Below are positions 1 to 64,000 of a DNA stretch of 64,000 nt, in pieces. Each line of letters begins with the position of its first letter. Within the stretch, counting starts at the first letter, position 1. Made by a program: the position numbers and the translations under genes. Under the pieces are notes generated by a model. The model was given only the letters and a program-made list of their open reading frames with translations. It had not been told where the DNA came from and made no database searches. The stretch is from positions 1 through 64,000 of the IMG/VR virus record IMGVR_UViG_3300044640_001495; one strand, given 5' to 3'.

Positions 1-126
1 GTATTCTATAATGGTGTTGAGCAGACTAAAGTTTCAGGAACATTTGGCACAGCCAACTATACTAACTCTACAGACAGTTTAGCCATAGGTAATATAAGCG
101 GTGGCAACAACAGTTTTGATGGCAAG

Positions 127-792
127 ATGGCCATGGTTAGAATCAGTAACACGGCCAAGTATGCCGCGGCATTTACTTCCACAGTGACTTATGGTGTTGA
201 ATCAGATACTCGATTGTTCTTGGACTTGGGTTACCCGTTATCTGATACATCTTATTATGAGTTGAATGGTGTATCGGTAGTCACTAACACTCTGACCACT
301 ATCTATATTTCCAAGTCAGCGTATCCTAATTTAGATAAACAAGTTCGAGTAGGCAATACCGTAACAAATACTAGCGATTCCACAACTTGCATAGTCACCG
401 CACCAGTGTTCACAGCAGATCCTAGTAACTGGGGAGTAGATGTTTCACCTGGATGGGGCGGCGTGGCCACAGTAAACTTCACTGGTGCTAGACATACTAT
501 CGTCAACAACGGTACAACTGTGAGTGAAGAGTTCCCGAACACATTCACTGGATTAGTACATCCTTATAATGGCGGCACGCTAGGCCTTACTATGTGTCTT
601 GCAAATGATCCTAGATTTGCCGAGTCAGCGGCTATACCAATCGGTGCTAGAATAACCAGCAACATAGCAGGCTTTGGTATTAGAACTGTAACGGCCATCG
701 TGGTCTCGGGCGGCGACAGATTTATATCATACGATCCTACAGGATTGACCGGTGTTACCAGCACTTCACATGTGTTTAACTTCTATTGGTAA
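127..792 (+). CDS. C-terminal part of a virion/tail-fibre-like protein (LamG-type region); gene begins upstream of the window
   Basis: Thr/Ser/Gly-rich beta-type ORF. The upstream frame is open to the window edge, so the true start lies outside the window. Confidence 0.5.
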   Translation: MAMVRISNTAKYAAAFTSTVTYGVESDTRLFLDLGYPLSDTSYYELNGVSVVTNTLTTIYISKSAYPNLDKQVRVGNTVTNTSDSTTCIVTAPVFTADPSNWGVDVSPGWGGVATVNFTGARHTIVNNGTTVSEEFPNTFTGLVHPYNGGTLGLTMCLANDPRFAESAAIPIGARITSNIAGFGIRTVTAIVVSGGDRFISYDPTGLTGVTSTSHVFNFYW

Positions 793-795
793 TTG

Positions 796-1230
796 ATGTT
801 TGAACACCGGAGGCTGGCAGTTGACGCAGGGCTGGCAGAACAGATACAACATCAGCGTGGTTTGGACTATAGACGCAGGTACGGAGCAGGCTGGCAGAGT
901 ATAGGGTATACTGGTCAGCCTTTTCCATGGTTTGAATCAACATATAGGGCAGTTGAAGCAGAAGCGGGTAGTATAGACACATGGTGGTTTAATGCGAACC
1001 TACAGGGCGAAGGCACAGGTTGGCATAGTCACAGTCAGTGGGCACGAGTAGGTGTGCTGTATGTACAAGTTCCCGCGGGTCTTATAGAGTTTAAGCAGGG
1101 CGAAGCATACTGGACAGAATCACCCCAAGCAGGAGATTTACTAGTATTTCCCGGGGCATTAGAGCATAGAGTAAGGCCCAACACTAGCGAGCAGGTTAGA
1201 ATCAGCGTGGCGTTCAACTTTAAACGGTAA
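796..1230 (+). CDS. 2OG-Fe(II) oxygenase superfamily protein (TIGR02466-like)
   Basis: WHSH facial-triad motif, then LLVFPGALEHRV and RISVAFN. Confidence 0.8.
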   Translation: MFEHRRLAVDAGLAEQIQHQRGLDYRRRYGAGWQSIGYTGQPFPWFESTYRAVEAEAGSIDTWWFNANLQGEGTGWHSHSQWARVGVLYVQVPAGLIEFKQGEAYWTESPQAGDLLVFPGALEHRVRPNTSEQVRISVAFNFKR

Positions 1231-1251
1231 ATACTCACAGAGGATATAATA

Positions 1252-1998
1252 ATGGCCGCAAACGGAATATCAACACTATCAACTAAACAGTTAAAGCAAG
1301 AAGCCAAGCTAGGCATCGCACAAACAAGACGACAAGCAGCAGGCGATACTACTGCGCCATACTATAGAGAAAATAACACCTACGATATAGATAATCTGCC
1401 TACTAAGTATTCTGGAAATACATTAGTGAATAATTCTAATCCAGGTGGATTATTGCAAGGGCGTCCATGGATTAACGTTGCAGCTATTACATTTACATCT
1501 GGAGTTTATCATCGCACAGTAACTGGCACAACAAATGCTAATGGCTATTTTGGTACTGATTTTACTCCGGCTAACGATGATCTAACATTTTTCGATACCT
1601 ATGCTGCTACTTCTCAAGGTGTCTATACAAGTTTAAACTTATCCAGCCTACCAGAATATACCAGCATTATGCTGACAGGATACTTCTTAGCACCTACTAC
1701 AGATACCTATACATTCTACACCAGCACCGACGATGCTAGTTATATGTGGATAGGCCCGGATGCTATTACAGGATATACTCATACTAATGCCGTTGTAAAG
1801 AACGGCGGTCTTCACGGTGTTACAGAAGTGAGCGGGACTATAGCAATGACAGCGAACATCTACTATCCTTTCCGTGTTATGTTTGGTAACCTAACAGGAC
1901 CAGGCACAATGACGGTTAGTTGGGCAAGTAGTACACAATCTAAAACATCAAACTGGTCTGGTAAACTGTTCTACAACTCAGCCACTAACGGATTCTAA
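1252..1998 (+). CDS. PA14-domain virion-associated protein
   Basis: GYFLAPTTDTYTFYTSTDDASYMWI is the PA14 DD Ca/carbohydrate-binding signature. Confidence 0.75.
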   Translation: MAANGISTLSTKQLKQEAKLGIAQTRRQAAGDTTAPYYRENNTYDIDNLPTKYSGNTLVNNSNPGGLLQGRPWINVAAITFTSGVYHRTVTGTTNANGYFGTDFTPANDDLTFFDTYAATSQGVYTSLNLSSLPEYTSIMLTGYFLAPTTDTYTFYTSTDDASYMWIGPDAITGYTHTNAVVKNGGLHGVTEVSGTIAMTANIYYPFRVMFGNLTGPGTMTVSWASSTQSKTSNWSGKLFYNSATNGF

Positions 1999-2400
1999 AT
2001 GTACAGAAAATATATCAACATTGTAGAAGCAGCAAACAAAGGCTGTCCTATTGCCACACACGATCTAGAAGTAAATGTCAAGAATAGACAAACAGCTATA
2101 GACAAACACCACTACGGTCCTGCCAATCCTGATGAGCCTGGCAACTATTGGAAAGACGCAGCCAAGCAGTGGGATATAAACGAAAAGACTGCCAAGACAA
2201 TGACCTGTGGTAATTGTGCGGCATTCAACATCACCGATGCAATGTACAAGTGCATACACGACGGAATGGGCGCAGAGGCATACGAAGCAGAGAAAACTCG
2301 CGAAGCAGCTGATCTAGGCTACTGTACTCTACTACACTTTAAATGTGCTGGAACCCGTAGCTGTCAACTTTGGATCACTGGCGGACCTATTGTAAAGTAA
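1999..2400 (+). CDS. Cys-rich hypothetical protein
   Basis: CGNC...C...YC...KC...SC..W pattern; 133 aa ORF abutting its neighbours. Confidence 0.6.
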   Translation: MYRKYINIVEAANKGCPIATHDLEVNVKNRQTAIDKHHYGPANPDEPGNYWKDAAKQWDINEKTAKTMTCGNCAAFNITDAMYKCIHDGMGAEAYEAEKTREAADLGYCTLLHFKCAGTRSCQLWITGGPIVK

Positions 2401-2401
2401 T

Positions 2402-3037
2402 ATGATTACGCTATCCGATAATCAGTTTGATGCAAATGGTTATTGGGACCAGCCCATAGAGAAACTGCTGTACCAACCCACCATAGATGATCTTGATCTA
2501 TTTGACCAGAACGGATACGACCTCACTCCCTTAGAACAACATTTTGCCTACGGCAACAGAGCTAAACCTAAAAAGCACAGAGAACATCTACGAGCCCTTA
2601 AACAGGATTGGTTTATGCAACAGCCTACCACAGAAGGCTCACATCTTAATCATAGCCTACTGTTTGAACGCAAAGGCTACACAGGTGCTGCACTAGAAGA
2701 ATTGGAATACTGGGCTCGTACACTGCCTTTGGTCAACAAGGTGATAGCACTACGTCCTAAATGGGGCTTGGACTTTTCTATGGACTATGCTGACCGTGCG
2801 GGCAATGTCTTTGAAGTACTACACTGGGAATGGGACAGCTTTGTCTACGAAGAAACAGAATATATTCGCAAAATTGTAGAACCTGTGTTGCTGGCCATAG
2901 ACTGGCGTGATGCTGCCCAACAGATCCTAGCACAGAAAGACAAGTGGCATCATCTAGACTTCTTTGCACAGAGTCGTTGGAAGTGTGAGTACTTTGGCAT
3001 CCCAGAGGAGCGATTCAAAATGGTTGCTTGGAACTAA
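2402..3037 (+). CDS. hypothetical protein
   Basis: 211 aa ORF in a tightly packed operon. Confidence 0.6.
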   Translation: MITLSDNQFDANGYWDQPIEKLLYQPTIDDLDLFDQNGYDLTPLEQHFAYGNRAKPKKHREHLRALKQDWFMQQPTTEGSHLNHSLLFERKGYTGAALEELEYWARTLPLVNKVIALRPKWGLDFSMDYADRAGNVFEVLHWEWDSFVYEETEYIRKIVEPVLLAIDWRDAAQQILAQKDKWHHLDFFAQSRWKCEYFGIPEERFKMVAWN

Positions 3038-3061
3038 ATAATAGCACTTATTGGAGTATAC

Positions 3062-3502
3062 ATGAAACAATTTCTATTACTGCTGTTGGCAGTACCTGCA
3101 CTAGCATTTGCACAGGGCAAGATGCCCGCAAAGTCAGCGACCTACGATGCACAGGTTATTAGAGTGAGTGATGGCGATACTATTGTAATCGCCGCTCCCT
3201 TTCTCCCACAGCCACTCAAGCCCGAACTTGCTGTTAGGATCTACGGAGTCGACACGCCAGAAAAAGGACACAGAGCTCAATGTCCACAAGAAGACCAACG
3301 AGCGCAATTGGCGAGTAAATTTACAACTCAAGCCTTACAATCCCACCCAAAGCACCAGGTTATTATCTATGGATGGGATAAGTTTGGTGGCCGTATATTG
3401 GGAGACATCTTGGTAAACGGACAAAGCATTAGACAGGGACTTATCAGCAATGGCTTGGCCCGTGAATACTACGGTGAAGCCAAACAAAGCTGGTGTAATT
3501 AA
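3062..3502 (+). CDS. thermonuclease (staphylococcal nuclease-like) with signal peptide
   Basis: RVSDGDTI, RIYGVDTPE and DKFGGRILG motifs; hydrophobic N-terminus; GGAG RBS. Confidence 0.9.
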   Translation: MKQFLLLLLAVPALAFAQGKMPAKSATYDAQVIRVSDGDTIVIAAPFLPQPLKPELAVRIYGVDTPEKGHRAQCPQEDQRAQLASKFTTQALQSHPKHQVIIYGWDKFGGRILGDILVNGQSIRQGLISNGLAREYYGEAKQSWCN

Positions 3503-3514
3503 TTTAGAACAGAA

Positions 3515-3616
3515 CATCTACCTTAGGAACGCTTGCGTTACTTAGATGTGCCCGGCTGCTGGGCAGAACGTTATGGGAGTCGTGCCCCGGAATGGCGTTC
3601 TAAGTGAGCATTTTTT
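3515..3616 (+). ncRNA. candidate structured intergenic RNA (three hairpins plus possible pseudoknot), family unknown
   Basis: Stems catcta/tagatg (containing aacg-CUUG-cgtt), tgcccgg/ctgggca and agaacgttat/atggcgttct, followed by a T-run. Confidence 0.5.
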
Positions 3617-3655
3617 TACGACCCTAGAATAAATACAGTACAGGAGGACACAACC

Positions 3656-3814
3656 ATGAAACAGCGTAAATTATTAATGAAGCTGTACAAGGCTTGCGTC
3701 GACCATGATACTGAAACAGTTTCCGAACTACGTAAAAAAGAGTTCGCTAAGATACGGAAACACAAGGCCGAAGGTAAGTCATTTACACGCAAATGGACTT
3801 TGGTACAGATTTAA
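3656..3814 (+). CDS. small basic hypothetical protein (52 aa; not in ORF track)
   Basis: AGGAGG RBS, ATG..TAA, MKQRKLLMKLYKACVDHD...; ATAAATA at 3629-3635 upstream. Confidence 0.7.
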   Translation: MKQRKLLMKLYKACVDHDTETVSELRKKEFAKIRKHKAEGKSFTRKWTLVQI

Positions 3815-3859
3815 CACAACTGTAACATTACACACAGCCTAGGGCGATAAATATTAGCT

Positions 3860-4744
3860 ATGCTAAAAACTTATCGCTCTATTTTTATATCCGATGTGCA
3901 TTTAGGTACTAGAGATAGTCAAGCTGATAAGTTAAACAACTTTCTCAAACACAACACCTGCGAAACACTCTATATGGTAGGGGACATACTAGATGTATGG
4001 CGCATACAACAAAACAAATGGCGTTGGAAGCAATCACACACCAATGTTGTAAGACGTATACTTGGACATGCCAAACGTGGCACACGAGTAATCTACGTAG
4101 CAGGCAATCACGATGAATTCTTAAGACCATTAATGCCCTACGGTATTAACTTTGGCAATGTGGAAGTGGTTAATCAATTTGAACATGTTGGGGTAGACGG
4201 CAAACACTATCTAGTCACCCACGGCGACCTGTTTGACGGCATTACCCGACTGGCACCGTGGTTGGCATTCTTAGGTGATAAGGCCTATGACTTTATTCTA
4301 TCTGCCAACAGCAAGTTCAATTGGCTACGACATCGTATGGGTTTTGGCTATTGGAGTTTGAGCAAGTATCTTAAAGCCCGTGTTAAGAAAGCAGTAGACT
4401 TTATATTTCAGTTTGAACGGAATCTAATGGCCTACTGTAAGAAACGCGGCTTTGACGGTGTCATATGCGGACACATACATCACGCAGAGATCAAAGAGAT
4501 AGATGGCATTACGTATATGAATGACGGCGACTGGGTTGAATCGTGTACAGCACTTGTAGAGCACCACGATGGTAAGTGGGAAATCATAACTTGGACTAAG
4601 GAGCGAGACGATGTGGATACTGATACTAATAGCGGTTCACGTGAACAATCCTCAAGACGTTCCGGGAAGAATAGAACTAGCATTCAAAGATCAAGCCAGT
4701 TGCGAGATGACCCTAGCGTCGATGAAGTGGCAGCTAAAGTTTAA
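3860..4744 (+). CDS. plcP: PlcP-like / LpxH-family metallophosphoesterase (putative phospholipase C)
   Basis: SDVHLG, VGDILDVW, GNHD, HGDLFD, GHIH and GDWVESCTA motifs, plus the amphipathic WLAFLGD..YWSLS segment typical of PlcP. Confidence 0.7.
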   Translation: MLKTYRSIFISDVHLGTRDSQADKLNNFLKHNTCETLYMVGDILDVWRIQQNKWRWKQSHTNVVRRILGHAKRGTRVIYVAGNHDEFLRPLMPYGINFGNVEVVNQFEHVGVDGKHYLVTHGDLFDGITRLAPWLAFLGDKAYDFILSANSKFNWLRHRMGFGYWSLSKYLKARVKKAVDFIFQFERNLMAYCKKRGFDGVICGHIHHAEIKEIDGITYMNDGDWVESCTALVEHHDGKWEIITWTKERDDVDTDTNSGSREQSSRRSGKNRTSIQRSSQLRDDPSVDEVAAKV

Positions 4745-4765
4745 TAATTTTAAGGTAGAAGGCAA

Positions 4766-5482
4766 ATGCCAAAAACAATAAGTGATAAAATTACCATAGT
4801 GGTACCCTGTAAGAATGAGGAAAACTACATTGCGCATTTGCTAATGCATCTACGCCAACAATCAATAGGCAACACCAGAATTATCATTGCAGATTGTTCC
4901 ACAGACAAAACACGAGAAGTTATCGAAATAATGAAAGGTGAGTTGAATGTTGAGGTTATCGATGGCGGGCCTGTTAGCTTTGCTAAGAACAACGGAGCTC
5001 GATTGGTTAATACGCCCTACATATTATTCATTGATGCTGATGTGCGCTTCTTTAAAGACACTGTGATTCAAGATGCTGTCAATTTGATTGAGAGTAAGAA
5101 CCTAGATCTCATTGGCCTAAACATCAAATGCTACGACAAGGATCTAAGAGCTAAAGTCGGATTTACTACATTTAATCTAATCAATCATGCATTAAAATTC
5201 TTCTCACCCTTTGCTGTGGGAGCATTCATGCTGACCCGCAGAGATCGTTTTGAAGAGTTTGGGGGATTTCCTGAACAGTTTTCCACAAGCGAAGACTTCT
5301 TCTTATCACGCAAGTATAGCCCTAAAAAGTTTAGAATCATTCGCCATCACTTTGGACAAGATAGCCGTAGGTTTAAGAAGATGGGCTATATGGGCATGGC
5401 CAAGTACCTAGTTAAGAACTTTGTCAATCGCAATAATAAAGCCTACTGGGACAGTTTAGACAGCAGTAGATACTGGAGTTAA
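4766..5482 (+). CDS. glycosyltransferase family 2
   Basis: IVVPCKNEE, IADCSTD, FIDADV (DxD) and SEDFFLSR motifs. Confidence 0.9.
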   Translation: MPKTISDKITIVVPCKNEENYIAHLLMHLRQQSIGNTRIIIADCSTDKTREVIEIMKGELNVEVIDGGPVSFAKNNGARLVNTPYILFIDADVRFFKDTVIQDAVNLIESKNLDLIGLNIKCYDKDLRAKVGFTTFNLINHALKFFSPFAVGAFMLTRRDRFEEFGGFPEQFSTSEDFFLSRKYSPKKFRIIRHHFGQDSRRFKKMGYMGMAKYLVKNFVNRNNKAYWDSLDSSRYWS

Positions 5483-6055
5483 AACAAGTTCGTAGAGTTC
5501 ACTCCAATTCTTGACTACAGGGTAAGAACACTTGTGATGCATATTATGCCCGTGTTCAATAAGAACAGATTTCAAACCTAAAGCATGTCCGACATCAGCA
5601 TTGGCAGGTTTATCTTCAATCCACCACAGGCCGCTGTCTTTGTATGGAGCCAATGCAGAATCTTTGTCTGCGCCTGTATCTAGGCAAATAACTGTTTCGA
5701 TAGCATTGCCAAACAACTTACGTAGATTCATTTCACGCAGTTTCTGTGCGTTCTTGTCCAGACTTAGGCTTGTGATAACACGGAATTCGTAGCCGTGTTC
5801 TTCATGTAGTCGTTTAACATAGTGAGCAGCATCTCTAAGTGCAGGAAGGAATCCAATTGCTGCAGATTCGTTAAAAGTCTTTACAACCTTTTTGGCATCT
5901 TTTTCTTCTAGTTCGTTATAGTGGTGATGTAGATAATAGCTTTTCTTGTTATCCGCTGTTAGTGTGTATCCACGTTCTTGCATCCAAACTGAGAACGCCC
6001 ATTCCCAATCTAACAAGACGCCATCGGCATCGGTGAGTATAAGTTTGTTTTTCAT
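5456..6055 (-). CDS. HAD-family 5'(3')-deoxyribonucleotidase-like phosphatase
   Basis: LTDADGVLLDW (DxDG), ITS and IEDKPAN motifs. Confidence 0.8.
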   Translation of the reverse strand: MKNKLILTDADGVLLDWEWAFSVWMQERGYTLTADNKKSYYLHHHYNELEEKDAKKVVKTFNESAAIGFLPALRDAAHYVKRLHEEHGYEFRVITSLSLDKNAQKLREMNLRKLFGNAIETVICLDTGADKDSALAPYKDSGLWWIEDKPANADVGHALGLKSVLIEHGHNMHHKCSYPVVKNWSELYELVLTPVSTAV

Positions 6056-6060
6056 ACTGT

Positions 6061-6089
6061 ATTATAACATACTTTAACCCTTGTGTCAA
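6061..6089 (-). promoter_or_regulatory. sigma70-type promoter
   Basis: TTGACA-N17-TATAAT on the minus strand just upstream of the HAD gene. Confidence 0.85.
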
Positions 6090-6104
6090 CGGGCTAAGTA
6101 AAAT

Positions 6105-6809
6105 ATGAATATAATAATCGCAACCTTGGTAATGGTTCAAATTACCATAGCCTGTGTCACTCTATACCTACATAGAAGTCAAGCACACAGAGCAGTACAA
6201 TTTCACCCAATCCTGGCACATCTAATGCGCTTTTGGCTATGGTTATCAACCGGTATGGTGACCAAACAATGGGTAGCCATCCATCGCAAACATCACCAGA
6301 AGAGTGATCAAGAGGGCGATCCGCATAGTCCCCAAATATACGGAATTTGGCGTGTGCTATTTGGCGGAGCATTCTTATATCACAAGGCTAGCAAAGATAC
6401 CGCAATGATCGATCAGTTGAGCACAGGCACACCTAATGACTGGATCGAGCGTAAACTTTATACCCCGCACAGCCGCTTAGGGATTCTTTTAATGTTGGTC
6501 ATAGACCTTGTTCTTTTTGGCCCTATAGGTTTAGTGGTGTGGGGTATTCAAATGATTTGGATTCCAATATGGGCAGCTGGAGTTATCAACGGACTCAGCC
6601 ATTGGTGGGGATATCGAAATGTTGAAACCAACGACACTTCGAAGAATTTAATACCCTGGGCTTTCTGGATAGGCGGCGAGGAGCTACACAACGGGCATCA
6701 TGCAGACGGAGCCAATGCTAAGTTTAGTCAACGTTGGTGGGAGTTCGATATTGGCTGGATGTATATCTGTATACTGCGGTTCTTTAAATTAGCAACAGTT
6801 AGAGCATAA
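6105..6809 (+). CDS. membrane acyl-CoA/acyl-lipid (delta-9 type) fatty acid desaturase
   Basis: Three His boxes HRSQAH, HRKHH and ELHNGHH, with transmembrane segments. Confidence 0.92.
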   Translation: MNIIIATLVMVQITIACVTLYLHRSQAHRAVQFHPILAHLMRFWLWLSTGMVTKQWVAIHRKHHQKSDQEGDPHSPQIYGIWRVLFGGAFLYHKASKDTAMIDQLSTGTPNDWIERKLYTPHSRLGILLMLVIDLVLFGPIGLVVWGIQMIWIPIWAAGVINGLSHWWGYRNVETNDTSKNLIPWAFWIGGEELHNGHHADGANAKFSQRWWEFDIGWMYICILRFFKLATVRA

Positions 6810-6840
6810 AGAAAAAGCACCCGAAGGTGCTTTTCTTTTT
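6810..6840. terminator. bidirectional intrinsic terminator
   Basis: aaaagcacc-CGAA-ggtgctttt with A and T tracts, between convergent genes. Confidence 0.85.
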
Positions 6841-6873
6841 ACCACTATATATTTTTGCTCTATGAGCGTAATA

Positions 6874-7146
6874 TTATTTCTTTACGCCTGCATTAACAAA
6901 TGCGTACATTTTTTCGGCGGTCTCTAATACTTTATCTAAACCTGGAAACTCTGGCATTTGAACTGTGCTAACAATTTGACCAGTCTTCTCATCACGAGTA
7001 GCTGTCATTTCCCAACCTGCAAACTTAGATTGAAAGTCGTCTTGCACTAGGCTTTTAGCCATGCCCAAGATATCTGTACGGATTTCATAACCGTTTTTAT
7101 TGAATTTAACTTCTGGTAGCTTTGGTGCTGTAAAAATTTCTGACAT
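6874..7146 (-). CDS. hypothetical protein (start moved to MSEIFTAP)
   Basis: AGGAG RBS before the ATG at 7146. Confidence 0.65.
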   Translation of the reverse strand: MSEIFTAPKLPEVKFNKNGYEIRTDILGMAKSLVQDDFQSKFAGWEMTATRDEKTGQIVSTVQMPEFPGLDKVLETAEKMYAFVNAGVKK

Positions 7147-7236
7147 AATAATCTCCTGTGTGTTAATGTCTGTTGCTAACAACTACTTCTTTTTCGCTGT
7201 TAGTTTATTATATATGCCTAGAGACAAAAAAGCAAC

Positions 7237-7812
7237 TTATTTTCTGAACTTTTTTACTCGTTCCTTGATAAGGGTTACCACTTCATCACTAAGCACTACT
7301 TCGTAGTGGTTGTATTGGACTTCCACTAGTTCCATATCCTTATGATGTTTCTGGCTAGCAATGGTCACAACCCCGTCATTGGGCTCGTGCATAAAAGGAC
7401 TTTGTCCTTTTACAGTCACAATGTTAGTCCACGGGTGCTGTATTTTAATACGGCTAGCTTGCTTCATAACCCACGAACTAGGACCAATGTCTCGCATTAG
7501 TCTGCTAAAAGGCAAAAAGTATTGAGCATAGTCCGCTACTTCGGCGCCCCCATACGGAGTACTAAGTGTAATAGCACCGTTAACAGATTCCGGAATACAG
7601 TTGGCTAAGTGTAGGCTGTAGATACCACCTAGACTGTGTGCAACAAATACTAGATCTTTATAATCTTTTAGTGTTGCCTGCATGTCTTTTAGGTTGTTTT
7701 CGAACCCGTTACGACTGTCGTAATTGATATCGATACCTTGACCTAATTTACTTCTGATATAATTGAAGCTTTCGCTGGTGGCATTAGCACCGTGTATGTA
7801 CACCAAGTTCAT
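7237..7812 (-). CDS. alpha/beta hydrolase (esterase/lipase-like)
   Basis: YIHG oxyanion region, AHSLGG nucleophile elbow, NDGVV Asp and NHYEV His. Confidence 0.85.
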   Translation of the reverse strand: MNLVYIHGANATSESFNYIRSKLGQGIDINYDSRNGFENNLKDMQATLKDYKDLVFVAHSLGGIYSLHLANCIPESVNGAITLSTPYGGAEVADYAQYFLPFSRLMRDIGPSSWVMKQASRIKIQHPWTNIVTVKGQSPFMHEPNDGVVTIASQKHHKDMELVEVQYNHYEVVLSDEVVTLIKERVKKFRK

Positions 7813-7830
7813 GCCAATATTTATCGGAAT

Positions 7831-7953
7831 TTATTTGGCTAACATTATGTCTCTAGCTTCTTTGTGCATGCCTGCACGAGCCATTGCCGCAGCGGCGCGA
7901 GCCTGTCCAATACTTAGGCCGATTTCGTATAATGCGTTTAAAAATGATTTCAT
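7831..7953 (-). CDS. small Ala-rich hypothetical protein (40 aa)
   Basis: MKSFLNALYEIGLSIGQARAAAAMARAG...; ATGA overlap with the upstream ORF. Confidence 0.55.
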   Translation of the reverse strand: MKSFLNALYEIGLSIGQARAAAAMARAGMHKEARDIMLAK

Positions 7954-8126
7954 AGATAGCTTTCCTTTTGAGAATTGAATTGTCGGATGTAGTTTTCCAA
8001 CTGTGCGGCATCGGTAATGCCTTTGGTGCTTAGATAAGCGTCTAAGCGGCTTTGGTAATTGGATCCTGGGAACATTTCTGCTAATCGTTCCAATATAGCC
8101 AGCATCCTGCTTGATAAGTATTTCAT
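7950..8126 (-). CDS. small protein resembling DUF3563 (58 aa; not in ORF track)
   Basis: MKYLSSRMLAILERLAEMFPGSNYQSRLDAYLSTKGITDAAQLENYIRQF; GAGAG RBS; translational coupling to the next ORF. Confidence 0.55.
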   Translation of the reverse strand: MKYLSSRMLAILERLAEMFPGSNYQSRLDAYLSTKGITDAAQLENYIRQFNSQKESYL

Positions 8127-8257
8127 ATTGTTCTCTCTGTGTTGTAGTACTCATGGTTTCTACTGAGTTATTTATCCAGCTCTTGTGCAATCGCGCATTT
8201 TTCAGTACAATGTTATAATTGTTTAAAATGAGTTAAATACATGATAGGAAACAATTT

Positions 8258-8545
8258 ATGAAACTTCGTACCAGATCAATTCTGCAGGAACTCAATGAAA
8301 TTGCCGAAGTACGCAATACGGATTCGTTGATCGAAAGCCGTGCCACCAACATCATTAATTCCGCTATTAATCTGTTGGAAAGCATACACAAGCATTATGA
8401 CGCTGAAAGTGCTGACGAATTAGAGCGTCGATTGATCAATGCTATCAAAGGACAAGATCCCAGTAAATTTACCCGCGGTGTACGAAGATTGGCAGAATCG
8501 CGTAAGGCCAAAAGAAAACTAGAAGAATCTAACAACAATGAATAA
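8258..8545 (+). CDS. hypothetical phage protein
   Basis: 95 aa ORF after a TAAATA motif. Confidence 0.65.
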   Translation: MKLRTRSILQELNEIAEVRNTDSLIESRATNIINSAINLLESIHKHYDAESADELERRLINAIKGQDPSKFTRGVRRLAESRKAKRKLEESNNNE

Positions 8546-9347
8546 GCTATTTGAAGGCGGTAATGTATTCAAGGACGCCGATAAAAAATCACTAACGCAA
8601 CGCATCGCCACAGGCGACGTTGAGTCGACGGTCCTGTATATCGAAAAGATCACAGGCCTGGACTTTACCAAAGAAAAACACGCAGATGACAAAAAACCGG
8701 TGAAATGGTTGGGCACCACAGGCCGCAAAGAAGATCCAGATGGCACCTTTGAGCGCAACAGTTCCGGGGATCTAGATCTTTCAGTGGATGCCAATGAAGT
8801 AGACAAAAGAGCCTTTGCCGACAAATTGATAGCACAGTTTGGCAAAGAAAATGTCAAGCTCAGCGGAGATAATGTGCATTGGAAAACTCCTATCAACGGT
8901 GATGCTGCCAATGGGTTTGTGCAAGCTGACTTTATGTTTTCCGCAAATCCCAAGTTTCAACAAGGTAGCATGATCGGTGGACAGGGTGAGTACCGTGGAG
9001 AGCACCGCCACATTGTATTGAGTTCAATTGCCCGTGCTAGAGGCATGAAGTACAGTCCCAAACATGGTTTACTAAACGCTACCACAGACGAACTGTTACC
9101 TGACGGCAACGATTGGAATGTGATCAGCAAGCAGCTATTGGGACAATCAGCCACGGTCAAAGACATTCGTTCTGTGGACACCATTCTCAATTATATCAAG
9201 AAACTGCCCAACTACGAAGAGCTAGTTGCAGGTGCTAGAGAAACACTAGGCAAACAAGGAATCGAATTGCCGAAGAACGAAGCCTTTGAAAGCTATCAAC
9301 CTGGAACAATAGGTTGGATGCGCAGAATGATAAACATTACAAAATGA
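8538..9347 (+). CDS. putative Pol-beta-superfamily nucleotidyltransferase-like protein
   Basis: LGTTG...SSGDLDLSVD and VQADFM (third acidic residue) pattern. Confidence 0.5.
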   Translation: MNKLFEGGNVFKDADKKSLTQRIATGDVESTVLYIEKITGLDFTKEKHADDKKPVKWLGTTGRKEDPDGTFERNSSGDLDLSVDANEVDKRAFADKLIAQFGKENVKLSGDNVHWKTPINGDAANGFVQADFMFSANPKFQQGSMIGGQGEYRGEHRHIVLSSIARARGMKYSPKHGLLNATTDELLPDGNDWNVISKQLLGQSATVKDIRSVDTILNYIKKLPNYEELVAGARETLGKQGIELPKNEAFESYQPGTIGWMRRMINITK

Positions 9348-10444
9348 GAGCATTTGAATTCCTAATTGAAGACGAAGCGGCTCCTGCACCCAAGAAAGTG
9401 GGCCGTGAGTTTAATCACCTAGAAGATCTAGTGTTCACAGAGGCCAATGGTGCTGTCAAAGCCATACAGATCCTAAAAGATTTAGCCAGTCCAGAAACCA
9501 GTATTACCATTAAGTGGGACGGCAACCCCACAGTCTATTGGGGACGTGAAGAAGATGGCACCTTCCGCATGGTAGGCAAGAACAACTGGGGACGTGAAGA
9601 AGGCAAAAGCTCTAACCCAGAAGAATTAAAACAGTTTATCATGAGTCGTGGCAAAGGTGAAGACTGGCGTCCTAAATTTGCCAGTGATATGGCCGCACTG
9701 TGGCCCATATTTGAAAAGGCAACACCTGCAGAATTCCGTGGCTATGTTTATGGAGATATTCTATTCCATCCAGGTAAACCCTATAAAGGTGGCGATGGTA
9801 AAATATCATTCACTCCTAATCAAACCACTTATTCCGTGACAGGCAGCAGTGAAGTTGGCCGTCAGTTGGCCAAGGCCAAAGTGGCAGTGGCAGCACACAA
9901 ACTGTTCAGTTACTTTGGAGACAAGAGTGGTGAAGACTTCAATGACGTTGAGCAGTTCAGTGGTAACCCTGAACTCAAGGTGTTTGGACTCACCAGTGTG
10001 AGTTACAGACCTGCTGTGGGAGCAGATAATCTCAGCAAGATAGAAGCATTGGCCAAAAATCAGCGGGCAATAAACAACCTGTTGGCTCCTGTAGCAGGCA
10101 TGGGCTATCTGCAGAGTGAGATCTATACCTTTGTGAACACTCAATCAAAGGCCAAGCAATTGGACAACATCAACACAGAAGCGTTCATGTCTTTTGTGCA
10201 AAAAACTCCTGCTAAAGCTGCCAAGATCACAGCACACAGCGAACAACATCCAGGAGTTATGGACAAGTTGTTTGAACTGGTGCGTGAAATCATGGCAGCC
10301 AAAGATGAAGTAATACGTGAGTTAGACGCTGCCGGAGGTGACATTACAGCCACAACAGGTGGCAAGCCCGGCGGGGAAGGCTATGTTGCTGGTGGTTCAA
10401 AGTTGGTACCTAGAGACCGCTGGACTCCTTTTAGAGCCGACTAA
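9344..10444 (+). CDS. ligase-like (KxDG) nucleotidyltransferase, DUF6267-like
   Basis: HLED..., TIKWDGNP motif I, YVYGDILF and GGEGYV; ATGA overlap places the start at 9344. Confidence 0.55.
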   Translation: MRAFEFLIEDEAAPAPKKVGREFNHLEDLVFTEANGAVKAIQILKDLASPETSITIKWDGNPTVYWGREEDGTFRMVGKNNWGREEGKSSNPEELKQFIMSRGKGEDWRPKFASDMAALWPIFEKATPAEFRGYVYGDILFHPGKPYKGGDGKISFTPNQTTYSVTGSSEVGRQLAKAKVAVAAHKLFSYFGDKSGEDFNDVEQFSGNPELKVFGLTSVSYRPAVGADNLSKIEALAKNQRAINNLLAPVAGMGYLQSEIYTFVNTQSKAKQLDNINTEAFMSFVQKTPAKAAKITAHSEQHPGVMDKLFELVREIMAAKDEVIRELDAAGGDITATTGGKPGGEGYVAGGSKLVPRDRWTPFRAD

Positions 10445-10478
10445 AATCAGCCGTATCGGCGTGATTTTTTCAATCCAA

Positions 10479-10486
10479 TATAAATA
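10479..10486 (+). promoter_or_regulatory. T4-like late promoter TATAAATA
   Basis: Exact TATAAATA. Related (A/C/T)TAAATA motifs precede many structural-type genes (3629, 3847, 11416, 12305, 15262, 17297, 24653, 31542, 45792). Confidence 0.65.
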
Positions 10487-10558
10487 CTGTATAAGAATCA
10501 AGGTGATTCTTATATATTGCCGGTCCCGGAGCGGGATCATTGATAAGGAGAAAACATC

Positions 10559-10924
10559 ATGGCAGAAACAACAAGAGTAAACCCCACAGCAGTAGCATTG
10601 GGCACACTACAATCTACACTACAACTAAAACTGTTTAAGTGTGTTTTGAATAACAGCGGCGATGCAACAGCACGTAACGCAGCAACTATGTCACTATTGA
10701 CAGATGAAATCGGCACTACCGGTGCATTGATGCAAGGCAAGGCCAACGGTCTTGAGCTAGCATTTATCGGTGACGGTCACGCTCTTGACGTTGACACAGT
10801 TGCAATCCGTTTAGGCCGTATCATTGCAGCAGGTTCACGTACATCTTCTGGTGTTTGGACATTTACAGGCGGTGGTACATTGACTGTAACTAACCCAACA
10901 ACTTTTGTTGGTCTACAGACCTAA
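10559..10924 (+). CDS. putative small virion structural protein
   Basis: Late promoter, AAGGAG RBS, Ala/Thr/Gly-rich, followed by a terminator. Confidence 0.55.
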   Translation: MAETTRVNPTAVALGTLQSTLQLKLFKCVLNNSGDATARNAATMSLLTDEIGTTGALMQGKANGLELAFIGDGHALDVDTVAIRLGRIIAAGSRTSSGVWTFTGGGTLTVTNPTTFVGLQT

Positions 10925-10953
10925 TTAGTTAATTCTCAGGGATGGGAAGCACT

Positions 10954-10976
10954 AAAGCACCTTCGGGTGCTTTTTT
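10954..10976 (+). terminator. intrinsic terminator
   Basis: aaagcacc-TTCG-ggtgcttttttg. Confidence 0.85.
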
Positions 10977-11014
10977 GTTGGCTGGTCAATCGTAGGCGTA
11001 AATAGTAGCACATT

Positions 11015-11419
11015 ATGGCACGCTATCAAGTTATTACTCTCGTAGACATCACTAGAACTCACGCTAGTAGATATGAAACTGATCAATTGAAATTAGGACA
11101 ACAGGCCAACTTCAACGCTCTTCAACAGGCAATTGGCCTGCGTTCTAATTTTTCCTTTCTGTCCGACCCCAGTCAACAGTCCGGACAGTTGCCAAGAGAC
11201 CTAGAAGGTAAGGCTACTTATTGGACTTGGAACTTTGATACAGAACGTGATAGTGTTTTTCTCAAAGGTCAAGACCCAGTTGGCCTGTTAATTGACGATA
11301 TCAATGGGGTTCCTATAACCAATCAACTAAATAATTCAGTTGATATAGATCCAGCAGCATTTATTAGTAAAGGTGATCGTGCAAATATTTGGATATACGA
11401 AATCACACAAGCGGGATAA
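11015..11419 (+). CDS. hypothetical protein
   Basis: 134 aa ORF after a TAAATA motif. Confidence 0.65.
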   Translation: MARYQVITLVDITRTHASRYETDQLKLGQQANFNALQQAIGLRSNFSFLSDPSQQSGQLPRDLEGKATYWTWNFDTERDSVFLKGQDPVGLLIDDINGVPITNQLNNSVDIDPAAFISKGDRANIWIYEITQAG

Positions 11420-11515
11420 ATACAATTTAACAGGCAAAACCATTAGGCATTTCGGAACACTTAGGCACATGGCTCGGAGCGAGCACTTGACTTAACATAA
11501 AAGGAAACAGCCATA

Positions 11516-11821
11516 ATGGCCACAACCGTAGAACGACTTGGTGTAGTAGAGACCAAGGTAGCAAACCTAGACGAAAAATTAGACGAGATCAAGGTTGATG
11601 TCAAAGACATGCACGACTGTCTAGACAAGACTCGCGACAGTGTCATGGCCAAATTAGATGACATGTACGGAGCAAGCTGTGAACAACATAGTCAATTGGC
11701 CAGTAAAATTACAGAATTAGAACGTTTCAAACAAAAATGGATCTATATGACAGCAGGCGGCATAGCAGTGTTGGGCTTTTTATCCGGCCACTCTGCAACA
11801 TTTGCCAGCTTGTTCAAGTGA
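11516..11821 (+). CDS. coiled-coil protein with C-terminal TM helix (XhlA/holin-like)
   Basis: Heptad repeats followed by WIYMTAGGIAVLGFLSG. Confidence 0.55.
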   Translation: MATTVERLGVVETKVANLDEKLDEIKVDVKDMHDCLDKTRDSVMAKLDDMYGASCEQHSQLASKITELERFKQKWIYMTAGGIAVLGFLSGHSATFASLFK

Positions 11822-11863
11822 CAGGTTGAATACAATTAAATAAGGGCCATAGGTCCTTTTTTT

Positions 11864-12304
11864 ATGACTAACATTTCTAAACGCTTAGAGCAAGTAGTTA
11901 GTTCTGCACAACAAAGATTAATTGAAAAACATCAAATTCTCCCAGTTAAAGTCGCAGAAGGAATCCTTGTGGGCGATGTACTCATTGTCAGCGAAGGCAT
12001 TGTCAAACACCTTAGATATAATGACACCTGGCTTTACAAAGACATTTACCTAAATGCAGCAGCCATACGATTGGCCAATATGTTGGCTGTAAACAAACTG
12101 TCAATTCACGCTGATAAGCTGCATAGGGCAGATCAGGAGTACGGCCGCTGGTACCATGACAGTCAAATGCTTCGTGCTCAATATCAAAAAGCACAGCTCA
12201 AACATGATCACAACCGTGCAGACATGTTATGGGCTAGATACTGTGAAAGCAGAGATCGAGCTATAAATGCCAAAAACATTGTGCAGCGATTGACCTGCAT
12301 ATGA
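11864..12304 (+). CDS. hypothetical protein
   Basis: 146 aa ORF. Confidence 0.6.
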   Translation: MTNISKRLEQVVSSAQQRLIEKHQILPVKVAEGILVGDVLIVSEGIVKHLRYNDTWLYKDIYLNAAAIRLANMLAVNKLSIHADKLHRADQEYGRWYHDSQMLRAQYQKAQLKHDHNRADMLWARYCESRDRAINAKNIVQRLTCI

Positions 12305-12337
12305 ATAAATATACTATCATTCTGGACCTTAACTAAT

Positions 12338-13879
12338 ATGAAAACAACAGACCTTTTTGCATTCAATAGATCATCTAAAAGACTAAATGAATCGTTGTCT
12401 AAAACTTTTGGGCGTAAACTAAACTTAGAAACATTCAGTGTTGAACAGCTGGAAGATGCACGTAATAAACTACGCACACAGATCTACACGGCCCGTAGCA
12501 GTTCTAACTTCAACGAAACGGTGGAAAACGATGCTCTAACACAGGCACAGTTCATGCACGATGCTATTGTTGCAGAACTTGCAGAGCGTGATGAGCCTAT
12601 TGTTGACAACACACAACTAGAAGAAGCACAAGCGTTCTATGTAATGCTCTTGGGACCACGTTCTGGCCAACGTGATCCATACCACGGTCCTTTTAATAGT
12701 CCAGACGAAGCACAGGCATGGATTGACACTGAATCACCTAATCCGGAAGATTACGAAGTAGGCGATTTCCCTGCTGGACAATTTGGACAATATGATAATG
12801 GCCAACCAGTACAAGAAGGTATGACGGAAGGTGGCAACTTTGACGAACAAGCGGTAGTAGATCTTCTTAAGAAATTCGACGAAGATATGAATGAAATTGG
12901 CGGCTACGGTGATCCCGACTATGATAAAATTATGGCGGCTCTAAGCAAGGGTGATATTGAGTCTGCCATCGATGAAATTTGGAATTCTTATTCCGATCAA
13001 GATGGCGGCGAACTTCGCAATATAGATTCGTATATTCAAGATCTAGAATCCGAAATTAGTTATGTTGTACAAGGATCAGACGACGAAGGCGGCGACACCG
13101 ATGATGCATATGCCCTAGCATCAGCAGGTCATGGTGGCGATGAAGACTATGGAACTTTTAATCAAGGCGAAAGTCTACAGAATGAAGCGTATATTAATAA
13201 TGCAGAAGATGCAATTAATTTACTAGCGGCAATTAGAGCACAATCTAAAATGGCAGAACGTGGTGGCGGCGAACCAGTCCGCCCTAATCAACTGGTCAAT
13301 GACCTTTGGGATGTCATGCAATGGATTGAAGCCAACATGAAAGAATCAATTGAAACAGAATCAAAAAATACAGGAGATAATATGCGTAATCTAAGAGAAG
13401 GTGAAATCCAGCAAGCGTCTGCGATTGTCACAGCAAAGACAATGGTTGACAGAGTTGGCCGTTGGATCGAGGAACTTTCTGGTATGGAGAACGATACTCT
13501 ATTACAGTTAGGCGATTCTATCCGTGACGAAATGGGACAAGAGCAGGCCAAGCAGTTTATATCTGCATCAGCTCCGGCTATCCAATCGGCACTAGAAAAT
13601 CTCAAAGCTACTCGCGAGGCCCTAGCTTCCAGCGTGAGAGCACTTACTGGCGAAGAACAAAGTGCTGAAATGCTAGGCGGCGAGCCAGGTGCAGACATGG
13701 CAGCTCCTGCAGAACCAGACGCCATGAATGCCGAGCCAGGAATGGATATGGGCGACGAAGTTGCAGGTGACGACTTTGATGCAGCTGAACCAGCAGCAGG
13801 GGGCCTAGGTGATGCAGGACGTGAACAGCGTGAAAGCATTGATCGTCAAAGCCGTTTGATGAAAGTATTGGCAGGATGA
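12338..13879 (+). CDS. acidic prohead core/scaffold-like protein
   Basis: Very Glu/Asp-rich, helical, many (L/I)xE sites, late promoter at 12305. Confidence 0.5.
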   Translation: MKTTDLFAFNRSSKRLNESLSKTFGRKLNLETFSVEQLEDARNKLRTQIYTARSSSNFNETVENDALTQAQFMHDAIVAELAERDEPIVDNTQLEEAQAFYVMLLGPRSGQRDPYHGPFNSPDEAQAWIDTESPNPEDYEVGDFPAGQFGQYDNGQPVQEGMTEGGNFDEQAVVDLLKKFDEDMNEIGGYGDPDYDKIMAALSKGDIESAIDEIWNSYSDQDGGELRNIDSYIQDLESEISYVVQGSDDEGGDTDDAYALASAGHGGDEDYGTFNQGESLQNEAYINNAEDAINLLAAIRAQSKMAERGGGEPVRPNQLVNDLWDVMQWIEANMKESIETESKNTGDNMRNLREGEIQQASAIVTAKTMVDRVGRWIEELSGMENDTLLQLGDSIRDEMGQEQAKQFISASAPAIQSALENLKATREALASSVRALTGEEQSAEMLGGEPGADMAAPAEPDAMNAEPGMDMGDEVAGDDFDAAEPAAGGLGDAGREQRESIDRQSRLMKVLAG

Positions 13880-14154
13880 AATTTTTTGACATCACCAACG
13901 AGGGCGACTTCTTAAAAATTAGAGAACTTGCCCCAACGGTTGCTCCTGGCACCCCTGGAGCGCCGTTAGGTGCTGCACCAGCAGCAGGTCCTGCACCTAC
14001 TGCTGCTCCTGCTCAAGATCCGCAGATGCAACAAAAGATGATGGCACAGCAGGCGTTGGATCGCGCCAATCAAAAAAAACAAATTCAAGATCAAATAAAA
14101 TCAAAGCAAGAAGAACTTGCTGAATTACAAAAACAGTTGGCGGCTATAAAATGA
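13876..14154 (+). CDS. hypothetical protein (Pro/Ala linker plus coiled coil)
   Basis: ATGA overlap; N-terminus MKFFDITNE. Confidence 0.6.
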   Translation: MKFFDITNEGDFLKIRELAPTVAPGTPGAPLGAAPAAGPAPTAAPAQDPQMQQKMMAQQALDRANQKKQIQDQIKSKQEELAELQKQLAAIK

Positions 14155-14537
14155 GATTTTTTGAATTTAGCGGCGATGATGAAGGTGATCGATTCGTTAT
14201 GGTTCTTCGTAATTACATTGGTCGTGCCGCCAGTAAGAAGGCGCCTGCTAAATTAAATTGGAATGGACTCAACAAAGTTCTAGCCACAAATGGATTTGAA
14301 CTAACAGCAGACTACGAAACATTCAAGGCCATGTACGATTCAATACCAACTATTCAGCAGATGGTTAAGAATTTTAACGCTGACGGCATTGAACTAAACG
14401 TACCAGGTGCACCAGACGAAGAGCCAAAAGGTGACGGAACCAAATCCCCAGAAGATAGTCAAACAGCAGTAGACCAAACAGCAGCATCAGCAGCGGCCGG
14501 ACAATTGGCACAATCACAAGCAACACCCCAGACTTGA
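14151..14537 (+). CDS. hypothetical protein
   Basis: ATGA overlap; N-terminus MRFFEF. Confidence 0.6.
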   Translation: MRFFEFSGDDEGDRFVMVLRNYIGRAASKKAPAKLNWNGLNKVLATNGFELTADYETFKAMYDSIPTIQQMVKNFNADGIELNVPGAPDEEPKGDGTKSPEDSQTAVDQTAASAAAGQLAQSQATPQT

Positions 14538-14562
14538 CGTCCCCGTAGTTTTCCTGTAATAT
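14534..14562 (+). promoter_or_regulatory. sigma70-type promoter
   Basis: TTGACG-N17-TAATAT just upstream of the exonuclease gene. Confidence 0.6.
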
Positions 14563-14569
14563 ATACAGT

Positions 14570-15265
14570 ATGACTATATCTCCACCTCCCTTTGTAGAAA
14601 AATTTCAATATAAGCCCTGTCAACAGGTCAACGATCCAATTACTCGCAAGCGAGTATATCTTACTCCGGACGGCGAAAGCCTTCCATCAGTGACCACTAT
14701 ACTTGGTGCTACTAAAGACATGACCCATTTGAATGAATGGCGTGATAGAATTGGGCATGCCAAGGCACAACAAATTACCACAGAAGCCGCAGGTGTAGGC
14801 ACAGCCATGCACGGCAATCTAGAACGTTTTGTGTGCGGCATGCAACGTCAACCTGGAAATAATCCTGTACACATACAGGCCAATAAAATGGCTGATGTGA
14901 TTATTGAAAACGGACTAAGCAAGGTAAACGAAATATGGGCCATGGAACAGAGCCTGTACTTTCCCGGTCTATTCTCGGGCACCACTGACCTAGTGGGCAT
15001 ACACGAAGGCGAGCCTGCGGTAATGGATTACAAGCAGACCAACAAGCCCAAGAAAGCAGAGTGGGTGGAAGATTACTATCTACAACTGATGGCCTATATA
15101 CTAGCACATAATGAAGTCTACGGCACAGATATTCGCAAGGGTGTTATCTTTATGTGCAGTCGTGCTTTTGAATATCAACAGTTTACTCTAGAGCCTGCAG
15201 ACTTCAACAAATGGCAGGACGCTTGGTTAAACAAGGTAGAGGAATACTACAGTCTAGGAAGATAA
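14570..15265 (+). CDS. PD-(D/E)XK exonuclease (Cas4/MGME1-like phage exonuclease)
   Basis: LPSVTTIL, GTAMH, E..L...FSGTTD, MDYKQT and YLQLMAY motifs. Confidence 0.85.
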   Translation: MTISPPPFVEKFQYKPCQQVNDPITRKRVYLTPDGESLPSVTTILGATKDMTHLNEWRDRIGHAKAQQITTEAAGVGTAMHGNLERFVCGMQRQPGNNPVHIQANKMADVIIENGLSKVNEIWAMEQSLYFPGLFSGTTDLVGIHEGEPAVMDYKQTNKPKKAEWVEDYYLQLMAYILAHNEVYGTDIRKGVIFMCSRAFEYQQFTLEPADFNKWQDAWLNKVEEYYSLGR

Positions 15266-15291
15266 ATACTCTATAACGGGAATTTACTACT

Positions 15292-16884
15292 ATGGCTGTT
15301 GTCCAGATATCAAAAATCCAGGTCAGAAGAGGCCTTAAAAATGCAGGAATCGGTGTTCCTCAACTGAGCGCGGCAGAATTTGCATGGGCAGTAGATTCCC
15401 AGGAACTGTTCATAGGTAACGGCAGCGTGGCTGACGGTGCCCCTTATGTTGGCAATACCAAAGTGCTCACCGAGCATGATAACATATTAGAACTTGCAGC
15501 CAGTTATAGATTCAGTGAATCTGAACCTTCTATAGCGCAAAGTGTTGCCAGGTCACTTCAGACCAAATTAGATGAATATGTCAGTGTGTTGGATTTTGGA
15601 GCCATACCGGATGGCAGCACAGACTGTGTGCCATTTTTTCAAAATGCCTTGAATGAATTGTTTAGAAACATAGATCCTAGATTCAAAAAAACTCTGCTGA
15701 TCCCCAACGGCACATATTTTTTCAGCAGCAACTTAAAAATTCCTAGCACGGCAAAGATACAAGGCGAAACCAGAGACGGTGCTATTCTGCAGATAGGCAA
15801 CAACAGTATTTTATTTGTCACAGCTAACGGTCAAGAAGTTGCAGAATTCACCAGTGGCAATAGACCAACCGATGTCAATATCAGTAATTTAACAATTGAT
15901 CACAATCAAGGTCAAACGGTATTAACCGGAGTAGCAGATAGTGCGTTCACCAATGTAAAATGGACCAGCGGCTATGTGTTGGGAGACCCTATCGTTGGTG
16001 ATATTCAAAACTCCAATCCATCATTGTACTGGGAAAACAGTCTTGATGGTACTAAAGTAACCAACATCACGCTCAAAGACTGTGTGTGGCAATCAACTCC
16101 GTTGGCCGTGAGATCTGATCAGATTACCATAGATTCCAGTGCTCCGCCAAGTTTTGATACCAGCGTGAAATTTGACGGCTGTAGATTTTTTGTCTGCAAC
16201 ACCGCAATAGTGATTAACGGTGTACCCGGCCAAGGAAACCTATGGCGTGTCTTTGACTGTGAGTTTGAAGAAATTGCCGCACACGCCTTTATATCTGACA
16301 ATGGTACAGGCACAGTTATACAACGTTCCAGATTCATCAACTGCGGCAACAACACCAACAACGCAGCCACGCCAACATCCAGTATCGTCAAGTTTGGAGA
16401 GAAAAATGGCAATACTGTGATTGACAGCACCAGCAACAGACATCAAGCAGCAGGATTCACCGCAGTGAGTACTAGACCTGCAATAACAGAAGTTGAAAAC
16501 GCCTCCAGGGTCAGTTTGATAGATATGAATTATGAAATAATCTATCTATCAGACGGTTTTAAACCACTGTCAGTATTTGCAGCATTCAACAGATATACCT
16601 ACATAGATTATGTTTTACAGTTAGGCGATCATTCACGAGCAGGACAAATAGTGGTAATGGTCACTGAGTCAGTAGGCGAATTTACATTCTCCGACAACTA
16701 CGTGTATTCATCACCCAGTTCATCTACACCAGAGGGGATTCTTATGACAGATTTTGTTTTTAATGTAGAATTAAAAGACAACGATGGCGACAGTGGAATT
16801 GAAACACTGTTGTTGTCATATCGAAATCCGCTGTCTTCCGGTCAAACTGGAACGATATCATATTCAATATCGTACGGTGTTTGA
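15292..16884 (+). CDS. tail/baseplate protein with N-terminal tropism-type domain and pectate-lyase-like beta-helix
   Basis: QISKIQVRRG...ELFIGNG N-terminus; VSVLDFGAIPDGSTDC...LLIPNGTYF beta-helix entry. Confidence 0.7.
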   Translation: MAVVQISKIQVRRGLKNAGIGVPQLSAAEFAWAVDSQELFIGNGSVADGAPYVGNTKVLTEHDNILELAASYRFSESEPSIAQSVARSLQTKLDEYVSVLDFGAIPDGSTDCVPFFQNALNELFRNIDPRFKKTLLIPNGTYFFSSNLKIPSTAKIQGETRDGAILQIGNNSILFVTANGQEVAEFTSGNRPTDVNISNLTIDHNQGQTVLTGVADSAFTNVKWTSGYVLGDPIVGDIQNSNPSLYWENSLDGTKVTNITLKDCVWQSTPLAVRSDQITIDSSAPPSFDTSVKFDGCRFFVCNTAIVINGVPGQGNLWRVFDCEFEEIAAHAFISDNGTGTVIQRSRFINCGNNTNNAATPTSSIVKFGEKNGNTVIDSTSNRHQAAGFTAVSTRPAITEVENASRVSLIDMNYEIIYLSDGFKPLSVFAAFNRYTYIDYVLQLGDHSRAGQIVVMVTESVGEFTFSDNYVYSSPSSSTPEGILMTDFVFNVELKDNDGDSGIETLLLSYRNPLSSGQTGTISYSISYGV

Positions 16885-17311
16885 TCTTTACGGAAACGAA
16901 AGATTATTTAAATGGAAGCAGTTCAGAGATAGTTTAGAAGTCAGCGCCACTCCATTAAGTGATGTTGCTGAACTCTGGAGCCATGCTCCGTTTGTCAATC
17001 CTTTCTTAGACCCCCAACAACCAAACACTTGGCCTGACCCTTGGCATTTGGTTATCGACGGCAAGCTAGATGATCTTGCTATTTGTCTCGGCATGCTGTA
17101 TACTATTAAATTAACACAGCGGTTTATGGATACCGTTTGTGAGATACATAAGTCTATGCTCCCCAAAGATCACGATTCAAAATTCTTTCTAGTAGCAGAT
17201 AACGCTGTGTTAAACTACGAACCAAGGATAGCTCATGATCTTAATGTGTTACAAGAAATCAAAACCGACATCGTGTGGTCCAGTTCGGCATTACCAATAA
17301 ATATCAAATAA
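16877..17311 (+). CDS. hypothetical protein (probable GTG start)
   Basis: GTG overlaps the end of the upstream gene; 144 aa. Confidence 0.55.
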   Translation: MFDLYGNERLFKWKQFRDSLEVSATPLSDVAELWSHAPFVNPFLDPQQPNTWPDPWHLVIDGKLDDLAICLGMLYTIKLTQRFMDTVCEIHKSMLPKDHDSKFFLVADNAVLNYEPRIAHDLNVLQEIKTDIVWSSSALPINIK

Positions 17312-17324
17312 AGTAGAGACATAG

Positions 17325-19658
17325 ATGGAAATAACAGTAATCAAAAGAAATGGTGATCGAGAGCCACTCACCATTGAGAAATGGCAGGCACAGGTGGCAA
17401 AAGTATGTAGCGGTATTGCAGATGTTAGCCAAAGCATGATCGAGATCAAAGCACAGCCACATTTTTATGACGGCATAACCACAAGAGAAGTAGATGAAAT
17501 CACTCTAAGAGCCATTGTGGATCTCATAGACGTTGAAAACAATCCCGACGTTGGTCATACCAATTATCAGTATGTAGCAGGCAAACAGCGAGTTAGCATG
17601 TTGCGTAAAGATGTTTACGGTAGCTACACTCCCCCTAGTCTATATGAAATAGTCAAGACAAATGTGGCCACCGGTCTGTACACGCCAGACCTACTTGTGT
17701 GGTACACAGAAGATGACTGGAACAAGATGAATGACATGTTGGATCATGAAAAGGATGAAACATATTCATATGCTGCCATTGAGCAATTGATAGAAAAGTA
17801 TCTAGTTAAAAATCGTAGTACAAAACAAACATACGAAACTCCACAAATTAGATATATGGTTGCAGCCGCTACTGTTTTTCATAAAGAAGAACCTAATGCA
17901 TCACGTATGCGTTATATCAAGGAATACTACAATGCAGCCTCCGATGGTCTATTTACTCTTGCTACTCCTGTCCTTGCTGGTCTCGGTACCCCTACTAAAC
18001 AATTCAGTTCGTGCGTACTTATTCGCAGTGATGATGACTTGGATAGTATTTTTGCTTCAGGTGAAATGATGGCCAAGTATGCCAGCAAACGTGCAGGCAT
18101 TGGTTTAGAAATTGGACGACTACGTCCATTAGGCAGTCCCATCCGTGGTGGTGAGATTATGCACACAGGTATGATACCCTTCTTGAAGAAGTGGTTTGGT
18201 GACCTGCGTAGTTGCAGTCAAGGAGGTATTCGTAATGCAAGTGCTACTGTTTTTTATCCTATTTGGCATCATCAGTTTGATGATCTTATTGTTCTTAAGA
18301 ACAACCAAGGAACAGAAGAAACCCGAGTCCGTCATATGGATTATGGGGTTGTGCTTAGTGCCTTCTTCTGGAGACGATTCAAAAACAAAGAAGACATAAC
18401 CTTCTTTGATCCCAACGAAGTACCTGACCTATACGAAGCGTTTTACAAAGACACTGAGTTGTTTGAAGAACTCTATGTCAAGTACGAAAAACAAAAAGGC
18501 CTCCGTAAGAAAACGATGAGTGCCGAAGAAGTGTTCAAGAGTGGTATACTAAAAGAGCGCACAGACACGGGTCGAATATATCTCGTATTCATTGATAATG
18601 TCATGAACCAAGGACCTTTTGATCCTGAGTACCATACGATTTATCAAAGTAACTTGTGCTGTGAGATCCTATTACCCACACGTTCATTTAAGCGATTAGA
18701 CGACGATAGTGGACGCATAGCGTTATGTACACTGGGATCTATCAACTGGGGATCGTTCCGCAATCCAGAGGATATGCGTAGAGCCTGTAGGATTCTACAG
18801 CGTAGCCTGTGTAACATTCTTGACTATCAAGATTTCTTGTCGATACAGAGTAAACTTAGTAACGACGAGATACAACCACTAGGTATTGGTGTTACAAATC
18901 TTGCCTACTGGCATGCCAAGCGTGGACTCAAGTATGGCGAGAAAGATGCACTACAGGATGTTAAAACCTGGATGGAGCACCAAGCGTTCTACTTAACAGA
19001 AGCCACAGTTGAATTAGCCAAAGAACGTGGCCCGTGTACAGAGAGTCATAAAACTAGATATGGACAAGGCGTCTTTCCCTGGGAACTTCGTGCCAAGGGT
19101 GTTAATGAACTGGCAGACTTCGCTCCTGAACTTGATTGGGAAACACTACGTGGTAATATGAAGCAGTACGGTGTGCGTAATGCCACATTGATGGCCATTG
19201 CCCCTGTTGAAAGTTCAAGTGTTGTTATTAACTCAACCAATGGCATTGAAATGCCCATGAGCCTAATATCAGTTAAAGAATCAAAGGCAGGATCATTTGT
19301 ACAGGTTGTTCCTGAATACCATAAACTAAAAAACAAATATCAAATGATGTGGGAACAGAAAGACTGTGATGGCTATTTGAAAACAGCCGCAGTTCTTGCT
19401 GCCTATGTTGATCAATCAATTTCAACTAACACATTCTACAATCCAGCACACTGGGCAGATCGTAAAGTGCCTACTACATTGATTGCTAAAAATTTGATGC
19501 AGGCGCACATGTGGGGATTGAAAACATTCTACTACAGCCTGATTAATAAGGCAGGTAGCAAAGCAATGGCCGAAGCAACTCCCGAAGTACACTACAACGG
19601 GTTCCATAACGAAAGAGAAGTAATCGAAGACGAAGACTGCGAGGCATGTAAATTATGA
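17325..19658 (+). CDS. nrdA: ribonucleoside-diphosphate reductase class Ia alpha subunit with ATP cone
   Basis: VIKRNG ATP cone, QFSSC, SNLCCEI, TFYYS and C-terminal CEACKL. Confidence 0.97.
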   Translation: MEITVIKRNGDREPLTIEKWQAQVAKVCSGIADVSQSMIEIKAQPHFYDGITTREVDEITLRAIVDLIDVENNPDVGHTNYQYVAGKQRVSMLRKDVYGSYTPPSLYEIVKTNVATGLYTPDLLVWYTEDDWNKMNDMLDHEKDETYSYAAIEQLIEKYLVKNRSTKQTYETPQIRYMVAAATVFHKEEPNASRMRYIKEYYNAASDGLFTLATPVLAGLGTPTKQFSSCVLIRSDDDLDSIFASGEMMAKYASKRAGIGLEIGRLRPLGSPIRGGEIMHTGMIPFLKKWFGDLRSCSQGGIRNASATVFYPIWHHQFDDLIVLKNNQGTEETRVRHMDYGVVLSAFFWRRFKNKEDITFFDPNEVPDLYEAFYKDTELFEELYVKYEKQKGLRKKTMSAEEVFKSGILKERTDTGRIYLVFIDNVMNQGPFDPEYHTIYQSNLCCEILLPTRSFKRLDDDSGRIALCTLGSINWGSFRNPEDMRRACRILQRSLCNILDYQDFLSIQSKLSNDEIQPLGIGVTNLAYWHAKRGLKYGEKDALQDVKTWMEHQAFYLTEATVELAKERGPCTESHKTRYGQGVFPWELRAKGVNELADFAPELDWETLRGNMKQYGVRNATLMAIAPVESSSVVINSTNGIEMPMSLISVKESKAGSFVQVVPEYHKLKNKYQMMWEQKDCDGYLKTAAVLAAYVDQSISTNTFYNPAHWADRKVPTTLIAKNLMQAHMWGLKTFYYSLINKAGSKAMAEATPEVHYNGFHNEREVIEDEDCEACKL

Positions 19659-20755
19659 GCAAACAACAATATAACCTAACCACAAAAACAGACTATCTCA
19701 ATCGCAAGATGTTTCTGGATCCAGCAGGGCCAGTGACCATTCAACGCTTTGAAGAAGTAAAATATAAAAAGATTGCAGACTTTGATTCAACTGCCCGAGG
19801 ATTCTTTTGGCAACCAGAAGAGATTAGTTTGACTAAAGATTCGAACGATTTTAAAGATGCCAGCGATGCTGTCAAACATATCTTCACTAGCAACCTACTT
19901 CGTCAAACAGCACTGGATAGTTTGCAAGGTCGTGGACCAACACAGGTATTTACTCCGGTGTGTAGTCTCCCTGAAGTAGAAGCACTTATGTACAACTGGG
20001 GATTCTTTGAAACAAATATTCACAGTAAGAGTTACAGCCATATTATTCGTAACATTTACAATGTACCCAAGGATGTGTTCAACACCATCCATGACACTCG
20101 AGAAATTGTAGACATGGCCAGTTCGGTAGGCAACTACTATGACAAGCTACACGTTATTAACTGCCGTAAAGAACTTGGACAAGAGGTTACTGAGAAAGAA
20201 CACGTTAAGGCTGTTTGGTTGGCACTACATGCCAGCTATGCGCTAGAAGCGTTCCGCTTTATGGTTAGCTTTGCCACCAGCTTGGCCATGGTAGAGAATA
20301 AAATCTTTATGGGTAATGGCAACATCATTCAATTGATCTTGCAAGATGAACTCTTACACAAAGGGTGGACTGCTTATATGATCAATCAAGTGGTCAAAGA
20401 GGATGCTCGATTTGTCGAAGCTCGAGAAGAATGCCATGCAGAAGTGTATCAACTTTACATGGATGTTATTCGTGAAGAAAAAGAATGGGCCACCTATTTG
20501 TTCAAGTTAGGTCCTGTTATTGGACTCAATGCCAACATCCTAAAAGATTTTGTAGATTATACCGCAGTGGGCGCATTAAAAGATATTGGTATCAAGTATC
20601 TTCAGGCCGCACCAAAATCAACTCCAATTCCGTGGTTCAACAAGCACACAGATACCAGCAAGAAACAAAGTGCTCTACAAGAAACAGAAAGCACAAACTA
20701 TGTTATCGGCGTCATGGGAGAAAATATTGACTATGCTGAATTGCCGGCTATATAA
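19655..20755 (+). CDS. nrdB: ribonucleoside-diphosphate reductase class Ia beta subunit
   Basis: FWQPEEISL, ETNIHSKSY, LEAFRF and DELLH di-iron motifs; QETESTNY tail. Confidence 0.97.
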   Translation: MSKQQYNLTTKTDYLNRKMFLDPAGPVTIQRFEEVKYKKIADFDSTARGFFWQPEEISLTKDSNDFKDASDAVKHIFTSNLLRQTALDSLQGRGPTQVFTPVCSLPEVEALMYNWGFFETNIHSKSYSHIIRNIYNVPKDVFNTIHDTREIVDMASSVGNYYDKLHVINCRKELGQEVTEKEHVKAVWLALHASYALEAFRFMVSFATSLAMVENKIFMGNGNIIQLILQDELLHKGWTAYMINQVVKEDARFVEAREECHAEVYQLYMDVIREEKEWATYLFKLGPVIGLNANILKDFVDYTAVGALKDIGIKYLQAAPKSTPIPWFNKHTDTSKKQSALQETESTNYVIGVMGENIDYAELPAI

Positions 20756-20775
20756 TACAGTTAAAAGGACACATC

Positions 20776-21024
20776 ATGGAAGTAATAGTTTGGAGCAAGT
20801 ACCATTGCCCTTATTGTGATCAAGCAAAAGCATTGTTGACACAGCAAGGTGTTAAATTTGAAGAACGTAAAATTGGTGACGGTTACACTCGAGAAGAATT
20901 GTTAGAAGCTGTACCAACTGCTAGAACAGTACCACAAATTATCATCAATGGTAATGTAATTGGTGGCTTTACAGAATTAAGAAAATATATCGATGAAACT
21001 GGTTTCAACGGTAGCGGATACTAA
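20776..21024 (+). CDS. grxC: glutaredoxin
   Basis: CPYC, TVPQI and IGGFTEL motifs. Confidence 0.92.
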   Translation: MEVIVWSKYHCPYCDQAKALLTQQGVKFEERKIGDGYTREELLEAVPTARTVPQIIINGNVIGGFTELRKYIDETGFNGSGY

Positions 21025-21038
21025 TTAGGAAAATATAA

Positions 21039-21356
21039 ATGTTATTTAATAAACAAAAATTTGCAGCAGGTGATATCATCTCAGTTAAATTGATTACTGG
21101 AGAAGAAGTCATGGGCAAATTTGTGGAAGACACAATGGGAACTATCACTCTAGATCGTCCTTTAATGTTGGCCATGACACAGAAAGGACCAGCAATGTCT
21201 CCAGTACTGATGACAGTTCATCCGGATGCCAAGTTGACATTTAATTCAAGTGCAATCATCACCATGGCAGAAACAGATCCGGAAGTTGGCAAGCAGTATG
21301 TATTCCAGACCACAGGCATTCAGCCAGTAAGTGCTGGTAGTATTATCAAAGGTTAA
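21039..21356 (+). CDS. conserved phage hypothetical protein (possible Sm-like beta-barrel)
   Basis: IISVKLITGEEVMGK pattern. Confidence 0.5.
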   Translation: MLFNKQKFAAGDIISVKLITGEEVMGKFVEDTMGTITLDRPLMLAMTQKGPAMSPVLMTVHPDAKLTFNSSAIITMAETDPEVGKQYVFQTTGIQPVSAGSIIKG

Positions 21357-21359
21357 TCT

Positions 21360-21740
21360 ATGGCCGCAGGAGACCCAATTGATTACAGTAGTTACTATGC
21401 CGATATTGCTACAGCATTAGGAACAATTGCAACGAATTCAACTGATATTAAGAATTCGTTGGCCATAATTGCTGCCCAAACAACTACCTTAGCTAGTACA
21501 TTAGGGGAAATCGAAGGTCATCAGCAAAAATTGCGTGAGCTTGGCGAAGGCCCTGGTATCCATATTATTGGGCCTTATGAATTAGTGCAATTCATCACCT
21601 CATATAGAAGTCTAATTGAAGAAGGCAAACTGCTGAGTTTTCGTGATAAACAGCCGTCGGACAAAGAAGTTAGCAAAGCACTAAATGATCTTGGCAACTA
21701 TATAGCAAAGATCAAACAGAATATTCCCAAGGATTTTTAA
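21360..21740 (+). CDS. hypothetical protein
   Basis: 126 aa ORF. Confidence 0.6.
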   Translation: MAAGDPIDYSSYYADIATALGTIATNSTDIKNSLAIIAAQTTTLASTLGEIEGHQQKLRELGEGPGIHIIGPYELVQFITSYRSLIEEGKLLSFRDKQPSDKEVSKALNDLGNYIAKIKQNIPKDF

Positions 21741-21741
21741 T

Positions 21742-22704
21742 ATGCCAGGAGTATCGAGACAAGGCGCCGATATTGCCGGCGGAACAATCGCAGCAGGTTC
21801 TTCTAATGTTTTTGTAAATGGTTCACCAATTGCAAGACTAGGAGATGCAGTAGCAGGTCACGGTCGTGGTTCGCATAGTAGCCCTACAATGGCTGGATCT
21901 AGTAGTACAGTATATGCTAACGGCATTCTAATATGTAGAGAAGGTGATGCGGCAACCTGTGGCCATCCTGCTACTGGCAGCGGAAATGTGTTCTCCGGAA
22001 CATTTGCATCCTTTGTAGTCCCTCCTGTAGTAATTGCTCCAGCAACACAAGCAGCCATTAACAGACAAACAAGTGCATATGTGGCTAATCCCGGTGCTTA
22101 CAATGTTGCATCTAACGACCAGGTTAAACAAAACTTTCCGGGTACTCCACAAGGAGCAGACGGTGAGAGTTTAATTGACACTGATGTGGTACTAGCCAGT
22201 GACATTCCTTCATTGCTGTCGCAGAATCTCGACGAAGCCGGCAAGGGGATTTGGGAAGAGACAGGAATGGGCGGCCGCGCCAGTAATTCTAGGATCACTG
22301 GTATATGGAAAGAACTTGGATATCCACAGACTGGTGCTTGGCTTACTGACCAAACTGCTTGGTGTATGGGTTATGTAAATTGGGTGTTGAAACGATGCGG
22401 CTACAGATTTGTGCAAACTGCCTGGGCTTTTGATATTAGGGATAAAGCTGCTGCATATAAAGCCGTTAAGATCCCACTTAATCAAGGACAGCCTGGAGAC
22501 ATAGCTTTATGGAGTTATGGTCATGTGAATTTTATCTATACTGCCAGTAGCGGAACATACTCTTTTGTTGGTGGTAATCAAAGCACTAAAGCAAAAAATG
22601 TTAATAATCCCTCGAGCGGGTCTGTGACAAGATCTTGGCCAAGCGGGTATCGAACACCCGGCGACAATTCCTTAATTGGAATATTTAGACCTGTTAAGGA
22701 ATAG
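21742..22704 (+). CDS. PAAR-domain spike tip fused to a CHAP/NlpC-P60-like peptidoglycan hydrolase domain
   Basis: PIARLGD...GH and CREGDAATCGH PAAR motifs; TAWCMGYVNW (Cys) and GHVNF (His) catalytic dyad. Confidence 0.8.
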   Translation: MPGVSRQGADIAGGTIAAGSSNVFVNGSPIARLGDAVAGHGRGSHSSPTMAGSSSTVYANGILICREGDAATCGHPATGSGNVFSGTFASFVVPPVVIAPATQAAINRQTSAYVANPGAYNVASNDQVKQNFPGTPQGADGESLIDTDVVLASDIPSLLSQNLDEAGKGIWEETGMGGRASNSRITGIWKELGYPQTGAWLTDQTAWCMGYVNWVLKRCGYRFVQTAWAFDIRDKAAAYKAVKIPLNQGQPGDIALWSYGHVNFIYTASSGTYSFVGGNQSTKAKNVNNPSSGSVTRSWPSGYRTPGDNSLIGIFRPVKE

Positions 22705-22705
22705 C

Positions 22706-23116
22706 ATGAAAAAATTCTTATGGAAAATATTAGGTTTCCTTAGTTTGGGAATGGCCTATGTTGGATTAGTTACACCAGGTATCCCCTACTCAATCTTTGT
22801 GGTGTTTGCGGCCTATTGCTTTGCCAAAGGTAGTCCCAAGATGCATGCCTGGATTTACAATCACAAACTGTTTGGACCGTTCCTTACTAACTGGGGTGAA
22901 AAGCGTGTGTTCCCACAGAAGATGAAATACTTCATGTTGTTCATGATGACAACCAGTTTGATCACCATGTGGTTGACAGCAGTCCCAGTTCGTGGTATAA
23001 TATACACAGCAGTGTTTATGATGCTGGTGGCCATATGGGCTTGGAGATTCCCCAGCTCAGTTGAAGAATATGACAACAGAAAAGCACAAGGTAAAAAAAT
23101 TGGATGGATTAAATGA
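22706..23116 (+). CDS. DUF454/YbaN-family inner membrane protein
   Basis: GLVTPGIP..F...AAYCFAKGSP..H.W...H..FGP..NW motif. Confidence 0.8.
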   Translation: MKKFLWKILGFLSLGMAYVGLVTPGIPYSIFVVFAAYCFAKGSPKMHAWIYNHKLFGPFLTNWGEKRVFPQKMKYFMLFMMTTSLITMWLTAVPVRGIIYTAVFMMLVAIWAWRFPSSVEEYDNRKAQGKKIGWIK

Positions 23117-23763
23117 CACCTACCTATAAGGTCACTCCACTGTTTGGCGTGCCTTTGTACCAGACCAACATTGGGTCATTGGATAAAGGCATGCGCGAAT
23201 TCATTGAAAATCAAGAATATGAACGCATGGCCGCCGACAACGGTGACTATACAGTGAACAAGTATATTTTAGATACTCCAGAACTTGCTCCGTTGAAAGC
23301 TAAAATTATGAAAGCGGCAGATAATTTTATCTACACAGTCTTAGACGTAAAACGCAACATGGATTTTCGCATGGAGAACAGTTGGGTGAATCGTCATTAC
23401 ACAGGCGACTACTCTGGACAACACTATCATGGCAACAGCCTTATCAGTGGTGTTTATTACATAGACACAGGCGTTGATACTGGTGCATTTGTATGTCACA
23501 AAGACAAGGGCAACTATAACCTATGGACCGAAACTGTGAGAGTGGACTTCAATTATCAAGACCACGGTAACGATGCCAAGCTGAATTTCTTCAATGCCGA
23601 TGCTTGGGGTTTGTATCCTGCCAAAAATGACCTAATCATGTTCCCATCCATGATGACTCATTCGGTTGAGGAAAATCAATCGTCAAAGATACGATACAGT
23701 TTGGCCTTTAACCTATTCCCCCGAGGCACAGCCGGTGGTGTAATCAATACCCTAACTGTTTAA
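23113..23763 (+). CDS. 2OG-Fe(II) oxygenase (TIGR02466-like)
   Basis: LFGVPLY, SWVN, HYHGNSLISGVYY, MFPSMMTHSV and RYSLAFN. Confidence 0.85.
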   Translation: MTPTYKVTPLFGVPLYQTNIGSLDKGMREFIENQEYERMAADNGDYTVNKYILDTPELAPLKAKIMKAADNFIYTVLDVKRNMDFRMENSWVNRHYTGDYSGQHYHGNSLISGVYYIDTGVDTGAFVCHKDKGNYNLWTETVRVDFNYQDHGNDAKLNFFNADAWGLYPAKNDLIMFPSMMTHSVEENQSSKIRYSLAFNLFPRGTAGGVINTLTV

Positions 23764-24411
23764 ATGCAACATAGAATAACGCCATTGTTTGCAATACCTT
23801 TGTTTCAAACACATCTAGGCAATCTCAATATCATTACCAAAACTTGGTTAAAAAATCTTGAGTATCCTTATCAACGAACCGGCCACGATGGCACTGACGA
23901 AGATCTCGATGAGGGATCAAAAGGCATGTACATTCTAGACAAACCTCAACTCAAGAATTTGCGTAAACAGATAACAGACGCAATTGATTATTTTGTGCAT
24001 CAATCGTTGGGCGTCGACGATGGTATAAAATTTGATATATCAACCAGCTGGGCCAATCGATATCTAAATGATGAACTTGTGATTAAACATAATCATAAAA
24101 ATTCTATGATCAGTGGAGTCTACTATATAGAAACAACAGCCACCACTGCTCCAATTGTGTTTGAACAGGCATGGTCGCATGTGAACCTGTTTCACTCAAC
24201 AACAACGCCCACGTTTAAAAAAACTCATGTGAACGAGTATAACTCAAGCACACATACCATTTATCCGAGAACTGGAGATCTCTTGTTGTTCCCTTCCCAT
24301 CTAGAACATACAGTTCCCGCAAGTGATTCAACAGACACTAGATACAGTCTAGCATTTAATTGTTTTGCTAGAGGACATATGGGATTTGGAACTGGACAAA
24401 TAACACTATGA
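23764..24411 (+). CDS. 2OG-Fe(II) oxygenase (TIGR02466-like), tandem paralog
   Basis: HNHKNSMISGVYY, LFPSHLEHTV and RYSLAFN. Confidence 0.85.
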   Translation: MQHRITPLFAIPLFQTHLGNLNIITKTWLKNLEYPYQRTGHDGTDEDLDEGSKGMYILDKPQLKNLRKQITDAIDYFVHQSLGVDDGIKFDISTSWANRYLNDELVIKHNHKNSMISGVYYIETTATTAPIVFEQAWSHVNLFHSTTTPTFKKTHVNEYNSSTHTIYPRTGDLLLFPSHLEHTVPASDSTDTRYSLAFNCFARGHMGFGTGQITL

Positions 24412-24656
24412 AAAAAATAACACTAGACCAATTGGTAGAAATTGCCGCAGAAGTAGAAGCTGGCGATCCCGCAGATTGGGGTAAACTTGCTGTTGGGCAA
24501 GAACAGGCATTTAGAATGATTGGCACAAGTATACTTGACATGTTTGACAAAGAAGTGTATACTGATGATGACAAACTGATAATGTTGGCAACTATTACTA
24601 AACTAACAGTTGAAAACATGTTGCTTAATCTAAAGATTATGGATAAAAGTTCATAA
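24408..24656 (+). CDS. hypothetical protein
   Basis: 82 aa ORF with ATGA overlap. Confidence 0.6.
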
Positions 24657-24703
24657 ATAACTCACACAGACAGCATAAATTTACAAACAAGGAAAATAGT
24701 AAA

Positions 24704-24907
24704 ATGGTAACAGGAAAAGTAAAATGGTTTAACGACGCCAAAGGTTTTGGATTCATTACTCCGGACGATGGTGGCGCAGACTTATTTGCTCACTTTTCAC
24801 AGATTAATTCGAGTGGCTTCAAGAGCCTACAAGAAGGACAAAGTGTAAGGTTTGAAGTGACTCAGGGTCAAAAAGGCGAGCAGGCTAGTAATATTCAAGC
24901 TGCCTAA
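24704..24907 (+). CDS. cspA: cold-shock protein
   Basis: [17 protein letters not shown] (RNP1) and LFAHFS (RNP2). Confidence 0.95.
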
Positions 24908-24910
24908 AAA

Positions 24911-25270
24911 ATTGTTGTAGAAGTCTTAAAGTAAGGCATTCTGGACGCGGGTTCGACTCCCGCCAGGTCCACCATAAAGGAGATTAGTATGGATAACGAA
25001 TATAGTGCTCTAGTTGGCTTTATTGTTGTTATCGTAGTATTTGCTCTAGTCCTTTTATGATGGGCCTGCCATGGTTTCGACAGGGTGAGATAGGATAAAG
25101 ATCAACACGTGGGGTCACGTAAAATACAAAAAACGTAAATGCAAACGCAGATACATTCGACTTCAGCGCAATGAGCTTCACTGGAAACACTGTTTCCGGC
25201 AAAAGCAAAGTTGCTCTAGCTGCCTAAAAAACAGCGGTCCGAGGTAGTTATACCTTGTCATCCAAAATAG
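24911..25270 (+). ncRNA. ssrA: circularly permuted (two-piece) tmRNA
   Basis: Acceptor piece ...GGACGCGGGTTCGACTCCCGCCAGGTCCACCA ends at 24974. The coding piece starts GGGCCTG at 25062 and pairs with CAGGTCC, including G3-U70. Tag ORF 25141-25227 encodes ANADTFDFSAMSFTGNTVSGKSKVALAA*. Outer boundaries are approximate. Confidence 0.9.
24989..25060 (+). CDS. 23-aa hydrophobic peptide encoded in the tmRNA intervening segment
   Basis: AAGGAG RBS directly after CCA; MDNEYSALVGFIVVIVVFALVLL*; stop ends 1 nt before the tmRNA 5' end. Confidence 0.55.
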   Translation: MDNEYSALVGFIVVIVVFALVLL

Positions 25271-25271
25271 C

Positions 25272-25298
25272 AGAACCCGCTTCGGCGGGTTTCTTTTT
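25272..25298 (+). terminator. intrinsic terminator after tmRNA
   Basis: agaacccgc-TTCG-gcgggtttcttttt. Confidence 0.88.
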
Positions 25299-25328
25299 GG
25301 CAATATTTCCAAATTATCGTCTCGAAGT

Positions 25329-25371
25329 TGTGCGTGTACGCACATGTTTTGTTTGAAAGTTCACGTATAAT
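25329..25371 (+). promoter_or_regulatory. putative activator-dependent promoter with CRP-family-like palindrome at -41.5
   Basis: TGTGCG-TGTA-CGCACA at 25329-25344, TATAAT at 25366-25371, no consensus -35. Confidence 0.5.
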
Positions 25372-25403
25372 GGTAGGATCATATTATTTAAAAAGGAAAA
25401 ATT

Positions 25404-26300
25404 ATGACAACAACAATTACAATCAAAGACAAACCGATTAACGCAACCTATCAAAATGTTACAGGCCTAACAGGCGGAACCGGAACAGGTGCTGCTTTTG
25501 ATGTTACTAAAACAGACGGAGTATACTCTGTTGTTCTAGACAGTCTAGTAGCCAGTGCAGGATCGGGATACCTTGCTGGTGACACAATCACTCTTGCTGG
25601 TACGGCACTAGGCGGAGCGGCAGCTAACAACTTGATCGTTACTGTTGCTACAGTTGGCACTGCTGGTAAAATTGCTACGTTCGGTGTAGTAGGTACAGGT
25701 CGTGCTGGCGACGGCACAGTTGATATTACAGTTGATGTTACCGGTACTACAGGTATTGACACTTACACAATGGGAGGCGCAAGCACAGAGTTCACAACAA
25801 CTAAAACTGCTAGTAAAGTAACCTTGGCAAGTACCTTGATATCTAACATGGAATTTAATCTTGCTGATCACGAGCGTGTTGTATTCACAGACAAAGCTAT
25901 TGCCTATGATGCCGCAGGTCGTGCAGGTGATGTATACTCATTACTAGCAGCCGCACTTGGTACTGCTGATGTTACTAACGCATACAAAGGCATTGGCATT
26001 GATCTAGCCGACAAAGGTTGGACCAACAAACAATTGGCAGAAGCCCTATTAAACACAGACGTTTACAAAACAGACGCAGGTGGGGTTGGCAATGAAACTT
26101 TCATCAAGCACGTTTACAAAAACGTATTTGGCACTGATGCTGCATTGACACAGGTTACAGACTACACAGTATGGATGACTAACAATAACCTGTCACAAGC
26201 TGATGTTTTGGTTGCCGCAAGTGAGTTAGCAGCTTTTGAAACAACTATTGGGTTGGTCGGTTTAGCCACAACCGGCATTGAATATACTCCTGTTGTATAA
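25404..26300 (+). CDS. surface-protein-like ORF with DUF4214-like C-terminal domain
   Basis: Thr/Gly/Ala-rich beta region, then YSLLAAALG...NETFIKHVYKNVFG...LSQADVL. Confidence 0.65.
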   Translation: MTTTITIKDKPINATYQNVTGLTGGTGTGAAFDVTKTDGVYSVVLDSLVASAGSGYLAGDTITLAGTALGGAAANNLIVTVATVGTAGKIATFGVVGTGRAGDGTVDITVDVTGTTGIDTYTMGGASTEFTTTKTASKVTLASTLISNMEFNLADHERVVFTDKAIAYDAAGRAGDVYSLLAAALGTADVTNAYKGIGIDLADKGWTNKQLAEALLNTDVYKTDAGGVGNETFIKHVYKNVFGTDAALTQVTDYTVWMTNNNLSQADVLVAASELAAFETTIGLVGLATTGIEYTPVV

Positions 26301-26318
26301 TTAATTACACGCCAAGAC

Positions 26319-26342
26319 AGGCTCTTCGGAGCCTTTTCTTTA
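26319..26342 (+). terminator. intrinsic terminator
   Basis: aggctc-TTCG-gagccttttctt. Confidence 0.8.
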
Positions 26343-26398
26343 TTAATTTTTTCTATTAGCGTCATTAAAATAATTATTGAAAAAACTATTAAAATTGC

Positions 26399-26427
26399 TT
26401 GACCTATAGGTTAAATAAACGTACAAT
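26399..26427 (+). promoter_or_regulatory. sigma70-type promoter
   Basis: TTGACC-N17-TACAAT upstream of ahpC. Confidence 0.7.
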
Positions 26428-26475
26428 ATAATATCAGTACAAACACTGAGTTTTTATCACACACAAGGAGAAGAT

Positions 26476-27015
26476 ATGAAAACAGTCGGACACAAATTAG
26501 AAAAATTCACAGTCACCGGCGTCAAGCCAGGACAACCAGAAGACGCTTTCTTTGACATTACAGAGAAGTCATTTGAAGGCAAGTGGAAAGTAATCGTTTA
26601 CTATCCAAAAGACTTTACATTTGTATGCCCAACAGAAATCGTAGCCTACGACAAATTGACAGGCGACTTTGCTGATCGTGATGCTGTATTGCTCACAGGT
26701 TCGACAGACAACGAGTTCTGTAAAGTTAGCTGGCAAACAGCTCACGCTGATTTGAAGAAGATCACACACAATCAGTTTGCCGACACACAACGTGGTGAGT
26801 TGAGCTTGATTGAACAGTTGGGCGTATTCTATGCACCTGCTGGTGCCGCACTTCGCGCAACATTCATTGTTGATCCAGACAACGTTATTCAACACGTTAC
26901 TGTCAACAACTTGAACGTTGGTCGTAGCCCAGAAGAAACTCTGCGTGTGTTGGATGCGCTACAAACCGGTGAGCTTTGCGCTTGTAACCGTACAGTTGGC
27001 GGCGAAACACTTTAA
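26476..27015 (+). CDS. ahpC: peroxiredoxin AhpC
   Basis: YYPKDFTFVCPTE peroxidatic Cys, GRSPEE and LCAC resolving Cys. Confidence 0.95.
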   Translation: MKTVGHKLEKFTVTGVKPGQPEDAFFDITEKSFEGKWKVIVYYPKDFTFVCPTEIVAYDKLTGDFADRDAVLLTGSTDNEFCKVSWQTAHADLKKITHNQFADTQRGELSLIEQLGVFYAPAGAALRATFIVDPDNVIQHVTVNNLNVGRSPEETLRVLDALQTGELCACNRTVGGETL

Positions 27016-27215
27016 TGGAAACTAGGACAAGGACCTTGGTCAAGACCATCATCTATAGGATTTGGGTCTTATGCTCAACCTATGTGATGTTGTTGGTAAC
27101 AGGACAAAGTTTAACACAGGCCCTTGTTCCTACAATCATTATAAATTGTGTCTGGATGACATCATACTATTTGTATGATAGACTTTGGGCACGTATTAAA
27201 TGGGGACGAAAATGA
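27015..27215 (+). CDS. DUF2061-like small membrane protein
   Basis: ET..RTLVKTIIYRI...YYLYDRLW.RIKWG signature. Confidence 0.7.
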   Translation: METRTRTLVKTIIYRIWVLCSTYVMLLVTGQSLTQALVPTIIINCVWMTSYYLYDRLWARIKWGRK

Positions 27216-27718
27216 GTTTTATTGAAACAGTAAAAGGCGCATTGCCAGACTACGCAAAAGACACCAAGTTAAATATTGACGCTGTGTTTGTGCGTAGTAC
27301 ATTGGATGCTGATGTTGCTATGGGTTGTGCCGTGGCCGCACTCGCCGCAACTGGCAACGGTAAGGTGTTAAGCATATTGTTAGCAGATGCGCCAGTACAC
27401 GCAGAGTCAGCAATGACAGCGGCGAGCATTATGGCACAGAACAACGTCTGGTATCCCTACGTTGAGATGGCCGATGATCCTGCTCTAAAAGGCCTGCCAG
27501 CACAGTTACGCATGAATGCCATTGCCAGTCACGGTGGAACAACCAAGAGCAACTTTGAGGCATTTAGTTTGGCCGCAAGTATTGTAGGCAAGTGCCACTT
27601 CTGTGTTAAGGCACATTACGAAACGCTCAAGCAAGAAGGCTACACTGTAGAACAGCTTCGTGATATTGGCCGCATTGCCAGTGTGATGAATTCGGTGGCA
27701 AAAGTGTTAAACAGCTAA
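27212..27718 (+). CDS. ahpD: alkyl hydroperoxide reductase AhpD
   Basis: LPDYAKD.KLN, MAQNNVWY and SIVGKCHFCVKAH (CxxC-H). Confidence 0.93.
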   Translation: MSFIETVKGALPDYAKDTKLNIDAVFVRSTLDADVAMGCAVAALAATGNGKVLSILLADAPVHAESAMTAASIMAQNNVWYPYVEMADDPALKGLPAQLRMNAIASHGGTTKSNFEAFSLAASIVGKCHFCVKAHYETLKQEGYTVEQLRDIGRIASVMNSVAKVLNS

Positions 27719-27723
27719 ACTAG

Positions 27724-27752
27724 TTGACAAGAGTTAGCGATTACTGTATTAT
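27724..27752 (+). promoter_or_regulatory. sigma70-type promoter overlapping a terminator-like hairpin
   Basis: TTGACA-N17-TATTAT; 11-bp inverted repeat 27736-27746/27755-27765 followed by a T-run. Confidence 0.65.
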
Positions 27753-27782
27753 AGCAGTAATCGCTTTTCTTTTGGAGAAATT

Positions 27783-28202
27783 ATGTTAGAGTGTTTGATT
27801 GTAGGTGATAGTATAGCAGTGGGCACACACATGTTTGCCAAAGAATGTACTCTTGTAGGCAAGGGAGGAATCAATACTTGGCAGTGGAATCGTGATTATC
27901 TAAAAAATGATTTAACCGCCAATACCGTTATTATAAGTTTAGGAAGTAATGATCATAAACATATACATACAGAAGCAGAGTTGTTAAAGATGCGTGACAA
28001 AATAAAAGGCAAACGTGTGTTTTGGATTTTGCCAGCTGGCAATCTTAAAGCAAGTCAAGTTAATATAAACTATATTCAACTAACAATAAAAGAAATTGCT
28101 AACAAATACGGCGATACTGTGTTGCCAATTACCAAATTGCAACCAGACGGCATACATCCAAGTTGGGCTGGATATAAACAACTAGCAGAACAGATAAAAT
28201 AA
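27783..28202 (+). CDS. SGNH/GDSL hydrolase-like protein
   Basis: VGDSIAVG, ISLGSND and DGIHP motifs. Confidence 0.8.
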   Translation: MLECLIVGDSIAVGTHMFAKECTLVGKGGINTWQWNRDYLKNDLTANTVIISLGSNDHKHIHTEAELLKMRDKIKGKRVFWILPAGNLKASQVNINYIQLTIKEIANKYGDTVLPITKLQPDGIHPSWAGYKQLAEQIK

Positions 28203-28246
28203 AATCTGTCGAACACAATACAGCTAAGTAAAACACAAGGAATATC

Positions 28247-28615
28247 ATGATTATAGAAATTAAACTAGGGCCAGATTTAACATTGGCATTTGAAGAGCCG
28301 GCAAATGATATGGGAATCGGCATTACTGCCAGTATCACTGCCATGCCAGTGCTTGACGATATAGCCAACCAGCTCTATTTCAAAGTAGATACCGGACCAA
28401 AACTTCGGTGTCGGACCGGCAACGGCAATTATCCCGAAGACATGCCAAACAGGAACAAAGCTGACAATCACGTCAGTTGGAGACTGGCGCAACACGAAGC
28501 TCGTTTATGGCAAATTGGTGGACAACCTTATCTAGGAATTGATCATCCAGACTACCAATATGAAATTGCCTTGACTGCAGAGCAGAGTGAGATATTCAGC
28601 AAGAGGTTTCCATAA
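28247..28615 (+). CDS. hypothetical protein
   Basis: 122 aa ORF with AAGGA RBS. Confidence 0.55.
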   Translation: MIIEIKLGPDLTLAFEEPANDMGIGITASITAMPVLDDIANQLYFKVDTGPKLRCRTGNGNYPEDMPNRNKADNHVSWRLAQHEARLWQIGGQPYLGIDHPDYQYEIALTAEQSEIFSKRFP

Positions 28616-28651
28616 GGCGTTATTCTTTGCAATAAATTGAATTGTAGGCAG

Positions 28652-28680
28652 TTGACAACCTCTAAACTAGATGCTATACT
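28652..28680 (+). promoter_or_regulatory. sigma70-type promoter
   Basis: TTGACA-N17-TATACT. Confidence 0.8.
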
Positions 28681-28713
28681 AGTCGTATAGTTTAACAAGT
28701 TTGGAGGTTTCTT

Positions 28714-29109
28714 TTGACAATGCATCTAGAAGGTCCGTGGCTTAGTACCACTGGCAAACCCAAAGGCAAGCAAAAGTTTGCATCAGCAGAACACGCAAGA
28801 AAGGCCCGTGAATTGAACGAATCGTGGAAAGAACTACAGAAGAAATGGGCTGTAGAGATTGAAGATAAGAAACGAACTCGTGGGCTGGCGGCAGAATCTT
28901 TGAGCAAATCATACTCACTGAAGATTCCTGAGGGCCGCAATACCACTGCACATATCAAAAGTGTGGATACCGGCGGCAATGCTGTGTTAAAAGCCAGTCC
29001 AATCTACACTGGAACCAAAGTCAAAGGCATTGCGACAATGCACAAGAGCAACGCTGTGCCTGTGTTCAGTGATGAAGAAGCACAAGATATCTCCAAAATG
29101 CGTCGATAA
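28714..29109 (+). CDS. conserved T4-like phage hypothetical protein
   Basis: GIATMHKSNAVPVFS..EA.DI..MRR C-terminal motif. Confidence 0.7.
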   Translation: MTMHLEGPWLSTTGKPKGKQKFASAEHARKARELNESWKELQKKWAVEIEDKKRTRGLAAESLSKSYSLKIPEGRNTTAHIKSVDTGGNAVLKASPIYTGTKVKGIATMHKSNAVPVFSDEEAQDISKMRR

Positions 29110-29204
29110 TCACCAGTTTCTCGGGAGATAACGCAAGTATGAGGTATATATTAAACGTTTCGCAAAGAAACTAAGATAGTTGGTTAGATGAAAATGTCAA
29201 AAGC

Positions 29205-29392
29205 ATGGAAGTTTAGCCCGCGGGTCTTGGCCAATGAGAAACCCGTATTTTCGGGATGCCAAGGGTCGCCAAAGGTACTAAGAGTTATGAACTTAGTGGC
29301 TAATGGAGACAACTACACGAAAGTAGGGTTCTTTCAGAGCCTCGTGAAGTTAACTCCCTTTATGTAATGTAATCTGAACTTTGGATTACACC
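29205..29392 (+). promoter_or_regulatory. structured 5' leader, possible ydaO/c-di-AMP-riboswitch-like variant
   Basis: Stems cccg/cggg, gcc..actaag/cttagt..ggc, ctac/gtag and tgtaatc/gattaca; 3' segment GAGCCTCGTGAAGTTAACTCC; lies upstream of a cell wall hydrolase. Confidence 0.4.
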
Positions 29393-29409
29393 AAGTCAAA
29401 GGAGGACTT

Positions 29410-29955
29410 ATGGAAAAATTTATTAGATTTACCACCTATGTTATAGGTTTAATTGTAGTATGCCTATTGGTGCAGAATGTAACTTTTGCCAAAATGGAAA
29501 AGCTACGTGAGGGTCAGATGTTATCATCGCCCGACATTGTGTCAATTAAAACTAGAGAACGACAACTAGAATGCCTAGCGATGAATATCTATCGCGAAGC
29601 AGGACACGAAAACTTTGAAGGCAAAGTAGCAGTGGCACAGGTCACCATGAACAGGGCGTCTCATCCCTCGTTCCCAAAAGATGTCTGTGCAGTTGTTTTT
29701 CAAAAGTCAGTAGTGATAGACAGAGTCATTTGCCAATTCTCATGGTATTGTGACACTGCGCACAAAGCTAGACCTATTAACCAATCGGCTTACAACGAAA
29801 GTATGGCTGTGGCTAAAAAGGTATTATTGGAAGGTTTCAGACTTGACGTAATGAAAGAAGCATTGTATTATCATGCTAACTATGTCAATCCGCAATGGAA
29901 TCTAGAAAAAATTGGAACAATCGGCAATCATATCTTTTACAGAGGAAAGAAATAA
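29410..29955 (+). CDS. sleB: cell wall hydrolase (SleB / Hydrolase_2) with N-terminal membrane anchor
   Basis: CLAMNIYREAG, AVAQVTMNR, CQFSWYC, LYYHANYVNP.W and IGNHIFY. Confidence 0.9.
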   Translation: MEKFIRFTTYVIGLIVVCLLVQNVTFAKMEKLREGQMLSSPDIVSIKTRERQLECLAMNIYREAGHENFEGKVAVAQVTMNRASHPSFPKDVCAVVFQKSVVIDRVICQFSWYCDTAHKARPINQSAYNESMAVAKKVLLEGFRLDVMKEALYYHANYVNPQWNLEKIGTIGNHIFYRGKK

Positions 29956-29956
29956 A

Positions 29957-30292
29957 ATGGTAGACTTCAACAAATTTAATCCGCTGCCTCATTTTGAAAA
30001 TCTTCAAGAGTTCAAAACCTGGGCTACCGCCAAAGTCAGCCACATTTCGGCAGAGACATTTGGTTGGCTAGCAGTCATTGTACTACACGCTGCCACTGTT
30101 CCTAGTCTGTTCGCTGTAATGAGTGGGTTAACTGACAAGATGCCCGCAGTGGATCTTGTGTTGTTATGCTGGGGCGGCCTAACCCTGTTATTTGTCAAAG
30201 CCACAGTGCAAAAAGACATGCTCAACGTAGTCACTATTGGATTTGGATTTATTGTCCAAGCAGTAATGATGGCGCTAATCTTCTTCAAATAA
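29957..30292 (+). CDS. small multi-pass membrane protein
   Basis: Three hydrophobic helices; start moved to MVDFNKF. Confidence 0.65.
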   Translation: MVDFNKFNPLPHFENLQEFKTWATAKVSHISAETFGWLAVIVLHAATVPSLFAVMSGLTDKMPAVDLVLLCWGGLTLLFVKATVQKDMLNVVTIGFGFIVQAVMMALIFFK

Positions 30293-30309
30293 ATTGGTTA
30301 AGCACCCGG

Positions 30310-30338
30310 TTGACATTGAGCAGCCGTGGTGCTATACT
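30310..30338 (+). promoter_or_regulatory. sigma70-type promoter
   Basis: TTGACA-N17-TATACT. Confidence 0.8.
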
Positions 30339-30372
30339 TATTATATCGTTAACACACACAGAAAGGTACACG

Positions 30373-30852
30373 ATGAAAAAGGCAATTCTAGTAGGCTTAC
30401 TTGCAACAGCTATTACAGGCTGTTCGTCAATGAAAGATATTCCAGAGCGCAAGACATTTGCTCAACCTGGTTGGTATCAAAGTTGCGCACAGGAAGGCGT
30501 TAAAGGTTGGTTCTGGTGGAGTGAAGATTATGTCTATGCCTGCGGTGCAGGAGACAGTAATTACGCTCAGGCAGCAGAAGAACAAATGGATGCGATTGCA
30601 ATGAACAACTTTGCAAAACGTATCAATGGTACAGTTAATAGCGAAACATCTATTGACATTGTCAACGACAAGAAAACAACTCGTACCAAGATTACCTACA
30701 AGGTAGAAGACACCGCCATCCGCCGTCATGTGAAAAGTGAACGCGGACACTTTACTATGGCCGGAAAACATTATACTTTTGTTCGTCTTGAGATGAAGAA
30801 GGCTACATTCGATCAATTGATCGCTGAAGCTCAGACCAAGCGAGCTCAATAA
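30373..30852 (+). CDS. lipoprotein (LPP20-like)
   Basis: MKKAILVGLLATAITG-C lipobox. Confidence 0.7.
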   Translation: MKKAILVGLLATAITGCSSMKDIPERKTFAQPGWYQSCAQEGVKGWFWWSEDYVYACGAGDSNYAQAAEEQMDAIAMNNFAKRINGTVNSETSIDIVNDKKTTRTKITYKVEDTAIRRHVKSERGHFTMAGKHYTFVRLEMKKATFDQLIAEAQTKRAQ

Positions 30853-31187
30853 TGAAGGCTCTGGTCATTACAGTAGTTCCTGCACTGGCATTATTGGCGC
30901 TAACAGGCTGCGGATCTGCATCAAAAGTTGTTGCTCAGAAACCGCAGTACTGTCATACTAGTCAAACTATTACTACTCATAACAAAGAAACAGTAGATAG
31001 CAAGACTGTGTTAGAATGCACAGACGACGATATCAAACGAATTACCACGGCAAGGTTAGGTATGTCAACTAACTGCGGTGAATTTACTTATTGGATGCAG
31101 ATTGGAGGAAGAGATGTTCAACGCAAAGGCGTCAGTTGTCAAAAAATGGATGGTGGCTGGGAAATTGTTAATACTGGTCGTAACTAG
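30852..31187 (+). CDS. Cys-containing lipoprotein
   Basis: LALLALTG-C lipobox; four further Cys. Confidence 0.65.
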   Translation: MKALVITVVPALALLALTGCGSASKVVAQKPQYCHTSQTITTHNKETVDSKTVLECTDDDIKRITTARLGMSTNCGEFTYWMQIGGRDVQRKGVSCQKMDGGWEIVNTGRN

Positions 31188-31545
31188 TCCAGCATTGGCT
31201 AATGACATCAGTAATCCTAGATTTTTCGAATATCGCTCAGGTTCGTTTATTAATGAAGTTGCGCAAATATCTTTTGGATGGTTCAAAACTTTGGACAATG
31301 ATCAAAAAGATTCTTACACCCAGGCGCTGTATCATGCCGTGATGTTTGCCGAAAATGGACAGGCTGTTGAATGGTACAAACGTGATGCTAGTGGTGTTGC
31401 AGTGCCTGTGATGACATGGCCCACTGGATCGGGATATTGTAGGAGGATGCATGTGCAGGCCATAGCTTATGGTGTGCAGAGAACATTGAGTAGCACAGCC
31501 TGTTTCTCAAATGCGAGCAGTAATTGGCGTTGGATAAGGGAATAA
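31150..31545 (+). CDS. RT0821/Lpp0805 (17-kDa surface antigen)-like exported protein; start uncertain
   Basis: Signal peptide, then WY....SG..VP..T....GYCR.......TAC...W motif. Confidence 0.6.
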   Translation: MVAGKLLILVVTSPALANDISNPRFFEYRSGSFINEVAQISFGWFKTLDNDQKDSYTQALYHAVMFAENGQAVEWYKRDASGVAVPVMTWPTGSGYCRRMHVQAIAYGVQRTLSSTACFSNASSNWRWIRE

Positions 31546-31554
31546 ATATTACAC

Positions 31555-32949
31555 ATGAAAATAAATCTCAGCGATAAAATTATTGCCTGGCTGGCCCTGT
31601 TCAGCGGGTTAACCATTTCTGCAGTGGCCATTTGGTACAGCGTAGCGGGTCTCGTTAGCATTTTCGCAGCCGCTGCTATCCCTATTATTGTTATGGGTGT
31701 AGTGCTAGAAGTCAGCAAATTAATTGCCACTGTATGGTTAAAAATCAATTGGGATAGAGCCCCTATTTACATTAGAAGTTATCTCATAGTTGCCATTGCC
31801 ATCCTTATGGTAATTACCTCCATGGGCATCTTTGGTTTTCTATCAAAGGCACACAGTGATCAAACATTAGTGTCCGGAGATGTTCAGAGCAAAATTGCTA
31901 TCTATGACGAAAAAATAAAAACTGAACGCGAAAACATCGAAGCTGGTCGCAAGGCCCTGAAACAAATGGATGCCACCATTGATGAAACCATTGCTCGCAG
32001 TAAAACTGATCAAGGGGCTGTCAATGCCAATACCATGCGTCAACGCCAGGCCAAAGAAAGAGCCCAGATAAATTCTGACATAACTAAATCGCAAAAGGCC
32101 ATTGCCACTCTTAATGAAGAACGTGCTCCAATTGCGGCCGAAATACGCAAGGTTGAAGCTGAAGTTGGTCCCATCAAATACATAGCTGCCTTTGTGTATG
32201 GCAGCAATCCCGATGCCAACCTATTAGAAAAAGCGGTGACTTGGGTAATTATTATCATTGTTTCAGTATTTGATCCTTTGGCAGTGATACTGCTGTTGGC
32301 CAGCCAATATAGTTTTCAATGGTTTCGCAGAGCCGAAGAAGACCACAAGGAATCTCTAGAAAATTCCATACCAACAGATAACAAAGATGGTCCTCCAACC
32401 AATGAAGAAATTACTCCAAGATCAGAACCTTTTATACCACCAGCCACAAATTTATGGCCGTTTCCCGCAGCCGCATATATACAAACAACACACACAGCAC
32501 CTGTCGTAGATTCTTTCACAACACAGCCGACCGCACTAGGAGGTGATATAACGGCGTCTGAGGAACTGCATGAAGAGGATGACGACTACGACGAAAATGA
32601 CACAGTTGAGATTAGAGAAGCCAAGCGAAATTGGAAACACGATCATCCGGACGATTCTTTGAAAAGACACAGACGTCTTTTAGAAAATGGTTTGATTGAT
32701 CGTCTTCCTTGGGAAGAGTACCTAAAAGCTGCCCCCGACTTTACAGACAATGAAGCCGCAGAAGAAGCAGCGAAATGGGCTCTAGAACAAGTTGAAGAAA
32801 CTAAAAAAAAAGATAACAGCATGGATGGAACGGGAACAGGGTCAACAGATTCGCAAGATTCAGGAAAGCTAGTGGGCTATATTCAAAATGCCGAGCAGAA
32901 TGAATCTACGATCTGGCAAAAGGTCAAACAAGTCAAAGGACAAGGATGA
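31555..32949 (+). CDS. membrane-anchored coiled-coil protein
   Basis: Three N-terminal TM helices, long coiled coil, TM helix with FDPLAV, acidic tail. Confidence 0.7.
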   Translation: MKINLSDKIIAWLALFSGLTISAVAIWYSVAGLVSIFAAAAIPIIVMGVVLEVSKLIATVWLKINWDRAPIYIRSYLIVAIAILMVITSMGIFGFLSKAHSDQTLVSGDVQSKIAIYDEKIKTERENIEAGRKALKQMDATIDETIARSKTDQGAVNANTMRQRQAKERAQINSDITKSQKAIATLNEERAPIAAEIRKVEAEVGPIKYIAAFVYGSNPDANLLEKAVTWVIIIIVSVFDPLAVILLLASQYSFQWFRRAEEDHKESLENSIPTDNKDGPPTNEEITPRSEPFIPPATNLWPFPAAAYIQTTHTAPVVDSFTTQPTALGGDITASEELHEEDDDYDENDTVEIREAKRNWKHDHPDDSLKRHRRLLENGLIDRLPWEEYLKAAPDFTDNEAAEEAAKWALEQVEETKKKDNSMDGTGTGSTDSQDSGKLVGYIQNAEQNESTIWQKVKQVKGQG

Positions 32950-33329
32950 CAGCCAAGGTAGTTGTAGTCACTGCTCCTGACGATGTATTGATTGATGGTT
33001 TTAGATTGTTGTTGGTAGATCTCAATGCTGAACAGACCAAAATCATTTCAGATAGTTTGTTGAATCTAAAATCACAGCATGATATCATTACCTATCTTTG
33101 GTCATCTGATCACGACACGGATTGGCTGCTGGACAAAAAATCCAAGAGCGATCTCATCATATTCAACGCAGATAGCGCAAACAGTCTTGTTATAGGATAC
33201 ATCTGCGCTCAAAAAAATTCACACTACTTTGGCAACCTAAGAAATTTATCACGTGCTAATGCAAAGGCTATATATGCTAGTGAGGATTGTGAATCTTTAC
33301 TTAACCTAACCATAAACAATTATGAATAA
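32946..33329 (+). CDS. hypothetical protein
   Basis: 127 aa ORF with ATGA overlap. Confidence 0.6.
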   Translation: MTAKVVVVTAPDDVLIDGFRLLLVDLNAEQTKIISDSLLNLKSQHDIITYLWSSDHDTDWLLDKKSKSDLIIFNADSANSLVIGYICAQKNSHYFGNLRNLSRANAKAIYASEDCESLLNLTINNYE

Positions 33330-33558
33330 ATCAAGAGTTACTCTAGGGAGAACCGTAGTTCTCAAAGAAGGCGAAAATATCAATCAGGCTCTCCGCCGAT
33401 TCAAAAAGAAAGTCGAAGAAAGTGGTATTCTCGATGAACTGAGACAAAAAGAGTTTTACGAAAAACCCACAACCATGCGCAAACGCCTCAAAGGTGCAGC
33501 AGTGGCTAGATGGCGCAAGAAACTGCGTGAAAACGAATTACCTAAAAAAATGTTTTAA
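33322..33558 (+). CDS. rpsU: 30S ribosomal protein bS21
   Basis: VLKEGENINQALRRFKKKVEESGILDELRQKEFYEKPTTMRKR. Confidence 0.92.
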   Translation: MNKSRVTLGRTVVLKEGENINQALRRFKKKVEESGILDELRQKEFYEKPTTMRKRLKGAAVARWRKKLRENELPKKMF

Positions 33559-33562
33559 TCTA

Positions 33563-33591
33563 TTGACATTCTGTCAGAAAGGTAGTATAAT
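33563..33591 (+). promoter_or_regulatory. sigma70-type promoter
   Basis: TTGACA-N17-TATAAT. Confidence 0.88.
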
Positions 33592-33597
33592 AACTGT

Positions 33598-34179
33598 ATG
33601 AACACAGATATTATGATCGACTTGGAGACGCTAGACGTTCTCCCCACAGCAACAATCTTAACCATTGGTGCAGTTAAATTTGATCCATTTGGTGATGATG
33701 TAAACGAAAAAAAATGTGAGAAATTTTATGTCCGTGTTGATGTTGATAGTTGTGATCGGATTGGTGCTACGGTTTCGCAGGCTACCTTAGATTGGTGGGC
33801 TTCACAATCACAGGAAGCTCAGAACGAAGCATTTGATCCTGCAAACAGAGTCTCTATTGAAGAAGCAATGACACAACTGTACAAGTTTTGTTGGGGCGGC
33901 AAAAGAGTATGGAGTCACGGTGCTGGCTTTGATGTTACTATTCTAGAATGGTATTTTCGTAAGATCGGCAAAGCTATTCCTTGGAGCTTCTGGGAAGTTC
34001 GCGACACTCGCACAATTTTCGATGTAGGTATCAATCCCAACCGTCCTCCAGTGCTAAAACATCATGCTCTCGAAGATGCGTGGAATCAAGCAGTAGGTGT
34101 GCAAAATGTCTACAAAGCTCTGCGGACCAGTACAATGAGCGACGGTAACTATATCGCACCATTTGCAAATCAAAGGTAA
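33598..34179 (+). CDS. DEDDh 3'-5' exonuclease (Rv2179c/DUF5051-like)
   Basis: IMIDLETL, WSHGAGFD, RDTRT and HHALEDA motifs. Confidence 0.85.
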   Translation: MNTDIMIDLETLDVLPTATILTIGAVKFDPFGDDVNEKKCEKFYVRVDVDSCDRIGATVSQATLDWWASQSQEAQNEAFDPANRVSIEEAMTQLYKFCWGGKRVWSHGAGFDVTILEWYFRKIGKAIPWSFWEVRDTRTIFDVGINPNRPPVLKHHALEDAWNQAVGVQNVYKALRTSTMSDGNYIAPFANQR

Positions 34180-34182
34180 TAT

Positions 34183-34467
34183 ATGGACAGTCAAACCAAA
34201 GAAGTAATGGACATTCTCCAAGAAGAATGTGCTGAAGTAATTCAAGCGGTAAGTAAAATCAGCCGCTTCGGACTAGACAATTTTAAACCAGGAAAACCTA
34301 AAACCAATAGGCAACATCTGGAAGAAGAGCTAGGCGATATGATAACCATGATTGATATCTTGCACAACATGGATATTGTAAGCTGGACAAATATCGACCG
34401 TGCAGCTGAAGCTAAACGTGAAAAACTAAAAAAATGGTCAAATATTCAGAATTTAGAGAATATTTGA
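34183..34467 (+). CDS. MazG-like NTP pyrophosphohydrolase
   Basis: LQEECAEVIQA...LEEELGD motif. Confidence 0.8.
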   Translation: MDSQTKEVMDILQEECAEVIQAVSKISRFGLDNFKPGKPKTNRQHLEEELGDMITMIDILHNMDIVSWTNIDRAAEAKREKLKKWSNIQNLENI

Positions 34468-34555
34468 TATAAATAAAATCGTAAGCTGCACCAAAGCGGG
34501 CGGTTTATAGAGCATAGTGCTCACAATCTAGATCTTACTTTAAAAGGAGATAATT

Positions 34556-36457
34556 ATGTCTAAGATCATCGGTATCGATTTAGGTACCACAAACTCATGT
34601 GTAGCTGTTATTGAAAACGGCATCCCCAAAGTAATTGAAAATGCAGAAGGTGCTAGAACAACACCTTCAATCGTTGCCTACGGCAAAGATGAAATTCTCG
34701 TAGGTGCTTCAGCAAAACGTCAATCAGTTACTAACCCCAAAAATACAATCTATGCTTCAAAGCGTTTGATTGGACGCAAGTTTAAAGAGGAAGCTGTTCA
34801 AAAGGACATCAACCTTATGCCCTACGAAATCATGGAAGCCAAGAATGGCGATGCATGGGTTCGTGCTAATGGTCAAGAGTTGGCGCCTCCACAAATCTCA
34901 GCAGAAGTTTTGCGTAAGATGAAAAAGACAGCGGAGGATTATCTAGGTCATGAAGTTACTCAAGCAGTTATCACAGTTCCTGCGTACTTTAACGACAGCC
35001 AAAGACAAGCTACTAAAGACGCTGGACAAATCGCAGGCCTGGAGGTACTCCGTATTATTAACGAGCCTACTGCGGCAGCTCTTGCTTATGGCGTTGATAA
35101 AGCTGATAAAAGAGATAGGAAAATTGCTGTTTACGATCTTGGTGGCGGTACATTCGATGTTTCGATCATCGAAATAGCCAACGTAGATGGAGACAAGCAG
35201 ATCGAAGTATTGAGCACAAACGGCGATACATTCCTTGGCGGTGAAGACTTTGACCAACGTATTATGGATTACTTGGTTGAAGAATTCCGCAAGGATCAAG
35301 GTGTTGATCTAACCAAAGATGTACTTGCTCTACAGCGTTTAAAAGAATCTGCTGAGAAGGCAAAAATTGAATTGTCTAGCTCTGCAAGCACAAGTGTTAA
35401 TTTGCCATACATCACAGCAGACGCAAGTGGCCCTAAGCACATGAATATCACTATTAGCCGTAGCAAGTTAGAACAGCTTGTTGACGAGTTAATCACTCGC
35501 TCAATTGAGCCATGTAAAGTTGCCATGAAAGATGCAGGTGTCACAGCCGCTGACATCGATGAAGTTATTCTTGTTGGTGGTATGACACGTATGCCAAAGG
35601 TACAAGAAGCCGTTGAAAAATTATTTGGCAAGGCACCACGTAAGGATGTTAATCCAGACGAAGCTGTTGCCGCAGGTGCCGCAGTACAAGGTGCTGTTCT
35701 CGGTGGCGATCGTACTGATGTGTTGTTGCTAGATGTGACTCCACTGAGTTTGGGTATTGAAACAATGGGCGGTGTGTTTGCAAAGGTTATTCAAAAGAAC
35801 ACAACCATTCCGACTAAGGGACAGCAGACATTCTCAACAGCAGAAGACAATCAACCTGCGGTGACTATCAAGGTATTCCAAGGTGAGCGTGATCTAGTAC
35901 AATACAACAAATTGCTAGGTGAATTCAATCTTGAAGGTATTCAACCGCAACGTCGTGGACAGCCGCAAATCGAAGTTACATTTGATATTGATGCTAACGG
36001 TATCATGAATATCTCGGCCAAGGACAAGAGCACAGGCAAAGAAAACAAGATCACTATTAAATCAGATAGCGGTCTAAGCAAAGAAGAAATTGAACGCATG
36101 GTACGTGAAGCTGAAGAAAATGCAGAGAGTGATCAAAAAGCTCGAACATTAATTGATGCTCGCAACCAAGCTGAAGCAACTGTACATGAAGTTAAAAAAG
36201 ATCTTGAAGAATTTAAAGATGAATTAACTGATACAGAAAAGACAGAAATCGAGACAGCAGTTAAATCAGTCGAAGACGCTATGAAAGAAGATGACGCTGA
36301 TAAAATTAAAGCTGAACTCGAAAAAGTTTTTCCGGCAATGAAAACATTGTTGGAGAAAAAGCAGGCCAAGGAACAGGCAGCTCAGGCGCCTCAACCAGAA
36401 GCCAAAGCAGATGACAATGTGGTAGACGCTACGTTTACAGAAACTAAGTCTAGCTAA
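34556..36457 (+). CDS. dnaK: Hsp70 chaperone DnaK
   Basis: [26 protein letters not shown] and VTFDIDANG motifs. Confidence 0.98.
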
Positions 36458-36513
36458 TTGTCTTGGGGGCACCTTCGGGGTCCCCATTGTTCTTACTTTA
36501 TAAGGAGACTATT

Positions 36514-36960
36514 ATGAACAATAACGCATTACAAAGAATTGAAGCTATTAATAGAGCACTGATTGGTTTTGACACCATGTTCGACCAAATGGAACGTAGA
36601 TTTTCCAACAGTGTGTCCAACAACTATCCTCCGCACAATATACTCAAGACTGGTGAGAATCAGTATGAGATTCAAATTGCTGTGACAGGATTTGAAAAAT
36701 CGGAAATTTCCGTAACTGTAGAAGCTAATGTGCTTACAGTAAAAGGCGAAGGAGCAGAATCTGTTCGCCATGAGAATCCGGAAATTGTTTACTTGCATCG
36801 TGGTCTAGCCACCCGCGACTTTGTTCGTGAGTTTCCACTTGCTGAACACATGGAAGTTGCAGGTGCAGAAATCCGCAATGGCATGCTGATTGTGAAATTG
36901 ATCCGCAATATTCCCGAGTCTGAAAAGCCACGTGTGATTGACATTGTGGAAGTTAAATAA
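36514..36960 (+). CDS. ibpA: small heat-shock protein (Hsp20/IbpA-like)
   Basis: NYPPHNI, AVTGF, YLHRGLA.R.F and NGML motifs; AAGGAG RBS places the start at 36514. Confidence 0.9.
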   Translation: MNNNALQRIEAINRALIGFDTMFDQMERRFSNSVSNNYPPHNILKTGENQYEIQIAVTGFEKSEISVTVEANVLTVKGEGAESVRHENPEIVYLHRGLATRDFVREFPLAEHMEVAGAEIRNGMLIVKLIRNIPESEKPRVIDIVEVK

Positions 36961-37001
36961 TCAATCAATGGGGGAGAAATCCCCCAGTTGGAGAAATAAA
37001 A

Positions 37002-37304
37002 ATGACCACTGAAATTCAAATAGAAGAAAAAATTATAACAAGTTTACAGCCACCTAAAATGTGGAAAGTAATCGTGCTCAACGATGAAAAGACTCCTATG
37101 GAGTTTGTGATAGAATTGTTAACTGACATATTTAAACACAGTGTAAGTGCAGCCAAAGATATCACTCTGGAAATACATAATTCTGGCAGTGCTGTGGCAG
37201 GAGTCTACACTCATGAGATTGCCGAGACCAAAGGCATAGAATCAACTCAACTGGCTCGAAGTAATGGGTTTCCATTGCGCATCACACTAGAACAAGAAGA
37301 ATGA
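37002..37304 (+). CDS. clpS: ClpS N-end-rule adaptor
   Basis: PKMWKVIVLNDEKTPMEFV, EIHNSG.AVAG.Y..EIAETK and FPLR. Confidence 0.92.
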   Translation: MTTEIQIEEKIITSLQPPKMWKVIVLNDEKTPMEFVIELLTDIFKHSVSAAKDITLEIHNSGSAVAGVYTHEIAETKGIESTQLARSNGFPLRITLEQEE

Positions 37305-37561
37305 CCTTTGACGATGTGCGATTAATCAAACATCAATTTACAGGGGCACGTAGATTCGGTTATTGGGTTCATTTTAGAGATCAGCGTCCCAGTTCTCAAG
37401 CCAGTGGCAAGTCCGGCAAACTAAGTATAATACGATTTGTAGAATCAGCTTTTGGTCCATTGGGAACACGTTGGCAGTATCAAAGATTCAATGTCAACGA
37501 TTATATTCTCAAGCTCAACAGTGAACAGGATCTTGTGATGCTGATACTACGTTTCAGATAA
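37301..37561 (+). CDS. hypothetical protein (member of the short paralog family)
   Basis: C-terminal LNSEQDLVMLILRF. Confidence 0.6.
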   Translation: MTFDDVRLIKHQFTGARRFGYWVHFRDQRPSSQASGKSGKLSIIRFVESAFGPLGTRWQYQRFNVNDYILKLNSEQDLVMLILRFR

Positions 37562-37574
37562 TTACGGAGTCATA

Positions 37575-38126
37575 ATGAGCCTAAGAGAATTAACCAAAGA
37601 CAATCACACCAATGCAGAAAGACAGGAGTTTGTAAAAATACTGTTTTCAGGAACCATAGATCCCAAACTGTACGCTACATATCTCTACAATCAATTTCCT
37701 ATGTATGAGCTGTTAGAAGTATGTGCCATGCCGCATGGACTGCTGTCTGACATGCCAGGAATCTTACGGGCCAAGGCCATTAGAGCTGACTTTGAGGAAT
37801 TATGGGGATCAGACGAAGAAGATAGACCCAAAATGTGTGCAGTGGTAAAAGAGTATATGGATCATATTATGAAAATTAAAGATGATCCTAAATTGCTAAT
37901 GGCACACCTTTATGTACGACACATGGGCGATCTAGCTGGCGGACAAATGATTGCCAAAAAGGTGCCCGGGGCTGGCAAGTACTATCAATTTGAAGATGCC
38001 GATAGTCTAAAAGCAGCAGTTCGTTTAAAAATCGACGACAGCATGGCCGACGAAGCAAAAGTCTGTTTTGATTTTGCTACACAATTTTTTAAAGAGATGA
38101 TGGAAATTGCAAACATCAACAAGTAA
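37575..38126 (+). CDS. hemO: heme oxygenase
   Basis: LRELTKDNH.NAE (proximal His) and AHLYVRHMGDLAGGQ. Confidence 0.92.
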   Translation: MSLRELTKDNHTNAERQEFVKILFSGTIDPKLYATYLYNQFPMYELLEVCAMPHGLLSDMPGILRAKAIRADFEELWGSDEEDRPKMCAVVKEYMDHIMKIKDDPKLLMAHLYVRHMGDLAGGQMIAKKVPGAGKYYQFEDADSLKAAVRLKIDDSMADEAKVCFDFATQFFKEMMEIANINK

Positions 38127-38799
38127 AGTCTGGCAAACACTCATTGAAGTGCAAGAGCTGTTTATTGAACAGTTCAACAAAACCGGAAAGGAAGTATATG
38201 AAACGGGTATGGATCGCTTCAACAGCCCTGGTTGGGTTAATCGTGTTTGGACCAGTAGCAGTTATCGTAGGGCTCACGTTGATGTTGTGGATGCTAGAGA
38301 AACCAAAGGACTCTGGATGATGCACTGTTGCATCTTCCCGCATACACATAATCCTGCACCGATCTTTGGATTCGATGTAATTGCAGGCAAGAACAAGATC
38401 ACCGGGTGTTTCTATGATTACTCAGCTGCCGGCGATAAAGAACATGCTATGATGGATTGGTTTGCAGAAGAAGCACAAAAGCTAGAGTGGAATAAAACTC
38501 GCAAACTGCCAGATTGGGCAGAACGTATCTTTAGCCCTAGTATGGTAGCTGCTGGGAACGTTAGCGATGAAGAAGAACTAGCACAGATTATTGCCATGGC
38601 AAAAGAGGGCATACAGCACTATTTGAGCACGGTAGCAGAAACCAATAATACAGCTAACGATACTACAGAGGCACAGAACTACTACTGCGAAAATCAAAAG
38701 CAGAACCCGCATACACCACGTGTAATGGTTAGTTTAGGGCTTTCAGAAGAGGACGTTAAACATTTTATTCAAGAATGCCTGTTCCCTGAAATCAGCTAA
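38107..38799 (+). CDS. pcyX: ferredoxin-dependent bilin reductase, PcyX/PcyA type
   Basis: HVDVV (Asp where PcyA has Glu76), MMHCCIFP, PIFGFDV, LPDWA..IFS and QNPHT. Confidence 0.8.
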   Translation: MQTSTSKVWQTLIEVQELFIEQFNKTGKEVYETGMDRFNSPGWVNRVWTSSSYRRAHVDVVDARETKGLWMMHCCIFPHTHNPAPIFGFDVIAGKNKITGCFYDYSAAGDKEHAMMDWFAEEAQKLEWNKTRKLPDWAERIFSPSMVAAGNVSDEEELAQIIAMAKEGIQHYLSTVAETNNTANDTTEAQNYYCENQKQNPHTPRVMVSLGLSEEDVKHFIQECLFPEIS

Positions 38800-38808
38800 A
38801 TATTAGCT

Positions 38809-40233
38809 ATGAGAGCATTTGAAATAATTACAGAATCAGAAGGCGGGATTATCCGTCGTGCCCAAGAGGTTAGTCAGGGCAAAACTATCACGTTTGCTAA
38901 AGATGGTAAAAAAATTAACCTAGTTAGCACAACAGTTATTCCTGAAACTGAATTGAGATATGAAGTTCAAACTGATCTCGAACAAGGTTTAAAAGATGCT
39001 CTTGCAGCACTGGGCAATCCCACAGTATATTATTACAGTAAAGTGCAGGGAAAATCCGGAGCAGCATTAATTACCCTATGGGAAGACGAAAACAAGAAAT
39101 CAATTGCGTTCGTTAAATTTACTAATACAAAAAAAGCCGGAGCATTTCCAATTGCATGGACAAATGCAGATTTTGGAAGAGATACTGGCTACACACAAAC
39201 TGATAATAAAATTGCAGAACGTGCGCAGTTTGATATTAAACCCAACAAGTTGTTTGCTACAGACATTGATATTCCTGTTGCAACACTGCCTAAGCAGATT
39301 AAACAAAAAGAAGATCTATCTCCAGAGATTAATCAACAGATTAGTCAACTGTTGACAAATGTACTAACCAACTCAACAACTCCAGTTCCGGGTGCTGATC
39401 AATATATGACAACCTATGAAGTTGATCTTGGTGAAAGTGCAGCACCAATTGCACTAGTCACCGGTAATTTTGTCACCGGTAGTTATAGAGAAGCTGAAGC
39501 AGCATTATTAACTCCTATTGGGCTAACTTGGAACGGTATTAAATCTGTACTGTTTCCAGGCGGTGGATCAAATTTATTATACGACAGTTATCTAAGACTG
39601 AACAAAACTACTTCTTTAAAAGTAAGTAGCAAAGATAAAAAAGGTGGTGCTGCTGCCGCAGTCACAGGGCTATTAAAAGATATTCAAGAAAATCCAGAAC
39701 GTTTTTCAGAAGTCACAGACAAGCCCAACTATCAAGAGATTTTAAAAATTATTAACGTAATTGCATCTAACTCTGCAATTACAGGTCCATTAGAATTAGC
39801 AGTAAAATTTGGCTTTATTGACAGTACTGATGCGGCCAATGTCCAACAGAATTTAGGCCAGGCAATTAAATATAATCCGCAACTACCGTGGGCAACTACT
39901 CCCGGAGTACAGTCGGCATTTAAAAGAAAAGGTGCAAAGTTTGAAGACCCTGCATATGATATGGGATATCACGCATTGGCAGGTATCGCTGAACTAGTAG
40001 CAGATCATTTGAACAAGATGCCAGGTATGAGCGATTTCTTTAAAGCCGTACTTGAGAGATCAACAATGATCCAGGTAAAATCTAGAATTGCCAAAGGTAG
40101 TGGTGGCGCATTCTTTAACTCTTTCCAGGTCATTTATCCGCCAGTGTTCGACGGCATTATCAAAGTGGTCGCTGGCAACAACTACATGTCTACTCGTAGA
40201 CCAGTTGGCAAAATTAGTTTTAAAATCCCCTAA
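38809..40233 (+). CDS. large hypothetical protein, possibly capsid-internal; possible PD-(D/E)XK-like core
   Basis: MRAFEIITE N-terminus; YDSYL...KVSSK segment. Confidence 0.55.
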   Translation: MRAFEIITESEGGIIRRAQEVSQGKTITFAKDGKKINLVSTTVIPETELRYEVQTDLEQGLKDALAALGNPTVYYYSKVQGKSGAALITLWEDENKKSIAFVKFTNTKKAGAFPIAWTNADFGRDTGYTQTDNKIAERAQFDIKPNKLFATDIDIPVATLPKQIKQKEDLSPEINQQISQLLTNVLTNSTTPVPGADQYMTTYEVDLGESAAPIALVTGNFVTGSYREAEAALLTPIGLTWNGIKSVLFPGGGSNLLYDSYLRLNKTTSLKVSSKDKKGGAAAAVTGLLKDIQENPERFSEVTDKPNYQEILKIINVIASNSAITGPLELAVKFGFIDSTDAANVQQNLGQAIKYNPQLPWATTPGVQSAFKRKGAKFEDPAYDMGYHALAGIAELVADHLNKMPGMSDFFKAVLERSTMIQVKSRIAKGSGGAFFNSFQVIYPPVFDGIIKVVAGNNYMSTRRPVGKISFKIP

Positions 40234-40304
40234 GTAAACTAGTATTTTAATATAATCGGTTTTTGCTCTAAATATACATAACAAGTATAACCGGGAGCGA
40301 ATCG

Positions 40305-40787
40305 ATGGTTAAGTTTATAATAGCCACCATATTAATGGCTACAGCATCAGTAGTCAATGGTGCAGAATTACAACACAATTTTAATAGTCCATCCTTTTCA
40401 GGGATTGGATATAGTTCTCACGTTCTAACACTCTATCAATTAGAGACACAGGCCAGAGACAAAAATAAAGCAGCAGCTGATGCTCTTAAAGCAAAGGCAG
40501 AGAGTGATGCATTAAACACTCCGCAGGCTAAGTTTCAAGCAAACTTAGAAAGTCGTATCTATTCACAGTTGGCCAAGCAGATTACAGATAGTTTGTTTGG
40601 TGTTAACGGTGTTCCAGTGTGTACTGCTAACAGTGCAGGTAATTGCGGACAAATGGAAGTTGCCGGTAATAACATCACCTGGAAAGTAGAAGGTACATTT
40701 ATTATTGTTAGAATTGAAAATGTATTAGATCCAAGACAATTTACAGAAATGAAGGTGCCAAGTGGCACATTTGGATTTGGAGGATAA
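40305..40787 (+). CDS. csgF: curli assembly protein CsgF-like
   Basis: Signal peptide then AELQHNFNSPSFSG.G...Q motif; LESRIYSQLAKQI..SLFG. Confidence 0.8.
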   Translation: MVKFIIATILMATASVVNGAELQHNFNSPSFSGIGYSSHVLTLYQLETQARDKNKAAADALKAKAESDALNTPQAKFQANLESRIYSQLAKQITDSLFGVNGVPVCTANSAGNCGQMEVAGNNITWKVEGTFIIVRIENVLDPRQFTEMKVPSGTFGFGG

Positions 40788-40790
40788 TAC

Positions 40791-42026
40791 ATGAAACAAA
40801 CACTATTATCCCTGGCCGTTGTAGCAGTATTGAGTGGGTGCGCATCAAGTTCGGCTATCAAAGAAAAAATAACTGGAAACCAGTTTGACGAACCGAAAGT
40901 CGAGTCTAGTAAATTTCTAAAGAAAGACTCTAATAAATTACAACCACCAGAAGGCGGACCGTTAACAGTGGCAGTGTATGGATTTAGAGATCTAACAGGG
41001 CAACGTAAAAGCCAGCCACTGATTGCGTCATTAAGTTCAGCTGTTACACAAGGTGCTGAAAACTATCTAATCAAGGCCCTACAGGATGTAGGTGATCAAC
41101 GCTGGTTCACAGTACTAGAACGTGTTGGCCTAGAGAACTTGATCAAAGAACGTCAAATGATTCGTCAAATGCGTGAGCAATACCAAGGCCGTGATGCCAA
41201 GATGTTGCCCCCAATGATGTTTGCCGGGATCATCATGGAAGGTGGCATTGTTGGCTACGATAGCAATACACTAACAGGCGGTAGTGGAGTAAGACTGTTT
41301 GGTATTGGGGCAAGCACACAATACCAATCAGACACTGTGACAGTTACCTTAAGAACAGTGAGCGTGTCTACAGGCGAAATTTTAACAACTGTGACAGTAA
41401 CTAAAACAGTGTTAAGTTATATGGACAAAGTGACATTATTGCGATTTGTTGGAGATGGCACAACTTTAGGTGCAAATGCAAATGCATTAGAGGGTGAGAT
41501 CGGCGGCAGCATAAATGAAAGTATCAACAAGGCAATCGACGTAGCTGTACAGGCAGCAGTGATTCAAACTATTAATGAAGGTGCTCGTAAAGGACACTGG
41601 GCATTTAAAAGCAATAAAGTAAGTTCTCCGGTTGCCGTTATTCCGGCGATACCTGCACCAGTAGTAATACCTGCACCAGTAGTAATACCTGCACCAGTAG
41701 TAATATCAGTACCAGTAGTAGAGGAGAAGAAAGATGTCGTGGTTCAATCACAAGCCAAACCCGAAACCAAAACCGAAGCCGTATCCAGTGCCCCCGCAGA
41801 AATAAAGAAAGAAGTTGTACCGGTTGAAAAACTTTCAGGTGAGATGATTTTAAAGGAAGCTTCTTACATTTATAAAGAGCCCGACCTAACAAGTCAAAAA
41901 ACTTGGCAGTTTAAGAAAGGTGCTTTAGTTACAATTATAGGACAAGAGGGTGATTGGGTAGCAGTCAGTGACTCACAAAAACGAAAAGGATTTGTTAATA
42001 AGGATGTACTGGTTAACAAACCTTAA
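40791..42026 (+). CDS. csgG: curli secretion channel CsgG-like lipoprotein with C-terminal Pro/Val linker and SH3-like domain
   Basis: LSG-C lipobox; VAVYGFRDLTGQRK, SSAVTQGA, LERVGLENLIKERQMIR, EGGIVGYD and VTVTLRTVSV.TGEI. Confidence 0.9.
   Translation: MKQTLLSLAVVAVLSGCASSSAIKEKITGNQFDEPKVESSKFLKKDSNKLQPPEGGPLTVAVYGFRDLTGQRKSQPLIASLSSAVTQGAENYLIKALQDVGDQRWFTVLERVGLENLIKERQMIRQMREQYQGRDAKMLPPMMFAGIIMEGGIVGYDSNTLTGGSGVRLFGIGASTQYQSDTVTVTLRTVSVSTGEILTTVTVTKTVLSYMDKVTLLRFVGDGTTLGANANALEGEIGGSINESINKAIDVAVQAAVIQTINEGARKGHWAFKSNKVSSPVAVIPAIPAPVVIPAPVVIPAPVVISVPVVEEKKDVVVQSQAKPETKTEAVSSAPAEIKKEVVPVEKLSGEMILKEASYIYKEPDLTSQKTWQFKKGALVTIIGQEGDWVAVSDSQKRKGFVNKDVLVNKP
41649..41720 (+). repeat. 18-bp coding tandem repeat (IPAPVV x3 plus one degenerate unit)
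   Basis: atacctgcaccagtagta x3, then atatcagtaccagtagta. Confidence 0.9.
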
Positions 42027-42029
42027 TGG

Positions 42030-42077
42030 TGTTGGAATTTTAACATGTTGAAATTTTAACATGTTGAAATTTTAACA
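42030..42077 (+). repeat. three tandem 16-bp quasi-palindromes TGTT-N8-AACA
   Basis: tgttggaattttaaca, tgttgaaattttaaca, tgttgaaattttaaca in the csgG-curlin intergenic region. Confidence 0.92.
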
Positions 42078-42220
42078 GCGGCATTTAATTTCTAGAGTAC
42101 AGAGATTAAATAAAATTACAAGAAGTAAGTCTACGGAGAGGAGTAGATTAGAGAAGTGGTATAATTATAGGTCAATGACCAGGAACTTGTCAGCAAACAA
42201 TAAACTGACATTTTAAAAAA

Positions 42221-43036
42221 ATGAAACAAACAATGACAGGCGGTTGTGGGTTGTCGAGAAAATTACTCACAGTGATGCTGATGAGCTTTGCCACCATAAG
42301 TGGTGCTCAGACAGCAACAGGTCCTAACAAGGTTTATATCGAACAAGTGGGTAGTAGCAATACTATCACAATTGAACAAGTTGGCGGGACTAACAATGTT
42401 GGCGGCGTTACTACAACTGTAGCAACGACAGTAGCAGGAACAGGTATTACTACACTGACTCCAGACGCACCGAGTGCTACTAACTATGGAACTATTACCG
42501 GAAGCACAAACATAGTTGACATTACACAAACAGGAAATGCTAACAGTAGCCAATACAATATTCGTGGAAGTAATAACAGCTACACTACTAATATGTTAGG
42601 CAATGGTAATCAAACTAGATTAACTATTGGCAATACCAACAACGCTACAAACAGCCAAAACGTTATTACAGAACAAATTATCGGTAATAACAATATGATT
42701 CTACAAGATCTAGTTGGTAGCAATATTACTACTAACACAGTTTTGGATGGAGATAATAACCAAGTTACTAGTAGTTTGTTAAGCAGCAGAGGTAGTGTAT
42801 CAAATGTAGCTAATGGAAACGCTAACGTGTTCAACATCCAGCAATTAGATGCAGCGGGTGCTAACGGACATGTTCTTGCTATGATGACCACAGGCGACTA
42901 CAACAGCATCACCACACAGCAACAAGGCACCAACGATACCACAGTTAATATACAAACACAGGGTAGCAACAACACTATCACAGTTCGTACAAGTAGTTCA
43001 GCTATTGTATCTCCAGCCACAGCGATTGCGAGATAA
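42221..43036 (+). CDS. curlin-repeat protein (CsgA/CsgB-like)
   Basis: Signal peptide; repeated x-Q-x-G-x-x-N units (IEQVGSSN, ITQTGNAN, QQQGTND, QTQGSNN); Asn/Thr/Gly-rich. Confidence 0.8.
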   Translation: MKQTMTGGCGLSRKLLTVMLMSFATISGAQTATGPNKVYIEQVGSSNTITIEQVGGTNNVGGVTTTVATTVAGTGITTLTPDAPSATNYGTITGSTNIVDITQTGNANSSQYNIRGSNNSYTTNMLGNGNQTRLTIGNTNNATNSQNVITEQIIGNNNMILQDLVGSNITTNTVLDGDNNQVTSSLLSSRGSVSNVANGNANVFNIQQLDAAGANGHVLAMMTTGDYNSITTQQQGTNDTTVNIQTQGSNNTITVRTSSSAIVSPATAIAR

Positions 43037-43038
43037 TT

Positions 43039-44133
43039 ATGCGTGTCTTGTTGTTAGCCCTACTGCTAACAGTGGCCAGCCCTTCTTGGGCTGGCATTGG
43101 CACGGTTTCAGAAAACAAAGGCACAGCCTGTGAAGTTGAACGCAATAAGAAAAAGATGTCAGGAGTTAAGGGTGCTGAAATTGAAAGCATGGACACTTAT
43201 ACAACCGGTGCTTGTGTAAGTAATATAACATTCAAAGATGATACCAAAGTCAAAGTTACAGAAAACAGCAGATTGCTTATCGACGATTTTGTTTTCGATC
43301 CTAAGAAATCAGATGCAGGCAAGCTCGCGCTCAAAGTTGGTATGGGCACTGTCCGATACGCTAGCGGACAAATTGCTAAAAATAATCCGCAACAGGTAAA
43401 CATCAAAACTCCAACAGCTACAGTAGCAGTGCGTGGCACTGATTTCACTATGACTGTGGATGAAACTGGGCAAAGTCTTATCATGCTGGTTCCTAGTTGT
43501 AAAGACGAAAAAGACGTTAAACAATTTGAACTAGATGAACAACGATGTAAGGTTGGCAGTATCACAGTGACTACAGGCATTGGATCAGTGACCTTAGACA
43601 AGGCATTCGAAGCTACCTATGTCACCAGTGCTTCAATGATGCCAACTTCCCCAGTTATTGTCAATACCGTTGAAGGCAAGATAGGTAATAACTTAATCAT
43701 TGTTAAGCCTCAAGAAGTCTTGCAGGCAATTAAAGATGCCGGCAGATCAAAACGTGATACTGAATTAGAAGAACTCGAGGCAGACGCCCAACGACAAATA
43801 GCTATGCGTGTTGAAAAAGCCAACGAAAAAAGCGACCCTGTACTATTGCCAGATACATTTTCTGATGGTAAGAAAGGATGTAATCCAAGTACTACTGTTT
43901 GCGTGGCATGGGAAAAGAACGACTCTCCTGATATACAAAGTAAAGGCAAAGGTACAGCCTATAGAAGTAATACAGATCATTATGCTGAAGTTAAAACCAC
44001 AGGCTATGATTCAAACACATTTGTGTCTATAAGCCACAATGATCAATATGCGTTTACGTTTGTTGGTAGCGGAGATCCAGGCGGTAATGTAGTAAACATT
44101 GTACAAAAGACTGGAGTGTTAAGACGTCCATGA
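43039..44133 (+). CDS. FecR-domain exported protein
   Basis: Signal peptide; ITFKDDTKVKVTENSRLLIDDF, GTVRYASG and IKTPTATVAVRGTDF. Confidence 0.85.
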   Translation: MRVLLLALLLTVASPSWAGIGTVSENKGTACEVERNKKKMSGVKGAEIESMDTYTTGACVSNITFKDDTKVKVTENSRLLIDDFVFDPKKSDAGKLALKVGMGTVRYASGQIAKNNPQQVNIKTPTATVAVRGTDFTMTVDETGQSLIMLVPSCKDEKDVKQFELDEQRCKVGSITVTTGIGSVTLDKAFEATYVTSASMMPTSPVIVNTVEGKIGNNLIIVKPQEVLQAIKDAGRSKRDTELEELEADAQRQIAMRVEKANEKSDPVLLPDTFSDGKKGCNPSTTVCVAWEKNDSPDIQSKGKGTAYRSNTDHYAEVKTTGYDSNTFVSISHNDQYAFTFVGSGDPGGNVVNIVQKTGVLRRP

Positions 44134-45785
44134 AACGAATAATTTTTTTATTGTTATTATTCTGCTCTAACGCATTTGGCGCCCTAACAGATATAAAGTT
44201 TGGACGATACCAAATTGCAGACAGCCAATGGAATGTCAGTGCCTGTTTGAATACAACAACCTGCCAAATTTACAGTAAGCAACCTGGTACTATGTACAAA
44301 ATACCATGGTTCAATGGAACTTGGAGTTGGCAGTCAGGACAGTATGTACAATTTGGGTTGACAGGGAATGCCAGCTATCCCTACGAAGGCAAAGTTTACA
44401 ACAGCAACGGCACACTAGCTGGTACTATAGGCACAGGTAAAATTGTCAACATGGGTCCAGATTATTTCTTCTTTGTAGGCAATGACAACAATACAGGACA
44501 GCTATTCAGTGGCAGCTCGGGTATGTCAACTACCAGCGGAGTATCGTGGACTGGCGCACTTAATCCGACTATACAACAGGCCGATACATACGCTAACGCC
44601 ACGTATTCTACAGTACCGTTAAGTTCAGGGCAGACTGCTACATCTACTCCTAGTAATGCGGCGCCGCCGCCACCTGCGCCTACCGCAATTTACAATAACA
44701 GTTCTGGTGTGTATGTTACCAGAGCAATACCAACTAGCAATAATAGTCCAAGCAATGAAGGTCCTACTAATGCGTTTGATAACAATCCCTATACCAAGTA
44801 CTTAAACTTCGATAAACAAAATGCTGGAGTTACTATCCAATTAAATGCTGGGCGAGTTGTTACTAGTTTTAAATTAACTACAGCTAATGATGCTGTAGAG
44901 CGAGATCCAACAAGTTATAAACTCTACGGATCAAATGACGGATCAACATGGACATTAATTCAACAAGGCGCACTATCTTTGTCCGATAATAGATTTAGTG
45001 TTAGTAGCGATATCGCAGTAACTAACTCTACGGCCTATGTTTATTATTTTATGATATTCCCTTCTATTAAAAACAATGCTGGTAATAGCGTACAAATTGC
45101 AGAGATTACCTATTTCTATGATGCTAATAGTACAACCACAAGTACAGCAACTAGCAATACTATTGTTGATCCAACAACCGCCGCCGCAAATACGTTATGT
45201 TGCGGTGGATCAGCAGCCGCATTTAATGCTAACACAACAAACACGGCTAAAGTTTTAACATTCGTTAATAGAACAACTGCCGATAGCCAAGTACACATAG
45301 AACAGATCGGCACACAAAACGTAGTTGAAGTAAATCAAAGCGGGACTAAAAATAATTATGTCGAATATTACGGCAATGGTCTAAGCAATGATATTAATAT
45401 CGCACAAACAGGAAATGCTACAACACAGGCAAATTATGTTGACTTGAGAGTTGTGGGTAATTTTAACTTAGTAGATCTACAACAGACCAGTACTGGTGGT
45501 ACTAAAGGAATATTTGCTGATGTCAGCGGCAATAACAATAGTTTGCTGGTACAACAAAAAGACGGCGGCAGTCACTATGCTGAAATCACACTAAGTGGCG
45601 GTAATAAGAATGTCGACGTACTGCAACAAGGCAGCGCCAGTCATATGGCCAAAGTTAATCTAAGCGGTACACCTACTGATCTAAGTCTAACACAAAGTGG
45701 CAGTACTCAAAACTACTATTCAATCACTCACAACTGCACCACTGTAGGCGGTTGTGCTAAAATTACTGTGACACAGGGACAATAA
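44130..45785 (+). CDS. exported protein with discoidin/F5-8-like domain and C-terminal curlin repeats
   Basis: EGPTNAFDNNPYTKYL...RDPTSYKLYGSNDGSTW discoidin-like segment; C-terminal IEQIGTQN, NQSGTKNN, AQTGNAT and LQQGSASH repeats. Confidence 0.72.
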   Translation: MKRIIFLLLLFCSNAFGALTDIKFGRYQIADSQWNVSACLNTTTCQIYSKQPGTMYKIPWFNGTWSWQSGQYVQFGLTGNASYPYEGKVYNSNGTLAGTIGTGKIVNMGPDYFFFVGNDNNTGQLFSGSSGMSTTSGVSWTGALNPTIQQADTYANATYSTVPLSSGQTATSTPSNAAPPPPAPTAIYNNSSGVYVTRAIPTSNNSPSNEGPTNAFDNNPYTKYLNFDKQNAGVTIQLNAGRVVTSFKLTTANDAVERDPTSYKLYGSNDGSTWTLIQQGALSLSDNRFSVSSDIAVTNSTAYVYYFMIFPSIKNNAGNSVQIAEITYFYDANSTTTSTATSNTIVDPTTAAANTLCCGGSAAAFNANTTNTAKVLTFVNRTTADSQVHIEQIGTQNVVEVNQSGTKNNYVEYYGNGLSNDINIAQTGNATTQANYVDLRVVGNFNLVDLQQTSTGGTKGIFADVSGNNNSLLVQQKDGGSHYAEITLSGGNKNVDVLQQGSASHMAKVNLSGTPTDLSLTQSGSTQNYYSITHNCTTVGGCAKITVTQGQ

Positions 45786-45802
45786 AACAGCATAAATATT
45801 TC

Positions 45803-47845
45803 ATGCTGAAAAAAATCCTAACTAGTCCTTGGACTGCCCTATTAACATTGGCACTTATTGTAAGTATAAGAATCGCCGATCCTGTCTTTGTAGAAAGTGT
45901 AAGACTACGCTACTTTGACACACTGATTACTAATAAAACTCCAACTGCCAATAACATCTATACGGTAAACATAGATGAAGCAGCATTGGACAAATATGGC
46001 CAGTGGCCTTTACCAAGGGCAGAGTATGCAAAAATTATTAAAGATCTTTATGATCGTGGTGCTGGCCTTGTTGTGCTCAATGTTATCATGGCTGAGCCTG
46101 ATCGCACTGGTGGCGATGCTGTTCTCGCAACGGCCCTAAAACAATATCCAGTTGTAATGGGCAGCGTACCATCACAAAAAACTAAGAACTCTCCTCGCAA
46201 TCCAGGTAGTGCTGTACTAGGTCCAGAGTGGCAGGATCAAATTGTACAATACCCGGGACTTATTGCCAATGTACCTCAGTTAGAAAATGCAGCAGCAGGC
46301 ATTGGTATCGTTAGTACACTGCCAGAAGTAGACGGTGTTAATCGACGACTGCCCCTAGTTGTATCCGTTGATGGTAAATTATATCCCAGTATGTCTATGG
46401 AAGCACTTAGAGTCGCAGCTGGTGATTCAACCTTCCAAGTCAAGCTCAATGAAAATGGTGTTGAGAAAATGCGCATACCCAAGTTTGGTCCTATTACAAC
46501 AGATGCGTTAGGTCGTGTATGGATCGATTGGAGTCAAGAAAACCAACAGGCGAGTCTTTTGGACTTGCCCAAAAACTTTAATGGTGCTATAGTTATAGTA
46601 GGTCCAACAGCCGCAGGCATTGCTAATCCTTTGCCTACAGCTAAAGGTGCAGTGTGGCCGCAGGATGTACAAGCGGCAGCAATGGCAACTATGATCAACG
46701 GAGTGGTAATTCAACGTCCCGACTATGCCGACGGAGTTGAAATCCTAGCATTACTAGTATTCGGCATATTGTTAATTTTCTTATCGAGGTGGACTTATGT
46801 TGGAATTGGTTCTGCTGTGGTTATTGTTGGTGCCGTCGTTCCTGGTACTATGTACGCTTTCAGTAATTGGCTCATCCTATCAGATGCGACTGCAATCACG
46901 TTTGGGCTTGTTATCGTTGCTCTTCATACTTATGGCGTTAAATTTGTAAGCGAGTTCTTACAGAAGCAGGCCATAAAGAAACAGTTTGCGGGTTATTGCT
47001 CTAAAGAAGTTGTAGAGCTACTACAAAAAGATCCAGACTTAATCAAGCGTGGTGTACGCAAAGATGTATCAGTTATGTTCAGTGACCTGCGTGGCTTTAC
47101 TCCTATTGGTGAACACTATGGTGATGATGTAGGCGGACTAGGCAAGTATATGAACGGCTACATGGATGCTATCAGTCGTCCTATCATGAACAACAACGGC
47201 ATGATATTAAAGTATGTAGGTGATGCGAGTATGCACATACATGGTGCTCCTATCGAAGACACCAATCATGCTAGAACTATTGTTGCTGTTGGCCTAGAGA
47301 TGCTGGATGCTGTTGACGAATACACAAAACTGATGGAAGCACAAGGATTACCACCTGCCGCAATGGGTTGGGGTTGCAATACTGGTATTGGCTTTATTGG
47401 CGAGATGGGATCAACTGACAGACACGGTTATGACATCTTAGGTGATATGGTGTCAACCGCGGCACGACTAGAAGCACGTTGTAAGGCCTATGGTGTACTA
47501 TGTATTATTGGTGCTGAAACATACAATCGTACCAAAGACGACTTCTTTTATCTAATGATAGATAACTTACAGCCTAAAGGAAAAACTGTGGCAGACTTGA
47601 TCTATACAGTATTACGTACTAAGGGTGCAGACTACACTAGAGATAAGATAGCACACGAAGTGATGCATGACTTGTACCGACAGAAAAAGTTTGACGAAGC
47701 TGCCGCTATGTGTGCAAAGCTAAAGGGCAACTTTGGTGGACAAATGGACAAGTACTACAAAATCTGGATCGAGCGTTGCGACTTTATGAAACTGCAAGAT
47801 CTAGGCGACAACTGGAACGGCGAGTTTGTTGCTCACGAGAAGTAA
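45803..47845 (+). CDS. CHASE2 sensor plus class III adenylate/guanylate cyclase
   Basis: VNIDEAALDKYGQWP.PR and EVDGVNRRLPL CHASE2 motifs; three TM helices; VMFSDLRGFT, LKYVGD and GDMVSTAARLE. Confidence 0.92.
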   Translation: MLKKILTSPWTALLTLALIVSIRIADPVFVESVRLRYFDTLITNKTPTANNIYTVNIDEAALDKYGQWPLPRAEYAKIIKDLYDRGAGLVVLNVIMAEPDRTGGDAVLATALKQYPVVMGSVPSQKTKNSPRNPGSAVLGPEWQDQIVQYPGLIANVPQLENAAAGIGIVSTLPEVDGVNRRLPLVVSVDGKLYPSMSMEALRVAAGDSTFQVKLNENGVEKMRIPKFGPITTDALGRVWIDWSQENQQASLLDLPKNFNGAIVIVGPTAAGIANPLPTAKGAVWPQDVQAAAMATMINGVVIQRPDYADGVEILALLVFGILLIFLSRWTYVGIGSAVVIVGAVVPGTMYAFSNWLILSDATAITFGLVIVALHTYGVKFVSEFLQKQAIKKQFAGYCSKEVVELLQKDPDLIKRGVRKDVSVMFSDLRGFTPIGEHYGDDVGGLGKYMNGYMDAISRPIMNNNGMILKYVGDASMHIHGAPIEDTNHARTIVAVGLEMLDAVDEYTKLMEAQGLPPAAMGWGCNTGIGFIGEMGSTDRHGYDILGDMVSTAARLEARCKAYGVLCIIGAETYNRTKDDFFYLMIDNLQPKGKTVADLIYTVLRTKGADYTRDKIAHEVMHDLYRQKKFDEAAAMCAKLKGNFGGQMDKYYKIWIERCDFMKLQDLGDNWNGEFVAHEK

Positions 47846-47847
47846 TC

Positions 47848-48330
47848 TTATCTAACTATCATAGCAAAAGTAAACATCACCGTAGGGACCGCTATTGCCA
47901 TAAAACTTGTACCTATAAGTACTCTGTCTATCATGTCAGACTGTGCTTGTATTTTGGCATTTTTTATGTCTGCTTCTAGTTTAGCACGTTCTTTATACAT
48001 ACGCACACGCTCGGCCATCATCTCGTCCCAAACATCTTTGTTACCTGACCATATCAACATTTCTTTCAATTCTTTTTCAGTGTCACGCAAGGCCTTGCTC
48101 TGCATGGCAATCTGAACTGACATGGCTCTAATCTGACCGTCTGTGAGAATCTTTTTGCTAGTTTGTGCCTCTACATTAGCACTGTGAATCTTATCGCTGT
48201 TTTCAAAGAACTTGGCAAACTGTCCATAGAGACTGTTGACATCTTTGCCCAGAGCAATGGCCTTTTTAATATAGCTCACTGACTGTTGTGCGGCCGTGAA
48301 GGCAATACCAAGTGTGATAGGATCAATCAT
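47848..48330 (-). CDS. hypothetical protein with C-terminal TM helix
   Basis: MIDPIT..IAF..A....IKKAI..GKDV N-terminus, coiled coil, hydrophobic C-terminus. Confidence 0.65.
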   Translation of the reverse strand: MIDPITLGIAFTAAQQSVSYIKKAIALGKDVNSLYGQFAKFFENSDKIHSANVEAQTSKKILTDGQIRAMSVQIAMQSKALRDTEKELKEMLIWSGNKDVWDEMMAERVRMYKERAKLEADIKNAKIQAQSDMIDRVLIGTSFMAIAVPTVMFTFAMIVR

Positions 48331-48485
48331 GTTTTCTTGGGTGCCTTATCTTTAGGTGGAGGTTTAGACCATTCCAGGCATACCACTTTGCGATTGTATA
48401 CATCGCCAGTCCATGTCCATTTGACACACCGAGGCTCGTTTGATAACATGCCTGCTAGTAATAGCGAGGCAATTGCATTTACCAT
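48327..48485 (-). CDS. small exported Cys/Trp protein (52 aa; not in ORF track)
   Basis: GGAG RBS; MVNAIASLLLAGMLSNEPRCVKWTWTGDVYNRKVVCLEW...; ATGA overlap. Confidence 0.6.
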   Translation of the reverse strand: MVNAIASLLLAGMLSNEPRCVKWTWTGDVYNRKVVCLEWSKPPPKDKAPKKT

Positions 48486-48503
48486 AATCGCTCCTCCTAC
48501 AAA

Positions 48504-48836
48504 TTAACTTTCGCCTGCTGCGGCTGACTTATCGTCCTCAGATTTCTTTTTAGATTGTGTAATCTTGTTAATTTCTGTTTCTGCTTCTACACGTTCAAAC
48601 TCAATTGTCTTGCCTCGTAGGTGTAATACTGTATTGACCTTTTGATTTAGTCGAATCAAATCGTTGTCCAACATACGTATACGATCGATTAGGGCGATAA
48701 GAACGGTGTTAGCTTCGCTGATAACGGGCTTGACTTCTTTCGTGGCCCATTCCCAAACATACTTGATGATAAAGCCCATTCCCACTGCCATGACAATTGG
48801 AAAACCATATTTGTTTACAAGTTCAACTATATCCAT
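48504..48836 (-). CDS. N-terminal TM plus coiled-coil protein (YvrJ/holin-like)
   Basis: KYGFPIVMAVGMGFII, then LIALIDRIRMLDNDLIRL. Confidence 0.65.
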   Translation of the reverse strand: MDIVELVNKYGFPIVMAVGMGFIIKYVWEWATKEVKPVISEANTVLIALIDRIRMLDNDLIRLNQKVNTVLHLRGKTIEFERVEAETEINKITQSKKKSEDDKSAAAGES

Positions 48837-48977
48837 TTATTTTACCTCCTTCCAGATTCCCCAAGGGTCCCAGATTTTCTTTTCTTTTTCTGCGGGCTCG
48901 TAATAATACCAAACTGCTACTGATGCTAGAACTAAAACCTCTAGCATCCAAAACACTAGAAATGCTTCAAACAACAT
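48837..48977 (-). CDS. small single-TM protein (46 aa; not in ORF track)
   Basis: AGGAG RBS; MLFEAFLVFWMLEVLVLASVAVWYYY... Confidence 0.55.
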   Translation of the reverse strand: MLFEAFLVFWMLEVLVLASVAVWYYYEPAEKEKKIWDPWGIWKEVK

Positions 48978-48997
48978 AGTTCGCTCCTATTTGTTGA

Positions 48998-49144
48998 TTA
49001 AACTGTTAACCCAAATATCAATCCTATTACGAATCCTACTAGTCCTGCCTTAACAAGATCAATATCATGCCACAACGGTTGATTTTTTAAATATTCTCTA
49101 GTATGTTCAGGCAAACTGTCATACCAGTTAGTCCACTTGTCCAT
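48998..49144 (-). CDS. small C-terminal TM protein (48 aa; not in ORF track)
   Basis: MDKWTNWYDSLPEHTREYLKNQPLWHD...GFVIGLIFG. Confidence 0.55.
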   Translation of the reverse strand: MDKWTNWYDSLPEHTREYLKNQPLWHDIDLVKAGLVGFVIGLIFGLTV

Positions 49145-49322
49145 TTTCACCGTCCTTTAAAAATTTTACCAACGGGTCTACTTTTTTAAGATAGCATCTT
49201 CCGTCAATGTTAACTAGCTGGAAATAGTCTCCGCCTTTCCATCCTAGCTTATCTACGTTAAGTTCGTTATCCAATATTATTCCATTTGGACTTAGATCCC
49301 ACGAATAGTCAAAATGCAACAT
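49128..49322 (-). CDS. small hypothetical protein (64 aa)
   Basis: MLHFDYSWDL...; start moved to the ATG at 49322. Confidence 0.55.
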   Translation of the reverse strand: MLHFDYSWDLSPNGIILDNELNVDKLGWKGGDYFQLVNIDGRCYLKKVDPLVKFLKDGENGQVD

Positions 49323-49552
49323 CAATCTCTCCTCGCCCACTCTGCTGGCCATTTTGGGTTTGTAGCCTTTTGCTCGCGCACCATTCGAAACCATTCTTTC
49401 CTTACTGCTAGATCATGTTTCATACGATCTAATTTAGAGTCTGAATTATCGCTATAAAATATATAATAGAATGCTATGCCAAATCCAAAACTTAATAAAA
49501 AATATGCGATCAGTTTTAGATCTAGAACGAAATTAATCTCTACGAGCATCAT
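49322..49552 (-). CDS. small membrane protein
   Basis: One hydrophobic helix; start uncertain. Confidence 0.5.
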   Translation of the reverse strand: MMLVEINFVLDLKLIAYFLLSFGFGIAFYYIFYSDNSDSKLDRMKHDLAVRKEWFRMVREQKATNPKWPAEWARRD

Positions 49553-49814
49553 TCTTTCCATCGGCTCGGGCAATACGATCTGCATCAGGCCGTAGACCTA
49601 GTGCATTGGATACAATAGTATCAATACGTATTACATCGTGATTCATGGTTTTGACACGATTGTCTAGAGCAATAATAATGCCCTTCATGCCGTTGATAGA
49701 GCCAAGTACGCCCTGTAGCAATAGCTTAATGGTTAAGTATACAAAATACCCACCTGCTAGTGCAGCGGCTACTGGCATGCCCAGATCGCCTATAATCTTG
49801 AAAATGTCGCCCAT
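49533..49814 (-). CDS. N-terminal TM plus coiled-coil protein (paralog of 48504..48836)
   Basis: DLGMPVAAALAGGYFVY, then IIALDNRVKTMNHDVIRI. Confidence 0.65.
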   Translation of the reverse strand: MGDIFKIIGDLGMPVAAALAGGYFVYLTIKLLLQGVLGSINGMKGIIIALDNRVKTMNHDVIRIDTIVSNALGLRPDADRIARADGKNDARRD

Positions 49815-49848
49815 CGGTTCGCTCCCGGTTATATGAGTATTTAACCGA

Positions 49849-49877
49849 TTGACAGGGTTTTAAACTGATGCTATAAT
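49849..49877 (+). promoter_or_regulatory. sigma70-type promoter
   Basis: TTGACA-N17-TATAAT. Confidence 0.88.
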
Positions 49878-49901
49878 ATATGTACATTATCGGAAAATAC
49901 C

Positions 49902-50753
49902 ATGAAAATTAAATTGGTTTCAGACCTGCACTTAGAGTTCTCGGACATTATGATCCCTAACGATGCTGATTACGATCTACTAATTTTGAGCGGCGATATT
50001 ATGGTTGCCCAAGATCTCCACGACCATCAGGACGAAAATGTTAGAACTGCGGCCATGCTTGAAATGTTAGGCAGCAGACAGCTTAAGGCTCAGCGATTCC
50101 GTGATTTCTTAAAGCGTTGTAGTTTTCAATTTCCGCATGTGATTTATGTTGCAGGTAATCACGAGTTCTACCACGGTAAATTCTTTGCCAGCATTGATCA
50201 TCTGCGTGAAGAATGTGCCAAGTATCCCAATATCTATTTCTTGGAAAATGACACCAAGGTAATCAACGACATTGTGTTTATGGGTGCAACACTTTGGACT
50301 GACTGCAACAAGCATGACCCATTTACACTTCATGCGCTTGCGGACATGATGAACGATTTTAGAATTATTCGACATGATCAATCCGGCTACCGAGCTCTCA
50401 AGCCTGCTGACATTGCAGATCGTCATCGCAAAACACTGCAATATTTTAAGACTGTAATGGACGGCTATCCTCAAGAGCAAAAGTTTGTTGTGGTAGGACA
50501 TCACACTCCTAGCCATATGAGTTGTCATCCGCAGTATGCACATGACTACATCATGAACGGTGGCTATCACAGCGACCTAAGTGATTTTATTCTTGATCAT
50601 CCACAGATTAAACTTTGGACTCACGGACATACTCATCATCCGTTTGATTATGTGTTAGGCAGTACTCGTGTAGTTTGTAATCCTAGGGGGTACGAAAGCG
50701 ATGGCTATACTGAAGATACTGGCTGGAATCCCAACATTGTATTGGAAGTTTAA
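49902..50753 (+). CDS. calcineurin-like metallophosphoesterase
   Basis: SDLHLE, LSGD, AGNHE, VVVGHH and HGHTH motifs. Confidence 0.88.
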   Translation: MKIKLVSDLHLEFSDIMIPNDADYDLLILSGDIMVAQDLHDHQDENVRTAAMLEMLGSRQLKAQRFRDFLKRCSFQFPHVIYVAGNHEFYHGKFFASIDHLREECAKYPNIYFLENDTKVINDIVFMGATLWTDCNKHDPFTLHALADMMNDFRIIRHDQSGYRALKPADIADRHRKTLQYFKTVMDGYPQEQKFVVVGHHTPSHMSCHPQYAHDYIMNGGYHSDLSDFILDHPQIKLWTHGHTHHPFDYVLGSTRVVCNPRGYESDGYTEDTGWNPNIVLEV

Positions 50754-51031
50754 TGTACGCCTATTCAGAAGAATGGAAGAAGTTTAAGCCACCTGATGAT
50801 GTTCTGGAACAATGTCATCAGGTGCTTATCACAGACGTTGATTGCGAGCAAGCAGGAGAGCCTTTCTGGAAAATCAAAAAATGGTGTCTAGCACATTGTA
50901 AAAGTTATGTTTGGTTTGACGTCACTGATGTCAGCGATGTAGGTTATCAGTGGGATGAAATTGCTGCCTACTGGTTCCATGACGAAAAGGATGCAGTAAT
51001 GTTTACACTAAAATACAAGAGCGGAAAATGA
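50753..51031 (+). CDS. short paralog-family protein
   Basis: C-terminal WFHDEKDAVMFTLKY. Confidence 0.65.
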   Translation: MYAYSEEWKKFKPPDDVLEQCHQVLITDVDCEQAGEPFWKIKKWCLAHCKSYVWFDVTDVSDVGYQWDEIAAYWFHDEKDAVMFTLKYKSGK

Positions 51032-51210
51032 ACACTAGACTTAAAGAACTTAAACAATGTGCAGGTATAGATTTTAATCCTGATCAAGAAGGGTTAGATC
51101 TGTTTGCGCAACTGATCATAGAACGGTGTGTAGAATCCTTTCACCAGACTCGAATGGCTGAAACTACACTGGAACAACATTTTAGACGTGCAATAGGATT
51201 AGAAGAATGA
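51028..51210 (+). CDS. hypothetical protein
   Basis: 60 aa, ATGA overlaps. Confidence 0.55.
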   Translation: MNTRLKELKQCAGIDFNPDQEGLDLFAQLIIERCVESFHQTRMAETTLEQHFRRAIGLEE

Positions 51211-51443
51211 GTGGTACACCTGCAGACAAAAGCCCGGGCATAACAGGCTTTATTGAAATCTTTGAAGGCCGTCTTCAGAAAATGAAGCTACACCTTAAAG
51301 AAGAATTGGGCAAGGCCAAACACGATAGGGATCGTAAGAGTATACGCAGGATTATTGCTGATTCTCGTAAACTAAACAAGACACTAAAAGAAATGCGTAA
51401 TGCTACAACCAAACTATGTCCACATTGCGGAGAGAAACTATGA
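51207..51443 (+). CDS. coiled-coil protein with C-terminal zinc-ribbon half-site
   Basis: LCPHCGEKL. Confidence 0.6.
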   Translation: MSGTPADKSPGITGFIEIFEGRLQKMKLHLKEELGKAKHDRDRKSIRRIIADSRKLNKTLKEMRNATTKLCPHCGEKL

Positions 51444-51760
51444 CACACGAACAACTGATTAAAACTCTCAGGGGTATTCAATTTATTGTTATCAATACCT
51501 GCTATGGTGGATTTGGACTCAGCGGCCGTGCTGAAAAAGAATACAAACAGATGGCAGGTATAACTGATCCAAAATGGTACGGACGAGAGATTCCTAGAGA
51601 CGATCCTTATCTTGTAAAGATTGTGAGAGACCTAGGCATGGCAGCAAACGGAGACCACGCCAATCTAAAAATTGTTGAGGTACCTGGTGATGTTGAATGG
51701 GAAATTGCGGAATATGACGGCAACGAATGGGTGGCTGAAAAACACAGGACCTGGTCGTGA
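51440..51760 (+). CDS. conserved phage hypothetical protein
   Basis: IVIN.CYGGFGLS...RDDP.LVKIV..LG..ANG...L.IVE.P....W.I.EYDG.EW. Confidence 0.7.
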   Translation: MTHEQLIKTLRGIQFIVINTCYGGFGLSGRAEKEYKQMAGITDPKWYGREIPRDDPYLVKIVRDLGMAANGDHANLKIVEVPGDVEWEIAEYDGNEWVAEKHRTWS

Positions 51761-52026
51761 AAGTCAGTGTGCATCATTGGAGGTTTGAAGATGGTAAAAC
51801 TTCCCCTAATGCCGGGCATCCTATTAAAGAATTGATTTTAGATCCTCCTCCTCGCGGTTGGTACTGTTGGGTATATCCCGAGGATGATCGAGCATTTGAA
51901 GAATGGATGAAGAGAGTCTGTCCGACTGCGGATATGTGTCATCGTTTTAACAGCGGCGATCCTATGTGGACCATCTACATTAAAGAAGACGTTGAGGCAA
52001 CTGTATTCCAGTTGATGTGGATGTGA
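51757..52026 (+). CDS. short paralog-family protein
   Basis: C-terminal IKEDVEATVFQLMW. Confidence 0.6.
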   Translation: MKVSVHHWRFEDGKTSPNAGHPIKELILDPPPRGWYCWVYPEDDRAFEEWMKRVCPTADMCHRFNSGDPMWTIYIKEDVEATVFQLMWM

Positions 52027-52247
52027 TTTCAAAAGAACGCTACAAGGAATTTGAACAGCATTGGATTATGGAATTCATGCGTAATCCTCACTATCGACTT
52101 GGGCAGGCGTTCTTGAATTATTTTCCAGAGATTGGTAAAATCTATCTCAATGATGGAGATCGCGGGCACAACGAAGAATACCGTCTTTGGAATACTCGAG
52201 ACCTAAAAGAAGCTAACACCATTATACAAAAGTGGTTAAATGAGTAA
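52017..52247 (+). CDS. hypothetical protein
   Basis: YRLGQAF.NYF motif. Confidence 0.6.
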   Translation: MDVISKERYKEFEQHWIMEFMRNPHYRLGQAFLNYFPEIGKIYLNDGDRGHNEEYRLWNTRDLKEANTIIQKWLNE

Positions 52248-52551
52248 GCCAATTGTGATGACTCCTGGTCAATGGACCAGTGTGCTCGAGCGTATTAAAC
52301 AACGTGAAAAGCCCTCTGTGTATCTTTCACGAACAAAGATGAAAGATGTCTTAGGTTTCACACTACGTGATCATAGAGAATACGTAAAGGATACGGAATA
52401 TGTTAGACCTCCAGAGGGCGGTGAATGGTGGCCGGTAGTAGAGTTAGGATGGTATGAAGGCAAAAAATCACAGCATACTGTTCGATTGGATTTTTATGAT
52501 GATCAAAAACGCACAATGTTCCTGTTAAAATATGGTAATGGCCAAGACTAG
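52240..52551 (+). CDS. short paralog-family protein
   Basis: C-terminal LDFYDDQKRTMFLLKY. Confidence 0.62.
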   Translation: MSKPIVMTPGQWTSVLERIKQREKPSVYLSRTKMKDVLGFTLRDHREYVKDTEYVRPPEGGEWWPVVELGWYEGKKSQHTVRLDFYDDQKRTMFLLKYGNGQD

Positions 52552-52783
52552 AGTAGGTACAATTAATGAAGTTCTCAGCACTAGGGCTAGAGCTGTGTTT
52601 CCCTATAGAGTAAACTTCAATCAGATAACTGTTGCCCAGGTTGAAGAAATGGCTGTGTGGTGTATAAACAACTGTAAAGAACTATGGCGTGAAGAGCACT
52701 ATCATGCCTTGTACTTTCAGTTTACAGATGAACGTGATGCCATGATGTTCATGCTGAAATTTGGGGGCAGAGGCAATGTCTAA
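52538..52783 (+). CDS. short paralog-family protein
   Basis: C-terminal FQFTDERDAMMFMLKF. Confidence 0.62.
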   Translation: MAKTRVGTINEVLSTRARAVFPYRVNFNQITVAQVEEMAVWCINNCKELWREEHYHALYFQFTDERDAMMFMLKFGGRGNV

Positions 52784-53138
52784 AATGAAATTCAAATGGG
52801 AAACTGATCAGTGGGGGCATGAATACATTTTTCTTGGCGACCGACCCACTAAGACTATATATCAGTATATGATAATAGATGATCGTGTAGAAGAAACCAA
52901 AGAAATCATAGTATATACATTTACAATGGGAGATGTAGAAGACCCAGACCTATATGCTGCCCAACCGCTTTGGGACTGGCAACAGAGCGAACAAGGCAAA
53001 TGGATAATGGAACATGCAGTCGAAACTCCTGTATGGCATAGAATGGTAGATCACTTTGATCGTGGTTACAAGTATCAAGTCCGTGCCAAATTACAGGGTG
53101 CCAGGCTAACAGAATGGTTGTTGAGACACGGTAAATGA
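52776..53138 (+). CDS. hypothetical protein
   Basis: VEDPDLYAAQPLWDW...G.W.ME motif; ends LTEWLLRHG. Confidence 0.62.
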   Translation: MSKMKFKWETDQWGHEYIFLGDRPTKTIYQYMIIDDRVEETKEIIVYTFTMGDVEDPDLYAAQPLWDWQQSEQGKWIMEHAVETPVWHRMVDHFDRGYKYQVRAKLQGARLTEWLLRHGK

Positions 53139-53392
53139 TAGATCCGGATCCAACTCCAACTATTATGAGGGCTCAACGGGCAGAAGAACATCTCAAAGTA
53201 GACGATAAGCTAATGACACTATTAGGTACCTATCATGCTATAGTGTTACGAGATGATGACTTTGCAGAAAAACTCACATGGTGTTTAGAGAATTGTCAAA
53301 ACAAATTCCGTGATCTTGCACACCCAACCGGTCGTGCTTGGTATTTTCAAAATGAACAGGATGCAACTATGTTTGCAATGAAATGGGCATGA
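53135..53392 (+). CDS. short paralog-family protein
   Basis: C-terminal WYFQNEQDATMFAMKW. Confidence 0.62.
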   Translation: MIDPDPTPTIMRAQRAEEHLKVDDKLMTLLGTYHAIVLRDDDFAEKLTWCLENCQNKFRDLAHPTGRAWYFQNEQDATMFAMKWA

Positions 53393-53646
53393 CACTAGAA
53401 GAAGAAATTGCCAATAAGGCCGCTAGTGAAATGGCTAGAGAAATAGATCGAGAGGTACTTTGGGGTCTGTTTGAAGGCATTGGTTGGACTCGATTTAAAA
53501 TCAGTCGACTAACGGACAACAATCATGCCATAGATATCACCAATTGGTTATCGGATAATTGTAAGGGCCAGTTTGAACGAAACGGTGCAGAATTTCTTTT
53601 TGAAGATTCCAAAGATGCTGTACTCTTTATGTTGCGTTGGGGTTGA
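53383..53646 (+). CDS. short paralog-family protein
   Basis: C-terminal FLFEDSKDAVLFMLRW. Confidence 0.62.
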   Translation: MGMTLEEEIANKAASEMAREIDREVLWGLFEGIGWTRFKISRLTDNNHAIDITNWLSDNCKGQFERNGAEFLFEDSKDAVLFMLRWG

Positions 53647-53671
53647 CTTGTGAGCAGTATGGTGTTATAAT
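53643..53671 (+). promoter_or_regulatory. sigma70-type promoter
   Basis: TTGACT-N17-TATAAT. Confidence 0.8.
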
Positions 53672-53700
53672 ATACATATCGTTAATTACTAGGAGTTGGC

Positions 53701-53928
53701 ATGTTATATCAATTGGTACTAATTACTAATCTGGGTGCTATTACACCGTTGGTGTCTTACAACGATCTCACTGCTTGCCTGCAACAACGTGCGATGATGT
53801 CAAAATCAGCACAGTACTCAGCAGAGTGTTTGCCCACTCAGAGTCCCGAAGAACTTAAAAAACAGATACAATCGCAATTTAAAATGATGAACGAACTTCT
53901 GCAAGAACTACAGAGAACACAAAAATGA
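53701..53928 (+). CDS. hypothetical protein
   Basis: 75 aa ORF with GGAG RBS. Confidence 0.55.
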   Translation: MLYQLVLITNLGAITPLVSYNDLTACLQQRAMMSKSAQYSAECLPTQSPEELKKQIQSQFKMMNELLQELQRTQK

Positions 53929-54329
53929 AAATAGGTTTCAGTTTTGGACGATGTATTCGAGACATTGTCAATGGTGAAGTGAGTTATGACGATGTTGCTT
54001 GGATCATTTCGGGTACTGCACTTCGCGATATAGAAACCGTTAAATTCTGCATTCAAGATTATATGTATCGTCATGATTATCTAGAAGGACTAGACGAAGA
54101 GCAGTGTATGGAAGTAGGCATGCGATTGTACAACGAAGGCAAGGTGTTTCAACCTCGTCTACAAGATATTCGTGCTTTTCGTATTCCCGAAGGCGCAATT
54201 TGGGCCGACCTATTCCCTACTAACATGGCCAATAACCATGCAGCCAAAACAGCATGGGAAGCCTACAGATTCATGCTACATATGACTGTACAAGTTCCAG
54301 AGGATGTAAAAGAAAATTGGAAAGGATAA
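53925..54329 (+). CDS. hypothetical protein
   Basis: MKIGFSFGRCIRDIV.GEV motif. Confidence 0.6.
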   Translation: MKIGFSFGRCIRDIVNGEVSYDDVAWIISGTALRDIETVKFCIQDYMYRHDYLEGLDEEQCMEVGMRLYNEGKVFQPRLQDIRAFRIPEGAIWADLFPTNMANNHAAKTAWEAYRFMLHMTVQVPEDVKENWKG

Positions 54330-54332
54330 AAC

Positions 54333-54524
54333 ATGACAATAATCAAAGAAGGCAGTAAATGGGATGGCGGCAACGGTAAGATTTTTAGGGTAATACAGAT
54401 TGTGGAAGTAGAAAATCATACTTGGATTCACTACATCAATGATCATTTGCCAGAAAGCAAAAATAGAGAATACAGTTGTTATCGAGAAAGTTTTTTATCT
54501 AGATTTAGACCACTACCAGAATGA
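54333..54524 (+). CDS. hypothetical protein
   Basis: 63 aa ORF. Confidence 0.55.
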   Translation: MTIIKEGSKWDGGNGKIFRVIQIVEVENHTWIHYINDHLPESKNREYSCYRESFLSRFRPLPE

Positions 54525-54799
54525 TACACATAAATTTTAGTATAGATAATCCGTGGCGTCGATCAAGATTTTACTATCTTAGCAACATCAACGGACAGCT
54601 TACTGAAAATAAATGCTGGGAGATAGAACAGTATCTATCAGGCGGTCTAGTTGAGTTTGAATTTAACTTTACTGTTAGACAAGACCATGCAGGATTTGAA
54701 TTATCTTTGGGCCTGCTAGGCTATAACATTCATTTTAATTTTTACGATCGACGACATTGGGACAACGAAACAAACACTTGGAAAACATATGAAAATTAA
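54521..54799 (+). CDS. hypothetical protein
   Basis: 92 aa ORF with ATGA overlap. Confidence 0.55.
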   Translation: MIHINFSIDNPWRRSRFYYLSNINGQLTENKCWEIEQYLSGGLVEFEFNFTVRQDHAGFELSLGLLGYNIHFNFYDRRHWDNETNTWKTYEN

Positions 54800-54956
54800 A
54801 TTTGATAAAAACACAATGCCAGATGAACTCTACAATTCACTCCTACAACATTTTGTAAATGAAGCTGTAGGACTCGGAGTCAATGTAAACAAGTTTACAG
54901 AATTTAACAATTGGGTCGTTGAGTGTGAAGTAGACGCAAAAGAGGCGGTACATTAA
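54789..54956 (+). CDS. small hypothetical protein (55 aa; not in ORF track)
   Basis: MKIKFDKNTMPDELYNSLLQHFVNEA...; fills the gap in the operon. Confidence 0.55.
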   Translation: MKIKFDKNTMPDELYNSLLQHFVNEAVGLGVNVNKFTEFNNWVVECEVDAKEAVH

Positions 54957-54958
54957 TT

Positions 54959-55180
54959 ATGAAAACATTTGATACATTTGAACAAGTAGCGGACATGGGT
55001 GCCTGTGTTAAGCGTCCTATTGTTGTTCATGCTAAAAAAATTGATGAGGAATTTCGTGTTAACACACTGGAAGGCAATTACAAACAGGGCAAGCCCGGTG
55101 ACTACCTAATGCGTGGCATTGATGGCGAGTTGTATATTTGTGATGGCCCTATTTTTGAACGCTCATACGATTTCGTCTAA
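54959..55180 (+). CDS. PGDYG-like small protein
   Basis: TLEG...GKPGDYLMRGIDGELY.C...IF..SY. Confidence 0.7.
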   Translation: MKTFDTFEQVADMGACVKRPIVVHAKKIDEEFRVNTLEGNYKQGKPGDYLMRGIDGELYICDGPIFERSYDFV

Positions 55181-55186
55181 TACAGT

Positions 55187-55648
55187 ATGACTAAAAAGAT
55201 CTATTATGAAAAACTTGGAAGACGTTATGTCCCTGTGGCAGAGTATGATAATGACCTGTTGGATAGCTTTACAAAAGGTACTCACTTGGTTATGTCTTAC
55301 CCCGGAGGGCAGTCTCGCTGTTTTAATATTGATCCTAACTATGCTGCCATGATTGCGGCAGGCCGTGTGGCTGAAGATGCCATCTGTCGAGCCATATCCA
55401 AAGCCAGCGAAATGAAGCCACAGAGAACTCCTATTACTCCCGGACAAAAGAAAGCCTGGGAGAAGCTAGCCAAAGAGTTTGGAGATGAATTATGTCCGTT
55501 GACCTATGGTAGTTACAGAGATCATGCGGAAGCTGGTGTTAAGGCCATGCAAGAGGAAGCAGACAAACTGATGCAACACGAAAGTGTACGCAAAGCCTAC
55601 GATCACTTTCAATTGATGTGCGAACTTACCAAGGAAAAAAATGAATGA
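55187..55648 (+). CDS. hypothetical protein
   Basis: 153 aa ORF. Confidence 0.62.
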   Translation: MTKKIYYEKLGRRYVPVAEYDNDLLDSFTKGTHLVMSYPGGQSRCFNIDPNYAAMIAAGRVAEDAICRAISKASEMKPQRTPITPGQKKAWEKLAKEFGDELCPLTYGSYRDHAEAGVKAMQEEADKLMQHESVRKAYDHFQLMCELTKEKNE

Positions 55649-55826
55649 TCCTATAAAAGAACGAATGATAGAACTAATGGAACCCATTGATCGTCAGATC
55701 ATGATGTGTGACGACAGACATGATCAGCTCATGTTGGCCTGCGCCATGCTGACCACAGTAAAAGATCTGTTTGATCTGCATATTGGCGAAGATGGCCGTA
55801 AGCAGATGTTTAAGGATTTTGTATAA
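55641..55826 (+). CDS. hypothetical protein
   Basis: 61 aa ORF. Confidence 0.55.
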   Translation: MNDPIKERMIELMEPIDRQIMMCDDRHDQLMLACAMLTTVKDLFDLHIGEDGRKQMFKDFV

Positions 55827-56047
55827 TGTATAAAACTATGTATAAAGAAGTCGAAGTAGATGTTGATTTAAGTGACTTTGACACCGATGATCTAATTGAA
55901 GAATTGGAGTCACGTGGCTCAGGTGTTATGAACTACGGTGATGGGACAGATGTACTACGAGCGATCTATGAAAAACGTAGACTAGGACAAGATTATCAAA
56001 CAGAATTAGATCAACTTATTTGGTTAGGATTGGGCAAAGTTGTATGA
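55826..56047 (+). CDS. hypothetical protein
   Basis: 73 aa acidic ORF. Confidence 0.55.
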   Translation: MYKTMYKEVEVDVDLSDFDTDDLIEELESRGSGVMNYGDGTDVLRAIYEKRRLGQDYQTELDQLIWLGLGKVV

Positions 56048-56424
56048 CTGAAATACAGCTGATTATACTGCTTTTGGCTCTCTTTGGCATTAAACATTTT
56101 ATATGTGATTTTCTACTGCAATTTCCCTATATGCTAGAACAAAAGGGCATCTACGGTGCAGAGGGTGGGGTACATCACGCCACTATGCACGGAGTTTGGA
56201 CTTGGGTTATTTTGTTGCCATTTTTAGGCACAATGGCAGTTTTTGCCGCACTATTTGACATGGTAGCACACTATCATATCGATTGGGCAAAACAACAGTT
56301 GAATCAAGGGCTGACTCCTGCAGATCGCACATTTTGGGTTTGGTTTGGGCTAGATCAAGCTCTCCATTATTTGACCTATATCGTTATTATTGGCTGGGCT
56401 GTAGGTGTATTCTCTATTAACTGA
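56044..56424 (+). CDS. DUF3307-family membrane protein
   Basis: KHFICDF.LQ...M...KG, H...H, HY.ID..K and GLDQ.LH. Confidence 0.8.
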   Translation: MTEIQLIILLLALFGIKHFICDFLLQFPYMLEQKGIYGAEGGVHHATMHGVWTWVILLPFLGTMAVFAALFDMVAHYHIDWAKQQLNQGLTPADRTFWVWFGLDQALHYLTYIVIIGWAVGVFSIN

Positions 56425-56471
56425 TAGTATAATTACTAGATATGATAAGTAATAGTACGCAAGGGGCAGCA

Positions 56472-57029
56472 GTGAAAAAAATAGACGAATTTAACGCCAG
56501 CGATCGTATTGGCATAAAATTACTGGAAAATTCGGTTCATTTTCTAACCGGCGAAATTACCGAAGAAAACGTCAACGAATGCATCAAATGGTTGGTCTAC
56601 GAAAATCTAGAAGCTAAAGAAAAAGTTCTTACTCTGTATGTTAATTCATCGGGCGGAGATCTTTACCAGGCATTTGCTCTCATTGACATCATGCGAAACA
56701 GCAAACACATTGTTCGCACTGTGGGTATAGGCAGTGTTATGAGTGCTGCATTTTTGATTTTTACCAGTGGCGATCATGGAGAAAGACACATTGCAGCCAA
56801 CACAGGTATTATGTGTCATCAATTCTCCGGCGGAACTGACGCCAAGTTTCACGACCTAAAAGCAGAAATGAAAGAGAATGAGATGTTAAACAAGAAGATG
56901 GTTGACATACTTAAGAACGCAACCGGATTAGCCCCATCAAGAATTAAAACAAAACTGTTGCCAGCCAGTGATGTTTATCTAACAGCACAAGAAGCCATCG
57001 AACTCGGCATTGCCGATCATTTAATATAA
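56472..57029 (+). CDS. clpP: ClpP-like ATP-dependent protease proteolytic subunit
   Basis: LYVNSSGG, GSVMSAAF (Ser), MCHQF (His) and DVYLTAQEAIELGIAD. Confidence 0.88.
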   Translation: MKKIDEFNASDRIGIKLLENSVHFLTGEITEENVNECIKWLVYENLEAKEKVLTLYVNSSGGDLYQAFALIDIMRNSKHIVRTVGIGSVMSAAFLIFTSGDHGERHIAANTGIMCHQFSGGTDAKFHDLKAEMKENEMLNKKMVDILKNATGLAPSRIKTKLLPASDVYLTAQEAIELGIADHLI

Positions 57030-57039
57030 AAGGTCAAAT

Positions 57040-57294
57040 ATGGAAGTCGTAAGCATTAACAGCAGACGCAAAGAACAGATTCAAGAAGAAGAGCAAAAAA
57101 AAGCCATGCTGGAGGTGGTTGACTTTATCAGGCAGTCAATTGACCAAGGTGTCATAAAAGAATTCGTTGCCTGCTCAATTGACAATAGTGGAGAGTGCCA
57201 GATACATGTGGCTGCAATGGACCTGCCCGGCAGCGTGGGTCTTTTTGAAATTGGCAAACACATTCTAATCAGCGGCGAATCAACATTTGATTAA
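57040..57294 (+). CDS. hypothetical protein
   Basis: 84 aa ORF. Confidence 0.6.
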   Translation: MEVVSINSRRKEQIQEEEQKKAMLEVVDFIRQSIDQGVIKEFVACSIDNSGECQIHVAAMDLPGSVGLFEIGKHILISGESTFD

Positions 57295-57332
57295 ATGTGG
57301 CAAAAAAGCCACATAATGTGACCGTATTTCTA

Positions 57333-57447
57333 TTGACACATAAATAAAAAGACAATATAATACATACAGTTGGTTAGGAAGGCGTCAAAATTTATTTTGC
57401 CTAAAATGCAAATAAAGGTTGACACAGAGACTAAATAACTGTATAAT
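57333..57447 (+). promoter_or_regulatory. tandem sigma70-type promoters upstream of the tRNA region
   Basis: TTGACA-N17-TATAAT at 57333-57361 and again at 57419-57447. Confidence 0.85.
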
Positions 57448-57504
57448 TAAAACATAGACAGCAAGGTGTTGTCTATAAAAGGAAAAGAAAGGAAAAGAAA
57501 GCAA

Positions 57505-57648
57505 ATGAAACTCAGATCATCTTTTAGTCATTTTAATTCGATACCTAAGCAGGTAGGCGTGATGGCCTCTTGCTGGTTAGCGATTAATAGTCTATCATAT
57601 GATCGTACACCAGAGCTAGAGCCGGGGTCCGTGGAGATGTTAGTGTAA
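57505..57648 (+). CDS. putative leader peptide (47 aa)
   Basis: ATG after a purine-rich tract; overlaps the antiterminator strand of a terminator. Confidence 0.4.
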   Translation: MKLRSSFSHFNSIPKQVGVMASCWLAINSLSYDRTPELEPGSVEMLV

Positions 57649-57676
57649 ACTCAAAATACACTTAAACTTCAAAGGA

Positions 57677-57704
57677 CCCTAGGATTAAAACCCTGGGGTT
57701 TTTT
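57677..57704 (+). terminator. intrinsic terminator with competing antiterminator
   Basis: ccctagg-attaaaac-cctgggg-tttttt; ggggtcc (57624-57630) can pair with ggaccct (57674-57680). Confidence 0.7.
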
Positions 57705-57721
57705 GTTTTCCGCAAGGAAAA

Positions 57722-57883
57722 ATGGAATTAGAGATAGATAAAAACTACGAAGTTGAACATAGCGAGAATTTTGTGCTAACGGCAGAACAGACAAGGAAAC
57801 TTATCTGGCAAAAGTTTGCAAGAAATAACATGCTAGATCAACTAGAAGAGCGAGAAAGGCAGTTTCAAAAACTTGCTGAATAA
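57722..57883 (+). CDS. small hypothetical protein (53 aa; not in ORF track)
   Basis: AAGGA RBS; MELEIDKNYEVEHSENF... Confidence 0.5.
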   Translation: MELEIDKNYEVEHSENFVLTAEQTRKLIWQKFARNNMLDQLEERERQFQKLAE

Positions 57884-58124
57884 CGCAAAAGTGCAATAGA
57901 TTACGGGAACGAGGCCCGGGCAGCGCACTCAAAACATGCTGCGAACGGGCGGACTAGTGGATGGCTTATCCTTGTGTGGATAAAAAAATACTAGTTATAT
58001 TAAAGCGTACTCCAAAACTAGAATGTTTAGGGGACAAGGCCACGAGCCGAGTACGTTTTAATATACACTCTTCATTCACCTTTGAACGGTGTCTAAAAGC
58101 ATAGCGGAGAGTGTAAACAATTTT

Positions 58125-58213
58125 GGACGAGTGCGCTGAATTGGTTGAAGGCAACGGACTGTAAATCCGCCACATAAGAAACATTGTAGGTTCGACTCCT
58201 ACCTCGTCCACCA
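58125..58213 (+). tRNA. tRNA-Tyr(GTA)
   Basis: Acceptor ggacgag/ctcgtcc, loop CT-GTA-AA, long variable arm, CCA. Confidence 0.9.
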
Positions 58214-58222
58214 AACGAATGG

Positions 58223-58251
58223 TTGACTTTTTTTTGGATTGGTGTTATACT
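58223..58251 (+). promoter_or_regulatory. sigma70-type promoter
   Basis: TTGACT-N17-TATACT. Confidence 0.75.
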
Positions 58252-58281
58252 ATTAATACTGTGAACTTAAAAGGAAATCAA

Positions 58282-58476
58282 ATGCAATCGTATCGTGTTT
58301 ATGTTGAAGTGGGTTCGTATGCAGGTGAAGGTACCAGCGGTGCTTTTCAAACTGAGAGCCTTCGACAATTTGAAACTGTAGTAAATGCCCAGACATCCGG
58401 AGATGCTGTGCGTATAGCAGAAGCCCAATATGGTGGCCAAGAACGGTGCCGTGTCACGTTCCGCGGCGTTGCTTAA
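58282..58476 (+). CDS. small hypothetical protein within the tRNA array
   Basis: AAGGA RBS; own promoter; 64 aa. Confidence 0.6.
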   Translation: MQSYRVYVEVGSYAGEGTSGAFQTESLRQFETVVNAQTSGDAVRIAEAQYGGQERCRVTFRGVA

Positions 58477-58484
58477 CAATTTTA

Positions 58485-58559
58485 GGTCTGTTCGTATAGA
58501 GGTTATTACTGCGGATTGTCTATCCGCTTACGGGGGTTCGATTCCCCCACAGACCGCCA
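58485..58559 (+). tRNA. tRNA-Asp(GTC)
   Basis: gcgga-TT GTC TA-tccgc; T-loop TTCGATT; CCA. Confidence 0.92.
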
Positions 58560-58566
58560 AGTTTAT

Positions 58567-58643
58567 TCCTCGGTAGCACAGTTGGTAGTTGCGCGGCACT
58601 GTTAATGCCGATGTCGGAAGTTCGAGCCTTCCCCGGGGAGCCA
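58567..58643 (+). tRNA. tRNA-Asn(GTT)
   Basis: cggca-CT GTT AA-tgccg; CCA. Confidence 0.92.
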
Positions 58644-58648
58644 ATAAT

Positions 58649-58724
58649 GTATCCTTAGCTCAATTGGCAGAGCGCTGGTCTCCAAAACCAGAGGTTCGCG
58701 GTTCGAGGCCGTGAGGGTACGCCA
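58649..58724 (+). tRNA. tRNA-Trp(CCA)
   Basis: ctggt-CT CCA AA-accag; CCA. Confidence 0.92.
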
Positions 58725-58732
58725 AGTTTTAT

Positions 58733-58807
58733 GGACCGTTCGTCTATCGGTTAGGACACTAGGTTTTCATCCTGGTAAGAGGGGTTCGACTCCCCTACGG
58801 TCTTCCA
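58733..58807 (+). tRNA. tRNA-Glu(TTC)
   Basis: ctagg-TT TTC AT-cctgg; CCA. Confidence 0.92.
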
Positions 58808-58814
58808 AATTTAT

Positions 58815-58892
58815 GTGGCGGTGGCAGAGAGGCCCATTGCAACGGATTGCAAATCCGTAAAATCGTGAGTTCAAATCTCACCCGCCACTCCA
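58815..58892 (+). tRNA. tRNA-Cys(GCA)
   Basis: acgga-TT GCA AA-tccgt; U73; CCA. Confidence 0.9.
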
Positions 58893-58942
58893 AACATGGC
58901 TCCACTCGTTCGACATAGTCGATGCTGTGGAGTTTTTCTTTT

Positions 58943-59023
58943 GCCCCGGTAGACAAATTGGCAAAGTCGTCTCTCTCAAAAAGAGAAATTTAAATGCGGG
59001 TTCAACTCCCGCCCGGGGTACCA
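58943..59023 (+). tRNA. tRNA-Leu(CAA)
   Basis: tctct-CT CAA AA-agaga; small variable arm; CCA. Confidence 0.88.
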
Positions 59024-59028
59024 ATCAT

Positions 59029-59118
59029 GGAAGTATGGCTGAGCATGGCTTAAGGCAGCAGTCTTGAAAACTGAAGGCTCGAAAGGGTCCGTGGGTTCGA
59101 ATCCTACTACTTCCGCCA
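59029..59118 (+). tRNA. tRNA-Ser(TGA)
   Basis: cagt-CT TGA AA-actg; long variable arm; G73; CCA. Confidence 0.9.
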
Positions 59119-59240
59119 ACTATGGACGAATCATTTGAGCAGTGTTAGATGCACACGGGTTACCTTTCCTAACCGCCAAGTGGCGTACCCCTGCCGAATG
59201 ACCTGGGCGTGGCAGTGATAATGATTCGTCCGCCTAATAC

Positions 59241-59315
59241 AGCCTATTAGCTCAGTGGTAGAGCACCGTCTTGATAAGGCGGGGGTCCTTGGATCGTTCC
59301 CAAGATAGGCTACCA
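59241..59315 (+). tRNA. tRNA-Ile(GAT) with non-canonical T-loop ATCGTTC
   Basis: ccgtc-TT GAT AA-ggcgg; acceptor agcctat/ataggct; CCA. Confidence 0.88.
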
Positions 59316-59337
59316 ATTTTTTAAAAGGAGATCTGTC

Positions 59338-59382
59338 ATGACTAGTGACAAGAGTGATAAGATAACGGGGGTGAAACTTTAA
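59338..59382 (+). CDS. 14-aa mini-ORF overlapping the 5' end of tRNA-Lys
   Basis: AAGGAG RBS; MTSDKSDKITGVKL*. Confidence 0.35.
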   Translation: MTSDKSDKITGVKL

Positions 59383-59440
59383 GGTGAAGTAACTGGCTTT
59401 TAACCAGTAAAACTCGGATCGTTCCCGAGCACCCCTACCA
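59367..59440 (+). tRNA. tRNA-Lys(TTT) with non-canonical T-loop ATCGTTC
   Basis: actgg-CT TTT AA-ccagt; CCA. Confidence 0.85.
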
Positions 59441-59521
59441 TATAAAAACACATTAGGCCTGGTCATAGACCATCGCGGGTATAGTGCCTTCCGTGCCGCG
59501 GACTTGAGTGTGTTTTTATAT

Positions 59522-59597
59522 GGTAATATAGCATAGTGGCTAATGCAGTTGCTTCATACGCAGCCTATCGTTGGTTCGAGTCCAACTATTACCACCA
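59522..59597 (+). tRNA. tRNA with CAT anticodon (elongator Met or lysidine-Ile2)
   Basis: gttgc-TT CAT AC-gcagc; paired G1-C72, so not initiator-like; CCA. Confidence 0.88.
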
Positions 59598-59603
59598 AGT
59601 TGT

Positions 59604-59677
59604 TGGGGGTTAGTTAAATGGTATAACCGCGGATTTTGATTCCGCTATTAAAGGTTCGATTCCTTTACCCTCTGCCA
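59604..59677 (+). tRNA. tRNA-Gln(TTG)
   Basis: gcgga-TT TTG AT-tccgc; U1-U72 mismatch; CCA. Confidence 0.88.
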
Positions 59678-59685
59678 AAAAATAA

Positions 59686-59760
59686 CGGTCCTTAGTTCAA
59701 TGGATAGAATGCTTGGCTTCGAACCAAGCGGTGTGGGTTCGATTCCTGCAGGACCGGCCA
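59686..59760 (+). tRNA. tRNA-Arg(TCG)
   Basis: cttgg-CT TCG AA-ccaag; CCA. Confidence 0.9.
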
Positions 59761-59761
59761 A

Positions 59762-60436
59762 CTAGATAATAGTAGATAGTTCAGCAGGAGTTAACTTAGG
59801 TGGCTCTGGAAAAGGACGTGGATCAGAAAACCCAACTGTTGTTGGTCCGTTGTTTACCGTTTCTCTTACTCGAGAGTCATTGGGTTGGCCAACAGATAGA
59901 AACACAATGGGCCATTCATTTTCTGCAAGACCTAAAATCTTGTGAGCTTGGTCTTCGAAAAAGCATGATGTAAAGGCAGTACGATATCCTAGAGATTCTG
60001 CTTGTATCATAGAAAAACTAGCAGCAATCATTGTATCTTTTTCAGAACGTGTTCGAACAGTATATTGTGTTTTAGGATCAGCAGATCTAGAAGATACATT
60101 TATTCCTTGTTCACGTACTGTAGTACCATTAGAAACAAGACCTAGGTCAAAGTTGTCTAAGATAGGAACTCCTATCCATGCTAACAGTAAAGGTGATTGG
60201 GCTGTTAGTAAATGTTTACGAATTGGCATGTTAATGAAACTGTCTAAGAACAGTTTATTTTTTAATTCAAGAGCTTTGTGGCTTTGAGTTAATGCAATAA
60301 CACGCCAAGGATATGCACGTTGCTTACTAGGGGCTGAACAACCAGCTGTTAGTATTGAGTCAATATGCTCTTGAGGTATAGCGTCATTAGTAAATGCTCG
60401 CTGTGTTCGTCGATTTAAAAAGATGTCTAACATCAA
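59762..60436 (-). CDS. nitroreductase-family flavoprotein inserted antisense in the tRNA array
   Basis: NRRTQRAF, I..IL.AG..APS...AYPW, MIQAESLGYRTAF and FLSVG. Confidence 0.8.
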   Translation of the reverse strand: MMLDIFLNRRTQRAFTNDAIPQEHIDSILTAGCSAPSKQRAYPWRVIALTQSHKALELKNKLFLDSFINMPIRKHLLTAQSPLLLAWIGVPILDNFDLGLVSNGTTVREQGINVSSRSADPKTQYTVRTRSEKDTMIAASFSMIQAESLGYRTAFTSCFFEDQAHKILGLAENEWPIVFLSVGQPNDSRVRETVNNGPTTVGFSDPRPFPEPPKLTPAELSTII

Positions 60437-60447
60437 GTATTTATTTT

Positions 60448-60521
60448 ATCGCTGTAGTGAAAAGATATCACAAGACCCTGCGAAGGTCTAAGTCCACGTT
60501 CAACTCGTGGCAGCGATACCA
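60448..60521 (+). tRNA. tRNA-Arg(GCG)
   Basis: agacc-CT GCG AA-ggtct; acceptor atcgctg/cagcgat; D-loop lacks GG; CCA. Confidence 0.82.
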
Positions 60522-60591
60522 AAATTAGTAAAATTCTATTACGTAAGATCCAAGCAAAGTGCAAGGATTGGCCATAACAAGGAGATATAAA

Positions 60592-60798
60592 ATGAAACCT
60601 ATTACTTTTAAAAATCGTTTAAACAACGAACGAGTAGTCTGTGAAGATTCTCGTCAAACTCAGAATATAGATGGCGTTGAGTATCTCTTGGTTCATCGCC
60701 CTGACAATCAACGACAGTTCCTTATGCGTAAGGATGTGTTAGAAAAAGTTAATGGTGTTGGTAGTGTAGTGGCTGCACGGCTGTCTGTGAAACAGTAA
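60592..60798 (+). CDS. small hypothetical protein whose C-terminus is read through tRNA-His
   Basis: AAGGAG RBS; MKPITFKNRLNNERVVCED...; stop lies inside the tRNA. Confidence 0.6.
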   Translation: MKPITFKNRLNNERVVCEDSRQTQNIDGVEYLLVHRPDNQRQFLMRKDVLEKVNGVGSVVAARLSVKQ

Positions 60799-60827
60799 GA
60801 GAGAGTTCGATTCTCCCCTTCACCCCA
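60754..60827 (+). tRNA. tRNA-His(GTG), atypical (two U-U pairs in acceptor stem)
   Basis: gctgt-CT GTG AA-acagt; G-1/C73; CCA. Confidence 0.72.
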
Positions 60828-60829
60828 AT

Positions 60830-60905
60830 GCCGCTTTAGCTGATGTGGTCATAGCACCGGTTTGAAGAACCGAGGAACTAGGTTCGATCCCTAGAGGCGG
60901 CACCA
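60830..60905 (+). tRNA. tRNA-Phe(GAA)
   Basis: cggt-TT GAA GA-accg; CCA. Confidence 0.88.
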
Positions 60906-60911
60906 AGATAT

Positions 60912-60995
60912 GTGAGCGTGGTGGAATGGTATACACAGCAGACTTAAAATCTGCCGCCTTCGGGATTGAGGGTTCAAGTCCCTCCGCTCATACCA
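60912..60995 (+). tRNA. tRNA-Leu(TAA)
   Basis: gcaga-CT TAA AA-tctgc; variable arm; CCA. Confidence 0.92.
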
Positions 60996-61002
60996 AATAA
61001 AT

Positions 61003-61094
61003 GCCAGCGAGACTTGGTAGTCAGAGAGGTTTTATAAACCTTTTAGCGCCAGATTAGCGTTCTTGAGAGGGTTCGATTCCCTCCGCTGGTACCA
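61003..61094 (+). tRNA. tRNA-Ile(TAT) with long variable arm
   Basis: gaggt-TT TAT AA-acctt; variable arm agcgc-cagatta-gcgtt; acceptor gccagcg/cgctggt; A73; CCA. Confidence 0.8.
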
Positions 61095-61124
61095 AATTAT
61101 TTTATAAGTTTTTTCATAAAGTTG

Positions 61125-61153
61125 TTGACACACAGGTGATTAGACTATATAAT
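61125..61153 (+). promoter_or_regulatory. sigma70-type promoter inside the tRNA array
   Basis: TTGACA-N17-TATAAT. Confidence 0.85.
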
Positions 61154-61175
61154 GTATATTATTAGTTAGAAATTT

Positions 61176-61259
61176 GCGCAAGTGGTGGAATGGTATACAC
61201 GCTGGTCTTAGAAGCCAGTGCCGAAAGGATTGAGAGTTCGAGTCTCTCCTTGCGCACCA
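61176..61259 (+). tRNA. tRNA-Leu(TAG)
   Basis: ctggt-CT TAG AA-gccag; variable arm; CCA. Confidence 0.92.
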
Positions 61260-61266
61260 TAGTTTA

Positions 61267-61342
61267 GGGTTCTTAGCTCAGTTGGTAGAGCGTCTGCCTT
61301 ACACGCAGAATGTCGTCAGTTCGACCCTGGCAGAACCCACCA
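61267..61342 (+). tRNA. tRNA-Val(TAC)
   Basis: tctgc-CT TAC AC-gcaga; CCA. Confidence 0.93.
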
Positions 61343-61350
61343 AGCAACAC

Positions 61351-61438
61351 GGAGCATTGGCCGACCGGTTAAGGCAACAGATTGCTAATCTGTCATTCAG
61401 TAATGGGTGAGTAGGTTCGATTCCTACATGCTCCGCCA
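61351..61438 (+). tRNA. tRNA-Ser(GCT)
   Basis: acaga-TT GCT AA-tctgt; long variable arm; CCA. Confidence 0.92.
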
Positions 61439-61441
61439 TAA

Positions 61442-61641
61442 CGTTCCGAGTGTCTTCGGATAGTGTGACCCACACGATGAGAAGTAGTGTGACAACTACG
61501 GGTGGTAGTCTTTAAACCCAAAGGCCGCTAGCAATGCGAGAACGGTCCCTGTCGGGAAGCGGGTGGAAGGTACGAGTGAGGGGTATGATAGCGTCATATC
61601 TTTCTGTACTATAATTACCGCCGGGGGATGCAGAGCAACCA
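61442..61641 (+). ncRNA. candidate ~200-nt structured RNA of unknown family in the tRNA array
   Basis: At least seven short stems, GC-richer than flanks, no ORF of 60 aa or more, ends in ACCA. Confidence 0.55.
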
Positions 61642-61662
61642 GATTTTAATAAAGGAAATACA

Positions 61663-61875
61663 ATGAAACCAGGTCCAAATTATAGAATGAGTGCTTTGAC
61701 TAAAGCAAGTCTAGCAATGAGTAGAGTTCTAGATCCGCACAAACGAGGTGAATGGAAACGTGCTATGATTGATGCTGAACTATGTGCTGCCGTGGTGCCA
61801 AAACGTGAACCACGCAAACAGGGAGGTGGTAATTTTACCACTCATGCATCCGGAACAGTATCCAGTGGAGGCTAA
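61663..61875 (+). CDS. small basic hypothetical protein
   Basis: AAGGA RBS; 70 aa. Confidence 0.6.
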   Translation: MKPGPNYRMSALTKASLAMSRVLDPHKRGEWKRAMIDAELCAAVVPKREPRKQGGGNFTTHASGTVSSGG

Positions 61876-61876
61876 C

Positions 61877-62026
61877 ATGCAAGTTCGAGTTAAAGAAAAT
61901 GCAGATCAGGTTGGTAAGTGTGGTTGCGGTCGTTCGCCTACTGGTAAGTGCATCGGTTGGCACGGACTAACCGAACAAGCATTTAAAGAAAAACTTCAAG
62001 AGTATAAACTCAACGAAGGTAAGTAA
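61877..62026 (+). CDS. CDGSH-like Fe-S / zinc-finger small protein
   Basis: GGAGG RBS; CGCGRSPTGKCIGWHG. Confidence 0.65.
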   Translation: MQVRVKENADQVGKCGCGRSPTGKCIGWHGLTEQAFKEKLQEYKLNEGK

Positions 62027-62032
62027 AATATT

Positions 62033-62107
62033 GGGCTGTTGGTATAGATGGGAACACAGTAGCTTTGCAAGCTTCAATCCCCGGTTCGATCCCGGGACGG
62101 TCCACCA
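62033..62107 (+). tRNA. tRNA-Ala(TGC)
   Basis: G3-U70 in gggctgt/acggtcc; TT TGC AA loop; CCA. Confidence 0.88.
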
Positions 62108-62124
62108 AGTTTTAAGTAAGTATT

Positions 62125-62198
62125 GCCCCTTTAGTATAATGGTATTACACCTGTTTTGTAATCAGGTTACGGCAGTTCGATTCTGTCAAGGGGCACCA
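62125..62198 (+). tRNA. tRNA-Thr(TGT)
   Basis: cctg(t)-TT TGT AA-(t)cagg; CCA. Confidence 0.9.
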
Positions 62199-62212
62199 TT
62201 TTTTAGGTACAT

Positions 62213-62830
62213 ATGAAATTTGCATATTTTAATCCAACTGTGATGGCTGTGGCCGATGTGCCGGCGGATGTATTCACCAATTTGAAAAGTCTAGTAGATA
62301 CTGCACATACCAAGACAGAACTCAATGATGAGGGTAATCCTGCTATTAGCATACGTGGCGGACAGCAGATTCAACTCTTGCCAAATCAATTCAATCTAGA
62401 CACAGGGCATATCAAACGCTATGTAGAAGCGCAGTGCCAGGAATACATGGATGCGCAGATCAAACAAAGCGGTCGCAACGATCTGTCAGCATTTCAACCC
62501 ATGTTGGTTTCAGCATGGACTATACGTCAGACTGCAGGCGACTATCAGGCCATGCACAATCATGAAGCACATATCAGCGGCAACATCTACATTGATGTTC
62601 CTGATCTTGATCTCACAGACAACATATCGGATGCTGTGATTGAGTTTAGATTGCCGGTGGTAAGAAACCCTGCACATTTTGTTTTTGTAGATCAATGGCG
62701 GTTTACCCCAAATCCCATGAAGATGATCATATTTCCCAGCTATATTCCACACACTGTGTATCCGTGGAAAGGCAAGGGCCACAGAACAATTTTGGCTTGG
62801 GATGTGAAATTAGTGGCAAAAAAGACTTGA
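62213..62830 (+). CDS. 2OG-Fe(II) oxygenase (TIGR02466-like)
   Basis: SAWT...GDYQAMHNH..ISGNIY, IFPSYIPHTVYP and RTILAWD. Confidence 0.82.
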   Translation: MKFAYFNPTVMAVADVPADVFTNLKSLVDTAHTKTELNDEGNPAISIRGGQQIQLLPNQFNLDTGHIKRYVEAQCQEYMDAQIKQSGRNDLSAFQPMLVSAWTIRQTAGDYQAMHNHEAHISGNIYIDVPDLDLTDNISDAVIEFRLPVVRNPAHFVFVDQWRFTPNPMKMIIFPSYIPHTVYPWKGKGHRTILAWDVKLVAKKT

Positions 62831-62855
62831 CATTTAGTCTAAAGAGTGCTATAAT
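62827..62855 (+). promoter_or_regulatory. sigma70-type promoter
   Basis: TTGACA-N17-TATAAT. Confidence 0.88.
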
Positions 62856-62862
62856 AGTTTTG

Positions 62863-63120
62863 TTGTGTAGCAATACATGACCGGTAAAGCGAAGGGTAGA
62901 TGAGAATAGACACAAAGGTGTGAGCTTCATGCTTACTCCAAACTTACAACCATCTGAACAATGGCCGTGTTTATGTGATCCGATCCCTAATAGAATGTCA
63001 TTTGTTAATCGGAAATATATGGACCTCTGTGTATTGTATTTTGCACATTGTCAACGAAGACTACAACTCTTCATTGTATATTGTCCGGTCTATTACTTGA
63101 CCTTTCGTTGACCCGTTATT
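62863..63120 (+). ncRNA. candidate structured RNA / long 5' leader upstream of the rpoZ-like gene
   Basis: Long-range pairings cgaagggt/acctttcg, aatagac/gtctatt and acacaaaggt/acctctgtgt, plus local hairpins. Confidence 0.45.
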
Positions 63121-63138
63121 TTTAACCTAAAGGAATAT

Positions 63139-63387
63139 ATGAACAAACAACTTTCATCAGAAGACGCAGTGGCAGCATACGGCGATAGATTTGAAATGGT
63201 ATTGGCTGCAAGTCAACGAGCTCGAGAGTTGAAAAACGGTCATGCTCCTAGAGTTGATAAAGGTAGTCATGGATTTATTGTTACTGCTCTAAACGAAATC
63301 GAACAGGGCAAGTATACTAGACTTGATTTTTTAAAAACTGTTAAAACAAAGAAGAAAGGACAACGTGATGAACATTTCCCTACGTAA
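63139..63387 (+). CDS. rpoZ: RNA polymerase omega subunit-like protein
   Basis: EDAV...GDRFEMVLAASQRARELKNG..P.V......IVTALNEIEQG. Confidence 0.8.
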   Translation: MNKQLSSEDAVAAYGDRFEMVLAASQRARELKNGHAPRVDKGSHGFIVTALNEIEQGKYTRLDFLKTVKTKKKGQRDEHFPT

Positions 63388-63940
63388 GGCAAACGCAGTT
63401 CAGAATTCGATCAATGAAGCAATCAAGGGTATTAAGATTGATACCAGCATTGAGATCAACGAGTTCCAGAACGCACAAGATGAGATTCAAAAGGCCAATA
63501 ACCTTTTGATCACAAATGATGGTCGCCGACAAAAGCTGTTGTTGGCCTTGTACAACATTCGCGGACTGGTTGGTACAGCCAACGCAAATTGCGGAATTGA
63601 CCTGTCATTGGCCAAGGCTGCGTTCATTGACAAGCGTGTCACACAGTTGACTGAAATAGCCACATTGAATCCAGTGAGTGACTTGGCTGTGGTCAACGGC
63701 AAGTTGGACAAGATCCGCAGCCGCAAAGAAGAAAGCCGTGCAAGTTTGTACGGCCGTGACGACACGGTATCTACCAGTGTTGTTGGACGAGATCAAATTG
63801 ATCAAGCCAAGGCAGAGATCCAAAATCTCAAGAAGCAGAAACAAAAACTCAATGATGAAGTTCTTGAGTTAAATATCAAAACTGAAATTCCACTCAGTGA
63901 TGATGTTGTAGCAACACTGCAAGCTGAAGGCTTGATCTAA
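63368..63940 (+). CDS. coiled-coil hypothetical protein
   Basis: 190 aa helical ORF with AAAGGA RBS. Confidence 0.65.
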   Translation: MNISLRKANAVQNSINEAIKGIKIDTSIEINEFQNAQDEIQKANNLLITNDGRRQKLLLALYNIRGLVGTANANCGIDLSLAKAAFIDKRVTQLTEIATLNPVSDLAVVNGKLDKIRSRKEESRASLYGRDDTVSTSVVGRDQIDQAKAEIQNLKKQKQKLNDEVLELNIKTEIPLSDDVVATLQAEGLI

Positions 63941-64000
63941 CAGACCCCGGGCGCCCTTGCCCGTTATACAAAGGGGGTGGGGCAGTCACCATAAAGAGTG

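Follow-up and report, generated by a model that had tools for sequence, protein, structure and literature searches.

A tRNA gene with anticodon UAU in a 353-kb lake phage carries an extra hairpin resembling the anticodon arm of the ordinary isoleucine tRNA

The 92-nt gene at 61003-61094 (+) of IMGVR_UViG_3300044640_001495 was found to be a real tRNA gene with anticodon UAU, A73 and an encoded CCA, which is predicted to read the isoleucine codon AUA and which carries, between its anticodon arm and its T arm, an additional hairpin with G-A-U, the anticodon of the major tRNA-Ile, at the centre of its loop. It belongs to a widespread family of about 100 distinct relatives, found by two pattern scans, a covariance model and BLAST, for which our literature searches returned no description, although absence from the library searched does not prove novelty. 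The window analysed here is the first 64 kb (positions 1 to 64,000) of this 353,123 bp virus record, a freshwater jumbo phage that is estimated to be 98% complete. ARAGORN revealed 32 tRNA genes and a permuted tmRNA in the genome, with most of the tRNA genes in a cluster at 58.1-66.3 kb. The tmRNA gene (window 24882-25318, +), called by both ARAGORN and Rfam, is in two pieces and has a 28-residue tag ending in ALAA. Near-identical DNA was present in lake-water metagenomes from at least 14 studies. A megablast search of the tRNA cluster against phages returned only scattered matches to ordinary tRNAs.

The first-pass annotation, made from the sequence alone, had described a 92-nt tRNA-Ile(UAU) with A73, a long variable arm and a 3-bp D stem, and this observation was confirmed, with one amendment to the D stem. 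ARAGORN called tRNA-Ile(tat) at exactly these coordinates, and the minimum-free-energy fold gave the same five-helix shape (−35 kcal/mol, z = −4.2, 0 of 200 shuffles as good). ARAGORN drew a 3-bp D stem, whereas the fold and the covariation across 65 relatives support 4 bp. The features of the locus, in window coordinates, are as follows:
61003-61094 (+), the whole tRNA(UAU) gene, 92 nt with encoded CCA; an identical copy in locus L115 (L numbers denote the individual loci compared in this study) scored 107.9 bits against the family covariance model, R1
61003-61009 (+), 5′ strand of the 7-bp acceptor stem (G1-G7), pairing with 61084-61090 and opening with a G1-U72 wobble
61011-61022 (+), compact D arm with a 4-bp stem (GACU/AGUC) and a UGGU tetraloop, preceded by a single linker nucleotide, A8 (61010)
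61024-61044 (+), decoding arm with a 6-7 bp stem and the loop UUUAUAA (61031-61037), anticodon UAU at 61033-61035, followed by A37 and A38
61045-61061 (+), extra arm shaped like an anticodon arm, with a 5-bp stem (A-U, G-U, C-G, G-C, C-G) and the 7-nt loop CAGAUUA (61050-61056), GAU at 61052-61054
61062-61066 (+), 5-nt linker CUUGA between the extra arm and the T stem, the length of a class I variable loop
61067-61083 (+), T arm with a 5-bp stem and the loop UUCGAUU, giving a 7/5 acceptor branch
61084-61094 (+), 3′ strand of the acceptor stem (61084-61090), discriminator A73 (61091) and CCA (61092-61094)
59241-59315 (+), an ordinary phage tRNA-Ile(GAU) in the same cluster (A1-U72, A73), called by ARAGORN and Rfam
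58125-62198 (+), the part of the tRNA cluster that lies in the window (23 tRNA genes); the cluster runs on to 66330 in the genome

The gene has the hallmarks of a bacterial tRNA: a 7-bp acceptor stem, a 5-bp T stem, a T loop of the form UUCRANU, a 7-nt anticodon loop of the form Y-U-UAU-A-A with U33 and a purine at position 37, a discriminator and CCA. However, the Rfam tRNA model (RF00005) did not list it at its gathering score (29 bits), and in a permissive search the best hit within the tRNA clan was a sub-threshold hit to tRNA-Sec (35.7 bits against a threshold of 47). Unlike tRNA-Sec, which has a 13-bp (8/5) acceptor branch, a UCA anticodon and a 6-bp D stem, this tRNA has a 7/5 branch, a UAU anticodon and a 4-bp D stem.

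To determine whether the gene has relatives, viral contigs were scanned with a pattern that fixed only the anticodon loop and the T loop and required a long gap between them. This returned 119 stretches, of which 27 held long (88-95 nt) tRNA(UAU) genes (28 counting the window's own copy), giving 18 distinct sequences with unrelated acceptor stems. The identical 92-nt sequence was found in contigs whose tRNA order differs. In an alignment of 17 of the 18, the only invariant columns outside the imposed pattern were one D-loop G, A73, and the G-A-U in the loop of the extra arm. Class I-shaped tRNA(UAU) genes without the arm (73-79 nt) also occurred among the phage contigs returned. A second scan fixed CAGATTA and the T loop but left the anticodon free, and returned at least 120 stretches. 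Of 100 hits that overlapped a tRNA call, 96 were long tRNA(UAU), and seven of 10 uncalled hits were also family members, with loops CUUAUAA or CUUAUAG. Pooling of both scans gave 99 unique sequences, with A73 in 97, G1-U72 in 64 and an encoded CCA in 70, which form at least 16 groups at below 70% identity. As both scans fixed the T-loop sequence and the second fixed CAGATTA, these family statistics are biased.

A covariance model aligned 65 distinct members, and on this alignment 97.4% of cells were paired, against 66.5% in shuffles and about 42% in slid controls. Compensatory changes were found in 27 of 28 pairs, supporting all five helices. The alignment was fitted to the model, which favours the structure, but the slid controls and the number of different pair types still make the result robust. 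All seven acceptor pairs covary (99.6% paired), with G-U at 1:72 in 51 of 65 relatives; the four D-stem pairs show compensatory changes (96.5% paired); the pairs of the extra stem are 94-100% formed, each with compensatory changes; and the T stem is 100% paired with four of five pairs covarying, including the outermost. UAU was present in 64 of the 65 aligned relatives when the scan did not fix the anticodon, A37 in 63 and A38 in 50.

The extra arm was compared with the variable arms of Leu, Ser and Tyr tRNAs from the same loci. Its stem has 4-5 bp across the family, and its loop was 7 nt in 77 of 96 family members, whereas the control loops were mostly 4 nt, and the linker to the T stem was 5-6 nt in 65 of 96, compared to mostly 1-3 nt in the controls. 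The triplet GAT was in the hairpin loop in 96 of 96 family members but in only 1 of 91 Leu, 1 of 100 Ser and 0 of 39 Tyr tRNAs (2 of 230 in total). The window's tRNA, with a 7-nt loop and a 5-nt linker, therefore does not have the class II arrangement of a 3-5 nt loop lying 1-3 nt from the T stem. The family loop reads [C/U][A/C/G]-G-A-U-[U/G/A][A/G], an anticodon-loop layout with GAU at positions 34-36 but with no U33 and rarely a purine at position 37, so the arm should not decode on the ribosome itself. The first-pass annotation did not comment on this GAU, which we take to be the key feature. When the extra arm was deleted in silico, ARAGORN called an ordinary class I tRNA-Ile(UAU) in 57 of 65 sequences, whereas deletion of the UAU arm left a tRNA-Ile(GAU) call in only 15 of 65, which indicates that the GAU arm is a poor decoding arm, as the lack of U33 suggests. 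The architecture would fit a tandem duplication of an anticodon arm, but this is conjecture as the two arms share no sequence today, and a comparison with the neighbouring tRNA-Ile(GAU) as a possible sequence origin showed no clear similarity. The 5′ linker of the extra arm is 0-2 nt in the window's subgroup and 3-5 nt in the acidobacterial members. Other tRNAs of normally class I isotypes (Trp, Cys, Pro, Glu, Gly and Met) in phage tRNA clusters (L151, L167, L179, L209, L050 and L078) were 84-91 nt long and carried short extra arms with tetraloops; extra arms on tRNAs other than Leu, Ser and Tyr therefore seem to be common in phage clusters, but without an anticodon-like loop.

BLAST analysis revealed family members in four cultured phages. 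The copy in Sinorhizobium phage Phosso is annotated as tRNA-Ile(tat), whereas those in Synechococcus phages S-SRM01 and S-SKS1 and Lactobacillus phage LpeD have no annotation, for which the failure of the Rfam tRNA model may be part of the reason. In Phosso, S-SRM01 and LpeD an HNH endonuclease gene (L246:3314-3856, L247:3136-3555, L276:1751-2371) lies roughly 50-230 nt downstream of the family tRNA, which hints at spread by homing endonucleases. A stringent pattern scan of one genome per prokaryotic species gave 26 hits. About 20 of these are in Pyrinomonadaceae/Blastocatellia (Acidobacteria), inside dense tRNA arrays of up to 27 tRNA calls per 8-kb locus (L249-L272), two of them on complete chromosomes. 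In many of these arrays the family tRNA lies close downstream of a tRNA-Ile(GAU), and several Leu calls in the arrays are only 76-78 nt long. The remaining hits are on contigs assigned to Alphaproteobacteria, Polynucleobacter, Melainabacteria and Pseudobdellovibrionaceae, some of which may be mis-binned phage DNA. All five cellular genomes with a family member that were tested encode TilS, so in cells this tRNA is an accessory.

AUA usage in the phage, which the first-pass annotation had proposed as a check, was then examined. In 370 ORFs AUA occurs 1864 times, which is 27% of Ile codons or 17.9 per 1000 codons. The phage encodes a full-length DnaK, NrdA and a ClpA-type ATPase (window 34556-36457 and 17325-19658; genome 129851-132184). 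DnaK is about 65% identical to DnaK coded in Pseudomonas, Salmonella and Acinetobacter records and, being of cellular type, was uninformative as a marker for relatives; it has only one AUA codon, against 20 in ClpA. Word searches with ClpA and NrdA returned only close homologues (81-100% identity), which were used for substitution spectra. The 33 AUA columns of the two proteins hold Ile in 89% of these homologues, and among the non-Ile residues Val was the most common (0.49), as it was at AUU/AUC columns (0.62). In an alignment to E. coli ClpA from the PDB, the 19 aligned AUA sites are I 7, V 4, L 4 and other 4, with the Ile sites including the invariant Ile of Walker A (GKTAIAEG), RLIGAPPGYVG and PDKAID, and that of FRNRLDxxI. 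AUA therefore keeps its standard meaning, and no alternative genetic code is proposed.

Profile searches of the phage genome found no IleRS or other class Ia synthetase (PF00133), no TilS-type PP-loop gene (PF01171) and no psbA (PF00124), a cyanophage marker. The genome does encode a second small tRNA cluster outside the window, at 327481-327765 (−) (L134:3481-3765), which holds Leu(UAA), Arg(UCU) and, at 327,688-327,765 (−), a CAU tRNA whose best E. coli match is ileX, the lysidine tRNA-Ile2. BLAST of the phage tRNA-Ile(GAU) and of one CAU tRNA against E. coli gave no match. The phage probably carries both a lysidine-dependent and a UAU-type AUA decoder, and the UAU tRNA is an addition to the lysidine route, not a replacement.

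Four lake and freshwater metatranscriptome runs, all in the form of contigs, were compared with the cluster. They cover the tRNA genes but have no or almost no depth (at most 1.5) over the ORF stretch 59872-60447. One run contains a 96-nt contig that covers 61001-61095 with 4 differences, which matches the size of the gene and suggests, without proving ends or strand, a discrete RNA from a close relative. Contigs in two runs join the end of the tRNA(UAU) directly to tRNA-Val (junction 61095/61272), skipping tRNA-Leu(UAG) and the promoter-like spacer, so relatives differ in cluster content. This spacer contains a perfect sigma-70 consensus promoter (61125-61153, +; TTGACA, 17 nt, TATAAT; 12 of 12), 31 nt after the tRNA(UAU) and before tRNA-Leu(UAG), which suggests an internal promoter within the cluster. 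Contig depth was also very high in four lake metatranscriptomes (up to about 4600) at 61456-61640. The region 61445-61640 had no Rfam match (E ≤ 1) and no significant fold, and there was no tRNA call; it may be an unrecognised small RNA, or the depth may reflect cross-mapping from other organisms.

The E. coli-type IleRS identity set comprises G34 or lysidine-34, A35, U36, t6A37, A38 and A73 (PMC9976931). The UAU arm and acceptor end of the window's tRNA supply A35, U36, A37, A38 and A73, the t6A modification being inferred only, but the decoding arm has U34, and G-A-U is present only in the extra arm. E. coli IleRS charges a UAU anticodon at 1.1% of the efficiency for the lysidine anticodon, a 360-fold discrimination (PMC3575796). 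C29-G41, a listed minor Ile determinant in E. coli (PMC9976931), and C4-G69 were also examined. The decoding arm has G29-C41, while the extra arm has C-G at the equivalent pair in 59 of 65 relatives, a pairing that we counted in favour of the reading below; position 4:69 is A-U in the window and C-G in 22 of 65.

The interpretation offered by the first-pass annotation, of either TilS-independent AUA decoding or charging by LeuRS or SerRS that would recode AUA, was partly supported, in that the tRNA could decode AUA without lysidine in an AUA-rich phage but the evidence does not support recoding. Our best reading is that the UAU arm reads AUA on the ribosome without needing lysidine from TilS, while the GAU arm, with A73, supplies the identity signal (G34-A35-U36) that host IleRS requires and a UAU anticodon lacks, which would let the phage add AUA-decoding capacity in hosts that range from cyanobacteria to Firmicutes. 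The analysis itself establishes the gene, its fold, the family, the coupling of UAU with a GAU-bearing loop and that AUA keeps the Ile meaning; expression as a tRNA-sized RNA is suggested but not proven, whereas decoding by the UAU arm, charging by IleRS and the role of the GAU arm as its handle are inferred from sequence alone. We are highly confident that this is a real, selected tRNA family and consider it likely to be an Ile-accepting AUA decoder, but the GAU arm as the IleRS identity element, and with it the explanation as a whole, is held only tentatively. In its favour, the triplet is exactly the major Ile anticodon and is invariant in phages of hosts from four phyla, which points to a universally conserved reader, and anticodon-arm mimics that bind synthetases exist elsewhere. 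Against it, class I synthetases such as IleRS approach tRNA from the D-arm side with the variable region facing solvent, so the arm may not reach the anticodon-binding domain unless the two arms swap stacking or lie side by side. Additionally, the mimic lacks A37 (no t6A), a strong determinant for E. coli IleRS, and linker lengths differ between subgroups. L. plantarum, which has its own tRNA-Ile(UAU) and is among the lactic acid bacteria whose IleRS recognition of that anticodon has reportedly been studied (references listed in PMC9976931), is nevertheless host to phage LpeD, which keeps the arm.

The closest alternative, which we consider less likely, is that IleRS reads this AUA decoder in the usual way, through A35, U36, t6A37, A38 and A73, and that the extra arm does something else; it could stabilise a tRNA with a tiny D arm, recruit a U34-modifying enzyme, limit misreading of AUG or protect against a host nuclease. 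This agrees with the retention of A37, A38 and A73, with the expected approach of a class I synthetase, with the class I-shaped phage tRNA(UAU) genes that lack the arm and with the short extra arms of other phage tRNAs. However, it does not explain why exactly G-A-U is invariant at the loop centre across at least 16 divergent groups and four host phyla, nor why that loop is coupled to UAU only, and it leaves the 360-fold poorer activity of E. coli-type IleRS on UAU; subgroups with a normal D arm also keep the extra arm, so it is not a fix for the small D arm. It is unlikely that the RNA is a non-translational decoy or regulator that binds IleRS or another reader of the tRNA-Ile(GAU) anticodon loop, or an element tied to mobile DNA, as suggested for allo-tRNA(UAU). 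Mukai et al. found six allo-tRNA(UAU) variants to be inactive in an E. coli reporter and proposed non-translational roles (PMC5389517), and the HNH genes and the accessory arrays of TilS-encoding Acidobacteria would be compatible with this, but the well-formed decoding loop (U33, UAU, A37), the 7/5 branch expected by EF-Tu, A73, the encoded CCA, the heavy use of AUA by the phage and the position among ordinary tRNA genes in the metagenomic loci, the Acidobacteria arrays and phage LpeD argue against it.

Charging by LeuRS, TyrRS or SerRS, with partial recoding of AUA, is very unlikely. A73 suits bacterial Leu and Tyr identity, LeuRS does not read the anticodon, and the nematode V-arm tRNA-Ile(UAU) is leucylated in vitro (PMC3333845). 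However, the AUA codons align with conserved Ile/Val positions, the arm geometry differs from that of Leu/Ser/Tyr arms, the G73 of bacterial tRNA-Ser is absent and 1864 AUA codons would be mistranslated. A pseudogene or chance cloverleaf, for which only the sub-threshold Rfam score speaks, is refuted by the covariation, in addition to the fold, the compensatory changes among about 100 distinct relatives and the identical copies in differing tRNA contexts.

The nearest described class is the allo-tRNA(UAU) of Acidobacteria, Clostridia and Proteobacteria (Mukai et al. 2017, PMC5389517). Allo-tRNAs are, like the present family, bacterial or phage tRNA-like genes, and have a long extra arm, a longer anticodon stem and a Sec-like D arm with a tetraloop, features shared by the window's subgroup although other subgroups have a normal D arm; UAU is among their commonest anticodons, Acidobacteria are a main home, and they were found through tRNA-Sec scoring, the model that also scores the window's tRNA best. 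They are defined by an 8/4 or 9/3 acceptor branch and mostly have a Ser-like G73 or U73, whereas this family is 7/5, with position 8 unpaired and the outermost T-stem pair (columns 108-124) being G-C in 35, C-G in 14 and U-A in 13, and has A73. No mention of a GAU loop was seen in what we consulted of that study, and overlap with its 'irregular tRNAs' cannot be excluded. The class I tRNA-Ile(UAU) of Mycoplasma mobile, Lactobacillus plantarum and B. subtilis tilS suppressors (PMC3575796, PMC3919564) share the UAU anticodon, A37, A73 and AUA decoding without lysidine, but have the ordinary four-arm shape. In M. mobile the solution lies in the enzyme, as IleRS Arg865 accepts U34, whereas here the proposed solution lies in the tRNA, which would let it work with unadapted IleRS in many hosts. 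Nematode nev-tRNA-Ile(UAU) (PMC3333845, PMC4300185) also has a V arm and a UAU anticodon, but is eukaryotic, derived from class II tRNAs and leucylated in vitro, while here the arm is not of class II type and AUA keeps the Ile meaning. Class II tRNAs (Leu, Ser, bacterial Tyr) share a fifth helix between the anticodon and T arms but differ in loop length, linker and GAT content as described above. The thrS mRNA operator and viral tRNA-like structures such as the BMV TLS (PMC11791061) contain hairpins that imitate an anticodon stem-loop to be bound by the cognate synthetase, but they sit in mRNAs or viral genomes, and to our knowledge a mimic placed inside a decoding tRNA that also has a different real anticodon has not been reported.

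How bacteria separate AUA (Ile) from AUG (Met) is a classic problem, for which the known answers are lysidine, agmatidine, ava2C or an IleRS adapted to UAU. As most copies of this family go unannotated or are missed by the Rfam tRNA model, phage AUA-decoding capacity is underestimated, and the four cultured phage-host pairs make the idea directly testable. It is possible, though no more than that on present evidence, that this tRNA separates its identity from its decoding, with IleRS reading the GAU hairpin and the ribosome reading UAU. This would be a further solution to the AUA problem, sitting in the tRNA and independent of the host enzyme, a portable way round the lysidine/TilS system spread by phages across bacterial phyla and possibly created by tandem duplication of an anticodon arm. 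It would also be the first case known to us in which a natural decoding tRNA carries the anticodon read by its synthetase in a separate arm from the anticodon read by the ribosome, which bears on tRNA identity rules and on the origin of extra arms, and suggests a design for orthogonal tRNAs in which a codon is reassigned without touching the synthetase.

What the first reader, a model, noticed from the sequence alone, without database searches (positions are those of the whole stretch)
61442..61641. About 200-nt highly structured RNA of unknown class embedded in the tRNA operon and ending in ACCA
Seen: starts 3 nt after tRNA-Ser CCA. Stems are tccga/tcgga, gtgtg/cacac, gtagt/actac, gggt/accc, cgc-GCAA-gcg, tccc/ggga, gcgg-gt/accgc enclosing gtac/gtac and ggtatga/tcatatc. 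The GC content is clearly above that of the flanks. GGGUGGAAGG and AGAGCAA faintly recall RNase P S-domain segments, but no convincing P4 helix is present. Inference: a new tRNA-array-associated ncRNA, possibly a ribozyme, tRNA mimic or protein sponge.
Basis: partly seen in the sequence, partly recalled or inferred. Interest (0 to 1): 0.72.

Follow-up and report, generated by a model that had tools for sequence, protein, structure and literature searches.

The report
New structured RNA in phage tRNA arrays
The 200-base stretch is a real member of a previously undescribed family of intricately folded non-coding RNAs carried in the tRNA gene arrays of giant lake-water phages; its job is unknown, but its conservation and fold point to an important partner.

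Summary
On its own the sequence folds no better than shuffles (z = -0.68). Comparison is what shows a conserved RNA of about 197 nt at window 61441-61637. On 92 distinct sequences that were not used to build the model, 99.3% of cells pair against 84.5% in shuffles, and 21 of 39 pairs show compensatory changes. The fold has three 5' hairpins, two of which kiss. A closing helix then encloses three hairpins and an invariant purine-rich strand. The 3' tail probably pairs back into this core as a pseudoknot. No Rfam 15 family matches three diverse members, even at E <= 10. It is not homologous to T4 rnaC or rnaD. It was absent from 185,579 cellular genomes in an exact-pattern scan and from 50,697 GenBank phage records. 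It sits in tRNA arrays like a tRNA gene, with one copy in each of five complete genomes (two in a sixth, possibly chimeric record), and a complete close relative lacks it. Lake metatranscriptome contigs cover it deeply. The ACCA end belongs to this lineage only. Function is unknown. My best guess is a stable trans-acting RNA, released by tRNA processing, that binds a conserved partner.

The parts
61125..61153 (+). Sigma-70-type promoter (TTGACA, 17 nt, TATAAT). It probably drives tRNA-Leu(UAG), tRNA-Val, tRNA-Ser(GCU) and the element.
   Evidence: 12 of 12 consensus match. No terminator-like site between it and the element, or after the element.
61351..61438 (+). tRNA-Ser(GCU). Its CCA end lies 2 nt upstream of the element.
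   Evidence: ARAGORN; Rfam tRNA, 56.6 bits.
61441..61637 (+). The conserved structured RNA, 197 nt, from ACGUU... to ...GCAGAGCA.
   Evidence: Alignment A1 of 76 distinct copies; model R1 scores it at 238 bits; pair counts.
61445..61460 (+). H1 hairpin (UCCGA / GUGUCU / UCGGA).
   Evidence: All 5 pairs show compensatory changes on the independent set.
61463..61475 (+). H2 hairpin (GUGUG / ACC / CACAC) with a conserved ACC loop.
   Evidence: 3 of 5 pairs show compensatory changes. Loop position 28 changes together with positions 63 and 76.
61476..61484 (+). Nearly invariant single strand GAUGAGAAG (J2/3).
   Evidence: Column counts over 151 distinct sequences.
61485..61498 (+). H3 hairpin (UAGU / GUGACA / ACUA). 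Its loop GACA (61491-61494) kisses the H1 loop UGUC (61451-61454).
   Evidence: Stem covariation. Loop-loop pairings are GUC/GAC in 97 sequences, AUC/GAU in 27, GUU/GAC in 14 and AACG/CGU in 5. None of 2000 partner shuffles reached the observed complementarity.
61501..61506 (+). H8 5' strand GGUGGU, which pairs with ACCGCC at 61617-61622 and closes the multi-helix core.
   Evidence: RNAalifold. Invariant apart from U63 to C, which turns a U-G pair into C-G in 7 sequences. The second GGGUGG at 61561-61566 is an untested alternative partner.
61508..61525 (+). H4 hairpin (GUCUU / UAAACCCA / AAGGC) with a conserved AACC loop. Some relatives carry extra hairpins ahead of it.
   Evidence: 4 of 5 pairs show compensatory changes; expansions are visible in A1.
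61526..61538 (+). H5 hairpin (CGC / UAGCAAU / GCG).
   Evidence: One pair alternates C-G and U-A (112 and 39 of 151 sequences); the other two never vary.
61545..61550 (+). 5' strand of the pseudoknot, GUCCCU. It pairs with GGGGAU at 61624-61629. An alternative local hairpin H6 pairs UCCC (61546-61549) with GGGA (61554-61557).
   Evidence: 99.9% of cells pair and there are 7 further pair types. Positions 110-184 show U-G 129, U-A 20, G-C 1 and C-G 1. Positions 105-189 show G-U 102, G-C 44, A-U 4 and A-C 1. Slid controls reach at most 81%. H6 shows no double change.
61551..61568 (+). Invariant purine-rich strand GUCGGGAAGCGGGUGGAA inside the core. I take it as the candidate functional surface.
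   Evidence: Column counts: nearly every position is identical in 149-151 of 151 sequences; positions 117 and 128 alternate A and G.
61569..61610 (+). H7, a variable arm (outer stem GGUACG/UGUACU, inner hairpin 61578-61603). In most relatives it carries a k-turn-like GUGAUG / YUGAU internal loop; the window copy does not. One relative reduces it to 13 nt.
   Evidence: 5 of 6 outer pairs show compensatory changes. Length ranges from 13 nt to more than 100 nt. The k-turn reading is by eye and was not tested.
61611..61622 (+). J7/8 (AUAAUU) and the H8 3' strand (ACCGCC).
   Evidence: Invariant or nearly so.
61624..61637 (+). 3' tail: pseudoknot 3' strand GGGGAU, then the invariant GCAGAGCA, for which no partner was found.
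61638..61641 (+). ACCA. It is specific to this lineage and is not part of the conserved RNA.
   Evidence: Present only in copies that lie between tRNA-Ser and the 70-aa gene.

Best explanation
Shown: window 61441-61637 is one copy of a conserved family of structured non-coding RNAs, about 170-280 nt long. So far the family is found only in uncultured giant (about 320-525 kb) and some smaller phages of lakes and estuaries. It sits in phage tRNA gene arrays on the tRNA strand, spaced like a tRNA gene.

Its fold has these parts:
- Three 5' hairpins, whose first and third loops kiss.
- A closing helix that encloses three more hairpins and an invariant 18-nt purine-rich strand.
- A 3' tail that probably pairs back into that core as a pseudoknot.

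Inferred: the RNA is transcribed with the tRNAs, here from the perfect sigma-70-type promoter at 61125-61153. The host enzymes that trim the neighbouring tRNAs set it free: trimming of the upstream tRNA's 3' end, and RNase P cutting at a downstream tRNA where there is one. It then accumulates as a stable RNA that acts in trans. Its rigid pseudoknotted scaffold would display the invariant single strands (GAUGAGAAG, AGAACG, GUCGGGAAGCGGGUGGAA, AUAAUU, GCAGAGCA) as a binding surface. I think the most likely partner is a conserved component of the host's translation or tRNA-handling machinery, either sequestered or redirected during infection. The role would be accessory, because close relatives do without the RNA.

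The single confidence figure given for this explanation (0.4) is for the whole statement, identity and mechanism together.
For: Family and fold:
- At least 231 copies, 151 distinct.
- On 92 distinct metagenome copies not used to build the model, 99.3% of cells pair against 84.5% in shuffles. 21 of 39 pairs have changes on both sides. The covariation score is 0.391 against 0.135, and slid controls reach at most 0.059.
- The H1-H3 kissing loop covaries. The pseudoknot varies consistently.

Context:
- 81 distinct neighbourhoods, nearly all inside same-strand tRNA arrays.
- 154 of 229 copies start within 5 nt of a CCA.
- 26 of the 81 end 2-10 nt before the next tRNA.
- Where no tRNA precedes it, a recurrent promoter-like TATTTATAAAAGA stands directly at its 5' end.
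- The window has a perfect promoter upstream and no terminator.

Expression: six lake, freshwater or estuary RNA libraries hold part of the stretch. In the four laid, contig depth over the conserved core reaches about 1400-1500 (X17) and 226-285 (X15), against 0-60 over the flanking coding sequence.

Not cis-regulatory: the downstream neighbour is a tRNA, another non-tRNA element, or one of several unrelated ORFs.

Accessory: one copy in each of five complete genomes and two in a sixth. It is absent from G011, a complete 383-kb genome that is the closest to G000 in gene content among the four fetched. Syntenic sites in relatives run straight from the tRNA-Ser CCA into the next gene's ribosome-binding site.

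Precedent (and my own knowledge): GOLLD, ROOL and T4 species 1 and 2 are stable phage RNAs of tRNA islands whose function is unknown. GOLLD lies in the same array as this RNA in L182.
Against: - No partner has been identified.
- A gene-content screen found only 7 genes shared by the RNA-bearing genomes and missing from G011. None is a plausible RNA partner, and there is only one complete genome without the RNA.
- The genome encodes no Ro60 and no L7Ae-type k-turn binder.
- Depth in RNA libraries comes from assembled contigs summed over related phages at 90% likeness or more. It therefore shows presence in RNA libraries, not mature ends or abundance per cell.
- No read-level 5' or 3' ends are available.
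- An invariant, junction-rich pseudoknotted core fits a ribozyme or a small-molecule aptamer equally well.
- The 5' and 3' ends do not pair, so RNase P cannot recognise the RNA itself. The origin of its 5' end is inferred only.
Confidence: 0.4

Rival explanations
1. It is a ribozyme. Either it cleaves itself, helping to cut the polycistronic tRNA transcript at its own borders, or it acts in trans on tRNAs or other RNAs.
For: About 60 invariant positions are concentrated in junctions and single strands. The fold has two long-range pairings: a kissing loop and a pseudoknot that would stack on the closing helix. Its borders coincide with tRNA borders. From my own knowledge, HDV-like 'theta' ribozymes next to phage tRNAs are a precedent for ribozymes in this setting.
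Against: No match to any Rfam ribozyme family at E <= 10 for three diverse members. Cleavage at its own 5' border would leave the upstream tRNA with a 2',3'-cyclic phosphate on its CCA end, which is unfavourable. The RNA also occurs without flanking tRNAs, directly after a promoter-like motif or between ORFs. Host enzymes already process such arrays.
Confidence: 0.15
2. It is an RNA that assembles with itself, a small cousin of GOLLD and ROOL. It would form homo-oligomers through its complementary H1 and H3 loops, used between molecules rather than within one.
For: The H1 and H3 loops are complementary and covary, and the data cannot say whether they pair in cis or in trans. GOLLD and ROOL come from the same niche and form cages held by intermolecular contacts. 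GOLLD occurs in the same array in L182.
Against: At about 200 nt it is far smaller than the known cage-forming RNAs. H1 and H3 are separated only by H2 and 11 nt, which suits an intramolecular kiss. No test could be run because complex prediction refuses jobs without a protein.
Confidence: 0.12
3. It is a trans-acting aptamer or sponge for a small molecule or ion, for example a signalling nucleotide, expressed at tRNA-like levels.
For: Its architecture resembles large riboswitch aptamers: a multi-helix junction, a kissing loop, a k-turn-like bend in most members, and an invariant purine-rich core.
Against: There is no expression platform and no consistent downstream gene. It resembles no riboswitch family in Rfam. 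To my knowledge no free-standing RNA sponge for metabolites is known.
Confidence: 0.08
4. It acts in cis on the tRNA transcript, as a folded spacer. It would organise or protect processing (an entry or stop signal for RNase E, RNase P or exonucleases) and have no role of its own after excision.
For: It always lies on the tRNA strand with tRNA-like spacing. Related arrays hold other non-tRNA folded modules, here called elements B and C. It is dispensable in relatives.
Against: A mere spacer would not need about 60 invariant positions and a conserved tertiary fold across phages that share about half or fewer of their genes (193-212 of 442 G000 ORFs). It also occurs outside arrays. RNA-library contigs cover the core more deeply than the tRNA-Ser next to it.
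Confidence: 0.1

Closest known systems
GOLLD RNA (Rfam RF02032) and ROOL RNA
   Same: Phage-encoded, elaborately folded RNAs found next to tRNA islands. GOLLD was first seen in lake metagenomes. Function is unknown. A GOLLD copy (L182:7640-8102, 210 bits) lies about 1.3 kb upstream of a copy of this RNA in the same array.
   Different: GOLLD and ROOL are about 400-800 nt or more and form cages of many copies. This RNA is 170-280 nt. The Rfam models do not match it. Neither family was found in the window, in the rest of this array or in the second small tRNA array.
T4 species 1 and species 2 RNAs (rnaC, rnaD)
   Same: Small stable RNAs of unknown function encoded inside a phage tRNA cluster, directly abutting a tRNA. 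From my own knowledge they are co-transcribed and processed with the tRNAs.
   Different: No homology. Model R1 run without filters gives nothing above 8 bits on the T4 cluster. They are shorter (139 and 119 nt), and rnaC carries a tRNA-like T arm, which this RNA lacks.
Bacterial RNase P RNA
   Same: It also works on tRNAs. There is a faint local likeness: GAGAACGGUCC here against GAGGAAAGUCC of conserved region I (recalled from memory), followed by a long-range helix.
   Different: No Rfam RNase P model matches at E <= 10. The long-range helix here is a true pseudoknot (order A, B, A', B') and not a nested P4. There is no CR-V and no P1-P3 frame.
Large riboswitch aptamers (lysine, cobalamin) and T-box leaders
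   Same: Multi-helix junction, loop-loop kiss and a k-turn-like bend. The GGGUGG and ACCGC strings recall the T-box motif, as I remember it.
   Different: It is not placed upstream of a consistent gene. It has no expression platform and no Rfam match. Here GGUGGU and ACCGCC pair with each other across about 110 nt.
Bacterial and phage Y RNAs (YrlA)
   Same: Non-coding RNAs sometimes encoded next to tRNAs in phages (paper listed).
   Different: No tRNA-like T-arm module, no Rfam match, and no Ro60/TROVE gene in the genome.

Membership tests
tRNA / tmRNA | Cloverleaf with a T arm (GTTCRANYC), paired 5' and 3' ends, and a CCA end. | tested here: not met
   ARAGORN and Rfam tRNA/tmRNA models call nothing in 61439-61662. 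The ends do not pair. The ACCA is specific to this lineage.
RNase P RNA | A match to a covariance model, with the CR-I/CR-V P4 helix inside a P1-P3 frame. | tested here: not met
   No RNase P family at E <= 10 in three diverse members. The long-range helix found here is a pseudoknot with the closing helix, not a nested P4.
GOLLD / ROOL | A match to the Rfam covariance model of the conserved domain. | tested here: not met
   No hit on the element, while the same scan finds GOLLD at 210 bits in L182.
T4 rnaC / rnaD | Sequence and structure homology to the T4 species 1 and 2 RNAs. | tested here: not met
   R1 run without filters on the T4 tRNA cluster gives a best score of 8.1 bits, and that hit is not on rnaC or rnaD.
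Y RNA (YrlA) | A Ro60-binding stem plus a tRNA-like module, with a Ro60 (TROVE) gene in the genome. | tested here: not met
   No Rfam match. No TROVE domain in the 353-kb genome, while the control genomes gave hits.
Riboswitch / T-box leader | A cis position upstream of a consistent gene family with an expression platform, and a match to a known aptamer model. | tested here: not met
   Downstream neighbours are tRNAs, other RNA elements or unrelated ORFs. No Rfam match.
Known self-cleaving ribozymes (hammerhead, twister, HDV-like, hatchet, pistol, glmS) | A match to the family's covariance model. | tested here: not met
   None at E <= 10. Catalytic activity itself cannot be tested with these tools.
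Phage tRNA-island-associated stable ncRNA (a functional kind, not a homology family) | Phage-encoded, on the tRNA strand within or at the edge of a tRNA array, with a fold conserved by covariation, non-coding and transcribed. | tested here: met
   Context; covariation; no conserved ORF; found in RNA libraries. Stability and mature ends were not shown.

The most novel reading that the evidence does not exclude
The RNA is a new class of functional RNA machine: a ribozyme, or an RNA-only assembly or sponge. Giant phages would deploy it alongside their tRNAs to act directly on the tRNA pool, the ribosome or a defence signal. The kissing loop, the pseudoknot and the invariant purine-rich strand would form its active or binding site.
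Probability: 0.2. Interest if true: 0.9.

Novelty: new variant of a known kind. Interest (0 to 1): 0.74.

Why it matters
Phage tRNA islands are already known to hide large RNAs whose function nobody understands, such as GOLLD, ROOL and the T4 species 1 and 2 RNAs. This finding adds a compact family that is very abundant in lake metagenomes. About 60 positions are invariant and the fold is well determined, with a kissing loop and a likely pseudoknot.

At 170-200 nt it is small enough for direct biochemistry and structure work: probing, ligand screens, cleavage assays and cryo-EM. The family also offers natural variants, from a 170-nt minimal form to expanded arms, and natural knock-outs in close relatives that lack it. 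That could make the question 'what do phage tRNA-island RNAs do?' more tractable than it is with the giant RNAs.

Tried and rejected
- **Single-sequence thermodynamics.** Not significant (z = -0.68), so it cannot support the claim.
- **Rfam.** Gathering and E <= 10 scans of the window copy, an expanded member and a minimal member gave only noise.
- **BLASTN against 50,697 GenBank phage records.** No match.
- **Paralogues in the genome.** None.
- **Exact-pattern scan of 185,579 bacterial and archaeal genomes.** 0 hits. This is a stringent 24-nt pattern, so diverged copies could be missed.
- **T4 rnaC and rnaD.** Not homologous.
- **RNase P idea.** A local GAGAACGGUCC likeness, but the wrong topology and no model match.
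- **SRP domain IV, cobalamin riboswitch, T-box, sarcin-ricin loop and CsrA-site likenesses noticed by eye.** Rejected: no Rfam support, the likeness holds in a subset of sequences only, or it conflicts with helices supported by covariation.
- **tRNA-like cloverleaf reading of the core.** H5's loop UAGCAAU resembles a tRNA-Cys anticodon loop. Rejected as within chance, and there are no T or D arm features.
- **Small ORF in H7.** Rejected. The arm is hypervariable in sequence and length while its stems covary.
- **Ro60 and L7Ae partners.** Absent from the genome.
- **Gene-content screen.** G000, G001, G003 and G004 (with the RNA) were compared against G011 (without). Seven genes tracked the RNA: an Hc1-like protein, DUF2452, three unknowns, a carbamoyltransferase and a sugar epimerase. 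DUF2452 is in 10 of 10 RNA-bearing records but also in G012, which lacks the RNA, and the family has more than 3000 members. No convincing partner emerged.
- **Literature.** Four searches, one on sequence strings. The only hit was a chance match to a PCR primer.

Full report
**Where it is**

The window is the first 64 kb of a 353,123-bp virus record, a single contig with 41% GC that CheckV rates 98% complete. The genome carries 32 tRNA genes and a permuted tmRNA. The finding lies inside the main tRNA array. tRNA-Ser(GCU) ends at 61438 and a 70-aa ORF starts at 61663. The 224 nt between them hold no tRNA, no Rfam family and no ORF longer than 33 aa. A perfect sigma-70-type promoter at 61125-61153 precedes tRNA-Leu(UAG), tRNA-Val, tRNA-Ser(GCU) and the stretch. 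No terminator-like site follows.

**Is the observation more than chance?**

Taken alone, no. The 207-nt stretch folds to -62.9 kcal/mol, against -59.9 +/- 4.4 for dinucleotide shuffles (z = -0.68), and 48 of 200 shuffles fold at least as well. Comparison settles it.

- Relatives found through the neighbouring 70-aa and 205-aa proteins show the stretch either present with compensatory differences or cleanly absent. Where it is absent, the tRNA-Ser CCA runs straight into the ribosome-binding site of the 70-aa gene.
- Two 16-nt patterns from the conserved blocks hit 92 and more than 119 viral contigs. About 50 loci across the two scans were chance matches.
- A 26-nt pattern hit more than 120 metagenome contigs.
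- In all I extracted 231 copies, 151 of them distinct.

**The fold**

An alignment of 76 distinct copies (A1) gives an RNAalifold consensus of 39 pairs, 21 of which have compensatory changes. I built a covariance model from it (R1) and aligned 100 metagenome copies that had not been used to build it (A2). On their 92 distinct sequences:

| Measure | Observed | Shuffled |
|---|---|---|
| Cells forming a standard pair | 99.3% | 84.5 +/- 0.4% (0 of 500 shuffles as high) |
| Pairs with a change on both sides | 21 of 39 | 15.6 |
| Covariation score | 0.391 | 0.135 |

Slid controls reached a covariation score of at most 0.059.

In element numbering, position 1 is window 61441. The helices are:

| Helix | Positions | Support |
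|---|---|---|
| H1 | 5-9 / 16-20 | covariation |
| H2 | 23-27 / 31-35, loop ACC | covariation |
| H3 | 45-48 / 55-58 | covariation |
| H8 (closing) | 61-66 / 177-182 | conserved |
| H4 | 68-72 / 81-85, loop AACC | covariation |
| H5 | 86-88 / 96-98 | one covarying pair |
| H7 (variable arm) | 129-134 / 165-170 plus an inner hairpin | covariation |

The window coordinates of each part were checked against the sequence.

Mutual information exposed a loop-loop kiss between H1 and H3. Over the 151 sequences the paired loop triplets are GUC/GAC in 97, AUC/GAU in 27, GUU/GAC in 14 and AACG/CGU in 5. None of 2000 partner shuffles reached the observed complementarity.

The 3' tail (184-189, GGGGAY) can pair with 105-110 (GUCCCU).
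- 99.9% of cells pair.
- Positions 110-184 show U-G 129, U-A 20, G-C 1 and C-G 1.
- Positions 105-189 show G-U 102, G-C 44, A-U 4 and A-C 1.
- Slid controls reach at most 81%.

This pseudoknot excludes the local hairpin H6 (106-109 / 114-117). H6 never shows a double change and is broken in the one sequence (L084) that has the compensated G-C pair in the pseudoknot. I rate the pseudoknot as probable, and a switch between the two forms as possible.

Three positions change together in 7 otherwise diverse sequences and nowhere else: A28 in the H2 loop, U63 in H8 and A76 in the H4 loop. This points to a tertiary contact that I cannot resolve.

Whether ACCGCC pairs with the first GGGUGG (60-65) or the second (121-126) is not decided by the data.

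About 60 positions are invariant. They include the strands GAUGAGAAG, AGAACG, GUCGGGAAGCGGGUGGAA and AUAAUU, and the terminal GCAGAGCA.

H7 varies from 13 nt to more than 100 nt. In most members, though not in the window copy, it has a GUGAUG / YUGAU internal loop that looks like a k-turn. That reading is by eye and was not tested.

Conservation ends at ...GCAGAGCA. The ACCA that follows in the window is confined to its own lineage.

**Context and distribution**

- In 81 distinct neighbourhoods the RNA is almost always inside a same-strand tRNA array.
- 154 of 229 copies begin within 5 nt of a CCA. The commonest upstream tRNAs are Tyr and Ser(GCU).
- 26 of the 81 end 2-10 nt before the next tRNA, often Cys or Ala.
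- Where no tRNA precedes it, a recurrent TATTTATAAAAGA motif abuts the 5' end. It may be a promoter, which would put the transcription start at the conserved ACG (inference).
- Complete genomes of 345-353 kb carry one copy each. A 525-kb record carries two.
- G011 lacks it. G011 is a complete 383-kb genome that shares more genes with this phage (255 of 442 ORFs) than the three RNA-bearing genomes compared (193-212). Two relatives that are 70-75% complete, and several array-bearing fragments, lack it too. The RNA is therefore an accessory cassette.
- It was not found in 50,697 GenBank phage records by BLASTN.
- It was not found in 185,579 bacterial and archaeal genomes with a stringent pattern.
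- The runs that hold the locus are lake water, freshwater and estuary samples. Two contigs from the metagenome scan are labelled marine.

**Expression**

Six metatranscriptome runs hold 13-33% of the sampled words of a 1.6-kb stretch around the RNA. In the four that I laid, contig depth over the conserved core (61456-61563) is 1386-1499 in X17 and 226-285 in X15. The coding sequence downstream shows 0-60, and tRNA-Ser shows 19-86.

These are assembled contigs pooled over related phages at 90% likeness or more. They show that the family is present in RNA libraries well above the neighbouring genes. They give neither mature ends nor abundance per cell.

**What it is not**

- Rfam 15 gives nothing at E <= 10 for the window copy, an expanded member (L206) or a minimal member (L159).
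- R1 finds nothing in the T4 tRNA cluster that encodes rnaC and rnaD.
- The genome has no Ro60 and no L7Ae homologue.
- Several likenesses seen by eye did not survive: RNase P CR-I, SRP domain IV, the cobalamin core, the T-box motif, the sarcin-ricin loop and CsrA sites. They failed against the covariation-supported helices, against the rest of the family, or against Rfam.
- The downstream partners are too varied for a cis-regulatory leader.

**What it most likely does**

Shown: it is a conserved, accessory, phage-only RNA with a compact pseudoknotted fold. It is placed and spaced like a tRNA gene and is present in RNA libraries.

Inferred: it is transcribed with the tRNAs, released by the enzymes that trim its neighbours, and accumulates as a stable trans-acting RNA. 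Its invariant single strands would form a binding surface for a conserved partner, and I favour a component of the host translation or tRNA-handling apparatus. This rests on analogy with the other RNAs of phage tRNA islands and on the pattern of conservation, not on a direct test.

A screen for co-occurring genes gave seven candidates. None was convincing, and only one complete genome without the RNA was available.

The rivals are a ribozyme, a self-assembling RNA that uses the H1 and H3 loops between molecules, a small-molecule aptamer or sponge, and a purely cis-acting processing spacer. None is excluded. Each would be settled by simple bench experiments on an RNA of about 200 nt.

**Novelty and verdict**

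I found no description of this RNA in Rfam 15 or in four full-text searches, one of them on its most conserved strings. It is a new RNA family within a known kind, the stable structured RNAs of phage tRNA islands whose function is not understood. I therefore file it as a new variant of a known kind.

It is worth following up. It is abundant, sharply conserved and structurally rich, and it is small enough to study directly.

Noticed in passing
L113, 86 nt immediately downstream of the element copy at 13236-13432 (minus strand); 70 loci in all: A second conserved non-tRNA element ('B', about 85 nt) often follows the RNA in related arrays. Its ends form a long stem (AUAUUGAAGCACAU... / ...GUGUGUUUCAAUAU) and its interior varies. 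It has no Rfam match and is absent from this genome.
   Followed up: partly
L062:5125-5275 and many other loci: A third conserved non-tRNA element ('C', about 150 nt) is closed by the stem UAUAGUCAAGCA / UGCUUGACUAUA and sits between the RNA or element B and the next tRNA. It has no Rfam match at gathering score and is absent from this genome.
   Followed up: partly
Upstream flanks of many family copies (listed): Two more recurrent sequences precede the RNA in some arrays...GCUAAGUGGUAUCCCGUUAUGGGGCCAGCCCACCA and ...GCACUAGGUCCUGCAACCGUGGCUCUCCCC.
   Followed up: no
L182:7640-8102: A GOLLD RNA (Rfam RF02032, 210 bits) lies in the same tRNA array, about 1.3 kb upstream of a copy of the new RNA (L182:9368-9569).
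   Followed up: partly
window 61003-61094: ARAGORN calls a 92-nt tRNA-Ile(UAU) with a long extra arm, but the Rfam tRNA model does not report it at gathering score. The same sequence is conserved in relatives (L033, L034), so it is an unusual tRNA or a tRNA-like gene.
   Followed up: no
window 24882-25318: The phage encodes a permuted (two-piece type) tmRNA that matches the betaproteobacterial tmRNA model. This may hint at the host group. A relative (L121) has one too.
   Followed up: no
window 62827-62855: A second perfect sigma-70-type promoter (12 of 12, with an extended -10 TG) lies after the 2OG-Fe(II) oxygenase gene, just downstream of the array segment.
   Followed up: no
window 63139-63387; 34556-36457; 40791-42026; 45803-47845; 59762-60436: Unusual phage cargo: an RNA polymerase omega (Rpb6)-like ORF, a full-length Hsp70/DnaK, a CsgG-like protein with an SH3 domain, a CHASE2-nucleotide cyclase, and a nitroreductase on the opposite strand in the middle of the tRNA array.
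   Followed up: partly
G002 (record of L088, 524,565 bp): This record has two copies of the RNA and two copies of the DUF2452 gene, at mirrored positions and on opposite strands. It may be a chimeric or duplicated assembly rather than a 525-kb genome.
   Followed up: no
G000:C1:122586-123059 (L507): A 157-aa DUF2452 protein is present in all 10 RNA-bearing large records and missing from G011 and G013. It is very strongly conserved, with more than 3000 metagenome relatives, many at 85-100% identity. Function is unknown. The link to the RNA is weak, because the protein is also in G012, which lacks the RNA.
   Followed up: partly

What the first reader, a model, noticed from the sequence alone, without database searches (positions are those of the whole stretch)
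63139..63387. Phage-encoded RNA polymerase omega (RpoZ)-like subunit
Seen: the conserved omega core RF-x-MVL-AA-x-RAR-x-L...TAL-x-EI-x-x-G, expressed from a sigma70 promoter. Established: omega aids beta-prime folding and forms ppGpp site 1 in proteobacterial RNAP. The N-terminal MARVT motif that contributes to ppGpp binding is replaced here by MNKQLS. Inference: swapping in phage omega could make host RNAP less sensitive to the stringent response, in line with the MazG-like gene.
Basis: partly seen in the sequence, partly recalled or inferred. Interest (0 to 1): 0.6.

Follow-up and report, generated by a model that had tools for sequence, protein, structure and literature searches.

The report
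Jumbo-phage copy of RNA polymerase omega
A 353-kb lake-water phage that has no RNA polymerase of its own carries a working-looking copy of omega, the smallest subunit of the bacterial enzyme, probably to fit the host polymerase for phage transcription; the gene sits behind a very abundant, previously uncatalogued structured RNA.

Summary
The ORF at 63139-63387 (+, 82 aa) is real and belongs to the omega/Rpb6 family: Pfam 45.6 bits against a cut-off of 26, and TIGR00690 rpoZ 30.1 against 23.6. It lies in a 98%-complete 353-kb virus record that has no beta, beta' or sigma70-region-2 gene but 35 perfect sigma70 consensus promoters.

At least 72 viral contigs carry relatives. These separate from all sampled bacterial omegas, of which the best is 51% identical. 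The gene is under purifying selection (dN/dS 0.06-0.23). A complex model places it on the canonical omega site of E. coli beta' (score 0.65, best control 0.00).

However, most phage omegas keep MAR, and the loss is derived in this subclade. Blinding the polymerase to ppGpp is therefore at most a secondary, untested elaboration.

The 'promoter' next to the gene lies inside a helix of a conserved structured RNA of about 255 nt (62862-63115). This RNA is transcribed from a perfect promoter at 62827-62855. Rfam does not recognise it, and it is very abundant in lake metatranscriptome assemblies. RNA, omega and an overlapping 190-aa gene form a conserved module.

The parts
62827..62855 (+). Perfect sigma70 consensus promoter (TTGACA, 17 nt, TATAAT, with TG extension). 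It is the likely start of the RNA-omega-partner transcript, at about 62862.
   Evidence: It matches 12 of 12 consensus positions. A consensus-like promoter is conserved 296-331 nt upstream of omega in most relatives, with variable spacer sequence. It is one of 35 perfect sites in the 353-kb genome; from base composition I expect about 0.15 (my arithmetic).
62862..63115 (+). Conserved structured RNA of about 255 nt. A long closing helix joins its 5' and 3' ends and encloses three covarying hairpins. It also holds an array of six (N4)YUG heptads (63026-63083), interrupted by a variable hairpin (63054-63073).
   Evidence: At the DNA level it is more conserved than the omega coding sequence. RNAalifold predicts 51 pairs, 31 of them with compensatory changes. 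The consensus energy is -46.9, against -3.8 (sd 2.2) for column-shuffled alignments, z = -19. There is no Rfam match, even at E up to 10, and it is single-copy in the genome. Contigs confined to about 62880-63120 have very high word depth in lake metatranscriptome assemblies.
63097..63125 (+). The -35 hexamer is part of the RNA's closing helix, and the -10 is degenerate in this genome.
   Evidence: Several relatives carry TTGACC-17-TATAAT at -40 to -43 (L143, L145, L149, L152, L158, L161, L164, L167), so a second promoter may work there. In the window only 3 of 6 positions of the -10 match. The pairing of this stretch is shown.
63139..63387 (+). Omega (RpoZ/Rpb6-family) gene, 82 aa, with ribosome-binding site AAAGGAA at 63129-63135.
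   Evidence: It is the only PF01192 match in the genome. dN/dS is 0.06-0.23. The complex model with E. coli beta' scores 0.65, with a best control of 0.00.
63368..63940 (+). Conserved 190-aa helical protein of unknown function (the 'partner'). It overlaps the last 20 nt of omega, and its ribosome-binding site AAAGGA lies inside omega's 3' end.
   Evidence: The overlap or abutment with omega (20, 17 or 4 nt, or a gap of 1 nt) is conserved across relatives. There are 1871 clusters at E <= 0.001. The model has pLDDT 90. There is no Pfam or PHROG family and no informative fold match.

Best explanation
The gene encodes a functional omega subunit that an uncultured lake-water jumbo phage makes early, from a consensus sigma70 promoter. 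The phage is a distant relative of Sinorhizobium phage Phosso, Agrobacterium phage Atu_ph07 and the Rak2-like phages.

The phage has no beta, beta' or sigma70-type gene of its own, so it depends on the host's sigma70 holoenzyme. I infer that the phage omega binds the canonical omega site on host beta', namely region D, region G and the C-terminal tail. It would do so either by joining newly assembled core or by replacing the loosely held host omega through mass action.

The effect would be a host polymerase that stays fully loaded with omega: assembled, processive, and biased towards the primary sigma factor that the phage's consensus promoters need. In this particular subclade the N-terminal MAR motif has been replaced by MNKQ. 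That probably alters, and may abolish, ppGpp site 1 on the phage-fitted polymerase. I treat this as a derived addition and not as the reason the gene exists.

Shown here: family membership, phage origin, purifying selection, conservation of the interface residues, an in-silico canonical docking, and a consensus promoter. Inferred: actual binding, exchange with host omega, and every physiological effect.
For: Family membership and phage origin:
- Family scores are above the curated cut-offs, and E. coli omega is the nearest solved chain.
- The record is a virus: tail fibres, a T4-type DNA polymerase and a virion protein. It is 353 kb and 98% complete.
- Its DNA polymerase is 50%, 46% and 43% identical to those of Phosso, Atu_ph07 and 121Q.

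Dependence on the host enzyme:
- No PF00562, PF04997 or PF04542 match was found in the genome.
- The genome holds 35 perfect TTGACA-17-TATAAT sites, one of them ahead of this operon.

A real, maintained gene:
- There are 76 protein clusters and 72 viral loci with relatives.
- dN/dS is 0.06-0.23.
- The invariant or nearly invariant residues (R17, F18, V21, L22, A24, A28, R29, A50, L51) are those at the modelled interface.

Complex model:
- The score is 0.65 (runs 0.65, 0.77 and 0.64) against a best control of 0.00. That mark was reached by 58 of 80 solved complexes and 2 of 110 mismatched pairs.
- The runs agree in at least 83% of their contacts, and the partner's pLDDT is at least 67.
- The interface covers beta' 363-364, 417-418, 474-488, 613-619, 905, 910-912 and 1360-1371.

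Transcripts:
- Contigs from RNA libraries cover omega, for example X21 record 21, spanning 63077-63750.

Established knowledge:
- Omega promotes assembly and primary-sigma association (PMC3985657, PMC9638019).
- Omega promotes processivity and resistance to termination (PMC13192885).
Against: - No experiment has been done. The complex pass may reflect the model's memory of solved E. coli RNAP structures, and E. coli is not the host.
- The host is unknown. The closest bacterial omegas are only 40-51% identical.
- Omega is dispensable in most bacteria in the laboratory, so the benefit of an extra copy is not obvious.
- Related cultured jumbo phages (Phosso, Atu_ph07, 121Q, CcrColossus) manage without one.
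- The RNA-library contigs could come from carried-over DNA, and they show neither strand nor level.
- I tested for sigma only with the Sigma70_r2 model. A T4 gp55-type late sigma was not searched for.
Confidence: 0.55

Rival explanations
1. Phage omega exists to replace host omega so that RNAP loses ppGpp site 1 and phage transcription escapes the stringent response. It would work together with MazG.
For: - MAR is replaced in the window protein, and the modelled N-terminus lies beside the beta' residues around site 1.
- Phage omegas lose MAR far more often than the nearest bacterial ones: 18 of 45 distinct phage sequences against 2 of 79 bacterial. The quick tree needs about five changes.
- MazG is present.
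- The stringent response can restrict phages, and phages do counter it (PMC13483052).
- MAR is the motif tied to ppGpp binding (PMC6416229, PMC9638019).
Against: - Most phage omegas, including the sister lineages, keep MAR or MAK. The ancestral phage omega would therefore have preserved site 1.
- In E. coli, site 2 with DksA carries most of the initiation effect (cited in PMC13192885), so loss of site 1 alone gives limited relief.
- Lys3 may still supply a charge.
- MazG lies 29 kb away, next to dnaK, and is not linked to omega.
Confidence: 0.2
2. Adaptor model. Phage omega is a phage-specific handle on RNAP through which the co-transcribed 190-aa protein, the abundant structured RNA, or both, act on the polymerase. 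This would be analogous to GafA acting through omega, or to 6S RNA acting on the holoenzyme.
For: - Omega stays near the RNA-partner pair in three different arrangements: RNA-omega-partner; omega upstream of RNA-partner; and RNA-partner followed by omega.
- Translational coupling by overlap is conserved.
- There is a precedent for a virus-like element being regulated through omega (PMC9638019).
- The RNA is highly abundant in RNA libraries.
Against: - The RNA-partner pair occurs without omega between them in many contigs.
- Partner homologues exist in phages that have no omega at all, namely CcrColossus and CcrPW.
- Fold-level look-alikes occur even in giant viruses.
- The partner has no recognisable nucleic-acid-binding or RNAP-binding fold.
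- No omega-partner complex model was run, because the single job went to omega and beta'.
Confidence: 0.15
3. Decoy or inhibitor. Phage omega binds beta' non-productively and shuts down host transcription or RNAP assembly.
For: Many phages make small early proteins that inhibit host RNAP (general knowledge). The gene sits behind an early-type promoter.
Against: - The phage has no polymerase of its own and uses consensus sigma70 promoters throughout, so it needs an active host enzyme.
- The interface residues are conserved as in working omegas.
Confidence: 0.05
4. A passenger gene captured from a host, with no role in infection.
For: Huge phages carry many host-like genes. This one has dnaK, ribonucleotide reductase, csgG, a cyclase and a nitroreductase.
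Against: - Purifying selection is strong.
- Its position is conserved, with coupled translation, over relatives down to about 40% identity.
- It separates from all sampled bacterial omegas in the tree (SH-aLRT 91).
- No near-identical bacterial donor was found among representatives of 185,579 species.
Confidence: 0.03

Closest known systems
Bacterial RNA polymerase omega subunit (RpoZ; Pfam PF01192, TIGR00690), e.g. E. coli omega
   Same: It belongs to the same family by curated thresholds. It is about 40% identical to E. coli omega over residues 5-61. The conserved helices are the same, and the predicted docking on beta' regions D and G and the C-terminal tail is the same.
   Different: - It is encoded by a virus, not in the gmk-rpoZ-spoT context.
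- It forms its own clade apart from the sampled bacterial omegas.
- MAR is replaced by MNKQ.
- It carries a family-specific GKYT motif after EIEQ, and a basic tail whose last residues are constrained by the overlapping next gene.
Small phage proteins that reprogram host RNAP (T4 AsiA, MotA, Alc and RpbA; T7 Gp2; Xp10 p7; P23-45 gp39)
   Same: It is a small early phage product expected to bind host RNAP and bias it towards phage transcription. This comparison rests on general knowledge and on PMC3950348 and PMC6624301, found.
   Different: Those proteins are unrelated binders or inhibitors. This one is a homologue of a core subunit, and would occupy that subunit's own site.
Multisubunit RNAPs of phiKZ-like jumbo phages (PMC7598289, PMC4666361)
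   Same: In both cases a jumbo phage carries homologues of cellular RNAP subunits.
   Different: phiKZ-type enzymes are built from split beta and beta' homologues. This genome has omega only, and no beta or beta' match.
GafA-omega control of the gene transfer agent RcGTA (PMC9638019)
   Same: A virus-like element uses omega as the contact point for its own transcription programme.
   Different: RcGTA uses the host's omega and a DNA-binding activator. Here the phage brings its own omega, and no GafA-like protein was identified.
Phage countermeasures to the stringent response (phage MazG; T7 portal Gp8 inhibiting RelA and SpoT, PMC13483052)
   Same: Both concern a possible interference with (p)ppGpp signalling. 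MazG is present in this genome.
   Different: Those act on the alarmone or on its synthetases. A MAR-less omega would act on the receptor site on RNAP, and this is untested.
6S RNA and other abundant structured non-coding RNAs (for the upstream RNA)
   Same: It is an abundant, discrete, structured RNA encoded next to a transcription gene.
   Different: It matches none of the 4227 Rfam families, even at E up to 10. Its shape is a multi-branch fold with a heptad array, not the rod with a central bubble typical of 6S RNA.

Membership tests
RNA polymerase omega / Rpb6 (PF01192; TIGR00690 rpoZ) | Sequence scores above the curated family cut-offs | tested here: met
   PF01192 scores 45.6 bits against 26. 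TIGR00690 scores 30.1 against 23.6. The narrower model NF001579 is not reached (20.3 against 58).
RNA polymerase omega / Rpb6 (PF01192; TIGR00690 rpoZ) | Binds beta' at conserved regions D and G and latches the beta' C-terminal tail | tested here: inconclusive
   The test was in silico only. The complex model with E. coli beta' fragments scores 0.65 against a best control of 0.00, with contacts at beta' 474-488, 905-912 and 1360-1371.
RNA polymerase omega / Rpb6 (PF01192; TIGR00690 rpoZ) | Co-purifies with RNAP core as a stoichiometric subunit | not testable with these tools
   This needs biochemistry.
Proteobacterial ppGpp-site-1 omega | N-terminal MAR motif (PMC6416229, PMC9638019) | tested here: not met
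   The window protein starts MNKQLSS. 77 of the 79 nearest bacterial omegas and 27 of 45 distinct phage omegas have MAR or MAK.
Proteobacterial ppGpp-site-1 omega | Typical gene context gmk-rpoZ-spoT | tested here: not met
   The context here is tRNA array, 2OG-Fe(II) oxygenase, structured RNA, omega, 190-aa gene. The gmk-rpoZ-spoT context appears only in a bacterial contig mislabelled as a phage.
Phage multisubunit RNAP (phiKZ-like) | Phage-encoded beta and beta' homologues | tested here: not met
   There is no PF00562 or PF04997 match at E <= 0.1 in the 98%-complete genome. Very divergent homologues could escape these models.
Any Rfam family (for the upstream RNA) | Covariance-model match | tested here: not met
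   Nothing over 62862-63115 reaches gathering score. At E up to 10 the only row is a spurious 6.7-bit alpha_tmRNA hit over the promoter.

The most novel reading that the evidence does not exclude
Omega is one part of a three-part, phage-specific module that takes over the host polymerase. The module consists of a very abundant structured RNA of about 255 nt (with six YUG heptads that look like a binding array for a multimeric protein), the phage's own omega, and a highly conserved 190-aa protein. In this reading the RNA and/or the protein act on RNAP through the phage omega, so that only polymerases refitted by the phage are redirected. In some lineages they would also be made deaf to ppGpp.
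Probability: 0.15. Interest if true: 0.85.

Novelty: new variant of a known kind. Interest (0 to 1): 0.62.

Why it matters
Phages are known to retool host RNA polymerase with unrelated small binders, or to bring whole polymerases. A virus that brings its own copy of a core subunit to slot into the host enzyme would be a different strategy. I found no paper describing it in five full-text searches.

Natural phage omegas with and without the MAR motif offer a ready-made comparison for two open questions: what omega and ppGpp site 1 actually contribute in vivo, and whether starvation signalling limits phage transcription in nutrient-poor lakes.

The upstream RNA is a separate lead. It is a strongly covarying, uncatalogued RNA that is among the most deeply covered sequences of these phages in lake metatranscriptome assemblies.

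Tried and rejected
- Nucleotide search of 62200-64000 against 50,697 phage records found no match.
- A tblastn search of omega against the same records gave 8 hits at 39-40% identity. The three rows with annotation there (Acinetobacter phage MD-2021a, two Salmonella enterica records) are bacterial rpoZ; 'Acinetobacter phage MD-2021a', the one I opened, sits in gmk-rpoZ-spoT. The other four records carry no annotation there and were not opened.
- PHROGs has no family for omega.
- PF01192 is absent from CcrColossus, Phosso, Atu_ph07 and 121Q.
- CcrColossus gp270, an 81-aa gene near the partner homologue, looked like a candidate omega. It shows no PF01192 match.
- The partner's function stayed open. 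Foldseek against the PDB gave nothing at E <= 0.001 (best 3kdq, a protein of unknown function). VIA-align gave a best Z of 10.5 to the same chain, within the range common for helical proteins. The atlas gave only viral hypothetical clusters and a distant DUF6847.
- Rfam gave nothing for the RNA, and blastn of the RNA against phage records gave nothing.
- The donor or host could not be named. The best bacterial omegas are scattered over Wigglesworthia, Pelagibacteraceae, Sutterellaceae and Alphaproteobacteria at 40-51% identity.
- The careful tree search did not finish in time, so only the quick tree is reported.
- I did not type the 347-column structure string into the count of structure pairs. 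I ran a column-shuffle control in a script instead.
- No covariance model was built, because the model length would exceed the calibration limit.
- The review of omega by Kurkela et al. is not held in the library.

Full report
OBSERVATION

The window holds an 82-codon ORF at 63139-63387 on the + strand, starting MNKQLSS. It matches Pfam RNA_pol_Rpb6 (PF01192) over 50 of 53 profile positions, at 45.6 bits against a gathering score of 26. It matches the NCBIfam equivalog TIGR00690 rpoZ at 30.1 bits against 23.6. A narrower omega model, NF001579, is not reached.

The nearest solved chain by sequence is E. coli omega, at E 2.4e-6 with residues 5-61 aligned to 4-61. PHROGs has no family for it.

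WHAT CARRIES THE GENE

The window is the first 64 kb of a 353,123-bp IMG/VR virus record rated 98% complete, and this ORF is its only omega-family match. The record is clearly a tailed phage. It has tail-fibre and virion proteins, a T4-type family-B DNA polymerase and a Clp/Lon-type protease.

Its polymerase is 50% identical to that of Sinorhizobium phage Phosso, 46% to Agrobacterium phage Atu_ph07 and about 43% to the Rak2-like Escherichia phage 121Q. The window also carries:
- 23 tRNA genes and a tmRNA;
- ribonucleotide reductase, DnaK, a CsgG-like protein and a CHASE2-cyclase;
- a MazG-domain gene at 34198-34428.

DNA identical or nearly identical to this stretch is found in many lake-water metagenomes.

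DEPENDENCE ON HOST RNAP

The genome gives no match to the beta (PF00562), beta' (PF04997) or Sigma70_r2 (PF04542) models at E <= 0.1. It holds 35 perfect TTGACA-N17-TATAAT sites, where base composition predicts about 0.15 (my arithmetic). Many of them lie in a block at 306-337 kb on the minus strand. The phage therefore transcribes at least its early genes with the host's primary-sigma holoenzyme. I did not search for a T4 gp55-type late sigma.

A PHAGE FAMILY, NOT A RECENT CAPTURE

The word-indexed protein search found 76 clusters of 72-125 aa at 50-98% identity, on contigs up to 266 kb. A scan of IMG/VR found 72 viral loci.

A scan of one genome for each of 185,579 prokaryote species found only ordinary bacterial omegas at 29-51% identity. 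The best were Wigglesworthia at 51%, a Pelagibacteraceae MAG at 49%, and Sutterellaceae and Alphaproteobacteria at about 40%.

In a quick maximum-likelihood tree all 77 bacterial sequences fall on one side of a branch (SH-aLRT 91) and the phage sequences on the other. The tree has few columns and some long branches, so the deep order is unsure.

Pairwise dN/dS is 0.06-0.23, calculated without the codons that overlap the next gene. The cultured relatives CcrColossus, Phosso, Atu_ph07 and 121Q have no PF01192 match. The tblastn hits in the phage collection whose annotation is readable are bacterial rpoZ records: the one I opened lies in gmk-rpoZ-spoT, and four further records carry no annotation there. 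Five literature searches found no description of a phage-encoded omega. JGI's pipeline does label some of these metagenome proteins as omega.

DOES IT FIT RNAP?

I modelled the protein, with its family alignment, against three fragments of E. coli beta' (residues 330-660, 700-945 and 1131-1407). The verdict was 'supports binding':
- The score was 0.65 (runs 0.65, 0.77, 0.64) and the best of three controls was 0.00.
- That mark was reached by 58 of 80 solved complexes and 2 of 110 mismatched pairs.
- The runs agree in at least 83% of contacts, and the partner's pLDDT is at least 67.

The interface is the canonical one. It comprises beta' 474-488 (region D), 905 and 910-912 (region G), and 1360-1371 (the C-terminal tail). 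It also includes 363-364, 417-418 and 613-619, which surround ppGpp site 1. On the omega side the contacts are residues 4-10, 16-32, 44-51 and 65. These include the family's invariant or nearly invariant positions R17, F18, V21, L22, A24, A28, R29, A50 and L51.

Caveats stated by the tool apply. Solved E. coli RNAP structures may be remembered by the model, my own alignment was used, and a pass shows likeness, not binding. E. coli is also not the host.

THE MAR MOTIF

Anchored on the conserved (E/Q)DAV, E. coli Ala2 and Arg3 correspond to Lys3 and Gln4 here, and the chain is one residue longer. The motif that the literature ties to ppGpp binding (PMC6416229, PMC9638019) is therefore gone.

The family as a whole keeps it, however. 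27 of 45 distinct phage omegas start MAR or MAK, against 77 of the 79 nearest bacterial ones that start MAR. The window's subclade (MNKQ, MNNQ, MIHS; support 100) is nested among MAR-bearing phage omegas, and its sister starts MARY. Other lineages changed independently (MTQR and MTSR, which keep the Arg; also MAEG, MNDK and others). The quick tree needs about five changes, though the strongly supported branches alone force only one.

My reading is this. The gene was acquired and maintained with site 1 intact. The N-terminus is the most changeable part of phage omegas, much more so than in bacteria. This is compatible with repeated tuning or loss of ppGpp sensing, but it does not make that the gene's basic purpose. 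The genome has no DksA/TraR or RelA/SpoT homologue.

PROMOTER AND AN UNEXPECTED RNA

The strong promoter is at 62827-62855 (12 of 12 consensus positions, TG extension). Relatives keep a consensus-like promoter 296-331 nt upstream of omega, with unrelated spacer sequence. The stretch between promoter and gene is better conserved than the gene itself.

RNAalifold on 25 sequences predicts 51 pairs, 31 of them with compensatory double changes. The consensus energy is -46.9 kcal/mol, against -3.8 (sd 2.2) for 100 column-shuffled alignments, z = -19. The paired span is 62862-63115.

Features of the fold:
- A long closing helix pairs GAAAGGTAGATGAGGATAGAC near the 5' end with GTCTATTACTTGACCTTTC near the 3' end. 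The TTGACC that looks like a -35 beside omega is therefore inside an RNA helix.
- In about a third of relatives a TATAAT follows it at 17 nt, so a second promoter may exist there. In the window the -10 reads TTTTAA.
- Inside lie three covarying hairpins and an array of six (N4)YUG heptads (63026-63083), split by a hairpin of variable sequence.

The element is single-copy in the genome. It matches no Rfam family, even at E 10, and has no blastn match in 50,697 phage records.

In assemblies of four lake metatranscriptomes, contigs confined to about 62880/62891-63113/63120 have much higher word depths than the contigs over omega:

| Run | Depth over the RNA | Depth over omega |
|---|---|---|
| X21 | 8,860-30,723 | 27 |
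| X20 | 583-832 | 0-8 |
| X22 | 55-64 | 4-11 |

In X20, adapter remnants abut 62891 and 63113. These contigs differ from the window by about 6%, so they come from relatives. Contig depth is a crude measure, and neither strand nor true ends are shown. Even so, the pattern points to a discrete, stable, very abundant RNA.

THE MODULE

Omega's last 20 nt overlap a 190-aa gene (63368-63940), whose ribosome-binding site lies inside omega. The same overlap or abutment (20, 17 or 4 nt, or a gap of 1 nt) recurs in relatives down to about 40% omega identity.

The partner is more conserved than omega, with a mean column identity of 71%, and its family is large at 1871 clusters. Its invariant N-terminus MNISLRK explains the apparent conservation of omega's C-terminal DE(H/Y)FPT through the shared DNA.

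A scan for the RNA's 3' motif found at least 120 viral stretches. In the 81 places that I examined, the partner follows in 75. In many of them it follows directly, with no omega in between. In others an omega-like ORF lies downstream of the partner or upstream of the RNA. The core is therefore RNA plus partner, and omega has joined it in several arrangements.

The partner models confidently (pLDDT 90) as a helical protein. It has no informative match: the best is PDB 3kdq, of unknown function, followed by viral hypothetical proteins and a distant DUF6847. Weak homologues occur in CcrColossus and CcrPW, which lack omega.

MECHANISM AND VERDICT

The most likely explanation (confidence 0.55) is that the phage makes its own omega early to keep the host core enzyme omega-loaded. 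Published work links omega to assembly, to primary-sigma association (PMC3985657, PMC9638019), and to processivity and termination resistance (PMC13192885). This would suit a 353-kb genome that is read from consensus sigma70 promoters in slow-growing lake bacteria.

In this subclade the changed N-terminus may in addition weaken ppGpp site 1. An adaptor role for the RNA or partner I rate at 0.15. A decoy role and a passenger gene are unlikely.

The finding is a new variant of a known kind: a known subunit family in an undescribed viral role and context. 

Noticed in passing
window 62862-63115 (+): A structured RNA of about 255 nt with strong covariation (31 of 51 pairs compensatory; z = -19 against shuffled alignments). 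It matches no Rfam family and carries six (N4)YUG heptads. Contigs confined to it have 10- to 1000-fold higher depth than the neighbouring genes in lake metatranscriptome assemblies. In viral contigs it is followed by the 190-aa gene in 75 of 81 places examined.
   Followed up: partly
window 63368-63940 (+): A highly conserved 190-aa helical protein of unknown function (1871 clusters). Its translation is coupled to omega. Weak homologues occur in Caulobacter phages CcrColossus and CcrPW, and fold look-alikes in Vibrio and Erwinia jumbo phages and two giant viruses.
   Followed up: partly
whole genome G000; e.g. window 6061(-), 22973, 33563, 49849, 57333, 57419, 61125, 62827: The 353-kb genome holds 35 perfect TTGACA-N17-TATAAT promoters, against about 0.15 expected. 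Twenty-one of them lie on the minus strand at 310-337 kb, which looks like an early-gene block.
   Followed up: partly
window 24880-25318 (+): A phage tmRNA that matches both the betaproteobacterial and the permuted tmRNA models. ARAGORN predicts an unusually long tag, ANADTFDFSAMSFTGNTVSGKSKVALAA. This is a possible hint at a betaproteobacterial host.
   Followed up: no
window 58125-62198 (+): An array of 23 tRNA genes. It is interrupted by a nitroreductase gene on the opposite strand (59762-60436) and by a small ORF. The omega genes of several other viral contigs also lie directly after tRNA genes.
   Followed up: no
window 62213-62830 (+): The 2OG-Fe(II) oxygenase gene between tRNA-Thr and the promoter is missing in some relatives. 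RNA-library contigs join 62198 directly to 62880.
   Followed up: no
window 34198-36457 (+): A MazG-domain ORF lies immediately upstream of a full-length DnaK (Hsp70, 633 aa). A CsgG-like gene (40791-42026) and a CHASE2-adenylate/guanylate cyclase (45803-47845) lie further on. These are unusual host-like cargo for a phage.
   Followed up: no
window 63876-64000 (+): Just after the 190-aa gene, one metatranscriptome assembly (X20) shows depth of 550-839. This comes from a 1018-nt contig of a relative that also holds the RNA, so I could not tell whether a second abundant RNA lies here.
   Followed up: no
phage collection record CAKLQH020000003.1 (locus L121): 'Acinetobacter phage MD-2021a' is a bacterial chromosome fragment filed as phage; its rpoZ sits in gmk-rpoZ-spoT with pilus genes alongside. 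In the tblastn table, two records named Salmonella enterica also carry an annotated omega gene; four records named as E. coli, Salmonella or Campylobacter phages match at the same 40% identity but have no annotation there and were not opened.
   Followed up: yes
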